DNA of 63,201 nucleotides, counting the filler, from Platydemus manokwari (Eukaryota): the NCBI GenBank assembly GCA_037951405.1. It is 5 parts of 5 records of this genome, joined end to end, with 100 filler letters (N's around TTAATTAATTAA, not from the genome) between each part and the next. Parts side by side here need not be neighbours in the genome. Positions count along the whole stretch, not along the records: positions 28,712 to 41,894 come from JBBMOY011805835.1; 4 more parts are not named here. One strand, written 5' to 3'. Below, in pieces: positions 1 through 63,201 of the stretch. Under the pieces are notes generated by a model. That model ran no database searches, was not told the origin of the DNA, and saw only the letters and a program-made list of their open reading frames with translations. How positions within the stretch are numbered: position 1 is the stretch's first letter; each line of letters starts with the position of its first letter. A program made the position numbers and the translations under genes.

Positions 1-952
1 ATAAGCTCTAATAATATTTTCATCTGGTTTTTCGTCTTTAAATTGGAATATATCATCACCAATAAAAGTTTTAATTTCTATTTTTGCATTTTTAAAATAC
101 TATTTTAAGGTTCTATTATTGAATGTTACTAATTTTAGATCTTTAATAAGTTGATTTATTTATAGATTTAATGTAATCTATTTTTAGATTTCTTTGATAA
201 TGGATTCTGTCAAGAATCAAGATACTTTATCGATTATTTGTTTTTCATCTTAAATAATATTTCGATTGAATCTATTTTCGTGTACAAATTAATTTTATTC
301 AAATTAAGATAAAAGAAATGGGAAATAAATAAAGAGGTTGTATTTTGTCATGCAGTACTTGGGTTGAAAACCAAAATTGTTAGATAAAAATTAAAATATT
401 AAATGAATACCACTACAGGTTAGAAGATAAAAGTCAATAGAAGGTTTTTACTCAATTCTGTGGAATGAGAATGTCAACAATTATCGATACTGTTCAAATA
501 GATTGTTTTTCTTATTTCCTCAACCCATAGCCAGTCTTGTGTGTTGAAAATGTTATCATTATTTGCTTATGTTAGCGATTGCATCAATTATTTTTCCATC
601 AAGGATTTTTGGAAAATATTTGATATGCTATTTTTCAAAATTTTGTGTTTGTGTTCATTTTTTTCGGAACTTATGAACTGTTGTTGTATTTGATCTCATT
701 GAATTGAAAAATAATCAATAAATTGGATTAGATTTTTTCTGGATGGAATTTAATGTTGTATTGGCGTGTAAGAAACTCTACGCGTTAGCAACATTTGGTT
801 TACTAATGAACTTCTGTGCCAACTATATCCTTTATTCATCCAATCTTTATATGATATAATGATTTTAGCAATTAATTGTTATCGGGCGTCAATGTAATTA
901 TTTTAAAATTTATGAATTTTATAAGCATAATTTTTTGTTTTATTTTATACAG

Positions 953-3900
953 AGCGCAGCCAAACAAAATAGTAAAACAGCATTTTCAAAATTTATCGAT
1001 TCTTCAAATTTGAGTTCGCGTTACTGCAATATACGAGGCCAATTGGAATTTGTTTTCGATTCCGAACCGATTCCACTTGAAGAAGTTGAACCTGCCAAAG
1101 AAATTGTTAAGAGATTCTGCACAGGTAAATGGTTTTTTTATAACAGTAATTATAGAATTATTTTTACGATTCTAAATCGATTGATGCCCATACTCTCTCT
1201 TAAATTTTCAGCAATTTTCTGGGAATGTTTTTAATTATTTTCGATTTATATTGATAATTATTTTCTTATTATTTTATGATTAGTCGCTATTTCGGGGAAT
1301 CATTTTCAGTTACCTGTCTTTGGTTCATAGAAATGTGTAACTAAACTAATGCCAGAAAGGATATAGTCATTCATGCCATTGTCGAACATCGTCCTGATAC
1401 ACCCACACATTTGTTATGAGATCGCATAGTTAAATTTGTCGGTATTTCGTAAAAAAAATTAAAGTAAAAGTTAAGAATTTAAATATTTTTCAACATATTT
1501 GCAAGTGTTATTCATATTTAATTTTAAGAATAAAATAAGTATTATATAGTTCTCCGCTGAACTCAACGCTTGTAAAAATTTTTAATAAACCTTTGAGTAC
1601 ACGATTGATAAACGAATAACTCGAGGGTTGAAACCATTTCGTCACAGAATCGCTTAGCTGATTTTTGAATTTTTGTGTCTATTAATGTATTAGATTTGAT
1701 TAATGAAATCAATGAATTGCAACTCAAATTCGTCCTTTTGAGAGATTTTTTAGACCAACATAATTGAACCTTTGTTAGACGATCTTCTAGCATTTAACCA
1801 AATGTGTTTGTTTGATAAGATAATTTACAGCGATTTGATATACTGATCTAAGTTACAATTAACCTCGACATTCTAAAATTACAGCTATTCATTTAAATCT
1901 GAGCTGTCGTGGCTATCTTTTTGGAAATTCTGTCATTATATTATAATTATTTCTCGAGTTTTGAGATGGCTTTTAAATTCAACTTTAAAAAATTTTAAGC
2001 ATTATCAAAATTTTTCTGTTGATTATTTATATTGATTGTATTTCTAAGGTGCCATGAGTTTCGGAAGCATCTCCTATGAGGCTCACACAACATTGGCTAT
2101 TGCAATGAATAATATCGGTGCGAAATCAAATACTGGCGAAGGTGGAGAATTAGCAGAACGATTTTTGAATACTGATCCTGAGACCAATAGTCGATCGGCG
2201 ATTAAACAAGTTGCATCAGCTAGATTCGGTGTTACAAGCGCTTATTTAGCACACGCTGATGAATTGCAAATCAAAATGGCACAAGGAGCCAAACCTGGAG
2301 AAGGAGGAGAATTGCCGGGTCACAAAGTTACTAAAGGCATAGCTGAAACTAGAAATGCTATACCTGGAGTCGGACTTATTAGCCCTCCTCCGCATCATGA
2401 TATTTATTCCATTGAAGATTTGGCTCAGGTTATTTTTAAAAAATTCTAGTTCGCTTTGGATTAGGAATTATTTTTTATTTATTACCGACAAATATAGGTG
2501 ATAGTTTTTATCAAAAATTATTATTATCGATTCTTTTTCACATGAATTTATCATCCATGTATGATTTTGTATATTCTCTAAATAAGGCAATTATTTAGGA
2601 AAAAAGATTTTTAATAAGTTATCAATATTAATCTGTCTGATGCGATTTCTAGTCAAATGTTATCGATGATTTCGTCGAGCATTTATTTTATTATTAATTT
2701 TTGGTTCTTGAATAAGCTTCGGTAATTACAATCCTATGGCTTACTAAAAGTCTACAATTATATTAATTATGGGATGTAATTATAATTACAAAATAAATAT
2801 ATATTTTCTAAATGGTAACTAGTTAAATATTAAGATTCACACGTCACTACGTATGCCTAAACCTGTCTCTCCAAATAGGTAACAAGAATAATGAGTTTAT
2901 ATTATTCCACTGGCGATTTTATATATAAATAATTACAGTTGATCTATGATCTTAAATCAGCCAATCCTTCAGCTCGAATTAGTGTGAAACTTGTATCAGA
3001 AGTAGGTATAGGAGTTGTAGCATCGGGTGTTGTAAAAGTAGGATACTGCTGAGTTTTGAAAATAAATAAAATGATTGACTTCATTAAAGGGTAAGGCAGA
3101 ACATATTACAGTATCTGGTCATGATGGTGGAACTGGTGCCAGTAGTTGGACTGGTATTAAACATGCTGGATTACCCTGGGAATTAGGTATTGCAGAAACC
3201 CATCAAACATTGGTACTAAACGATTTGAGATCGAGAGTTGTTTTACAAGCTGATGGTCAAATTCGAACAGGTTTGTTGTTGAGAAATTGCCTTGGGAAAA
3301 AATTGATAATTCATATGATAATCTGTAAGGCCGTGATGTTGTCATTGCTGCATTGTTGGGTGCAGATGAATTCGGTATGTCCACGGCACCATTAATCGTG
3401 TTGGGTTGCACAATGATGAGAAAATGCCATCTCAATACGTGTCCTGTTGGTGTTGCAACACAAGATCCAGAATTACGAAAGAAATTCGAAGGAAAGCCAG
3501 AACATTTGATAAATTATTTATTCCTTTTGGCAGAAGATGTTCGAGAGATTATTGCTAAATTAGGATTTCGAACTCTCTCGGAAATTGTTGGACGTAGTGA
3601 TAAATTGAAGGTAAATGCGTTTGAAATGTCTGAATGTCATTCTTGATAATAGTAATAATATTATAAATATTAATAATTATTATCGATATATCAAAATTAT
3701 TCATTAAAGATTGTAAGATTGGTCAAAGATTGGATAATTACATCATATTTGTTGACATGGAAATATTTATAAACATTTACAGATACTTACAAATATAAAT
3801 AATATATTTCATGTAATTTGCGATTATTATCAGATATCGGGAGTAAAGAATTTGTAAAAGTAAAAATTTTGTAATTAGACACCATTTCGATGTGTTATTG

Positions 3901-6900
3901 TGGGATTGTTTTCGAGATATTCCAATTATTTCATTCGAGATTTTTCTAATCCGGTCTTCAATTATCAAATTTCATTTGTTTTTCAGAATTTATATAAGGA
4001 GTATCAAATGTTTTGTGGTTAATTAAGGATATAAATAAATGCTATCATTTATATATTTTCAAAATTATATTCTTATCACATGATTGTGACTTCACTTGAG
4101 CTTTAGTGATTGATTTTTATTTATTATAATTGTATAAAAATGAGATTTGTTTAAATATTCAAAAAAACCCCGTGTGATTTTTAAAACAATAAATTTCGAT
4201 GGAAACTAATGATTCGGTGTTTTATTTTACTTTTAAAACTCTAATTTATTATTTACAATGGTTTTGGATATCATTATTATTATCATTATCAGTTGTATTA
4301 TAATAATATATTATCAAGTTGGAATCAATATTGAGTTGGAATATGATCATATTTGTAAATTTAAGAAAGTAAACATGTAGATTTTAGAATTAGAAGCTTG
4401 ATTTGTTTGATAAATTGGATTTGATCACATTTAGAAATAAGTGGCTTATATAGAGGTAATTTATTAAAATTATGTGATGGAATTGATTGTAGACTGGTAT
4501 CAGGAAATTTCAGTATAAATCAATTCATTTAAATCATGACTGTTAAACTCTCACTTCGGAGGTTATTTAGATAGAGAAGTTAGAGTTCAAAAATTTTCTT
4601 TGATGTTTGACGGATATAAATTGCACGGTCGACGGATTTTTTTCCCTTTATTATTTCTATTAAAATTTATTTTCAAATAGACTTCCTTTATTTTTCAATA
4701 TTTTTCATTCATAGATTTCTTAACCGATTTTTAACGTTTGAATTACGGTAAAGGTTGTGACTTCAAACTATACCATTGGTAACATCTCATGTGATATAAA
4801 TTAATCATATGGTAGAATTTGAAAATAAAAATCGCATTTAAAAATCTTATATTGAAAATATAAATAAATTCAACAATTAAAATTTATATTTTATTGGAAA
4901 TTTCATTTACGAGCTGAAAATTAATTTTTTATTGTTAACTAGACAGTTAGGAGAGAATTAAATTTTTTTTATTATATTTTTATTTCTATTATTTGTTTTA
5001 ATTATTAATTTATTATTTATAATTAAATAATTTTTTATTTAAAATTATTTAATAAATAATTACTTCGGCTACTTGGATTTGATTAATGTTTTTATCTTAT
5101 TATAAATATTATTATTTAATTAATTAATAAATAATAATAATTAGTATTATAAAATCTTTGAGATTATATTTTTTTTGTTGGTTTGAAATAAATATATGAT
5201 ATTATTATGGTTATCAACTGATCAATAATAATTATAAATATTAATATTGATTGATCGATATGACATTTAGCCAACTACCGATTATATTAATCACAAAGCA
5301 TCATTATTGGATTTCACAAAACTCCTTACAAATCCATCAACAACTCATCCACATGTCGATGTCCGTGGAGGTTTTCTACAGCAAGATTTCAATCTAGATA
5401 ACAGAATAGATTTTGGAATCATAGAAGAAGCTGCCCCGGTGTTGGTAGGTGATCAGAAAAGCATAGTAATCTGTCGAGAAGTTACCAATGACGATCGAGC
5501 TTTTGGTTCAACATTGAGTTATGTTATAACGAAGCAGTCGGGTCAGAATCAAGTTCCAGATGGGAAAACGATACATGTTTGTTTAATTATAATATATCAT
5601 CCTAATATTTAAATATTGATGTATGAAAAAAAGAATTTATTCTTAAATTTTAATCAATAATACAGATAAATACAATTGGAAATGGTGGACAAAGTTTTTG
5701 TGCATTCTTGATAGAAGGCATTTCAGTCTTCCTAGAAGGTGACGCCAATGATTATGTTGCCAAAGGCTTAAGTGGCGGTGAAGTGGTGGTTGTCCCACCG
5801 AAAAATTCTCATCCTAATTTTAAATCGGAAGACAATATTATTGTCGGCAATGTTTGTCTTTATGGCGCTATAAAAGGAAAAGTGTTTTTCCGAGGAAAAG
5901 CCGCTGAACGATTTTGTGTCCGAAATTCTGGTGCTACTGCTGTAGTAGAAGGTTTGTAATTATCCAATTATGTGTGTTATTCTCTAACTATCTAAGTCAT
6001 CATGTACACAATCAACTCGACTAATTGACAACAGAAATGACTGAGTGTATGTGCATCGCTGAGTGATGTGTGTGAGAATTTATATTTTTCTATATTAATT
6101 TTTAGAAATTTGAAAAATTAACAGTTATTATTAAATAATGTTCTATAGAAATTATTCTTGCTTGATCGAGCTCAAATGAGTTTTCTTTTTATCGCAATAA
6201 ATGTCTTTTTGTAATATATTTGTCTGGAAAAATACTTAAAGCTATCTTTTGTGTCATAATTTCGATACAGAGGCCAGAATTGTCGTAGAAGAAAAATGAT
6301 CGGTTTGCAGTAACATTTCTCTAAAATTTATCAAGACCAATTGGGATTTCGATAAATTGTATCGATTTTTGTCTAATTTTATTAAGAATTGTGTCTGGTT
6401 TGTTTATTTTTATTTTTGACTTCTCTCAACAGAAAATTTTAGTTATTGATACTGAAAAAAATTGTCGTGCAAAGGAAGAAATATTATTTGAATAAATTAT
6501 TTATTTTTGGTTTTAAATAATTAACATTTATCCACCTTTAGCTAGTGTACCATAAGTGATTATCAAAATGTTTAAATAAAAAAATATTATAATTATAATA
6601 AGATTCAATAATCGGCCAATTGCGACTTTTTAAATCGGTTTGTTGTTTTGTATTTTATTGTTTTTCAACATCAGACAAGCGGGTTGCAAGTTGAAATTTA
6701 AAGGAATTTATGATTACAGTGGTTAGAATTTTGAGAAATATTCTCAATTATATTTTCATAATTTAAATGTGCTTCATCGAATGTTGTGGTGAATGAAGTA
6801 GTCATTGCTGAAACTCAATCTATATAAGCAAAGCGGTATATTATCTTTATTTATTATTCTAAGTCGAAAACTCTAAGAATGTGGAATTCATTAGTTATCA

Positions 6901-9900
6901 TTTTCGCAAAATTTTGATTTTATAATAATGTCTATTTTCAGAGCTAGTATGGATATATTTTTGTTTGGCTCAGTATCTGTGTTTTTCTATGAGATGCCTA
7001 TAATTTTTACCAGTACTGAGAGATGGACTAAAATTGTGTAACTTCGATAGTTTTCTTTTTGAAAACTGTTTCAAACTTCGACACAAATTTTTAACTAAAC
7101 GAATCAGACTCAGAGCTTACAAAATAATAATAATAATATAAATTAGAATAATTTTATGAAATTACTAATACTTCAGATTTTTTTAAAACTTGTTTTAGCG
7201 ATAATTTATTAAAATCGACTATTTGTAAAGAAATGATGCAATTAAAACGAGTTTGCAATTTTTAACTGAAATTAGAGTTACTTTAAATGTAAGACATGTT
7301 TTTAAATATATTGCAATGTTAATCCTTAAAATAATTCCTAACGGCATTATTGAAATTTAAATATTTCGATAAATTTAATTGATAAATATATCTCGACAAC
7401 TTGATTATATAACTTCGAAAATTATTTAAATTTAAAAAAATTAATATTAAGTCGTAATATTTTTTAATTTATGAGGTTCATACTCCAAATTTAATAAGTT
7501 TTTGAATAAATAGATAATTTCCTTTAATAAAACCTTTTTGTTGGTGTTTTCAGTCGCAGTTGAAATAAGTTTTACATCACATTATTACTGTTTTTTTTAA
7601 TATAAATTTTAAGTTTTTACTTTAGTATAATAAGAATTACATTCTTTTTAATGAATTTCCAGGTCTAGGTGATCATGGTTGCGAATATATGACTGGAGGA
7701 AGAGTGATTGTTCTAGGAAAAACCGGTAGAAACTTTGCTGCAGGCATGTCTGGAGGCATTGCATATGTATATGACACAAAGAATGAATTCCCTGAAAGAT
7801 GTAATTTGGATATGGTCGATCTAGAGTCTGTGAAATCTGACAGTATTGATGATGAATTTATTCAGACCACACTAAAGGAATTCTGCGAAAAGACTAATTC
7901 TGAGGTTTGATTTTGATTTTGTTATCACTCATGCATGAGACGTAAGTATTCGTTGTAATCAAGGCTGTGGAATTTGAAACGACAGTCATTCACCAAATCC
8001 GAGATACATAACATGAATAGAAATTTATTTGGAGATGAAAAACCCAAAATAATGCTATTCTGAAATGCTATTCAAATAATTGTTCAAATATTTTAAAATT
8101 ATTTTTATCGAGTAAAGTTGAATTTAAATTTTTATTAAGATTGCTGAAAGGATTCTGGAAAATTGGACGGAAAGTAGACAGTGTTTTGTTAAAGTATTTC
8201 CTAAAGAATATCGAAAGGTTCTAAAAGAAGCGAAATTGGTGTCAACAACTGATGAAAATTTGATTCAAGTATTCATCATAATTTTTTCTTGGAGTTTTCA
8301 ATTTTCGTTTTCTATATTAGAATGAAAATAATGTTAACGATCTTGTTGATATTGAGGATATTGGATCAAATAAAAATCTTGATAAATTGAGAGGTTTCAT
8401 GAAATATGATAGGAATAAACAACCATATAGAAAATCTGAAGAACGACTCAATGATTGGGGTGAAATCTATGCACATAAAGCTGTAAGGAAAGGTCTTCGA
8501 CGTCAGGCTGCTCGATGTATGGACTGCGGAGTGCCGTTTTGCCAGTCTCACCATGGATGTCCATTAGGAAATATTATCCCTAAATGGAATGATTTAGTGT
8601 TTAAAGTAAGATAATTATTTTAATTAGATTGAATAATTTATTATCTATTAACATATTGGCAACTCTTGGTTATTATGTGAGTCTTGCAATCCAAAAAGAA
8701 GACCAATTGTCTCATTAAATTGTTCTGTCAATCAATATATTGTACATTTGGTACAAAGCTTTACATTAAAGTATTATATACATGTGTGCGTATCTGTGTA
8801 TCACAACCAACCTCCCAAAATTATCAGCGAAAATTCATTGAATCTTTAATCAATGAATTCTACTAAATTTCAAATTCAAATTATTTTGATTTAATTATTG
8901 CCTGATTAGTGTTTGACTATTCAATTTCAATCATATCACGATGTCACATGACTAAAGAGCTCGAATTTATTGTCAATAATTTTTTTAAAAAACAGGTAGT
9001 AAACTGTTTACACCTGGCCAGAATTTTGGAAGATTTTTATGGCATATAAATAGACCGCAAGCCCATATTTTCTTTAATTGAGAGATTTGAATCACCTGGG
9101 AATGTTGATGAAAAGGTACACAATATACATCGTGGTGATAATTACAACAATGAAGATGGTGTAGTCGCCAGTAATGTTAATGAAGTCTGTCATATTTTCC
9201 AAAATTGCTGAGAAGAGAATTCGTCTTTGTATTATTGAAAATGGTGGAAAATTTGAAAAAAATGTATGTATTTAAATACTTTAAATAAATTTGATTGAAG
9301 AAAAACAGGCCATTAAACAATTTCGATTACGCTGATTTAAAAATTTTCCTTTAGATTTTATAATTTGTCATCTTTATTAACACGTTGACTGACACTTGCG
9401 TCTTTAACCGCCCATTTCGAAATTCATTTGTTCCTACTATCCGTCAATGTGTTAAACATGTGTGCTGAAATCAAGAAAATTTATCATTTTTTATATTTAT
9501 GAAAAAAGATCAAATTTTACATTTAAGAATTAATTGAAAAAGAAATAAAATATCTACGTGATCAATTTATAGATCGATAAGTGACGTGCTGTCGTTATTT
9601 GGTTATACACCAATGCTTTGATTTGTAGACGGTATTATCTATTATTTATATCTGTAAATATATGCACAGAAATTTCAATTTCAAACCATCCAAATAAACT
9701 GAATATACGATTACCATTTATTAAATTATCTAAACTAATATAAAATATAATATGGTTTATTTATGAAATTTTCGAACAGAATATTTATTTACTATAATAT
9801 ATAAAATTAGCTGGATTTTTTAAAATAATTTTTGATAATAAAATAAACAAAATGTGTACGATGTTTCATATTATTATTTTTCTTAAAATAACTGTTATTA

Positions 9901-12900
9901 TCAATAGTAATAATATTATTATAAAGGCTTGTTTTTAATTAGCCGCTGATGGGAAATCAACAAAAACTCTGGTGACTAGCAGAGAGCCTGTAGTTAACTG
10001 GTGAGGGTGGTAGCTTAGTAAGTTGTCCGAAAAATTACCATAACAGTCAACATCCCACTAACTTGTTTCAAAAATAATAATGATTATATTAAAATATAAA
10101 TTATGCGTCTAAATGTAAATTTCGCCTATGTGAATTTCTTTTGAAAATTGTATACAAATTATTATTATTAAAGAATTATTTTATTGTCATAAAAAAATAA
10201 AAAGTAATTCTATAATTAGGATAATTGGAAAGAAGCATTGACCCAATTGTTGCAGACAAATAATTTTCCAGAGTTCACCGGTCGATGTTGCCCTGCACCA
10301 TGTGAAGGTGCTTGTGTGTTGGGAATCAATGAACTTCCAGTCACAATAAAAAATATTGAATGCGCCATTATTGATAGAGGATTTGAAGAAGGGTGGATGA
10401 TTCCGAGTCCACCAAAAGTAAGAACTGGTAAACAAATTGTCGTTGTTGGAAGTGGCCCATCAGGTCTGGCTGCAGCGGCGCAACTGAATAAGGTAAGAAT
10501 TCAGAAATATATTCTCAAATAAATAGCAGCAAATCACAATATCCTATTCATCTGACAATTTTATTAGTGCAAATTATATAAAACCAATTCATTTTTTTAT
10601 ATTCTGCAATCTATTTTCAATCAACGAAACCCGAATAATATCACTTCATTCAAACCTCGAAAATGGTTATATTTATCGAGTTTAGTAAAACAAAATTGAT
10701 AAATAGTTAAAAAATAAGAAATATTAGATTCACACGCAACTAGGTGTGGTTTGTTTCAACAGCTATAATTAGTGCAAATTTAACAGAGGTTTACTGAAAT
10801 AATATTAAAAAATTTCTAAAATGATGTTTTTAAATAATTTCATAATGATATCAAGTGGAATAAATTATTAAAAAATCTATAGTAAATGATAAATGAATTT
10901 TCAAATTAACAATGTGATATAAAACAAAATTCGACTGGTATCATTATGACATTAAAGAAACGATGATTATAATATTCTATCACGATATCTTCAGATCGAA
11001 ATCGCACACACACAAGTTAATGTGAAGCAATGATCTTAAAACATCTCTCACTAATTTCAAAATATTATTATAATCTAATAAAACCATTCAGATGGAATTC
11101 CAAATGACAATGAATTGATGAAATTATTTGATGATATTTTTTTCCATTTATCATCCAAATATTTTATCATATCAAATATTTCTGAAAAATATGAATACTA
11201 AATTGATTTATTATTCTACTATTGGTAATCGGATTCATAATTTTCATATTTTGTTTTTATTCAAATTTATTATTTTAATATTGAAATGACGCGCGCTCGA
11301 TGTAAATAATATATTCTCGTTGATAAAATTAAACAAATTAATTGACCTTGTCAAAGTGCCAAAATATTGGCACACAAATTCTCTTCAAAGTCTGCATTGA
11401 TGAATTTTATATGATTGATATATTTGAAGTAAGTCACTTGAGATTTAGCATTCTTGAAGATCGTGAAAAAATCGTAGTTTACTTCACGTTGAATTTGTTT
11501 ATTTGTAAAATTTATTAACAATAATTTTCTTAATATGCCATGATTACAAATCATTATCTTTTGAGAAGCACAGATAATTTACATTCGGAGTTAAGAAAGA
11601 GAGAATCAATTATTTATTACATATTGTGTAATAAATTTTTGTTTTTAAGTTTTATGTAATCTCGATATGTACATTGGACTATAATTTATTTATTTACTTT
11701 TCTTTATATGATTTATTTGATTTTACTGATTAAACCACTGACAATTCCAATATATATTCCATCAATAAGGCGATTATATAGTTCAGTCGAATAGATCTTC
11801 AAATCTATCATTTCATAATTCACGTGCTGTCGTATTTTATTGCTTTTTCTTACCACTTGGCTGTGAGAACATGCTGTGGTTGATTTTAGGTTCAATATTT
11901 GAAATGTGGTCGATATTTTGATAAAATTATTTGTTATTTTCAACTCGAAAAGTGCATTTCTAGATCACGAGTTTTCAATCATTTTGTGATGTTAATTGAT
12001 AACGATTATCTTAACTTACCATATTATTTTATCGTTTGAATTATCAGAACTTATGATGATATAAAGTAATAAATATCTTATGCTAAGACCAAAATAAAGA
12101 CGAAACAATTTGGAATGTAATCTATTTCAGAATGATATGCTATTTATACAAATCACGAGCCTAATGTCATTAAATCACAAGCTATCACGCATTGGCCTTT
12201 AGACGTTTCAATGTTGTAAATGAGCATGAGTTATTAATGGTATTAATGATATTATATTATTTACCTTATAATACGTGTTCATGTCATGGACGACTTTGAT
12301 ATTAATTAAAGTATTTGGAAATTTACTCTCGTAACTTAAAGTTCTTATAGATTTTGTTTTGATTTGATTTGAATATCAATATTTTGGTTTTTGAGATTTC
12401 ACATTGTTTTCAATCTAAAACAAAACTTGAATAAAAGAAATTAAATTAAGAAAACCACTCAGACCCTGGGTTAAGTACTCGTAGATCGACTTCAATGTAA
12501 TTCTTAAATTTAATTTTTGTGATGGACATTCCATTTTATTATAAATTGATTTATAAAATGATTTACGTTTTAATTTTGATGTAACTTTGAATATACAAAT
12601 TCTTATTAAAAAAAAATTAAGCAATACGATATTTAAAGGCGGGACACTCTGTAATGGTTTTGGAACGGAACGACAGAATCGGTGGATTATTACAATATGG
12701 CATTCCAACGATGAAAATGAGCAAAGAAGTAGTTCAGAGAAGAATTGATTTTATGATCAAAGAAGGCATTCAATTTCGAACCGGTGTTAAGGTGGGCAGT
12801 AGCGAATATCCGGCGAATAAATTACTCGAAGATTTCGATGCTGCAGTTTTATGTTTAGGTGCAACGTGGCCCCGTGATATAAATATTCCTGGTTTGATTG

Positions 12901-14568
12901 TCATGGTTTCATTGGGAAATAAGATCGATTAAAAACTTTTTTTATTTCAACAGGTCGCGATTCACAAGGCATTCATTTTGCTATGAGCTTCTTGGAGAAA
13001 TGGCAACGACATCAACATGATGGATCTAATGAGGAGTATTTGAAAACATTGGCAAAAGATAAAGACGTTATCATTTTAGGAGGTGGTGATACCGGCGTCG
13101 ATTGCATTGCTACATCCCTGAGACAGGTAATGGAAGATGAACGAAAATGGATTTTTGTTTTCATTTGTTATATATTTGTTAAAAATACAATACAAACAAA
13201 TGAAACATTTTTTCCAGCCATCGGCATTTTTAGCTAAACTATTGCTATAAAAATTGTGCAGTGAAAATTAAAAAAATATCTACAATGTTTACTTTAATTG
13301 TAGAGATCGCATTAAATAAATAAATTCATTCCTAAAATAAATTTTGTTGTTTTTGTCATGCATACAATCTATGAAAATTCTATGCAGGCTTCACATTAAA
13401 TTAATTAATGAGTTGTGTTTGGTATGAATTTTGAATTATTTTATTATTTTTTTGAAACCGAAATTATTCAAGATTTTTAATCATTAAATTTCAATGCAAC
13501 TTTTCTCATTTTGTTTTATCGATCTTACTTCGAGACCATTCAATTCAACAAGCTTGCCCACAAAGATTATATTTTACAAATAACCTCTGAATAGGAAGCT
13601 CATTCAGATTTTATCCTAATTTTATCAAAATTATCTGATAATTTTAGGCCAATTTGTTGCCGGAATATTTTCGATGATTTTGTTATTGATTCAGTCAATA
13701 ATATATTGAAATAGATCCTAGAAATCTGATGGACGTGATTTTACTTTCAAAATAAACTTTATCTTCATAAGACAACTAATTATTTCGAAGATTTTTCTTT
13801 TGTTCTTCTTTATATAAAAAATAAGATCATTAAAATTTAACTAACTTCTTGTTTTTATGATAGGGAGCTCGTAGCGTCACAACTTTCGAAATTTTACCGA
13901 CTCCAGAAAAGACTCGTACATCTTATAATCCATGGCCAGAATGGCCTCGTGTCTGGCGAGTTGATTACGGTCATGAAGAGGTCATTCTAAAATGGGGTAA
14001 AGATCCTAGACATTTTAATATTACTAGCAAAGAATTTTTATCTGATGAAAATGGTCATGTGTCTGGAATTCGTACCGCTCAAGTAGAATGGACTCGTAAT
14101 CCACTTAATGAGCAGTGGTCCATGAAAGAAGTGCCTGGTTTGTTGAATCGACTTTATCGAATCGATTAAAATATTTTGAAATTTAGATTCGGAAAAAATA
14201 TTTAGTTGTAATTTGGTACTTCTTGCTATGGGATTTTTGGGCCCAGAAAAAGATATTATTGACCAATTAACACTTGATACTGATCCTCGAAGTAATATTA
14301 AAACTCCAACTGGTAAGTATCAAACAAGTATTCCGAAAATTTACGCTGCTGGAGGTTAGAGAAAAGTGATTTCAGTTTTATGCTAATTTTATATTCGTGC
14401 TATACAGATTGCAGGCGAGGCCAATCATTAGTCGTCCATGCCATTAACGAAGGTAGGCAAGCTGCTCGAGAAGTGGATAAAGATCTTATGAATCAAACGA
14501 GCTTAGCTGGACCTGGTGGTATTTTAGACATAGAACAATCAATATCAGTCGTTTCTGTAGTTGCTTGA
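953..14568 (+). CDS. GLT1: NADH-dependent glutamate synthase (GOGAT; fused GltB+GltD-type polypeptide), 3' portion, 16 exons; 5' end lies upstream of the window
   Basis: Exons by GT/AG and phase continuity: 953-1124, 2049-2428, 2939-3037, 3090-3270, 3330-3610, 5271-5576, 5666-5951, 7663-7904, 8140-8268, 8321-8605, 10220-10492, 12639-12891, 12954-13126, 13864-14137, 14187-14354, 14408-14568 (TGA). Motifs: [50 protein letters not shown], 3Fe-4[19 protein letters not shown] domain ([25 protein letters not shown]), beta-subunit CMDCGVPFC and [40 protein letters not shown]. Confidence 0.96.
9010..9340 (+). mobile_element. Decayed Tc1/mariner-superfamily transposase 3' fragment in a GOGAT intron
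   Basis: About 9213-9275 translates to [18 protein letters not shown], resembling the typical C-terminal 'R...CI..NGG.FE' motif of Tc1/mariner transposases; upstream sequence is broken by stops and frameshifts. Boundaries approximate. Confidence 0.55.
9381..9451. mobile_element. 71-bp piggyBac-type MITE with TTAA target-site duplication
   Basis: TTAA|CACGTTGACTGA...TCCGTCAATGTG|TTAA; terminal inverted repeats match at 10/12 positions and TTAA flanks both ends (9377-9380, 9452-9455). Confidence 0.6.
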
Positions 14569-14733
14569 CATCTTCTATTGTTGAATACAATAATTGATAT
14601 TTTATGAATCCCCTGTTGCGTAATAAGTCGTCCTTATCGTTTACATGAAATGTGTTACTTTGGTGTTGTTCTACTCTGATAGAGTCTTTACTGGGATTTC
14701 AGTTAATTGATTTATTGGTTTTAGATTTGTTTT

Positions 14734-14739
14734 AATAAA
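14734..14739 (+). promoter_or_regulatory. Candidate polyadenylation signal of the glutamate synthase gene
   Basis: First AATAAA I see after the stop codon (about 165 nt downstream); a weak signal in such AT-rich DNA. Confidence 0.4.
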
Positions 14740-14989
14740 TTAAAGTTTGGGAATAGTAACATTCCTAGAGTTATTGCTAATTTCTTTATACTGGTTGATT
14801 ATTATTTTCAAAATTTATAAAATTACAAGCACATAAATTTATTTACAGCGGAATAAAAAGAATCTTTGTAGAAAAAAGTAAATACGTTAAGCTATAGCAA
14901 CCAAAGGCATAATAGGACGATAGGTGATCAAAAATTCCTACAGACGAGCATATTAATTCAGATTCAAGTTCAAGCCAGCCAAATGTATA

Positions 14990-16000
14990 GACAACTCTGA
15001 ATATATATCTCGCTCGCAAACTTGGTCATAATTACAGAAAAACTAGAAGGCTATATCTTGATATCATCGCAAAATTCTGATAATGATAACAATTTCGTAT
15101 ACAGTAGAAGTACAACAGTGCCACTCATTTCTGATATGTTGACTACTCAACATGAACTTCAACTTACTAGAAATACCAAAAAACCATATGGCCTCTTCTG
15201 GACTCAGACACTCTAGACCTCAACTTCCGAATGGAAGATACACCAACAAAGATACACCTAAACTTATATTCTTAATGTGTATACACAGCAATCGGGGAGT
15301 CACCTGATCAAATCCAAAGATTGGCCAAAGTGCCACTACTGAGCCACTACGTACAACAATAATAGAACCAGACATACAGACCTACAAAGACAATGTCAAT
15401 GGTCCCGGCAAAATCAACTTTTATAGGGAATCTCAAAAATGTGCCCACTATTTTCGAAAGCAACATCAATAACGTCCAGGCACTAATAATTTATAACAAG
15501 AACTCTGAAAATGTGCTCATCTTTTCCAAGAACAATGCCGATGACGTCCTGGCACAATCAACTTTTCTGAAGAGCCCCGAAATGTATCCAATAATTCTCG
15601 CAAATTCAAGCATGGAAATAATGTCCACCCAGAAGTGTCTTCAATCCTCGAAATAATAATTCCATCCAGAAACCACAAAATAATAATCACTGGAATAGTT
15701 TCTAAAATATCACAGCAAACGTTGACAAATTGGCTGCTGCAAGGCACACTTACCAGAACAACCATCAGAACAATGAGACTACCCTCAATAATCCAAATGA
15801 AAATTATAAAATAATTGATTCTTCCTCACAAAAAACAATATTTCAGAACAAAATAACACTAAAAACTCACCTGTCAACCAGTGGAAAAACCCATTATGCC
15901 AGCATTTTGGAGCCCATCCTCTCACCGGAAGCAACCACAATATTTCTGGACCCTTGCACTAAGAAAACAACTCAGCACAGGAAGCCTACTAAAATTAACA
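14990..16000 (+). mobile_element. Heavily decayed Ty3/Gypsy-like pol fragment (RT then RNase H)
   Basis: KTMSMVP...GNLKNVPTIFESNINNV...SENVLIFSK resembles KTAF.TP...GLKNAPATFQR...DDILIFSK; downstream ITLKTHLS...YASILE resembles RNase H L.TDAS...GAVL. The catalytic YxDD is lost. Boundaries approximate. Confidence 0.5.
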
Positions 16001-16481
16001 ATATGCTCAGCTTCCTATATTTCAAATGCTCCAATGATTATATCATATCCTTTATGAGACTCGGAATTGTGTGGTTTATTTAAATACGATAAATAATTAA
16101 AAAATACATAGGATTATACTTATAAAAAGTTGAGCCAAAAGATATTTTTATAAAACTGAATCAAAAATTAAAAGAGCATTATAATATTTATAAGAGGATC
16201 TTGCTTAAAAAATATCATTAAACTCTCTGTTTTGAAATTATTAAAATTATTAGAGTTATTAAAATTATTAAACATAAAATTTAATCTTTAAAATAATAAG
16301 ATGTAATATAAAAATGTGTGCTTTTTCATATTTGGATTAAAAACGAAGATAAATCATATGGAAATAAATTTAATTTAATATTCATAATTGGTTTTAAAAT
16401 TGATGTATTGACTAATTAGATTTTTTTGTTGTGTTGTAAACATGACTTTTTATTTGAATAAAGAAATTTTGACAACTAACG

Positions 16482-17000
16482 TGGCGACCATGCATTTGGA
16501 CTCGATCTTTAGTTCCTTGCTGCCAGAAAGATTTAAGATGGGTGATTAAGTCGAGCACTTTATAAAAAAGTGTAATCGATATTTTGAGACTGGAAAATCC
16601 CGAAGTTCGTCCAATATGCTATTGTTTGACTACGGGTTAGTGAAGCAATTTAAAAATAAACCTTGCCAAGAGATCGAGAGCACATCGCAAAACTCAGAAA
16701 CAAATCAATAACAACAAAACGCATATTTTCATCAAGGATCACCTAGCAATTGTTATTTTTAACAACGACTTTAAAACTTCTTACTTATCTTTTCCATTTA
16801 CAAAACTCGCCACATGGAGAGTCACCTTTTGTCTGATCCATTAGAATAACAATCACTGAAACCTTCACATAGCCGACCAGATCGTACATCAATCATTTTT
16901 TATTGATTCGGCAATGCAACCTCGTCAATGATTGATAGGGTAGCACTAAGGGGAAATCCGATTACTTAGTCTATGACCCCTCAGTGCCTGATAATCATCT
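16482..17000 (+). mobile_element. Possible decayed LTR-retrotransposon 5' internal region (PBS, gag knuckle, protease)
   Basis: TGGCGACC PBS-like motif at 16482; frameshifted CQE..HIAK knuckle-like stretch near 16664-16695; frameshifted FIDS/GNATSSMID aspartic-protease-like motif near 16899-16939. The order fits gag-PR. Confidence 0.35.
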
Positions 17001-18324
17001 TTAGTTCATCGGAGACCAAATATATGGTTACATTATCGAACATATCTCGTCGAACAATACATATAATCAGAAATCTCTCATCACAGAGAGTATCATGTCA
17101 CTGACACTAGAAAGATGTGAACTGTTTATGACTTCAATAAACACTGTAAGTCGGATTCAAAGATGAAGGCATGGAAATTAATGACCCGACCTATGACAAA
17201 GTGCCTTCTAATGCCAGCAATGTCAAAAACCAGTAAACTGGTTAAAGTAATCACATTCTACAAGAGCTGGGACAATACAACTATCTAGCCCGGAGAAAGT
17301 ATCAAGATAGACAATGCTAGGCCAATAATGATGATTGTGAACCACTAATCTGCGGTTAATATTGCTGATAATGATTGTAATACTTATATTGATATTGGAA
17401 CAATACAAAACAAAATAAAAGACATCGAATTTAATAACTCTAACAAAATTCACAACATTGGAGGAGGCCAAATAGAAGATATATTAATGCCCAGCAATTC
17501 CGGAAATGTCTATACCAACTTGAATTCCAAACCTATTTCTTTATAATGTGCAAAGCTTCCCATTCATTCGTTCAACATCGACATGGAACCACTGTAGAAA
17601 TTATAGAGAAATTTATCAATCGATTTTCAGACAGAATCGTATACAGATAAAAAACCTGCCAATCTTCTATATGTTTATTTTGGTTATTTGTTTATGTTCA
17701 TTTTATTATTATCTTTGTATATATTCTTTAATTGTCATGAAAATATTCTTTATTAATTGTTGTTACCTACACAAATTATATTGTCTATTCATTCAGTTTT
17801 AATTGTCATTTTATTGAATTTCTAAGTTTATTACATTTTTTCAATTTACTATTTCAATTTTTATAATTTTGAATATTAAATTTGGCAACTTATGGATTTT
17901 TTTTTAAATTATTTAAAAGTATTTTAATGTAATTATTTAATATTTAAATTAGCTTATTTCCCAATATAAATCTCTTATTATGGTTGAATTCCTATACCGT
18001 ATTTTCCGGATTATAAGGCACACCATAATTATGAGTTGGTTGATTAATATATTAAATTCAATTAAAAATGTATAGCAAGATTTAATGCTCTTCATCATCT
18101 GAAATGTCACATTCGCTAATATTAACATCATCACCAACTTTTTTTTAATAATCCAACTTTAATAAATTCTAAAAATCTGTTTTAAGGTAATTATTTTATA
18201 GAATTATAATTTCCTATTGTATATATAATTTATATACTTAATAATTTAAATTTTACATCTTTTTAAATTTAATTTGCATAATTCTATGGATTTAAGAATT
18301 ATTTAAAAGTATTCAAATCAAACG

Positions 18325-18424
18325 NNNNNNNNNNNNNNNNNNNNNNNNNNNNNNNNNNNNNNNNNNNNTTAATTAATTAANNNNNNNNNNNNNNNNNNNN
18401 NNNNNNNNNNNNNNNNNNNNNNNN
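18325..18424. other. Assembly gap with six-frame-stop linker
   Basis: 44 N + TTAATTAATTAA + 44 N, identical to the other three gaps. Confidence 0.98.
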
Positions 18425-18568
18425 ATAAAAATTTTAAAATGTTAAAAAATTGCGAAAAATATTTAAGAAGTACAAAAGTTCGGTTTTTATAACATTTGAT
18501 GGAAAATTCTGATGTTTTATTGATATTATATTATTAATGTCATAAATGGGTCTGTATTGTTTTAATAA

Positions 18569-18930
18569 ATGAGTATATTGAATTGGTTTTTTAATATATT
18601 ATCGTTGATGTTCACCGGTTTGATTATTCCCGTCCAAGGCGCCAACAATACCAAGGCAACCATTATCAGAAAATTAAATAGTTCAAATTATCTTTCCGTT
18701 GAGCCGAAGCTTTAAATTTATTATGCTGGTGTTTTTGGTGTTACTATAGTATTGGTAATCATATGTTTAGTAGCAGCGGGCCAATTATTTGTTTAGAATT
18801 ACAAATAATAGTATCCAATACAACTGGCGTATCATATGATTTTGATGAGATATTTTATACGACTAATGCGAAAAAAATCAGTTCAGGAACAAAGCACATT
18901 TGGCCTAATGGGACTCTTGTAGTGACCTAA
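18569..18930 (+). pseudogene. Possible decayed gene for a small single-pass membrane protein
   Basis: One frame reads MSILNWFFNILSLMFTGLIIPVQG-ANNTK...NSSNYLSVEPKL*IYYAGVFGVTIVLVIICLVAAGQLFV*NYK**YPIQ: a signal-peptide-like start, N-glycosylation sequons and a TM helix, interrupted by TAA/TAG. Confidence 0.3.
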
Positions 18931-21645
18931 ATTAGTGATCCATAGTTTCATTTTATTCTGAAATCCAATCCAATCAATCAAAATCTACTTTAATCCTGTT
19001 ATCAATATGCTTGCCTTATTGACTTTCGTCTCTTCTTATATACTGATTTTAATTCATAATTGAAGTCTTCTTTTAAATATTTATTGATTTTATATTTTTC
19101 CTTCCAAACCAAAATCTCATAAAATTTGCATTTAAATGACAATGATTAATCTGGTAGAGCATTGGAGCATTATTATTAGCCTTTAAAAAATTGCTATTTT
19201 TTTTTACCTCTGTAATAATCGTGCATTTATCGCTACAAATAATGTATCATTAACTACAAATACAACAGCTATTTTTGCTAGAATTTTAAATTGAATTCTA
19301 TTTGAGAAGATTTCATTCAGATTTTTATCAAATCAAATAATTTGTTGATATAACTGTATTTCATTACCCGCTTTGATGTCGTGACTTTTCAGTTGGTTTT
19401 AATATGTAGTTTTCAAAATAGTAGCGGCTCACATCAATAATCAATTATTTTAATAAATCCATAAACCGCTCTCGATTAAAAATATTTATTAATTGATCAC
19501 AACATTATCAATATTAATAATAAACGGTTTTCCTATTTATAGATAATCATTATTGAGAATCAAATGATTATTATAGGATTTAAAATTTATCATTGTGCTC
19601 ACTGGGTTATGATACTGCTATTTTGATTATTATTATAGTAACATATCCTCATCATGTGACCAGATAATTATTCCCCCTTAATAAAAAAAATTATTTAATT
19701 AATTGGCTATAATAAAGAAAAGGTGTCCTAAAATAAAACTTTAAATTTGTCAAGTGAATTGCAAAAATCTATATAGTTTATTGAATTATATTCTTTAAGA
19801 AAATTTTGATTTTTTTTCAAGTAATTGGGAAGATTATTAATTGTTTGAAATGAAATATTAAAATATTAAATACACTGGAGCATCAAAATTTGATAAAATT
19901 TGATTTTTTGAAAAAGAGATCAAAGTAGGTCGAATTGCAATTTATTGAAAATTAGCGAGGACCCCCTTTTTTAACATTAGAAGCAAATTGAGAGATATTC
20001 TCAATGTTTACAATTATTTTATAAAAATAGCCAATGATATTTGCAAGGGAGATGCGTAAATGTGATTAGTGATTGCGCAACTATAAGTTGCTGCCAACCA
20101 TTTAACCTCCATGGTCTAATTACATCATTAGAAATATGATGACATATAAAGTTCCAATTGTTGTAAATTAATGTTCCCTTATTGAACATATCTGTAATTA
20201 ACTAACTCGATTTGTAATTATAAAAATGTAAATTTAAAAACTCAAATAATCATATAGAAGCGTTGCGATTAGAATGGGAACTTGGTTTTAAAAATAATTT
20301 TTGTCTCTGTTAGACATCTTAAAAAATGAGATATTAACTGAATTATACGAATAAATTAAACATAACAGTTATATATTAAGTTATCACATGTGCAAAAATT
20401 CATTGTTTCGAAAGCAGGTCAAAGCACACCTTTTCTTAACTTGAGTCAATCAATTTTAAATTGATTATTGAGTTGAATTTAAATTATAAATCCCATAAAA
20501 CATTTTAAAATCAATAATTAAATAAATTATAAATCGATTTATTTTATTGTATTTCATTTATATATATATATATTTGAATCATTATTTCGTGACTTAAAGA
20601 GTATCAAGATTATGAAATATTTTTTCTATTCTTGGCTTTCGACAGCAAACTTAACAAGATACTCGTAAAATAGATTCCAAACACTACATTATTTAAAATC
20701 GACGCTGAAACTGAAAATTTGAACACGATTCTCATCAAATCAATTTGCATAATGATTGTCGAATTATTGAAATATCTTTACCAAATGGCTTGTTCGATTA
20801 TTGGGTGGCCGTTTGATGAATAATTCATTGATGGCAATTCAATAAGAGAGGAATAATAAATATTTCTAAAATTTATTATTACGCTTAATTATTAACGTCT
20901 GAATAGATTTTAAAGTCGACATTAATCACAATTTATTACGGAAATTGTTAAGTGAAAATATTTTAATCGTCATCTATTGATTTATTGATCAAAACAAAAT
21001 TTTATTTTTTCCAATAATAGTCAGTCGATAAAATTGATAGCCGATATTTTATATTTTGAGAAAACCATTCACCACTGAAATTCTACTTATAAAATTTTCC
21101 TTCATTTTTTATGATGCTTATGCTGATTTGGAACCAAGATCGAATTTCAACTGGAACCCACATTCAAATTTGAGTGAAAAAAAATGATATCGCACTGGCT
21201 GTGCTTTTCGAATGAGGAGTTTAAAGCTTTATCATAAACCGTTAATTTGAGCACTGTCTTGATTTTGTCAGTGATGCAATCAGCAAACTCTTTGTATCGA
21301 TTTACATCGAATTGGGTTCAAAAAATGTCAATACGTGTTCCTGTGTAAATATCAAAAAAGATTTTTTCTCCACGATTCGATCAATGATATTTAATTTCTC
21401 TCCTATCGTTCACAAGAGCTGTTCCGATAAGGTTGATTATGAAAGAAAGCCGACGTTTCAATTTGGGAAGAAAATGGATATCGAAATGGGATGCGTTGTT
21501 TTCGTTTTAAATGACTGATAATAATCAATTCATAATCTATTCCGTCATCTATTTTTTCTCTCTCGACTTAATGAATTGTTGTCTGACTTGAATAGAAAAT
21601 TAATCCCAATTCGAAGCCGTATTAAATTAATTTTCATTCTTACAG

Positions 21646-22232
21646 AAAACACGCCAAAACCTGGCATTCTATTTTGACAGTAAATAAATATTTATGAATT
21701 AGCCAACTGAAACCATTTCAAGATGGAATTATTCGACCAAATCCACCCCACAAAATTTCTTCCTGTTTTTCACAGAATCTCACAGAGTGTATTTAAAAAT
21801 TAACATTCATCGAATACGTAACGATCGATTTTGGTTTTTTGGTTTGTTTCTGCCAAAACTGTTCCAATCAAAATTTCCTGTTATTATGTAATTAATTTAT
21901 AGGAGAAATCAATCATTAAAAACGATTATCCCATTTTCATCTCACAGGAAATGGAGTTGGAATGAGAATAATTGGTGGACAATTATGTTCCGATGGTCAT
22001 CTAGGAGCTTTTGTGGAGCAAATATTTCCAGGAAGTGTGGCAGATAGACTACAAGACCAAATAAAAGAAGGTTTGAAATTTTTAAATATTAGGAAATGTT
22101 TTTAAATTTATATATGGTTTTAGGAGACGAATTAATCGAATGGAATGGCGTTTCATTGGTGGGAAAAACGTTTGAGGAAGTTCGGTCGATTTTGAAAAAC
22201 GATTCAGATGAAATTGAGTTTTTAGTGAGAGT
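21646..22232 (+). CDS. PDZ-domain exons of a Piccolo/RIM/Fife-family presynaptic active-zone scaffold (partial gene)
   Basis: Core exons 21948-22070 and 22124-22232 (53-nt intron, phase 1) give GNGVGMRIIGGQLCSDGHLGAFVEQIFPGSVADRLQDQIKEGDELIEWNGVSLVGKTFEEVRSILKNDSDEIEFLVRV, matching the Piccolo/RIM PDZ signature (GNGLG.R.VGG...LEWNG..L...T(F/Y)EEV..I). Less certain in-phase upstream exons 21646-21679 and 21776-21841 (KTRQNLAFYFDKSHRVYLKIN...). Confidence 0.85.
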
Positions 22233-25200
22233 GTAAGTTGTGATTAAAATTATTTATTAATGAATTTTTAATTAAAAAAATTATATTGATTGATTTTAAA
22301 TATTTGCATTATTTATTGATTAATTTAGTGAAATTTTATTGATGATTTTATTTATATTTTTAAATATCTTTCTTTTTAAATTAATCCATTATTGTCATTG
22401 AACGATTCATTTTATTGCTTCAACAAGAGAAATCATTTATTTCTAGAATTTGGTTTATCAAATTTTTATTCAAAAATTTATCATCAAAATAATCTTCAAA
22501 TAATCGACGATAACTTATCATTTATTACCGTTTTATCAGTCGGTATAATCTTTAACGATTCTGTCAACCCGTTCATTGTGATGTACAGATATTAAGTGTT
22601 GGACTTGTAATAAAATTCCCGACGGTTAGAACAATAAAATCCTTGTTTCTATGATTTATATGTTCGTATACTTACTTATACATATTGATAGAGTGAAAGC
22701 TTCATTTCGACAAAGCACAAGATCGAATCACATTATGACATGGATTGACCAATCACAATCCTTAAATATCAACAACTCCAATCAAAATTATGGAAACATA
22801 GATATCGAATGAGGCTCGAACAAACATGACACATTCGGACTCCGAGCTATAAAATTGATTTTATTGATAATTATTATTGATAATAATTATTTAAACAATG
22901 ATGATGTTTGGGAGGCAGCCATACTTGTGACTCATATATAAATAAGAATATCATTTTTTATTATGTTTCATCTCAATACCAGCTAGAAATTTAACTCAAA
23001 AAGTAATCCAGTGGCACTATTTCAACACAGTTCCATAAACTTCAATAATAACAATAATCGATGACAGTTATTTGTTATATTTTTAGTTACTTAAATCGAT
23101 ATTTTCAAAGTATTCATAAATTAAGCTTTCAACTAATCTACTCGTAAGAAATCTTTCTCTCGTTGCACTCTTATCCAACGCTCGAAACAACCTACTTACA
23201 ATGCCTCCTGAAACAAAATCAATCCAATTTAAAGACGAAATCAATTACGAAGTTAGACAGCTCTTCAATAGGCACTTGAAACATTAAAAGAAACAAGTAT
23301 GGCGAATTCGTTTAGAGTTCTGTCTGAAATTAGAAGATATTTGAAGTGAAAAGAACTCTCAATGCATGGCATAATAAAGATAATATTTTTACGAAATCCA
23401 TAAGATAAAAAATACTTATGAAGCCAGTATAATATTAAAAGATTATTAGAATGAATAGAACGCCAACAATGATTTAATGTTTAATATAAACCCTAACCAA
23501 TATTAATGCTTCTCTGATGTCATCGTCGGTAATAATTTCCAAAATCGTTAGTTATAAATAACGAAGAAAGAAATAAGAGAGAACCGACGAAGGAAAACAG
23601 AAAATTAATCTTCGAATGTTGAATCAGGATAGACTTTTAACGATTTGTTTATCTTTGACGTGTTAATTAGAGATTGTAAATAAATGATCTTATTAGCAAA
23701 ACTTGAATTTGAATTTCTAAAATTGATTGTCGCGATTGGATCATTAAAAAATGCCCCTGATAAATTAATCAATTCATTAGCGATCTTTGATATGAAAAAA
23801 TTCTAAGTAAATTTAATCAATGATGATAATTATAATCAATAACGAATCAATATAAATCTATAATTGAAATTAAATAATAATTATTATAATCAAAATCAAT
23901 AAACCTTGATTAAGGAAACATAATCAATGAAAAATATATTGATATGAATTTCCATTAGGCAACGTAATTAGAATAAATTTATTTTTATCAGAAGCCTGAT
24001 TTCAAATCTCAATTCAGTCTAAGATAAATCAATGAATTGAATTTTAAATACACTGTGTGACAAAAGTAAAGTAAAAATCAGAGATTAAAATGAAATATAC
24101 AAATAAAACATCAAGATTTTATTCAAACACAACAAAAACGTCACTTCAGTTCATATTCGACTAGGATCAATAGCCTCTCCTAGCACAGTAGTTCGGGTAA
24201 TAATATCATTTATCACTGAGGCTCGTCCTCAGTTTAGAAAGTCACATACTGAGCCAGTGATTTCGGACTTCTTTACGAGTCATTAAATGGTTGATAATTG
24301 AATGGTGTTTTTATCTAACTTAACATTTAATAGCTTTGCTGTATTACTGTAATTTTTGCACTTGAAACGGATTTCATGCTTTTTATTGATCGTCTGTTTT
24401 CCATTATCGAAAATTTCGAAAATTTATGCCCAACACGAGCTATGAATTGATGTGGGAAAATTCAAATTCAAATCAATTATGGATTGGAGTCATAAAATTA
24501 TCGTTCAATGATTTTTTTTTACTTTTGTCACATTCTATCCATCGGGTGAGAGTAATTTTAATAAGAAATTTTAATATAATTTTTTTTATTGATCAATAAC
24601 ATTATGAAAATCCACATACGCACCACACAAATCGATTCTTCATGATAATTTTAGTTTCTTTTATCAAAATTAACGATAATTTAATGTTCAAAATTGTTTC
24701 CTACTCACAGTACACTACTAAGGGTCTGGATATGTTTTATAATGTGTGAATCAATATCTTATTTAAAGCAGAAATTCATTATCAGAACCGATACATCAGA
24801 AATCATAGTGGTTTATTAATTTTGCTGTCGTTTACTTTTTGGTACCCAAACGCTTTATTTCCACAAAATATCATATAAATTTATCGATTACTCCCAAAAA
24901 TATTCATTATAACGCGTTAAGGTAATATTTCATGTATATCTATTATATAATATGTACAAAAATCCCAATAACATTATAATAATATTTGGATCTTTCTCAT
25001 CCATCATATGTTTTTAAAGACTTGGTGGCGGGCAAACAAATAAATTTCTCCTTATTCCACCCATAAACTGAAGTTGAGTTTTCTTAGTTGAGTTCGTCGT
25101 AATTGTAGCATAATTATAGAACACGGTAACGAGAAAAATGAGATCTCAAAAAGGTAGAAAAAAATTGAAATTTTAACAGTTCATAAACGGCCCTGACAGA

Positions 25201-25711
25201 TATCGGTAATAGAATCGGCAGCAAGAGACGAATTAACTTATGAAGTAACGATAAATGATTATTTTTCCCGCCATGCCTACTAATTTGTAGTTACCGTAAA
25301 GCTTTCCCAATATGTCTTCTCCTATGATGGAATTCCATACCGATTCCATTAGAAGCGATATTAACTGACAACAAACAGCTGTGATATCTCCGGCATGATA
25401 ATTCTCCCATCAGTACCAATATTCAGAATGATAAATCGGTTTATTAGCTATTCAATTACATCTGGTAGATCTCTGAAACTATTTCGTTCTGTATGTTGCG
25501 AGTAGGGTTTAGAACAGAGCACTGACTTACAATTATCTTTCGATATCTTCAATTTAAATTGAATTCCCACTAAAATTTGTTATTGTACAACTGGCTATCA
25601 CTTGAATTTTATTTAATTATAATTTATAGATTCATTAGACAGAACCAATCGCTTTGAGAATAATTATTGATATTCGATTTTTTCATTCTTAATGACTTTT
25701 AAATCATTTAG

Positions 25712-26073
25712 TGGTTCTATACCGAAATCTTCTGAAAATTCGAAGGACAGTTCAGATACTAATGAGGATCTTCTGATAAAGAGCATAACATCAGCATACG
25801 AGAATGTGAACATAAAAGACAACTCAAATCAATCTTCCATGGGATTAGGTACAGTTGGTGTATTATTAGTCAGCAATAAAATTAAATATGAATTCAGTGA
25901 AAAAAGACAATACTCATAAAGCTGATGAAAATCAGCCTTATAATTCATCTGGAGACACACCAACCCACAGAAGAACACAATCAATTAAAAGACAACGTGC
26001 TCAGGAATACGAATTATCATCAGCCACTCAAAATTCCCAGAGGTCTCCAAAGAAAAAAGATTCTATTAGTTAG
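25712..26073 (+). CDS. Two candidate exons encoding a Ser/Lys-rich low-complexity segment
   Basis: ORFs 25692-25919 and 25888-26073 are joined in frame by a 49-nt GT..AG intron (25849-25897) of the size typical here; an acceptor tttag ends at 25711. No recognisable domain. Confidence 0.4.
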
Positions 26074-28611
26074 TCGAATAATAATATTAATGTGATATAA
26101 CATTTTCATTAATAAGCTTTTTAAAAAGTTCAAAGATTATTAAAACTGAATGGAGAAAAAAGCTCAAATTGGTAATGGATGATGATGTCAAAAATGATAA
26201 CATCAATATCAAATAAAACTGAGAAAAAAGAAGAGAAATATTTCGGCATCCATAAAGGAGATAACAATATTGAGTTAATGAAATCGAAAGAATATCGTTG
26301 GAGAAATTCTTTTAAGATTTACCGTAAAATAAATCACAAAACAAGCTATTGGTTGGCTTAAAATCGAAGAGAAATTCATTAAAATTCTTATAATAAGAAA
26401 TTCTTTTTGTCTTTTTAACCCACCCATCTACACCATGATTTCAGAGTGATTGTTTTTAACATATGTTTCCAGCAATCTGGCTTTCTAACTGTCACAAGTT
26501 TGATATTTTATGGTAATTAGTTGAACAACGTTTTCTACCCAGAGTAGGCGATAGAGGGAGAGAGAGAAAAAGAAGATAAAAGATAAATTTAATAATCTCA
26601 ATCTTCTTAATGCAATATTAATTTCCAACTTGGAAAATGTTATAAAATTTAATTAATTTAATTAAATTATAATTAAAATTAATTAATATTATAATTTATT
26701 TTATAATATTTTCAAATCGATAATAAATATTATAAATAAAAAATAAATATTTTTGTGTGAAATAAGTGAATTCATCATTTTAAACGAAAAAATCAATTTA
26801 AAGTGTAAAATAAATAATTAAAATGTTGACCAATGGAAATCGATTCTAATTAATGACGTAATGAAATTTTTATCGACGATGAAATAGAAGATGTTTTATA
26901 TTATCGCCATTAATTATCATTTGAAATTTGTTTTGAATATTTTTCATCTATTTTAATCTCAAATCAGTAACCATTTTTTATACTTCTTCGTGCTTTAAAT
27001 CGAACGCTAATCCCTTATTTTGCAGACAAATTTCTTGCAATTTAAGGGACAATTTAAATATCATTTTGTATCTTCTGTTAATTTCGAATTGGTTTTATTT
27101 CCCAAATCTCAGTTATATATATGCGTGTGTTTGTCCTCAAAAGTGTGAGCTATTCATGCTACGAGTTGCTTTATAGCGAATGACATACGTTGCAGAATTA
27201 CTGCGAGATTTCTTATCAAATACTTGACCGAATTAGAAAATTATCTAATATTGGTTTGTAAAAGATTCTTATTATTTATAAACATATCGATGAATTTCTA
27301 AACTCATTCTGTGTATTGGAAATGTAATCCAATAAACTACGAAAAGAAAATCACAAATTTAATAAACGCTATCAATCGATTCTTTGTCGGTACTCATCAA
27401 CCCGGGTGTCAGACGACCTGGTTCAATTTGAAGATTTCATCCGACAATATTGCCACACAATTTCGATAATCTAAACTGTGAACTCCATTTTGTGTTGCCA
27501 CTGCTTAAAATCTAATTGGAATTAATATTTAATTAAATTCTTCATTTCGATTTTGCCATCGTTGTTGTTATCCAAAAATTTGCTATTCCCATCAACATCT
27601 GGTAAATTAGCTCCAATTGAACAAAACCAGACAGCTTGATGGTGAAAATAGTTGTTTGAAAAGAGAAGTCGTCTGGTTCAATGAGTAGACGAGAAAAAAA
27701 ACATAATTTAATTACGGAGTTGCAATTTTTTTCCAATTTTAGTTATTTATTGGAGAGAAATGAGTTACTTTGTTTTCACTTGATATTCCACCGATCCACC
27801 GATCAAGTTAGAATTGAAAGATCGATGATCAAGATAAGAAGTGTTGATCTGAATATTTGTTTTGTTGAGTTTTTCAATGACAAGCTATTTCTATCAGCTG
27901 AAACTTTAGTGATTAATTATAAATAAACCGTAAAATTCGAGATCTTGTTACGAGACATCACGAAAGTTAAATTGGTTCAAAAATAGCTTTATCTCTCAGT
28001 AGACGTTACCGTATAATGAAATCAGAAAATACTCAATCACATCAATCGATCTCGTAGCATTTTTAAATAAAACCATTCTGGAATATATCAGATAACATCC
28101 GAATAATTAATAGATATAAAATATATTTCGGTTTTGTTTAAATGTTTTACAAAATCAACTTCCTATTTTGTTGCTATGGCCACAATATGACTTAGAATTA
28201 TCTTCTTTACTTCAAAACCATATTAATTAACGATATGGATTAAAATATATCCACACTTGTACATTTCTAATAAACAGAAAACACAAAAATATTAACAAAA
28301 TCGAGAGAAAAATCATTCTATTATTGATTAAAAAGTCTTTTAGCAGGAAATGAAGCAAGATTAATTGGAAAATAATTGAGTGATTATAGTAACTATTACG
28401 GAAATATGGAAAGAAACGATTTTTAATTACTCCCTTTTTTCTTTTCACAATAATTATTTTGACGAGAAAATGTTCGGTTTTGATTTGGTTTATATTTTCG
28501 AAATTACTTATAAACATTTTGAAATCAATCTAAATAATATTTTAAAATAATATCAAAATAACAGCAATAATATTAATAATAATAATAGTAATAGTAATAA
28601 TAATAATATTA

Positions 28612-28711
28612 NNNNNNNNNNNNNNNNNNNNNNNNNNNNNNNNNNNNNNNNNNNNTTAATTAATTAANNNNNNNNNNNNNNNNNNNNNNNNNNNNNNNNN
28701 NNNNNNNNNNN
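28612..28711. other. Assembly gap with six-frame-stop linker
   Basis: 44 N + TTAATTAATTAA + 44 N. Confidence 0.98.
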
Positions 28712-30839
28712 CAATAGTTTTACTTGTAAGTAATCTTATCATAATTTATTTTAACAATAATGCATTATAATTATAAATTATATTCATTCAGCAAGATTGT
28801 TTGAAAAAAAAACTTAAAAAATTATTTTAGATTTTTATAAAATACATTTGAGCATATTTTGTAAATGAATATTTGCAATATGTTCATTAATTCGTGTTCT
28901 AAATGAATTTCTTGTGATACACTTATTATTATTATATTATTTTATTCCACTATTTATTAAAATTCCCTCATTATTTCATTTCAGAAATTGTCTTTGATTT
29001 TAATTGAGAAGTATAAATGTTTGAGAAGAAATATTTACATAAACATTGATTACGGACAAATGGAGCACTATCAGTAGATGGTGAAGGGTATGATTTCAAT
29101 TATAAAATGATTTCAGTTGAGATATTTGTGTAATCTTTATTTTAATTAGATTATTTTAAAAAACACATGGGTTAGCTTTAGGAATATTTTTATATTAACC
29201 TTCAGCTTTACATTTTTCTATGAATTCTTCATCAAGCGAGTAGATTTATGTTAAAATTATTATCCACGGATCTGTTGAAGACAACGATAAATATTCAAAT
29301 GTCAACGGAACATTTTAGAATATGAAATACATTGCCAACCATAACTTATCAGCATCCTATCAGTCAAAGAAAATTCAGAAAAAACTATAAATGTATCTGA
29401 TCTCTTAGCTTTTGAAAACACAGATATCAAATACAGTACATATTTAGGATGCATAAATCAAAATCATACAAGACAGAAAGTCGTTGGTGAAAACTATTTT
29501 CTCCAAAGAAGAAGAACAGTGTTCAATGGTTTATATTGTTATTCACTATTGGCCATTAATCCAATAGAACGAGTTCTATATATTCTAATTTAAATTCAAA
29601 GTTTGATTACAAAACTAATCTCTTTCAAGAAATCTAATACTTGTACTTACGTAACAATACAACATAAAAATATATTCAAATTATACTTATAAAGGGAATG
29701 AAAAGCGATTCGACAAAAATCAACCCCTTAAAAGTTTCATATATATTTAAATAAATTTACTGGATGCTTTCCTGCCAGTATCTTCATGTTCTCTTATATA
29801 GCTAGGGTATAATTATGGTCTTGTGTCACTCAATATTGTGCCTTACCTTTATTATATCACCTAATTGTGTAACTGTGATTGTGCAAGTGTCCCCAATAAT
29901 TGTGACTATTACCTTATGAGTCACTAGTAGAAATTCTCAGCTTTTATTTATTTAATGCCGGAATTTATTATGGCAGAAAGAAATTCTCTATGATAAAATT
30001 TGTTTTTTATACGTATCATTTAAATACCATAATTATTTTATTGATTAACACTGCTTATGAAGCGCGATAATATGTGACTATCTACTTGTTAATGTTATTT
30101 CATTAAAGCTTGTTTTAAGTTGATTTAATTTCTAATGGTTTCTACTTGTTAATATAAATGCTGAATTCTTTCAGTATGTGTGTTATTATTTCGGGTTTAA
30201 TTTCAATATAATAATTTCGTGGTATTTTATTTCTTTTCACAAACTTTCAAGAATTACATAAAATGTAATTGTTCATGAATAATAATAATTATTATTATCA
30301 ACTTTATACAACAAACTGTTACTTTTAACACATTAATTCTCAGATTTTTGTCTTCAGTAGAACCCTTCTCGGATTATTGTACCCCTATAAATGCACATAT
30401 TTACTTCAATGACAATTATCAATTTCGGTAGCTTTATTATAAAGTTGTTAGCTTGGAAAAAATAAAAAGTTAACTAAGCTATATTATTTCTTATAGTCTT
30501 GACTGAATTATCTTACTTAATAATATTCCGTTTGAACTTTCTTAATAATAATTTCTATTGAAACGGGTACTATTCGAGATTAATCTTGATGATAATAATA
30601 AAGCTTATTTCAATATATTTATAAAAATGAAGGTTTACTGATTTTCCATTAGTTTTTCTTTAGTATTTTTAATCATTGAATTATAAAATAAGCATTAAAT
30701 TATTCATTTATTTGACAATAAGTCTCTTGTCAAGATTATTTTACATGGTATTAAAAATAATGCATGAAATCAGGTAACGTTAAGTTGTATAGCAAACGTT
30801 AGATTACTCCAGTCGTAATAATTTTTTGAATACTTAAAT

Positions 30840-33729
30840 TCAAAAGTAACTTCTTCGTTTATATTGAAGGTGATAATTATCATTAAGATCAGCATTTACT
30901 CCTTCAACAATTGTGTTATCCCCTGGTTCGACGTTATCGACTGATCTTGATTTGGATTTCGACTTCATTTTCGACATGGGTTGATCTGTTTTAGCAACAG
31001 ATTTTTGTTGACTGGTTACCGATTTATCATTGTAAACTGAAGAAGAATTTACTTCACGAGATACTTTGCGTAATTCCTCCTTTTTGGACTTTGGTGCTTC
31101 TTCAGAGCTGTATTGCTTACTCTGTTGGCTTATAACTTTGGTTGGCATGCGGACGTCTTCATCTGAAGGTGTTCCAACTTCTTCATAATCCATTTCCAAC
31201 TTTATCAGATCATCTCGAGCTTCAACGAATTCACCTTCTTCCATTCCTTCACCAACATACCAATGAACAAAGGCTCGTTTATTGAATAAAAGATCAAATT
31301 TCTTATCTAGTCGTTGCCAAACTTGAGCCACAGCAGTCGTATTACAAAACATTGTACAATTTCGTTCCGTAGGCGCTATCTCTGATCCTGGGACAATTGT
31401 TGGTGGCATGGGACTGATACCTAATTTAAAACCAGTAGGACACCAATCAACGAAAGATATGTCTGTTCTTCTTTTAACCTCATAAACTCCCAGATTGACC
31501 TGCCTTGGAGTTATTAATCCACGATATTGAATACAGCACGACATATACTTTCCAAGCCTTAAATCGCACTTTATCAGCTGGTTAGATGATTCGAAAAGCT
31601 CACGAGTAAGCTCTGTTATGCTCATTTTTTCATGATTTGCTCGATGAGGATCAAGAATTGGAGCGTAATTTACAGCGGGAAAATGAATCCTTGGATACGG
31701 AACTAAATTCGTTTGTAATTGCAAAAGATCATGATTCAAAGACGATCCAAATCTGATTGACACCGTCATTGCACTAAAAATCTGTGCCAAAAGTCGATTT
31801 AGATTGTTATAAACTGGTCGAGGAATACTTAATTGTCTCGTACAAATATCGAACAAAGCTTCATTATCAATAAGCATAACAACGTCAGTGTGTTCGATTG
31901 ATTTAGAGGCAGATAACAATGCATTGTATGGCTCAACAATTGCAGTTGCTAATTGGGGTGCTGGATAAATACATTGCTGAAATTTAGCACTCTTCGAATA
32001 CTCGATATCCAAATGTTCAAAAATCAATGCTGACAAACCAGATCCAGTGCCTCCTCCATAACTATTGAGTACTATGAATCCTTGTGCAGCCTGGCATGCA
32101 TGAACACATTTTCTCAATTGATCTAGGAATCTCTCAATAACATTCTTTCCAACTGTAAAATGGCCACGAGCAAAATTATTAGCTGCATCTTCACAGCAAT
32201 TGATGAGATAATCTGGATGCCATAAATGACGATAGTTAGCTGTTCGAATTTCATCTATAAATAAATTTAATGGGTAAATATAAAAATTTGGATAAAACGA
32301 AGGATGACTGGTTATGACCATCATGAGAATTATTATTATTATTTAATACATTTTCAATTTCAAAAATATTATAATTCATCATTGACTTATTATAATTTAG
32401 ATTTCTTTTTTAATTAGCCCATTCGTTCAGTAAGTTCTTTTCAATAAAAAAATTTCAAATAACTATAAATGCCATGGTAAATCCAAAGATGCATTTCAAA
32501 TTTATTAAAAATTGTTTTTTTCAAAAAGACTTGTTATAAAGATTCATAAAAAACACTTTTTAAATTAAATAATATTTAATATGATGTATTTTTGAAAAAT
32601 AAATTAAAAATCCAATTATTCCTCGCAAGAGCTCTTAACTGTATTAGTATCCGAATTTTGTAAATATCACATGTTTGCTTCATATCTTTTCCCTGTTTAG
32701 TTGATAGTCGTTATCATCAAAGATTTTGCTTAGCATCAAAACATTATCAAATTGAACGTCGGTTTGTTTCTTTAAATTGCAGTAATGGCTCTTAGATTCT
32801 CTCTGAGAATTTCTCAAGTATTGTCTTTGCTAGTAACTGCATTTGATGTTTGAGGAGGATTTTTAAAGTGAGTTTTTATCAAAACTTTTTAAAAATGCCA
32901 TATGAAAGAATGTTTTACATTTTAATTTCAAAATTGAGCTAAATATCGGCATATAGAGAATCTAGCATATAAAAGTATCATTCAATATAGAATTTTTGAA
33001 TCTTAATTTGTTGTTTATTTGACAAAACAATGCATTATTTTTACAAATTTACTACTATTTTAGTGATCATATAAGATTAATGATGACATAAATAACATAA
33101 TACTTCCTTTGTATTTTAATAAAAATTTCAACCAATGCACCTGTCGAATTGAATTTACAATATTCTTAATATTAAATCATCGTCTGAATTAGTTAGCTTG
33201 TGATAAATAATACATTGATATTTTAAAAAATAAAAACTTTTTGAAACACGGGTAGGTGACCATATTCAATTCAATTGGCAAGCTTATGAGTTTAAAAAAT
33301 AAGTAGCCTAACACACAGTAAAACCTTTAGATGATGAATAGTGAATTAAATGGAATAAGACTTTCTTAAAAAATTATTTAGAGTATTTTCTGTAATATTA
33401 ATTTTTTATTAAATAATAAAATCGTATGCTAGAAAATAATCCACTAAAGAACCCATAAATTACCTATAACAGTTGGTTCCAAATCTATATTTATAGCACG
33501 TGGAACATAATTCCCACTTGGTACTTCTTGAAAGAACGTATGAAAACCAATATTATGCTCAAATCTTTCAGTTTCACGAAGTTTACCGTTTGCTTCGATA
33601 CCATGTTCAATACAAAATAATTCCCAAGCTGCGTTGGCCATCTGTATACCGGCTTGACCAACATTAATGCAAATAACTTCTCTCTAAATTCGTATTGTAA
33701 CGAGATTCATTTATCAATTCACATACCAT
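30840..33729 (-). CDS. Divergent alpha-tubulin, 545 aa, 3 exons, with long C-terminal extension
   Basis: Exons 33729-33727 (ATG), 33683-33464 and 32254-30840 total 1638 nt. The introns after codon 1 and within the PTVI/D codon match conserved alpha-tubulin intron positions. Motifs: [85 protein letters not shown]. Confidence 0.95.
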
Positions 33730-36685
33730 ATTTTTTTGTTGTCAACTTTTGATTGAATTTTTATTTTTAAATAAATCTGATCTGCCAATTTAGACAGAGA
33801 AATTCTTAAGTATTTCCAACAATCTTGTTGAGTTCAATATCGGAAAGTCAATTTGAAAATTGATTTTGTTTTTCAAAAATATCTAACGTTAATTATTTTC
33901 TAAATTTCTTGTTTGAAAATTTTGTCGTCGAAATTTCATAACTTCGGATTGTGGAAGATGAAGATTTCAAAACAGGGAATAATGTTTTTAAAATATGAAA
34001 TGTAAATGTCGATAAATTTAATATATCAGGAGAAGATTGTATTTTCTGTATTTGTTTATCCTATCTCAAATAATGGACTATTGATCAATGATTTTGTAGT
34101 AAGTATTCAGAAAAAAGTGATTGTTCGAAGCTACTCAATCATAAAACTTCCTAATTTATTCTTTTACTTAGCGAAGCCTTTTGTTAGGGGATGGATAATG
34201 ATGTTATGTGCTACAGACGATGATAAATCCTGAAGTTTTCCAATGTTTCTTGAGTCTTTGGTTCTGACATTTTTAACATACTCTCTAATTAAGTTAATAG
34301 TCGTGCTAAATGTTATTCCACCACTTACCAGTACAACAATATCGTATATTATTATAATGCCTTATTTGGAGTTCTTAATATTGAATTCAAACGAATAATT
34401 TGGAATATTAGGACAATTGAACGAAACCATCATAAGATTCATAATCACATTAATGGATTCAATGGATACAAATTTTTATGAAATTTTTGTTTTAGAAAGA
34501 TATTTTTCAATATTTATACGAAACTCAAGGGAGAATTTGAGAAGTTTTTTGTTGCATAATGAGTGTACATTGGTATAGATCTCAAATCAATAAAATATTA
34601 ATAAAAATTCATTATATATCAAAGTAACTTAATTTCGAAATAGCATTAAAATTAGTGAATACAATATCAGATAATTAGATAAAACCGAAAATAATAAATT
34701 TAGAGTTAAACACCATGTCTGAATAGTTTCTTCTTTAAAGCCTGTCAATAAAAAAATGCTTACAGTTAAAAACATTTTATACAATGGAATTTATAAATAA
34801 AATTCATTCAGAAAAGTGGATACATATAAGATACTTGTTGAATGGTGTTCTATTACATAATTTCCTGATTAGAAATTTTGTATCACATATTCATGTTTTG
34901 GAAATATAAAAGACATGAGCATGTTTCTCAAAATCATGTCGAAATCAATTCAATTACTTAACCAAAGGAATCGACCAAAATATTGAACAATCTCAAATAT
35001 TTGTAAATAAATATGGTCTTTAAATCTAAACTTAGATTAACCATGTATTTTGATGTGTTTCGGGTTTGTCGTTTTTTGTTTAACTTATCAATCTCCGATT
35101 GTATTATTTCTATTATGGAATTTCAATGTCGTCTTATCAACCTCACGTGGTTTTAACCAAACCAAGGAACAATTCGAAAGCTTATGTTGCTTTCTGTTTT
35201 CGCCCCACACTCAATATTATATGATGATAATATGAATGGCAACAATTTTATGGTTAACCCTTTAATATTATACAATTCTCAGACAATGAATAGGCTTTTG
35301 CTTCACTGAATATTTATTGACACTACAATTAAGACACCAAATAAAAAGTACACTCAAACGATTTGTCCTAATAAATTCTGGAATAAGTTACGGTTAATAC
35401 ACTCCACGCTTTGGAGTAAAACCAAATTACCGTCAGAAGGGTGTCTGAGACACAGCTCGATAATAAGACAATAAACGATAGATACGATCATATTTTATAC
35501 AATAATTGGACTCAGGTTGATTGACAATAGATTACCGATATACATCTGTACAGTAATGGCCCTTCTAATTCAAATAATACAGGGTTTCCGTAATTCTAGT
35601 CATATTCGCAATTTCTATGTGTTCGGATTCTGGTATTTTAAACCCCCTTATATAGTTTTCGTGAACAATGTTTTATCGTCACGCATAAAATTTTTAATCT
35701 TTACAATTAAACTTATTCCCTGCGGGTTTTATTTTTCTTTACTCATTCAGAATCTTATAAGAAATATTTCAGAATTGTTTTGGAAAATAGATTTTGATAG
35801 CCACTTTAATTGTCAATTTATTTAATTAAATATCAATTCTTATATTTCAAAATATAAATATATTTTTAACCGTATCTCAAACATATAATAATTATTATTT
35901 CTTTATAAATAATTAATTATTAAGAATTCGTCAGGACTTTGTTACAAAATAAATTGATACATTTTCTTTAATCAACCAAAAGCAATTTTATTTAAGATAA
36001 ATTGTCTAAAAATAAAATGGCATTAATTCATGCGAATATCGATACAATTGTTATGTTACTAAATATGCATCAATACAACTACACGGTTATTGTCAATATT
36101 ATATTGTTACAATTTGTTTGATTTATTTGTCTCCCCAACAATTCCATAATTTAATATTTATGATAAAATTTATCTCTTATTCATTTTGGATAGAGTTAAT
36201 TATGTATGTTACCTCACTGAGTCACAATCATCAATCAAAATCACAGCTTAGTTTCCAATGTCATTGAAATTATTGTAACAGTATTGTGAAGTCTTATTTA
36301 TCTGATAGAATGAATTATTTATAGTCTTTAGCTGGTCAGGATTTTTAGATTCTTATTTTTAGTATTTTCGCCACCATATATTAAAACCAATTTTATGAAT
36401 TACTAATAATTTTTAAATGTCACTCGGTCATGTATTGTCTTTTTCTCGAGACACCGGTAAACTTTGATTTTCAACGAAAACTCTAAAATTTCTAAAATAT
36501 TTTTTAAATTAACTTTTTTGTTATAAACTTTACAATATGTGTTGCTGTGAATTGAAACTCAAAAACTCAAAATCAAATCAAGCGGATTAAAATGTTCAAA
36601 ACATGTAATTTGAAAATATAAACCCGACAAACAATTGAAAGCATAATAAATATTAAATGGAAAAATAATAAGGCTTCGATGATTA

Positions 36686-39600
36686 TTATTGAATGATACA
36701 GATAGAACTAGATACGACTTTCTTGTCGATCTTATTGGTGATTCCGTTAACGGGTTGCAATCTTTGAATTTCTTTCTGGAATTATCAAAAACAATTATTA
36801 TTATTATTGCTATTAATGCTCAATATATTTTGATGTTCAAAGAATTTAACTTTATATGCTATAGTTTGTTTTAATAAACATCACTAAACAAACACAACTA
36901 AACAAATCATTTTGTATAAATAATCGAAACATTTTATTTCTAAAAATATAAATATAAAAATTCTATAGTGATAATATTTTCGACTTAATCACCACCATAA
37001 ACCTACAAAATAACACACCTGCAAATGATCGATCACCAAGTTGCTCTGAACAAGTTGATGTTGCTGACATTTCAATTGTTCCTGCAAATTGACCAATTGT
37101 TCTTCAAGATGTCTTTCCCGACCGCTTTTCGTGATCAAACTCGACAGAGGTTGTTTAAATGTATTAATTAAGTTGTCCCCATCCTTGTAAGTTGGTAAAG
37201 AAATCGTATCTAATGAATCTGATGATGATTTCTGATATTAAAAACAAATTAATTACATTCCTAATTTGTAATCAAAAATAATTTTTTATTTATATTTTAC
37301 TTTAAAACAAAAGTCCATATATAGATTTGAAATGAAAATCCATCTTAATATCAATTATAATATTTAATTTCAAAGTTTTAATTCATGGTGTGTAGTATAC
37401 AGTCAAACTTGCTAATTATCGCTTGTTATGTTCCAGGAAAAATCAAGATATTAGCAAAGTTTAGTTAAAGACCACTGAAAATCAATAGGTAAAGAATTTT
37501 TTTATTTATTACATTATCTGAATGCATTTTCCTAAAGGAGATTTATTTATCCACAACTTAATCTGTTGAAATGAGCTTTACGCTTGTCAAAGAACTTCCA
37601 TTCTTCGGTTCCATTGGATAGTAGAAAATATTTCGATATATCGACAAACGAATCAGTCGAAATATTATTCATTCACTAATAAAAAAACTTTTTTTGGTAA
37701 ATTGAAAATCGAAAATGAAAATTCATAATTTATTCATCATCGTTTCGGAAATTTGATGAATAATATAAGAAATGACACAAGTAATAAGTATAACGTAAGA
37801 AATATAAATGATATGAATAATGGCTGATTTAGTTGTGTTGACATTCGGAAGTAGAGGAAACAAGGCTATTCAATTATTAGATTGGACTCACACAATTACA
37901 TTTGGAACTACTGAAAGATGTCTGATCACTCGTCGAATATATGCGCAATGAGTTCTTGGATGTGTTATTTTTAAAAGTAATCAATCTAGGTGAGCATTTC
38001 ATCAATTCAGTTTCCGAACCACATGAATTGACATTGGAATTGTCGACATCATTCACAGCATCGATCAATTCATTTTTTATCCAAGTTGGTATCTAAATCG
38101 ATATAATTAACTAAATGACCAATATATCATGACACAATGGAGTCCAACTGTATCGGTTTCGGAAACTTTTTCATCGATGTCTCCAATATTTCCAGATACA
38201 CCATCAATATTGATCGACGAATCGATTCGTCTCGAAGAACCACGCAAATTATTCAACTTTGACGAATCAGTTTTCTTTCTTCTGAAATAATAAATGATGA
38301 GAAATGTTATTCGTTACAATATTCATGTTTGATCAGAGAATTTTCTGAATTCTACCATACATATCTCAACAGAAATATTTTAAGAATTATTTATTTAAAG
38401 TAACCCTGCCACTGTTTTGGATCTCCTTCGTCGTTTCGGTGGAGGGGCTGTAGTCTCTATTTGAACTAAAAGACTGTGATCTTGATATGTTATACAATTT
38501 GACAAGCAAATCAATTCTCTGTTGACACAATCATTGTCGGGATTTTTCAAACTAGATATAGATATTATAAAAACAAATTATCATTAAAAGCCCACTGTAA
38601 AATGAGAACTGGTGTGGTATAAATCTTTGTCCTGTGATTGGTTTCATCGTGGAGTTCATCCAGTAAATGAGATGAATGATGAAATTGTGGAAGTGAGGCT
38701 GATAAAAATGCAAATATAATTTGAAAAGTATTTCATAATATCAGAAACAAATAATACAATTATATGTGATAAGGTGAGGTAATTTTGAGTTCATTATATA
38801 TCAATTTATTTTATAGAATTTAATATTTGCTATTTTAATTGATAAAATAAAGTTTTTAGTATATCGGCTCGTTATTATTCGTGAGAATAGTGATAAATAT
38901 TGTTCCTGGTGTCATAGTATAATAATAATATTTATTCATAAAACATTGGATTTTATTTTTAACTTTGGTAAGTTAAGATTCCAAAAATTTAGCTTGTCAG
39001 AATAATCACTGATATCAAATCTTCTCAATGAGTAATCATCAGTCGCTTTCAAAATTTTCTGATACTGTTTTACTCACTAGCAAGAGAAGTCTTCAATTAA
39101 ACACTGTCACGGGAGATAAAAAGTCATTGATCGGTTTGTTAGGGAAACAAATTTTATTATTGTGAAATATTTTTTATTAGTGAACATATCAATAAATATT
39201 GTCACTAGCACCATGGTACAGATTACTCATAAAAGTCCGAATAATTTAAAGAAATCTCAAAGATAAATCTTTTATAATTAAAAGACTCGATTGTTATTAA
39301 TAGTTTCTAGTCATTTTCGTTATATTCGTTATTCAACTGAAAATATGAGATAATTAAAAAGAAACATAACTAAATTAAAACCCTTAATTAAAAATCTTAA
39401 AATTTAAAAAGGTCAAAAATTTTTAAAACAAATTAACAATTAAAATTACTAGTATGGGAAGCTTAAATGTTTTTAATATATTTCAAGCTTCCTGAGAAAT
39501 ACGATCAATAATTTAGAAGAAAAAAAACATTAGAGAATCAAAATAATTATCAAATAAAAAATCATAATTTTACCTGATGGTAAAACACAATTCAGATTAA

Positions 39601-41864
39601 CATTATCATGAAAATGCTTATCGGTGCCATCATTGTTTAATAAATTATTCTTTATGGTTTCATCACTGGTCACTGAAACTGATCGTGAATCTGATATTTG
39701 TTTACGGCCCCAAAAATATAGAGAATTGAAATTGACACAAGCCACAGAAAAATTAGATCCACAAGCAACTTTCTAAATGACAGGATTTCACGGATTTTAT
39801 TCCAACTCATATATATTTTACATCACCATATATTGTCCACAATACTGCAGAACATTGATATCATTATCTATCTATATCACTTTACAAACAAAATAATATT
39901 TAAAACCAAAAGACTAAATTTGCCATATTTGAATTATTATGATCACATTCTGATGTAATTTTTAAGTTTATTATGTAACATATTTGTTTTATCTAGCCCA
40001 TGATAGCACATGTATTGAACATGTTGATATTTTATAAATTGAGGAATCATTAATTGGACTGCTATCTTAATGAGATACAAAATTGTAAATAGCCATTATT
40101 TGAGTTATATGAAACGAAATTAAAGTTTTAAAATAAGATTGTGAATTTATCTAAATATATATTTGATATTCATCGAATTTTCAAATAGATCTTACCAACA
40201 CAATTCTGAAACTACTTAAATTTCCACATTCAAGATTTATCTCTTGAAGATATCAAAGAATAAATACTCGATAAATGTTTCGAAACAATTTTCCTTGTAA
40301 GGAATAACCTTATATTAATCAACCTATATTCTGTAATATCAATCATGCATCCGTCCATCCTTAAAATATTAGTTTTTATACCAGTTCCTCAATATTATTT
40401 TTTTATTTTAAAAGAGTTTGTGATGTTATGTTGCAAATCATATCACAAAATAAATCACAGAAAGTCGATGAAATGTCATAGGTAAAATGTCCAATGGTTC
40501 ATTTTAACCTGAAAGGATATCCACACTTTATGGATTTAATGTTCTATCTTTGATGAGATGTTTTCCCAGAATACAATCATATCACAAACGTCCAGAATAT
40601 CTACCAATAAACAATTCTGTTACATTATCAACCATTGAATTGCACCAAAATATCAAGATATTTCACAAAATATTTCGAATTATTAGAAAGTGTACCAAAT
40701 AAACTTTACCGTTATTTTATGTTTCTTCATAATTTTGACCTCACAAGGTATCGAAATGTTTTTGCAATTCCCATGACCAAGTTCACCACTACTGTTCAAA
40801 CCAAAGGAAATCACTTTGCCAGATTCACACGTTACGATAGTATGATTGCCACCCATACTGACTTGGTTGACTCTCTGGTGCATTAGGGCTCTGACATGTG
40901 TGAATTCATGAACACCATTTACCACTGGTTGTTGTGCTAGCGTTTTCATACTCATCAGAAATCCCAATCGAGCGTTCAGACCAAGCTTGTTACCTGAATG
41001 CAGTGAAACAGTAAAAATTCTGGAAAGTAGCATCAAAATAGAGGAATATGTGTGGTTTTTTATTTATTTTTACTTATAAGCAAGAAAGGGTTTTAACCCA
41101 AAAACTCATTTCGGCATTTAGAGTGCCAAGAACCAAGTGACCGGATAAAGGGAATGAGATTCATGAATCTCTTTGATACTGATGAGGTATATTGACTACT
41201 AGTGGTTTAATCAGCGTGTAATCACAGCCTTTACACATGTCATACAAAAGTCCATCAGCAAATTCTGTCAAGCTAAGCTATTATTATCATACAGTACTGG
41301 TATTATCGATTTTTATTTATGATATCAACTCGTTTAAATTGTTTAGGAAAATTAAATTGATAATAATTCTTATTAAATACCATAGTTACTGCCAGAAGCC
41401 AATAATGCACCAGTATCTGTCAGCAACATTGTAGCATCTTCAGCGGTGAAGGCATTTCTAATGAGACCTGGCTCTTTCAAATGGATTTGTTGAGGTGAAC
41501 AAAACAAATTTGAACTATCCAATCCTAATTGACCATTGTTATTGCTCCCCCAGGCATAAATAATTCCATCAGAATTTACAACGACAACATGACTTTTGAT
41601 TGAGCTGATACAAACCTATGAGAAAATGAATATATACTAATATTCTTTCAATTAAAATAGGATATTTTCCCGTGCTACAATAAATGAACAGTAATTTTGA
41701 GATTAACTCTTACAATATCGACAGTCAAAAGGCTCTCAATCAATTTCGGTTTGAGAACATCTTTGAAATCACCATGTCCCAAGGATCCACTGACACCACT
41801 ACCACATGTCATGATTATTCCATTTTCTGATCCAAAAATCGAGAAATTGGTTCCACAAGCGATT
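36686..41864 (-). CDS. NEK8/NEK9-family protein: RCC1 repeats plus C-terminal tail; 5' part (expected kinase domain) cut off by the gap
   Basis: In-phase exons 41864-41714, 41615-41381, 40993-40710, 39772-39574, 38698-38596, 38551-38405, 38281-38149, 38092-37892, 37231-37019, 36775-36686 (TAA). RCC1 blades IACG..GIIMTCGSG..GSLGHG, YAWGSNNNGQLGL, GSNYGNKLGL, FGLNSSGELGHG and VACGSNFSVA..YFWG parallel NEK8; IPTWIKNEL plus a terminal coiled coil parallel NEK9. The kinase domain is not visible. Confidence 0.85.
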
Positions 41865-41894
41865 CTAAATCATGGATGGAATCAATATACATAC

Positions 41895-41994
41895 NNNNNN
41901 NNNNNNNNNNNNNNNNNNNNNNNNNNNNNNNNNNNNNNTTAATTAATTAANNNNNNNNNNNNNNNNNNNNNNNNNNNNNNNNNNNNNNNNNNNN
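41895..41994. other. Assembly gap with six-frame-stop linker
   Basis: 44 N + TTAATTAATTAA + 44 N. Confidence 0.98.
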
Positions 41995-44900
41995 AAAATC
42001 AATAAATTATAATATTTAATTATAAAATTATCATTGTTATTAGATCTATTAAACTATCAATAATTACAAAATGATTATAAATAAACAAAAATAAATCAAA
42101 AGTTATTTAAAAATTAAATAATAACTAAATATTAAAATTATATAATTATAATATAAATGTAAATATAATATAAATATAAAAATTGTACATCTTTTATAAT
42201 AAGCGAACTTGGTTGGATGCCAAGTATTCATGTTTCAATAAATAAAATTTTAGAGAAACCTTAAAACAGTTCTTGATATTTCTACCACAAAAACACTTAT
42301 TAACCAACATTTAAACTCGCTGTATTCATTTACCGCTTGACTTTGCTTTGTTTCCAATTGTTTGTCTCAAATCTTGATTACATGACCATGTTTTGAATTT
42401 GCTTATATTATTATTGGTGGATTTGTGTTTCTCAAAAAGCATAACCAACAATTATATTAATTAATTAACAAGGTCAATAAGGGAAAATTTTATTTAAAGG
42501 ACTGAATTGCTAGCAATCAACAACAACAAGAGTCAAAATTATCGATTTCTGATATATTAAAGGAGAATTGAGACGATTCTAATTTGTCTGCATTAACTAT
42601 TCCGACTACAAAGTATCTTCATTATCAAGCTTTCTGTAGTGAATTATTGAACTACTTTACCGCTTTAATGAATTTACTTCTTTCATTCAACAGAAAGATT
42701 TCTCTTCATATTTTAATCGTCAATAGTTAAAATTGATTTGAAACGCTATCAATTCACTAAGAACTCCGAACTAAGTATAAATTATATTAAGAACTTTTAG
42801 AAAAAATTAAACCTATTGAGTTAAATTTATACGATATCATTAATTAGTCTATTTAAACAAATATCTTGACTTTCTTATAAATACTGAAACGAAATCTCTG
42901 AATAATTATGACTTACTAAATACTTGAAGACATTTAAGCGATTTGTTAATGGTTATTTTTCAGGCTTACGCGCTAATTTGATTTTCGTCATACTAATGCG
43001 ATGATATCATAATAATTAAGAGGTTAATTAAATTTTGGGTTTTTCTTCACCAACAAATTGTCAATATCGATTATAATATTCTTCACTTTCATTAGCAAAT
43101 AAGTTGAATTATTTTTAAAAGTTTCTTGGTAATTAAATTTTTCTAAACACGAAGAAAATTTATCTTGAAACATGATAAAAAAATTCCAATTGATGTCATT
43201 GAAGAGATTCTAAACAAAACATTGTTGTCGAAACATTCAAATGAGTTTCGCTTTCGATTCGCTCTATGAGTCTATGTGGAAATTAAGTTCAAGGAAATGA
43301 ACGATGAAACAAAAGGAGAATAAATTTATGGAAATGAATTTATGACATGAATTTTTTCAACGATATTAGATAAAAAAAAAGATATCGATATCAAATCTAA
43401 GGAAATCACATCAAATTATTCACTCTATATATGATTTTGTAATTTTTCTACTTAACGCTATCGATTATGCTTTAAATCGCTAAATTTAAAATTTTTACTC
43501 TTGTGCATTCAAAACTATCTCGTTTTTATTTAAATTTTTTATTACTAACACTTAACTCTTGACGAGTTTTAGTTTTGGGGCTTTGTGTTTGATAATATCA
43601 ACATGTAGTGTATCGATAGACAGATTTCGCAGTCATTTTAATCATCAATATTGGATACGATCATGGATCCACCGGTTCATAATGATCTTTCCAGTATATT
43701 AGAAATCGCAGAAACTTCATTCAGCTTCTCTATCGCGATCAATATATTGCCACTGTCATTATTATTATTTTTAAAGCCTAATTCAAGTTAATTAATTATA
43801 TAAAAAAATGAAATTAAACGTCCATTAAATTGTCAGACGTAATCGATTAATTTGTGCAAATTAAGAAATCCTTATTCGATTAAAACTGATAATTATATTA
43901 ACGAATGATTTCATCAATTAAGATTTCATGCAAATTCCATAATTGGTTTAATTTTTCTTGAGTTTTGACTTGTTCATTTAACAAATTGACGTGGTTAATT
44001 TTTTAATAGGCCTACTAGTGGATTATTCAGATACACATGGCATTTCTATCATCGACCTACATTCTACATATAAATGTTTGTTGGATTGTATAAAAGACAT
44101 TCTTATTGAAAATTAAATAATAGATTTGATGTTTGTTTTTTTATATCAATAAGTCCGGATTCCAAGGCAACTGTTAATTCGATTATTTTTTCAAAAATGA
44201 AATAATAATTTAAAAATTTTAAAATTTATTTTAAAATTATTTTAATAGATGAATCTTAATCAAAAATTCCCTTCACCATTCATTATAAATTATTAAAAAT
44301 ATAATATATATTAAAAACAAAAATACCAGATCGATTTAGAGTGAAATATATTCATAATATTTGAGCACACACACACACATATATATATTCTGCAGATGAT
44401 TTAAGATGCCACGTTTTGGGTTTTTATTCGTCAGTAACATCATTGACGACAATTTTTTCTATTATTTCGCTTTTAAATTTTATAATAATCTCTTTAATTT
44501 CTATAAATCATCGTTCCTATAGACAATTTGAAAACATTATTTGTCTTCTATTAGTAATAATGTCAGTAATTTTTATTGGAATTGAAAAAAAAATAGCTAA
44601 AAATAGATTGACCAAACCAGTTAAATCCATCCAAATTATAAGCTGTGTTCAAAATAGTTTGTCACCTTCATCATTTATATATAAATGCACTACGAGAATT
44701 CGAGATGTGGTTCTTGAAGTTATAGACTTTTCTTTAATTATGAAGGTTTTAATTATGATAATCATCCAGGAGATAAGAAAAGCAAATATTTCAGCTAGAC
44801 AATAAGCTATTCCTTAAACTAACTTTTCTCCAGAAATAAATATTTGTCTTCTCAGCTCAGTTTCAATAAAAGATTCAGTCAGTGTTCAATCAAATTTTAA

Positions 44901-46503
44901 AAGTTGTTTAAACTATCGGATGGCAAGTTTTTTTTAAGTATAAGGCGATTTGGACATTTTAAACGATAACTACGACATCTGAAAAATTGAAAATCAGCAG
45001 AATAAGCTAAACTTCGTCACGATATTACAACACTAAATGTTTTAAAACTTTTATTTTTATGCCAAAGAGGCTTTTTGCTATAATCGCGAGTATAATTAGC
45101 AGGATATTTTTTGTGAGAAATTTACAAAAATCTGAACTTTTATACCTGAAGATAAGCGAAGAATTTAACCCGTTTTGATCGAATATTTTGTTTTGTTTTC
45201 CACAATTTCCGTTAGTCTGCAGTCAAAGATTTTTCAGACTACTAGGAAACCGCAATGACGGTCTCGAAAACCCTGAAATACTTTGTGTCAAAAACATTTC
45301 TACAGATTTCTACACTGTACTTCACACTGATAAATGCTTCAATACGTGGCTTAGAAATAAATTCGAATATCCCCATTTTCATAAAAGGCATTACAATTAC
45401 TTATAAGTCAATGATTTCGGAACTTCACAAGTCTTTCTAAGCTACAACATAAGATTATTTGGATCAGATGATTGTCAATACATTTCTCCAAATAGTCGCT
45501 ATATAATTGATGAACTTATTTCTCTATTATATTATTGTTTCCTTTCTAATTTTATGCAGGAAGTAAATACAATGTTCAGAACACTATTCGTGACATACAC
45601 GACATTGAACGAAATAGATTTTGTTGTTGGTTAATTTTCTGATGAAATAAAATAAAATTTAAAATGCTAAGTTTTATATGATCATTTTTGACGAATCATT
45701 GATAAATAACTCTGTAATAGCGGCCATCTTATGTATAGTATTGGCTTACTATTTCATCAATTTCTCAATTGTGGAATAATTAAAGATTTCATATTACATT
45801 TCTGTGCTTTAAAAAACAATTGGTTCCCAATTAACACATATCATCAAATATTGAATTCGTCTTTCAAACAATTACACCATATGGTTCCACATAAACCAAA
45901 AGACTATGTAAAAGCAATATGCGGTAAAAACAGGCGATTATGAACAACTAATAGTCTTAGTCTACGTATTAGACGCTCTCAACTACATAAATAACTTAAT
46001 AATCCTATTGGCCTAACCTTGAAAAGGCAATAAAAATATTTATATTAAAATAATTTATTGATTTATGAAAATTGTAACACATTTTTTGATTAGAGGGCGA
46101 TTCTTTTCATTGAAATATGAAAGATTTTCGGTTTCATCAAATTTCTGTTCAAATATATCTGGCATTTTTCACCAGGAAATGCGAATATTCCTAACTGATA
46201 TTGAGATAAATGAAAGTAAAAACATTTTTGGTTATTTCAAATTTTTGCCTACAAAATCTTCTCTAGGACCATCTACCAATCAAAGTGATAACGCAAATAA
46301 TAACTGTTTATGCTAGCTACAACATTTAAATTATTCGAATTATTTACAACAATCGATAAGAGATCCAGTGGAATATGTATTCGATAAACAGATTATTTAA
46401 AATTTTTTTTCTACTCATTAAAATATATTCAAGGGACGCTTTAATAAGATGATTATAAATATTCAAGAGAAGTTCTTGATCAGAATAAATTTTAATTCCA
46501 ATA

Positions 46504-47022
46504 TATAGGATTGGAACGAAAGTCTTGTCCGACATAAAATAATATTTATTTAACCAAACCAATAAAGACAATACGTAAATTGAGAAATATAAACAAAACA
46601 TCAATCGTCTGTAAATCTGAAAAATTTCAATGTTTTATGAAGAAATGTTTAGTTTAAATGCATTATTAAAATCTTTTTTAAATATTTAATTTCTATTTTA
46701 TACTTGAATAATTGTTTCAGACTATTCTCTGTTTTCTTCTATGAAAAACTAACTTCATAGGAAAATGTATCACTCCGCTGAAAAAGTTAACGATGATTTG
46801 GTAAAGTGTTTCGCTTGAAAAGTTGCGGAATTCTATGAGAACGGCATAAAACAACTTTAAGAACGCTGGCAAAAGTGTGTGGACCTTAATTATGACTATT
46901 TTCAATATTTCAGATTTACAGACCAATGATGTTTTGTTTATATTTCTCAATTTACATATTGTCTTTATTGGTTAAATAAATATTATTTTACATCGGACAA
47001 GACTTTCGTTCCAATCCCAATA
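46504..47022 (+). mobile_element. Non-autonomous mariner derivative with about 115-bp inverted ends and a transposase C-terminal remnant
   Basis: 46506-46622 is the near-identical reverse complement of 46908-47020 (GGATTGGAACGAAAGTCTTGTCCGA...), with TA at both flanks. 46717-46908 translates to SDYSLFSSMKN*LHRK...EFYENGIKQL*ERWQKCVDLNYDYF, the mariner SDY.LF...FY..GI..L.ERW.K signature. Confidence 0.9.
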
Positions 47023-47647
47023 TTTCGAGTGAACTTAAAATTCTAAGCTGTGATTTAATCTATGATTCTAGCATCAGAATGATAATTGTTGTATACACAA
47101 TATCAACGACAATTAAATGAAAATGACTACTCGTACACGAATAAGTTTAGTTATGGAATAGATAAAAAAACCAATTATATTTGGAAGATGAGAAAATTTT
47201 CCGAGCTCATTCAACTGACTGATTTGTTCAGGCTAATATTGACTAGTTAGTGTCAATTGAAAAATTCATTAAATCAAGCAATTCCAAAGTTACTGAAATT
47301 CAATTTTAAAAAAACTAAAATCAAATCTTGTAAATACATTATCGAAAAAATGTCCAACGATATATCCAATGAGATACTTTTACGAAAATATAAATGAACT
47401 ATTTATTTTCAATCAAAAACGATTGGATTTCTTGAAAAATTAAAAAATATATAAATTTTACTTTTATTTCGCTTAAAGTAATTCGTTCTTTCGGTAATTT
47501 GTTGAGCATTCTATTCAAAAGATCACTGGCTTCTGGACTGATGGGTGGACTAGAAAATAAAATACGAAATATCAATGTATCATATAAATAGACTCAAAGT
47601 TAGAAGAAAAAATGTTCTTGATAGATGAGATTGACGAAAATCCATTG

Positions 47648-48043
47648 CAGTGGTTCTCAACTCCTGGGCCTCGATCTCAAATGGGGGCTGAAAGCGTTTT
47701 CAAAAAGGTTGCCGAGTTATGGTAAGTGTACAAGCCATTATGTGTGAACAATCGTGTTTAATGATGCTGTTAAATAAATAGTTTGTGATGCTGATTAAAC
47801 TACTTCTGTTCACAATTACCTTGACTGCTACAGTTAAGTATTTTATAGGTAATGTTATTATATGATAATCTTATTATTAAAGGCAATTCATTACTTGTTG
47901 TAAACCAATGAAATGTTGCAAATTGGTTTTATTAAATATGATGAGTTATGATTTATTTTTAGTAAAATTAATTTTCTTTGGAGTCTCCAAGATCTTAAAA
48001 ATGGGAAAATGAATCGCCATAGAAAAAAGGTTGAGAACCGCTG
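47648..48043. mobile_element. hAT (Charlie-type) MITE, about 396 bp
   Basis: Terminal inverted repeats CAGTGGTTCTCAAC / GTTGAGAACCGCTG (13/14 match); the 8-bp flanks do not match, so no TSD is preserved. Confidence 0.7.
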
Positions 48044-49107
48044 TTAGAGTCTAAATTATTAAAATTATAATAAAATAAATTACAGAATCGGAATATTAAT
48101 TAAATATCATGTATTCTGTAACATATCCCCATCAAATTTTGTTTGAATTATCAGTTGTGTGATCATTGATGGAATGTGTTAGTTCTCACATTATCCATAT
48201 AAGCTAACAATGAACAAATTACCAATAGTTGAAAACGGTCAACAAACAATATTGGTGTTAATGTTAATCAAGCGTGGAAATATTCTTATCAATTGTATCA
48301 ATTATCGAATATTTCTCATTATAAATATTTTAATAATAAAAACATAATATTGATTAAAGTACACTAATCAGCGGAAGATTTTTAAATAATGTTTTTTACG
48401 GTGTACCAATGAACGAACAGTCAACAATAATGTTTTGTTTCTTTGAATCCACTGAATACATTTTGAGATAATCTATATTAATAACTTCTCCCAACATTGC
48501 CTTCTGCTGCAATGGACGGCAAAGTAATTTATAAAAATAAAAAAAAATCTAATTCACTGTACTTATAAAGGTAGTCAATTCAATTAAAGATTTTATCAGT
48601 GTTTCGAGTAACGTTTGTTGTTTTCGTTTATTATTATTATTATTATCGTTTTACAATGTATTAATCATAGCCGATACTGGATAATCGGTAAAAATATATT
48701 TCAATTAGGGTGAATCTACATGCATCCAATATGATTACAGATAAATTTAATCATTCAACTGCTCTGTACTGGTAATCATAACATAATACCTGATTATATC
48801 TGTCATTAGATTTAAACAAATAATATACACAATAATATTTTACTTTAAGGATTTATATTCGAAGATTTATAAACAGATTAAATTCATTTTATAAATATTA
48901 TTAATAGTCCAGTTATCAATACAAACAAACATCTATTTTAATATAAGTTATGCGAATTATTTATGAAATAATAAATAATATCTGGATAGGCATTTTTGTC
49001 AAATGTCAAATGCTTTAGTAGATCATTATATATATGTTTCATTTCATATTTTTTTAAATCTTATCATCAGAATTTCTTTATAGCTTTCAATTTAGAGAGC
49101 AATTTAT

Positions 49108-49656
49108 TGTTGGGTATGCCACAAATTAGTCTAAAAGGTCCCAAGAACCAGGAAAAACCCTTAAACGGGTCAATACACACAAACCCGATAAACACACGTG
49201 CCTTTAACCAATTAGATTTGTTCTAATGTTAATCCATATTTAGAAACTGAGAATCGACAGGCACATGCCTACAGAAGGCAGCAAGCCCAAATATCCGCCA
49301 ATGACATAAGAGAGATAAGGAAAATCTCAAGTAAATCAATCAACAAACAAATTTAGCGAATTGAAAACGAAGGTCCAAGCAGACACACCCGATAGGCCTA
49401 TAAAAGAGGCTGAATTTCATGGATTTTTGCCAGTCTTTTTGGTCGGTAACTTTTGTGCTTAACTTATGTGTGATTTCAGTAATCAGTCTCTTTTGATTAC
49501 TCTTTATTCTGTGTTTGACTTTCGGGCGCTGATCCCATCTTGAGTGATTTTCTTAGTGTATAGAATAAATAATTTTTATTTTATATTGAGATTTCGAGTG
49601 TATCATTTTGGTTAATATAGCTTTGTAGATTCAAATAGTTGTTTAATAACCCAACA
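49108..49656 (+). mobile_element. Solo LTR, 549 bp
   Basis: Perfect 8-bp terminal inverted repeat TGTTGGGT...ACCCAACA (TG..CA ends), TATAAAAG at 49399, AATAAA at 49564, 4-bp flanks TTAT/TTAC (TSD with one mismatch). Confidence 0.75.
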
Positions 49657-51557
49657 TTACTAACAAATTACATTCAATACATGAAGATATTTTTACCCAG
49701 AAAACTGTTATTAACAGTATGATAATAGAAAAGATGGTATATTATAAAAACAATGGGTAATAAATTCAAAATAAGTTCAAAAGTTTAAACAATAATACAT
49801 GAAAATTTATTATTTTTTTGGATAAAAACTATTTATAAAACAACTTCAGTAATTTGTACGAGTAAATAATTATTCAGATTATATTTTCTTAGGAATTCTT
49901 AGAGAAAACGTCGATAATTCAATTGCGGTTCTAATATTGGAACAGAAAATCACGGTAATATGCTTTTAAAATTACCACACACACTTATATACGTAGTATA
50001 TACATAAAATAGTTTATGGCTAAAATGAATAATAGTTCTCATTACATTTCGTACAAATCTCTTTGAAAAAAGTCAAAATTGATGATTGATCAAATTAGAG
50101 TGACTTTGTTGAAATTCAACAACATCTTGAACTCGTTGCCAAGAGTGCGGATTTGCAAAAATTTCTGTTTGAACTTTTTATTACTTGAAACCATCATCTC
50201 AAATTAGAGTTATATAAAGACAATTATGCCATTGATCATGTTGTAGTCGAAATATTTGTCTTGAAAATGCGTAAAAGGTTTATCCATTTTCATCCAGAAA
50301 ACCTTTGGTTTAAAAGTGCCAATGTTGATATTTATGGAGCCGTTTTAGATAATAATAATAATTCATTTTATCATCTTTAAAATATTTTTAAAAATTTCAA
50401 ATCATTCTTGAACACAAGGGGAATTTAAAATTAAAAGCTACTCTTAACAAAATCATGTCCAATTCTAATTATACAGCAAAAACAGGATGAAATTTTGGAA
50501 TCTGATGGTGTTGTTGACGCAAAGAAATCTTTTAATTTTATACATGTGAAGTTGTTCTGTGGTTCGATAGAAAGAATTCTAAAGATTACTTGATAAAACA
50601 TTGTTTTGTTTTTAAGAATTTAAATGGCAGATAATGATTTAATTTTCAGTAAAGTTAGAATAATCGGAAGAGGAAAAAGTGAATAATGGATTCTGGATGG
50701 ATTATTGAGACCAGTGATAACAAAATATTTAAACTAATTGTTAGCGGTCAGAATATAATAACTAGAGAAATCAAAGAACATTTTTCAAGACAATTTTATT
50801 ATTGTAGTATTTTCAACAAAGCCACGTTATATGAATGTCTGACAAGTGAGGAGAGAAAAATTTGAAAAATTAATTTTTTGTTCTTAATTATCTTTTAAAG
50901 CTAAATGAAATTGATTTATTTTTAAAATAGACTGTGATAAACGATGAAAACTGGAATATGTGTAACGATGTTGAAGAGTGACCCTCGAAGAGGGAAGATA
51001 TCTATGAAATATGATTTACATAAGAAGAATATTATGCTACGTGAACCAAATAATTAATTGGAAAAATGATGTTCAATAAAAAAGACAATTAAGGAGAGTA
51101 ATTTATGAGGAGTCTTAATTTGAGAAAAGAAAATGGATTACATTCTATTAATTCAATGGTTGAATAAATTATTTTGGTCAATGCCCTTGTTTTTTGCACT
51201 TTTTTCTTCATCTTTAAAGCTCAGAGCTTCTATGAGAGAAAAGTCGACAAGTAAAACCGCGCACAATACATTCACGAAACTTAATATTTATTAAACCAAA
51301 TTTTTCGATATTTGGATCATCAAAATAAACTTTAATTTCGTTGTTTATCACCCAGATATTAAAAGTTGATAATTTTAAATTTTTTAATATCAAAAGTACT
51401 TCAAATTACTGACTCGATTAACAGAAACAATATTTTATTATATAAATATATTTACATAGATTTTATTTTTATTCAAAAATTTGTATCGACAATACGCAGT
51501 TATCAGTGTGAACACACATCTCGCCAATATCGATGCTGGTGTTACTGTCATCTAAAC

Positions 51558-51680
51558 CAGGAGTGGTCAACCGGTCGATCGCGATCGACTGGTCAATCTT
51601 GAAGCCAATTTTAGTCGGTCGCGTGAGATGTTATTCAAATGAAAAGCCGATCTTACGTACAAAAAAGTTGGCCACCTCTG
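51558..51680 (+). mobile_element. 123-bp hAT MITE (copy 1)
   Basis: TIRs CAGGAGTGGTCAAC / GTTGGCCACCTCTG; perfect 8-bp TSD ATCTAAAC (51550-51557, 51681-51688); homologous to 53858-53962. Confidence 0.92.
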
Positions 51681-52381
51681 ATCTAAACGATGGGTTTGTT
51701 ACCTACTAGCTACTTACCATAGGTCTAAGTAGAGTTTTCTTATGTAAAAGACTTGTGTTATTCAATGAAAAATAAGGTCATCATTATACAATATATCTTT
51801 TGTATGAAGAAAATAAAACAAAATAAAATATTAATACAATATAAAACAAAATATAATGTCACAGATAATATATTGAACTGAAATAGCAATATCGAATCAA
51901 AAATTACTAAAATGTAAATTAAAACTACGATAAAGTAATAAAACAATAACAGCGAACAATGATACAACTTAAATAATATAAAAGCAAACTGAAACCCATT
52001 AAGGCGAAACCGGATTTCAAACATTTTGTCTGATCTAAGTCTGACTTTTTAGTATTTACATTTACAGCGCACTCTGTATAATGTCTAGTGTTTGTGTTCC
52101 ATAGAGCTTTGTGGGATAAATTTCCTGCTATTAACCTTTATTATATTGGAGAAAGATCTTTTTAATGATGACGATAAACAAATTCCGAGAAAATGTAAGA
52201 CATTCTTGAATAATTGAAGATGAAAAGTTTTAAAACACAATATATATAATTCATATAATACATATAATAGTATAAATTACCTTCATCCATGAATCGATAT
52301 CATTATTCAACTTTATTATTAACGTTTTTTTCCGTTAAAATGCATTCATTAATATTTTATTGATTCTCCATAATTTAAATT

Positions 52382-52481
52382 NNNNNNNNNNNNNNNNNNN
52401 NNNNNNNNNNNNNNNNNNNNNNNNNTTAATTAATTAANNNNNNNNNNNNNNNNNNNNNNNNNNNNNNNNNNNNNNNNNNNN
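52382..52481. other. Assembly gap with six-frame-stop linker
   Basis: 44 N + TTAATTAATTAA + 44 N. Confidence 0.98.
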
Positions 52482-53857
52482 CTTTTTCCTGTCTACTACT
52501 TCTATTGAGCTTAATCTTGCATCTGGAGATCTTTCTCTTACAGCCTCGTTAAAAGTTCCAAAAATGACAAAGATATATTATAAATAAAGCCAATCATTTC
52601 AGACATGTGCATGCACATCGAACTATAAATTAAAGCCAATTCGTGATCGAGAGGAGGTGATGTGACAGATAAAAAAGATAACACATGTAAAACCACATTT
52701 TTGTTTCAATATATTTCAAATGAATTATTTTACAATTCATCACTATAAATATTAATGAGCACACTCTGTACTACGGAAATGGTTTGTTCAAGAGTAAAAT
52801 AATAATAATATATTATTGTGTAATCACGTCAAATTTCCAATGTTTTGTTAATATAATTTTATGAATAAGATTTTCGAGAAATCTAATATTCATTACAATA
52901 TCATCGTTATTAATAACAAAGAAATCTTAAGAAGCACCATTTTCTTTGAATAATATTAAGATTTGAGCAGTAGAAAACCACAATATTCATTGCAGCAATG
53001 GTGGGGTTAATTTTAACCGTGATCAAAGTCTATTTCTCATCATTTCCAACTATTTACTTTAACTTTTCGTTTTGAATAAAATTGTGAGTAATATATTTCA
53101 AATCTTAATGATTTTGTAAAAATAAAATTAGCTGATTGGTTAATTCACTGATTAAAAATTTTTGTTCTAAAAGTGGATTAATTCCAATTTTGAGAGTTTC
53201 AAAATGATATCGATTATATTACACAGTAAAATTGTATTAGAACAGTGTTATTTTAATTTAATATTGTAGAAATGATTTGGCAAAATGATAATACTGCTAA
53301 TCACGCTAACTTAGATTTTATTTTTATTTCAAAACAAATTTATTTATTCCTTGATTTTTTGGGGTTTTAAGAATCGAAAAAATTGGTTCATTGATTCAGA
53401 ATGCCAACAAAACCACATTATTTTCAAACAGTGTTTATTATGTGACTGGACAAGGTAAATAATTAACGATTATTAATTCGATGTTATTAACATTTTGAAA
53501 TTTATTGGAACGAAAACCCTCAAATACCTCGAATTTAAAATATTGGAATTGAAAGCCATTTGCAAAAATAAATGATCCAAATACATATTAATGAAATACT
53601 TGAGTTTCCCAAATGTAAAGCAAGAAAGTAAAAACGTAACTGTGAAGTGAAAAATAAGAAAATTAGTTCCCAAAAATTCATCGTGTGTGTTAGTCAATTC
53701 AAATAAAATTTCAAGACGAATTCTATAAGTGATGTAAGAAGGATAAAATATCTTGACAGTCTTGATAAGGAATTAGAATGACATTGAATAATGAAATGAC
53801 AGCAAATATATTATAATGAGAAACGATGAAAGCCTCAAACATTTTTGATGTCTAAGA

Positions 53858-53962
53858 CAGAGGTGGCCAACTTCTGCGTACGTAAGATCGACTTTTCATT
53901 TGAATAACATCTCACGCCATCGACTAACATTGGCTTCAAGATCGACCGGTTGGCCACCCCTG
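53858..53962 (-). mobile_element. 105-bp hAT MITE (copy 2, inverted, in the intron after Wnt exon 2)
   Basis: TIRs CAGAGGTGGCCAAC / GTTGGCCACCCCTG; perfect 8-bp TSD GTCTAAGA (53850-53857, 53963-53970); aligns to copy 1 with an 18-bp deletion. Confidence 0.92.
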
Positions 53963-54331
53963 GTCTAAGAGAACATTTCTATAAAAATATTTTTAATAAA
54001 TTTCAAGTTTCTAATCATCATGTCAGGAATTGTTATGGTCGATTTCGGATAAGGTTTTCAATGAAATTTCAATTTGGCCCTTTCCAAACAGTTCCATAAA
54101 AGAAGAAAATAAAGCTATTGAAAAATTATCCAGGGATATTATATGATAAATGGTTGAAAACATATGTTTTGGAAATTCTTCTAAAAACCCCAAAATTAAA
54201 AATAAACCTAAATAAAGATATGAGAAGAGAAATAGAATCAAATAAAACTTATTCAATTTATTTGTTGCTACTATAATATTTATTAAAGATCTCTTAAATG
54301 AAATATTTATTTACAGTCAATTATATCTTAC

Positions 54332-54802
54332 TTCTTCTCGTCATTTGGTGCAGGTTATAGGTCATGGTGTCTGGATAGGATTGATTGAAAGTACAATTCC
54401 ATCGCTCATACCTAAATTGTTGGGCACACTCGATCAGACCAAGCTTTGCTCCATAAATAATAGACAACATCATATTTGGATATGTTAGACAAAGATTCTT
54501 TTCTTTCGACGATTCTTGTGAAATCATTGAACAGATCTTCTTTATATCACTGGTTTGAAAAGGATTATTGAACGTTATGGGAAGAGTTTTGACAATCCTT
54601 TATTAGAGAGAATTTAAAATTTAAAAAAAATGAAAAAAAAAACAAAGTAAATTTCAATTTCAAAATAAGAGAGAATATCTTGTGAAAATAAATTAAAAGA
54701 AAACTATGTCTTTGCTTACCAATGCTTCTGATAGGAAACGTGGATGATGCATAAAATGAGTTGGGGATAAATCACGAGAATTCGGTGGATAATCTGTAGC
54801 AT
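54332..54802 (-). CDS. Wnt family ligand, exons 1-2 (remainder not found in window)
   Basis: Exon 1 54802-54720 (MLQIIHRILVIYPQLILCIIHVSYQKH-W, signal-peptide-like, donor gtaagc). Exon 2 54597-54332 (..IC...LCLTYPNMMLSIIYGAKLGLIECAQQFRYERWNCT.., donor gtaaga) carries the Wnt EC..QF...RWNC motif with the usual phase-2/phase-1 exon boundaries. Subfamily not assignable by eye. Confidence 0.92.
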
Positions 54803-56836
54803 GATGATGATTTTTTTCTCCACAGAAAATATAACCGTCAGTCAAAAATACTAACAACAAAAGTCAGATGAATAGTTTCGACACCAACAATTAGCGAATA
54901 AAATTATCAAAAAAAACACGCAACCCGTCGAATGCATGAAATGCTAGTCTATAATTGGATTCCGTAATTTTTCCCTTTCTATGTAGGAAAAACCGACTCA
55001 CTGAAGCATCAAAGTAATCTTTTTCCCCTAAATCTTTACCTTGGCTCTCTCTCTCTTGTCGACTACTGGTGAATAATTCGACAGAATGGAAAAAAAATGA
55101 ATTTATTAGATATGATATATATATTTATAGAGATAGTGTTTAGAGGAAAACTTCTACCTGCATTTCACAGTAGGATACTTGGTAAAACCAAATGTTTCGC
55201 TACGTATTAACTTTTAATTATTAAAATACCAAACCAGCTTGCCAGGCAGTCGAATATATTTATATACGAATAAGGCATTTGCTATCTATTGGTGCATTTT
55301 TTCTGCTGATATGGGTTCCTTTTTTGCAAATAATCTTTTTGACTATCTATGTTGAGATGCGATTTTTTTTCCCCTATTATTCAGATTTCGTTATTTTTGT
55401 AGTTTTGGGAAGGAAGTTTTTGACAATGAGATGTCAAAAATGTTTGTTTCTTTCAGGTCTTTTTGACAGGTTACTTCATCAGTCCAATTCGTTTCGGTTT
55501 CTTGATTATTATCGGTATTTAGTTGGCTCTGACATTTCGGATGAAATTCGTTGTCAGAATCGACACAGTGCGAGATAACTGGATTTCTAACTGATGAATG
55601 TTATTGTGATATGATATTTTATCACTTTGTGTGCGGTTTTACCGTATTTCGTTCGACAGTTGATGGATATGTTATTCAATTATATGACAAATAGTCCAAA
55701 AAAATATTCTGTCCATTGGATTTCCAGACATATTGCCAATGAATTAAAACAAAGAAAAAATTATTCTTTTTAATACAAAAGGAAATGGAAATTTGAACGA
55801 TAAAACAGTTTGCGAGTTTATTAATTCATATAGATGTCTATGGTCGTTAATAATTATACGAGCACACATGAGAACAATTATTTAAAAATGTTGGCCTTCA
55901 GTAACCATAGTGATTTTCTGAGACTTTTTCCACAAAACACTATGACAATAATATTAACCATATTATCAATTAATATTATTAAATAACATTGAGAGAAACA
56001 TTTTATAGGCCATTGTCGAATAAAGCAAAAAAGTGGGGAAAAAAGTGAGACAACGAATAATGATAGCAAATTATTACCACAAATGACTCATAATAGTCTA
56101 GTTTGTCATTCAAGAAATTGAGAAGAGAACAAAAATATATCGTAAAATCCACCGACAAAAATAACATCGTAGACTCATTCTTAGATTTCGTAGTTAAAAG
56201 ACAAAGTTTCGTGGTTAAATTTAATCCGTTATTAGATGAGTAATTTTGTGATGATTAATTATTTATTATATTAGGAAATTCTCTTTATTTTCAGTGGTTT
56301 TGTTTTAATCGGTGTCTGAAAAGTTATTAGATTCTATATTTTTATCGAATTTTTGTTTTAATTGATGAAAGATAAAATATATCAAATATTTTTCATCAGA
56401 AATTTGCCTAGCCATATGAAAAAAGAAAATCAATAGATATTTATACATATATCCTCACTGGAATATATTAAATCATTATGTATCGTCGTTCTCATCCTCA
56501 ATATCATCACCATGATCATCATTATTCTGTCACAAATAACAACTTGCACATAGCAACACATATTCCAATGCTTCAATGATCATACATCCGTTTTGTTCAC
56601 ATTCATCATTTCCTTCATTTCAACGTTTAGAATGAGGAAATAATAATTGAAAGATTGTCGGTGAAAAATAATTTTTATCTTTGTTGCTTATTTAAAGATA
56701 TGCTAAACTGTGTGTTCCAAACCGATAAGAGATATTTGAAACGCCCACCGAACAACATTTGTACCCCACTCTACGGTAAACTGAATGAACATTTAAAAAA
56801 AAAAGAAACAGTTTTGTCTACATTTAGGAAATATTT

Positions 56837-57760
56837 TTAATAATACGGCGATGATAACCAGTCAAATTGGAAATCGTACTTCAAATGCAGTCTTTCCATC
56901 ATATTCCAGAACATTTGACGACATTTGAAATAGTCGGGATTTTCATCGAATTTCAAACCTCGACAGTAAATGAGATAATCACAGAATTCTGTAGGAATTT
57001 TCTGACACAATTCTTTGAGCGGTGTTGATTTTTTCATTTCGTGAATCTTTGTGAATTTATCTTCATTACTTTCAACTGGTAAACCTTGCCATGGTAGACG
57101 ACCAAGAAGTAAGTACACAAATACGTGACCCAACGATTCCAAATCATCTCGGCGCGATTGTTCGAAGCCTTCGTGTGTGTTGACACTGCAATATCTAGCA
57201 GTGCCTGTCAAATTCTTATCGGATCTAAATGGGATATGAACATTATTGTTGGGATCGATGTATTGTTTTGACAGTCCAAAATCAATTAGATAAACGGTAT
57301 TGAAATTTTCTTTGTTTCCCATCAGAAAGTTTTCAGGCTTAATATCCCGATGAATCAGACTATTCTGATGTAGATTTTGCATCCTCTTGATCATCTGATC
57401 GGCCAACATTCCCACAGTTTTAATTGAAAATCGACATTCACAATAAACATGTAAATCATCTAAACTGGGACCAAGCTGTTCCATGACTAAGGCCCGATAG
57501 ATATTCTGTACACCATCACGTCCATACCAATATATCTGACAGAATCCAGCACTGCCTTTTAATTTCTGAAGGATTTTATATTCAAAATTTAGTTGACTCC
57601 AACTATCGGCATCGTACTTTTCCATTTTCACTGCAGCTAATCGATTAGTTTTAATATTAATACATGAATAAATTTCCCCAAAAGAGCCAGCACCAATTTT
57701 TTTGGTTATCTTCCATTCTTTATTAATAACAAATTCTCGTGGATTGGATTCAATAGGCAT
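56837..57760 (-). CDS. Casein kinase 1 family Ser/Thr kinase, intronless, 307 aa
   Basis: KIGAGSFGEIY, AVKME, LVMEQLGPSL, HRDIKPENFL, LIDFGLSK, LTGTARYCSVNTH, EQSRRDDLESLG, LPWQGL, PDY, YDFQFDW; single uninterrupted ORF with ATG and TAA. Confidence 0.96.
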   Translation of the reverse strand: MPIESNPREFVINKEWKITKKIGAGSFGEIYSCINIKTNRLAAVKMEKYDADSWSQLNFEYKILQKLKGSAGFCQIYWYGRDGVQNIYRALVMEQLGPSLDDLHVYCECRFSIKTVGMLADQMIKRMQNLHQNSLIHRDIKPENFLMGNKENFNTVYLIDFGLSKQYIDPNNNVHIPFRSDKNLTGTARYCSVNTHEGFEQSRRDDLESLGHVFVYLLLGRLPWQGLPVESNEDKFTKIHEMKKSTPLKELCQKIPTEFCDYLIYCRGLKFDENPDYFKCRQMFWNMMERLHLKYDFQFDWLSSPYY

Positions 57761-60538
57761 ATTGTTATAGACTACTACTACTAATCCATTGAATAATCCA
57801 TTATTAATATTATTTAATATATTGATCAGAACATTTTGAATTTAACAATTCACATAAAAGCTTAAATATCGATGCGATTGTTGTTGTGATAATTTTATAG
57901 AAGAATTTAAACCATAAACAATGCCAATGAAATACACTGGAACTCGCTTAAAATCAACTGAGTTGAAAATCTGTTAGCAATGTTAAGATTTGTTTCGTAC
58001 AATTAATAATGTTATAGTAAGCTTGTTAATCTGCATATGTTCTGGGAAGTAAGAGTAGGATAACATGGTATTAACAGAATTCAGTTATTATTCAATGATA
58101 AAACATATTGATTGATAAAACATTTTGATATTTAAATGGAAGTCATTACGGTTTATGCGTGTGATCTGAAATTTGACTTTTGGAACTTCTGTTTTTCTGA
58201 ATGACTTTGATTTAAAGTTTCTCAATGTCGCACGTTGAAGATCTTACTGAATTTGTAAGAATTGTTATTTTACAATTATAATTTTGAGTATTTATCTTTA
58301 GTTATTATAGCAATAATGTGATGAATACTGTCAGGCACTTTAGGTATCTAATTCATAAAATTTTCAACCTCTAATATGGAGGAAAGCGCAATGAAAGATT
58401 GAAAAATAGGTTGGGGTTTGAGAATTATTAGTAATTTGAAATGATCTATTAACGATAACAATCTGACATTCATCGAAATAAAACCACGTTTCAGTATGTA
58501 TAAACCTATAAAAGTATTCCACAAATTTCAATCAATAATTTAATGTACGAACGCATTAATTATTATTTTTAATTAATAGCAAAATTTTTCCATTGATTAA
58601 GAATTTTTATAAAATGACTTTTGCAACTCCAGAAAGAAAATACGATTAAAAATATAAAATCCATTAAAATAAATTTCATTAAATTTACATATTAAAACAA
58701 ATAAAATCGACAATGTTTAAAGTCAATGACTCTGGTGTTAAACGAAGATAATAGGGATAGAGGCGCATTATTTGAATATGATATTAAAATCAATTACGAT
58801 TTGTGTCACTGTTGACACACACGTTGTCTTTAAACAATAAAACTGTGAGAACCGAACAATAAATACAATAACGTAAATTACACCACAGCCTTTAATAAAA
58901 ACTTATTGAGACTGATTAAGATGACAGGCATAATGTTGGGTATTAGAAACATACTCTGGACAGAAATAATAATAAGCAATAATAAACATATTTTTTTTCT
59001 AAATAGATAAAATTATTGTTAACAAAATATTAAAATAGAACGATGAGATGAAAAACTCCAAACTAGAAATAGAAAATGATAAACGACGAAAACATATTAA
59101 ATAAAATATAAAGATCGAAGCCGTATCAAACAAAGAAGGAAGAAAATAAAATATACACCAAAAATGGCTGCCGTGCGATCAACATGTTTGATATTACGCT
59201 CATTAAAAGAACTATATCAAGAAAAATTTCAGGCGGAAGAACCTAGAATTTTAAAACCTACTCAATCGTACGGGGATTATTTTAAGTAAAGTTCCTACTG
59301 CAAAAAATCAATTAATAGTCATATATAAACTAAACGAATTTCTTGTAGAATCTAATTGTTCAACCCCATTTATATTCATTTCAGGTAATTTTGTTTTGAT
59401 TGAATGGCTTTTATAATCAATTTGATTGTAATAAAGTTGTTTCTAATTTATATTTAAATGGATTGAACTCAGTCCAAGCATTCTGTTAACTACATTTAAA
59501 TTAATTGTATAAACTTATCTCAATTAGAGGGATTGCTGGTACATATATGTTACGTTTTTGGGTCATGGCTTATTTCTTGGCCTCGACGTTCTCAACTTTT
59601 ATGGAAACTTAAACTCTATCAATACCTCTTTTGTTGTGTCGAACTTTACTTTAATTATTTTATCAATTTCTGTCTCTTTTTATTTTATTAGCACAATATT
59701 GCCATATTTAACTATGAAATTGGGAATCTATATGGCCAATCACCTGATTGATAACAAGCTAGTTGTATGGATAAAAATATTTATTACAAATTCTAAATAC
59801 ACGAAATTCAATACTATTGCATAATTATTGTGCAATAGACAATTATTTAGAAATTAATACTTTTATACAATTAGGATTTTCATACTGCACTTTACACTTA
59901 AACGTTAGAATCAACATGAGGAGAGAACTGTATACCAAACAAGCCACTTCTTTGAAATTGGGGAAATGCCTATTTCAAGGTATTTGAGGTACTCTCGATA
60001 AATAGGAAGAATATATAATATAAATAAATATACGAGATTTTACACGAACGATCTTATTTTGGATCTTTACTCGTCGCCAATCAAAATATTTCTATTCTCT
60101 TTCTGTGGAATTACAAGGAATATAGAATCTCTTGGCTTGATCGAAGAATTTCCTCGGGTGGGAAAATTAAATAAACTAAGGCCTTAATGGTTTCTAATTA
60201 ATAGGCAAAGGCATTGATTGTTGACTGCATTATATACAGGTTGCCCAGTCAAGAGAAATAATAGGTGAAATTATAAAATGCGGGCTGCATTTCCGGTTTA
60301 TTGTTGTTGGTTTTTTCATTTGAATTAAATTTATTCCTATCGGGTTGTTGCAATCCGGGTTTTATTCTTCCTATTATTCTCGGAATTATTGTTAATATTG
60401 TTAATTTTATAGTTGATAAGAAAAATGTTGGCTTGATTGCTATTTTATCTACACTAAATTTATAATAAAATTGAAATTGTCATTGAACCAAATTATTGAT
60501 CTAAATGATATTAAGCTAAATGATTATTTATTCCGAAA

Positions 60539-60564
60539 ATTATTATTATTATTATTATTATTAT
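60539..60564. repeat. (ATT)8 microsatellite
   Basis: Read directly from the sequence. Confidence 0.85.
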
Positions 60565-60741
60565 AAACCGAAATTATTATTATTTTTATTAAAACTTAAT
60601 TCTTTAATTACATTTTAATATTTATTATTATTTTAATTTCAAGTTTCATGATATTTGTACATGAAGGAATAAATTGAGAAAAATAAAATTAATATTCCGA
60701 CCAATCATTCAAGAAGTGTATACGATGCTTAATACAAATTG

Positions 60742-60837
60742 TTTACAACTCTTATACACCAATAACCAAATTATTTACTACTATTATATACCAATAATCA
60801 CATTACTTACTGCCATTATACACCTATAATCAAATCA
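60742..60837. repeat. Diverged 32-bp tandem repeat, 3 copies
   Basis: tttacaactcttatacaccaataaccaaatta / tttactactattatataccaataatcacatta / cttactgccattatacacctataatcaaatca, contiguous with no spacers. Confidence 0.8.
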
Positions 60838-62671
60838 CTAAAAAATCTATGCAATTGTTAAAGTTAAATTATTGGAAACCCCAACATATATATATATGCC
60901 CAATTCTCAGCAAGTTACTTAACAACAAGGGTTGTTGCGGAGAAACCACTGGGGAGTCTTAATTAATAATAGGAACAATGGACTCCTTTAAAACTTACGT
61001 ACCTCAAAATACATGATAATAAAAGTATATAACATTTTTTCTAAATCCAGGCACCAAAACCCTCTTCAAAATAGAAAATATATAAATACAATTTAATAAT
61101 TCCAAAAATAGATAAATTAATTGTACGTTACCAAAATTAGAACTAAAAATATGTGGGAATCTAAAAATAGATTAAATAAAATATAAAAATAGTAAAAATA
61201 GATAATTCGTCGTAAATAAGTGAAGAAACAGTATAAAAAGAAAAACATGATTCAGTAAACGACCATAACAATTTTACAAAAAGCTCATTATTATTTCACA
61301 GAAAATTTCACTACAACTCGATATTGAAAATCATCTTAATTGATCATTTTAAAAAGAAAAGCTATGAACGCAAACAGCAATTCAATAACTCTTATTTAAT
61401 CAGGAAATAACAGCAGCCAAGATGAAAGAAACTATAATTTTGCAAATTCGAGGTCCTCCGCAGTAATTTTATTCTTATTATCGTAACAAATTGAATGCAT
61501 TTTCTAAAGTCAATTTATTTAACTCTATTAATTAAATATGTCTTGGGCCTCCCCCAATGACTCCTTCAGTAAAACTCTAAACTCATCGAACTTCCAACCT
61601 CTTATCTATATAGTTACCGGATTTATTAGGTCCAAACTATGGTCAAATAATATTTAAGAACCTTTCAGCTCTCCGCACAAAGGATTATTAAAATATCACA
61701 TTAAACAACAACAGTTAATTTAAAGAATTCTAATTAAGATAACTGGTTATTTGTCATCAATCAATTGTTGTCATTTAATTTAATATTTGTAAATCGATAT
61801 TGCTATGTAATTGAGTAATTTTATATTCGCCACCAAGCATTGTTTTAAAGATTTAAGCCATCCGTGATTTGATCAGGTTGTGATTTCATTCAAGATTTAA
61901 TGTGGGGTTATTTAAGATGCTTTTCACCTTAATAATTGTATTATTGTTGTTATGATTATTATTATTAGATATTATTGATTGATATCATTATTATTCTCTA
62001 GAACAATTACCAATTCGATAAACCTTACATATAATTAAATTTCAATTCTGATTAATGAACCGTTGAACTTGAATGCTAGGGTAGAAGTAAATCAATAATA
62101 ATGATCCATTGATGAATAAATAGAAACATAATTCCAATCAATAATCCCAAACAGTAATAACATTCTACCAATCACAGAACCAATAATTTAGTCAAATATT
62201 ATAATTCCGTTATTAATAAAGTGACAGATTGGAATAATTGTCAAATATTTCATCAATAATGTCATGCCAAAAATCCATAAATAGGATAATAATGTCGACG
62301 GCAGATCATGTTCAGTATTTTCCGATCAAATAATGATCTATTTCATGGGTTGAAATTTTAATTTTGAGAAATACTATTGATTTATCAAGATTATCCTATA
62401 ATAAATCAATATATTTATAATTTTATTGATTGATTAATTGACTGAATCAAAATCACGGTTCATTAATAAATTAAATCCCTAGTGATGTGTTGCCATGTAA
62501 ACAAATACATGATGACAGGCACAATTATATCAATAAAATCAATCAATTGTAGCGCTCAATTTACAGAGCTTTCACTGTGAAAGGTGACACATAATAATAA
62601 TAAAGCGAAAATCAAGTACAAAACAACAATACAAATTTATTCAATTGACAAGAAAGTCACAAACAGATAGA

Positions 62672-62686
62672 TGTGTGTGTGTGTGT
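62672..62686. repeat. (TG)7 microsatellite next to a GA-rich tract, in the probable 3' UTR of the last gene
   Basis: Read directly from the sequence. Confidence 0.8.
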
Positions 62687-62813
62687 CATAACGGAACCCA
62701 GATGTTGAGAGAGATGAGAAACCATTCAACTGGAAACAGTGAGAAAGAAATAGGAAGGGAGAGAGAGACAGAGATAGAGATCAAGTGACACCAATTTAAT
62801 CCAAAAATGCAAA

Positions 62814-63091
62814 TCAAGGTGAATGATTGGTCGGGTATGCCATATAGAGTGGACTGTTATTAGTCGAATGACGACCACTGCCCGTATTTGATTGGTGTGT
62901 ATAACTGGGAGAATATGATTGATAATTATGTTGCTGTTGTTGTTGGCAGTGAGCCGCCTCAATTCCATAAGCATGACCGCCACTACCACCACCACCGCCA
63001 GCGCTAGCGGAATTATAGTCGGTCATCGGAAGGAGAGATTGCAATTTGTTTTGTAACTCAAATATTTGGTAATTCTTCTTTTTCAAGACAA
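62814..63091 (-). CDS. Terminal exon of an unidentified gene (short coiled-coil-like stretch then Gly/Gln/Ser/Tyr-rich tail)
   Basis: Pyrimidine-rich acceptor ttattgttctcatag just before 63091, then VLKKKNYQIFELQNKLQSLLP...GGGGGSGG...QQQQQH...HSP*; clearly higher GC than the flanks. Upstream exons lie outside the window. Confidence 0.65.
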
Positions 63092-63201
63092 CTATGAGAA
63101 CAATAAATGAGAGAAAAATCAAATCAAAGCATAATTGACAAGACACATCAACAAAAAAATGATAATAACAAGATAATTATTGAAATAAGCATAAATCACA
63201 A

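Follow-up and report, generated by a model that had tools for sequence, protein, structure and literature searches.

An alpha-tubulin gene in which glutamine takes the place of the catalytic Glu254 is present in a 63,201-nucleotide stretch of Platydemus manokwari DNA, filler included (hereafter the window). The reading that we favour, with a probability of about 0.6, is that the gene encodes a functional, lineage-specific dugesiid isotype in which Glu254 was exchanged for Gln early and Gln has been kept since, and that the protein would act as a non-activating subunit of the microtubule lattice, with the male germ line as its likeliest place of use.

The gene is located on the minus strand (33729..30840) and is complete, with three exons coding for 545 amino acids (Table 1). 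The joined exons comprise 1638 nt with 545 codons and one stop, which is terminal. The position of the intron 2/exon 3 boundary is common to this gene and the genomic contigs of relatives (L001-L004). The stretch of DNA around the gene is very AT-rich, with a G+C content of 24-37% per kb.

Table 1. Features of the Gln254 alpha-tubulin gene, with positions counted along the window.
Feature	Position	Strand	Description
Exon 1	33727..33729	-	Start codon ATG alone, followed at once by the GT splice donor
Intron 1	33684..33726	-	43 nt, GT..AG (GTATGT...ATTTAG)
Exon 2	33464..33683	-	220 nt; residues 2-74 and the first base of codon 75; ends DLEPTVI
Exon 2, contents	33464..33683	-	GQAG N-site motif; H1-S2 loop one residue shorter than canonical, Glu for K40
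Intron 2	32255..33463	-	1209 nt, GT..AG (GTAATT...TTATAG), phase 1
Exon 3	30840..32254	-	Remaining GTPase domain, Tubulin_C domain, long tail and stop codon TGA
T7 loop and helix H8 segment	31680..31751	-	N249 and D251 kept; D245G, G246S, A247S, V250H, T253L, E254Q, F255L
Codon of the Glu254 position	31719..31721	-	CAA (Gln); residue 253 in the gene's own numbering
C-terminal tail	30843..31172	-	110 aa, non-canonical, Ser/Lys-rich (19 S, 14 K), net charge +4, end YKRRSYF

Exon 3 is matched by the Pfam families Tubulin (PF00091, 2.5e-30) and Tubulin_C (PF03953, 2.8e-39), and the GGGTGSG signature is present in the gene product. HMMER matches to solved alpha-tubulins reach E values of ~1e-152, the identity to canonical alpha-tubulin is about 53-56%, and the best PDB matches of the gene and of its orthologue are alpha chains in every case. 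The N-terminus reads MREV, the alignment runs without gaps across positions 357-372 (the alpha-type S9-S10 insertion), and the beta-tubulins form the outgroup in the tree (support 100). The N-site residues are identical to the canonical ones (G10, Q11, A12, Q15, D69, E71, D98, N101, S140, G143-G146, T179, E183, N206, Y224 and N228); N249 and D251 are likewise kept, as are H283 and E284 of the M-loop. For the orthologue at full length, the AlphaFold model shows a confident tubulin body (397 residues with pLDDT of at least 90) and a tail that is disordered, save for a low-confidence terminal helix. Comparison of this model with alpha-tubulin chains in Foldseek gives a TM score of 0.98 and an rmsd of 1.2-1.4 Å.

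In the HMMER alignment to solved alpha-tubulins, which is ungapped through this stretch, the Gln sits opposite the Glu of FDGALNVDLTEFQTN. The first-pass annotation had reported a CAA codon at the position equivalent to E254 and a Ser in place of the T7-loop Gly; the codon is confirmed by direct reading and by the alignment, the substitution at the catalytic position by the residue opposite, and the second change is found as G246S in the same alignment. The T7 loop as a whole reads GSS where the canonical sequence is DGA. The codon was also compared with sequencing data, and the same letters are found in a separately assembled Logan contig of the DNA run X1 (1753 nt, depth 15), which covers positions 31246-32998 with 0 differences. 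A search for sequencing runs that contain the gene gave this one DNA run and no RNA run. This run is probably the source of the assembly itself, so the contig is not independent and rules out a slip of the assembly rather than a read-level artefact. As relatives carry the same Gln, the concern about such an artefact is moot. On the alignments, Gln254 is no chance variant in this gene.

The best database matches, all with Gln, are A7M6D9, Q7Z1L8 and the Logan proteins P0001, P0037, P0100 and P0104. A7M6D9 (BAF75867.1, Dugesia ryukyuensis; 534 aa) is an orthologue with 85% identity over the full length, an identical T7/H8 segment and a tail ending in YKRR.YF. Q7Z1L8 (AAP47197.1, Schmidtea polychroa) is a paralogous member of the same clade, with 58% identity. 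Both are long-standing database entries under the plain label 'alpha-tubulin'; a publication of 2003 reportedly described the S. polychroa gene as a divergent alpha-tubulin. A single run, SRR33002330, contains at least five Gln paralogues (P0001, P0037, P0100, P0104 and P0178); four of these encode the Gln by CAA and one by CAG. The surroundings of the Gln differ between the groups. In the gene's own subgroup, positions 252-256 are free of any carboxylate, and position 253 is Leu or Val. In the sister group of paralogues Asp253 adjoins the Gln (DLDQL, DFDQL), and in the S. polychroa member D251 is lost too (NLSQI).

The first 161 proteins fetched contain 221 copies of the motif, 208 with Glu, 8 with Gln and 5 in broken gene models. 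All 8 Gln copies belong to relatives of this gene, and Glu is universal in the ordinary alpha-tubulins first fetched outside this clade. In a word-index search with the clade profile, most results were faulty gene models with alpha-tubulins in tandem or fused, and P0161 was the one clade member gained. The clade profile was also searched against 1.84 billion cluster representatives, with the Glu254 column read in the best 150. In the combined set, our own added clade members included, residue 254 is Glu in 105 rows, Gln in 18 (of which 11 are new representatives), Asp in 16, one of Val, Ala, Ser, His, Gly, Leu or Asn in 12, and Lys in 4 (the beta-tubulins). These values are not gene frequencies, since divergent sequences are over-represented among representatives chosen at 50% identity. 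The named rows include Fasciolopsis buski and Sparganum proliferum (both Gln), Paragonimus westermani (Ala) and Penaeus (Asp). Among the best 150 representatives, residues other than Glu are fairly frequent at this position in very divergent alpha-like tubulins, certain of which may be out of the microtubule lattice.

A maximum-likelihood tree was calculated from 128 rows, leaving out the trait columns (quick search, no bootstraps). The window gene falls into a 12-row clade (11 Gln and 1 His, SH-aLRT 95) with A7M6D9, Q7Z1L8 and Logan paralogues inside and the Glu254 alpha-tubulins outside, and the subclade containing it has SH-aLRT values of 96 and 99. Three more Gln rows widen the clade to 15 rows with a support of 88. 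The Gln rows of Fasciolopsis and Sparganum are placed elsewhere in the tree, on weakly supported branches. Retention of Gln254 in orthologues had been proposed as a test of the first-pass annotation, and the residue is kept in A7M6D9 and in the paralogues, that is, in 11 of the 12 members of the clade. By its place in the tree and by the alignments, the gene is a member of a multi-paralogue flatworm family of Gln254 alpha-tubulins. As far as the literature was searched, this would be the first documentable animal clade of natural alpha-tubulins devoid of Glu254, with a minimal, isosteric substitution. In the searchable literature, no mention was found of residue 254 of any flatworm tubulin, 'E254Q' in combination with tubulin led to the human-mutant study only, and nothing usable was found on the planarian genes A7M6D9 and Q7Z1L8 by gene or accession.

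Among the relatives with DNA sequence, L001 is the closest; this genomic contig (run SRR33002330, from a related planarian) was treated as an orthologue. In the core, 349 of 358 residues are identical (97.5%), and for 181 of these 349 the codons differ between the two genes. At four-fold degenerate sites, 84 of 127 differ (66%). The dN value for the core is 0.024 (NG86). The dS value lies outside the correction range of both NG86 and YN00 because the silent sites are saturated, and the differences at four-fold sites were used in its place. The Jukes-Cantor distance over these sites is ~1.6 (our own arithmetic), which with the above dN gives an omega of roughly 0.015. The dN/dS check proposed earlier thus indicates strong purifying selection and, judged from this codon comparison, the gene is functional and not a pseudogene. 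The earlier impression of an intact reading frame with introns also holds, given the GT..AG introns, the one terminal stop and the low omega. The tail is far freer than the core (56% identity to L001), with its composition and the final block EP.DNT..E......Y...YK(K/R)R.Y(F/Y) preserved.

Further departures from canonical alpha-tubulin are found outside the T7/H8 segment. The K40 acetylation site is lost (position 40 is Glu), and the short acidic ...EEY tail is gone, with the 110-aa non-acidic tail in its place. The least canonical elements are the M-loop and H10 (29% identity each) and the H1-S2 loop and H9 (33% each); the identity of H11-H12, the motor/MAP surface, is 74-82%. A long non-canonical tail is present in every member of the clade, being acidic in the group of P0100, P0104 and P0161 and mixed or basic in the group of the window gene. 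A connection between the loss of K40 and non-acetylated sperm cortical microtubules was considered and dropped, as one paper shows acetylated-tubulin staining of the cortical microtubules of schistosome sperm.

It is established that alpha-Glu254 of the incoming dimer enters the E-site of the beta-tubulin below and triggers hydrolysis (PMC10319017, PMC7018511, PMC8764682). Microtubules of human alpha-E254Q contain GTP throughout the lattice and show zero catastrophes, and EB3 binds them from end to end (Kd about 8 nM); the lattice is mildly expanded, and the pure mutant grows in a curved and discontinuous manner (PMC11893814). The claim that engineered E254 substitutions result in a GTP lattice and stable microtubules is thus supported for the identical human change. 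Since human alpha-E254Q is hydrolysis-deficient and catastrophe-free, we strongly infer that GTPase activation by this isotype is reduced or deficient. The human effect was measured in TUBA1B/TUBB3, and ~47% of the core positions differ here, including T7/H8 neighbours, the M-loop and the H1-S2 loop, so that catalysis, assembly or lattice geometry could differ. D251, to which a part in GTPase activation is also ascribed, is retained, and this counts against a loss of activation. The curved and discontinuous growth of the pure human mutant also implies that a lattice made of such an isotype alone may need compensating changes. The strong constraint on the whole tubulin body argues that the isotype would still work as a lattice subunit.

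The favoured reading can be laid out as a putative sequence of steps. The exchange of Glu254 for Gln would have taken place early in a flatworm clade of divergent alpha-tubulins and would have been retained ever after. The protein is expected to fold, to bind its own non-exchangeable GTP, to pair with beta-tubulin and to join the lattice. Its T7/H8 face, docked on the beta-tubulin of the lower dimer, would leave the hydrolysis of that subunit's GTP unactivated. Lattices rich in this isotype would be GTP-like and catastrophe-resistant, and in mixed lattices hydrolysis would be slower. The long non-acidic tail, together with the loss of K40 and of the terminal ...EEY, may alter the access of modifying enzymes, motors and MAPs. 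The microtubule arrays of spermatids and sperm, in the male germ line, are the likeliest, if speculative, place of use.

The closest known counterpart in terms of the residue itself is the engineered human alpha-E254Q (TUBA1B E254Q/TUBB3; PDB 9F3B, 9F3R; PMC11893814), which has the same change at the same position, with D251 and the nucleotide-binding residues kept in both proteins. The human protein is a canonical isotype apart from one residue changed in the laboratory, whereas the window gene is natural, known here from its sequence, and differs in its altered T7 neighbours, M-loop and H1-S2 loop, in the absence of K40 and in the 110-aa non-acidic tail. In the apicomplexan alpha3-tubulins (Toxoplasma, Hammondia, Neospora, Besnoitia and Cystoisospora), D251 is replaced by Thr and E254 by Gln or His, the C-terminal tail is long, and slow or absent GAP activity with stabilisation of the polymer has been proposed from sequence alone; alpha3 is absent from the main proliferative stage (PMC10056924). 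Alpha3 and the window gene have in common that they are natural divergent isotypes in which the catalytic Glu is gone and the tail is unusually long. D251 is lost in alpha3 and the N-terminus bears an insertion (MPREI), whereas the window gene has kept D251 and starts with MREV; with these two features the gene is not a member of alpha3, though the two are predicted to be alike in their working. As protists and animals are unrelated lineages, their origins are presumably independent. The T7/H8 face of beta-tubulin (Lys254; DLRKL in our survey) is, like that of the window gene, a natural face without the catalytic carboxylate. It leaves the GTP that it contacts, in the alpha N-site, permanently unhydrolysed. 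This non-catalytic face of beta-tubulin lies within the dimer and is constitutive, whereas that of the window gene is part of the contact from one dimer to the next, at which GTP hydrolysis normally powers dynamic instability.

The Gln could be silent or compensated, with D251, the partner beta-tubulin or other changes in T7/H8 keeping up GTPase activation; the microtubules would then be ordinary and dynamic, and what sets the isotype apart would have to be sought in other features, such as the tail or the lateral contacts. Such a compensation agrees with the retention of D251 and N249 and with the tail and lateral loops being the most altered parts, and the Asp253 of the sister paralogues may be a sign that the carboxylate can sit, or even serve, at a neighbouring position, an idea also put forward for Toxoplasma alpha3. 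We consider it unlikely, however, as the human E254Q change alone blocks hydrolysis with D251 intact, the gene's own subgroup has Leu or Val rather than Asp at position 253, and the S. polychroa member is without D251 as well. A still smaller probability is assigned to a protein that stands outside the canonical lattice and polymerises differently or not at all (a cap, a seed, a sequesterer of beta-tubulin or a part of a non-microtubule structure), the catalytic residue having been lost as the need for it was lost. The divergence of the M-loop (29%), the H1-S2 loop (33%) and H9/H10, the loss of K40 and of the acidic tail, and the many very divergent alpha-like tubulins without Glu at this position are in line with such a role. 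Yet the 358-residue core, with the interdimer and lateral surfaces included, is 97.5% identical to that of L001 despite near-saturated silent sites, the H11-H12 motor/MAP surface is 74-82% canonical, and the modelled fold of the orthologue is indistinguishable from that of a lattice alpha-tubulin. The presence of specifically the isosteric Gln in 11 of 12 clade members also suggests that the pocket at the interface is still occupied.

A pseudogene, or a codon produced by an error of assembly or sequencing, would explain the unusual residue itself, but the frame is intact with GT..AG introns, omega is about 0.015, the same Gln is present in cDNA-derived entries from two other planarians, and the Logan contig is identical letter for letter. 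This explanation is refuted in effect and was rejected, its probability being negligible.

As to the place of expression, two alpha-tubulin contigs and one beta-tubulin contig of D. ryukyuensis are among the strongest sexual-specific transcripts and are expressed in the testis (PMC6467871; see also PMC12654950). For one of these alpha-tubulin contigs, TR45012, a published primer translates to RGHFTV. The full motif, RGHFTVG, is confined to members of this clade among the 329 proteins compared. TR45012 matches A7M6D9 only via RGHFTV and the universal GEGMEEG, the other TR45012 primers being mismatched, and the TR27538 primers (encoding REILSL and EKHGIDR) have no match in A7M6D9. The link between TR45012 and the family of this gene, made through one short motif, is suggestive. 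Another clade member, P0314, is a 1460-nt contig with a full-length reading frame free of introns, which looks like a transcript. These observations hint at expression of the Gln254 family and at a connection with the male germ line, and the assignment of a tissue to the window gene itself is speculative. The first-pass interpretation is supported in part, for the substitution, its conservation and its probable consequence, and the role in sperm arrays is speculative.

A wider proposal can be put forward tentatively, and we hold it to be possible rather than probable. The Gln254 paralogues of run SRR33002330, at least five in number, together with the variants of trematodes and cestodes (Gln, His, Ala and Val), may represent a flatworm radiation of catalytically dead alpha-tubulins, which would build or dope hydrolysis-free arrays in the GTP state, such as sperm cortical microtubules and 9+'1' axonemes. 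The stability of such arrays would be encoded in the gene rather than conferred by MAPs or modifications.

Dynamic instability is driven by the GTP hydrolysis that alpha-Glu254 sets off, and work on hydrolysis-dead tubulin has so far relied on a laboratory mutant, dominant-lethal in yeast. Such tubulin has been purified from insect cells only recently. If the favoured reading is true, evolution would use the same trick for stable arrays, by means of a natural animal family with an isosteric Gln under very strong purifying selection, and its sequences would already contain a remedy for the curved and discontinuous growth seen with pure E254Q. Planarians, with RNAi and with sexual and asexual strains, would then offer a tractable system for the effects of a permanent GTP lattice in vivo on EB proteins, motors, severing enzymes and lattice spacing. 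Should the wider proposal of a radiation with GTP-state arrays be true as well, this would be the first natural 'GTP-lattice' tubulin of an animal. The related variants in parasitic flatworms bear on the differences between parasite and host tubulin isotypes.

The alpha-tubulin gene with Gln at the Glu254 position carries two introns, the first directly after the ATG and the second in phase 1 within the Asp codon of TVI|DE; alpha-tubulin genes of vertebrates are interrupted at matching positions. Because the paralogues on four genomic contigs of relatives (L001-L004) have the second position in common with it, the family must have expanded through duplication of DNA rather than through retroposition. 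In the DNA sequencing run X1, read as Logan contigs, the summed contig depth reaches 341 in the bin 31220-31323 of exon 3 (~12-17 elsewhere), and several contigs overlap the gene only within 31228-31280, with one mismatch, before diverging into unlike sequence. Because this stretch encodes an invariant block (18 protein letters), the peak looks like words common to many tubulin paralogues of the same genome. An open, exon-like ORF with RCC1 repeats (Pfam: RCC1 1.1e-10, RCC1_2 6.6e-07, RLD 6.9e-11) is probably a piece of an adjacent RCC1-domain gene, which lies upstream of the tubulin gene at a distance of ~7 kb.

Coordinates of the tubulin introns and of the neighbouring ORF
Feature	Position	Strand	Basis
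First tubulin intron	33684-33726	minus	
Second tubulin intron	32255-33463	minus	
Open exon-like ORF, RCC1 repeats	40686-41036	minus	Pfam matches

Among the related database proteins, the gene model of the orthologue, P0121 (UniParc UPI0006092CDF, 618 aa), has an unrelated N-terminal part of ~165 aa joined at the exon-3 boundary and is almost certainly a chimeric prediction; the N-terminal extensions of P0183 and P0161 are doubtful as well.

In seven Gln254 paralogues (P0100, P0104, P0161, P0178, P0200, P0203, and P0314) the Gln is directly preceded by Asp253 (DLDQL, DFDQL, DIDQI), possibly a shifted carboxylate, which recalls the shifted Glu described for the alpha3 tubulin of Toxoplasma. The P0189 cluster, comprising 'tubulin alpha chain-like' proteins of ~700 aa from the shrimps Penaeus monodon, P. 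vannamei, P. indicus, and P. chinensis, has the Glu of position 254 itself replaced by Asp (DLRDFKTN); the human E254D mutant is treated in the literature as hydrolyzing slowly. The divergent alpha-like tubulins P0187, P0206, P0196, P0264, and P0212 form a separate clade with full support (SH-aLRT 100), in which the Glu254 column is filled by Val or Ala; Paragonimus westermani KAF8569058.1 has Ala. The catalytic Glu seems to have been lost repeatedly among divergent alpha-tubulins, and flatworms are the source of several of these.
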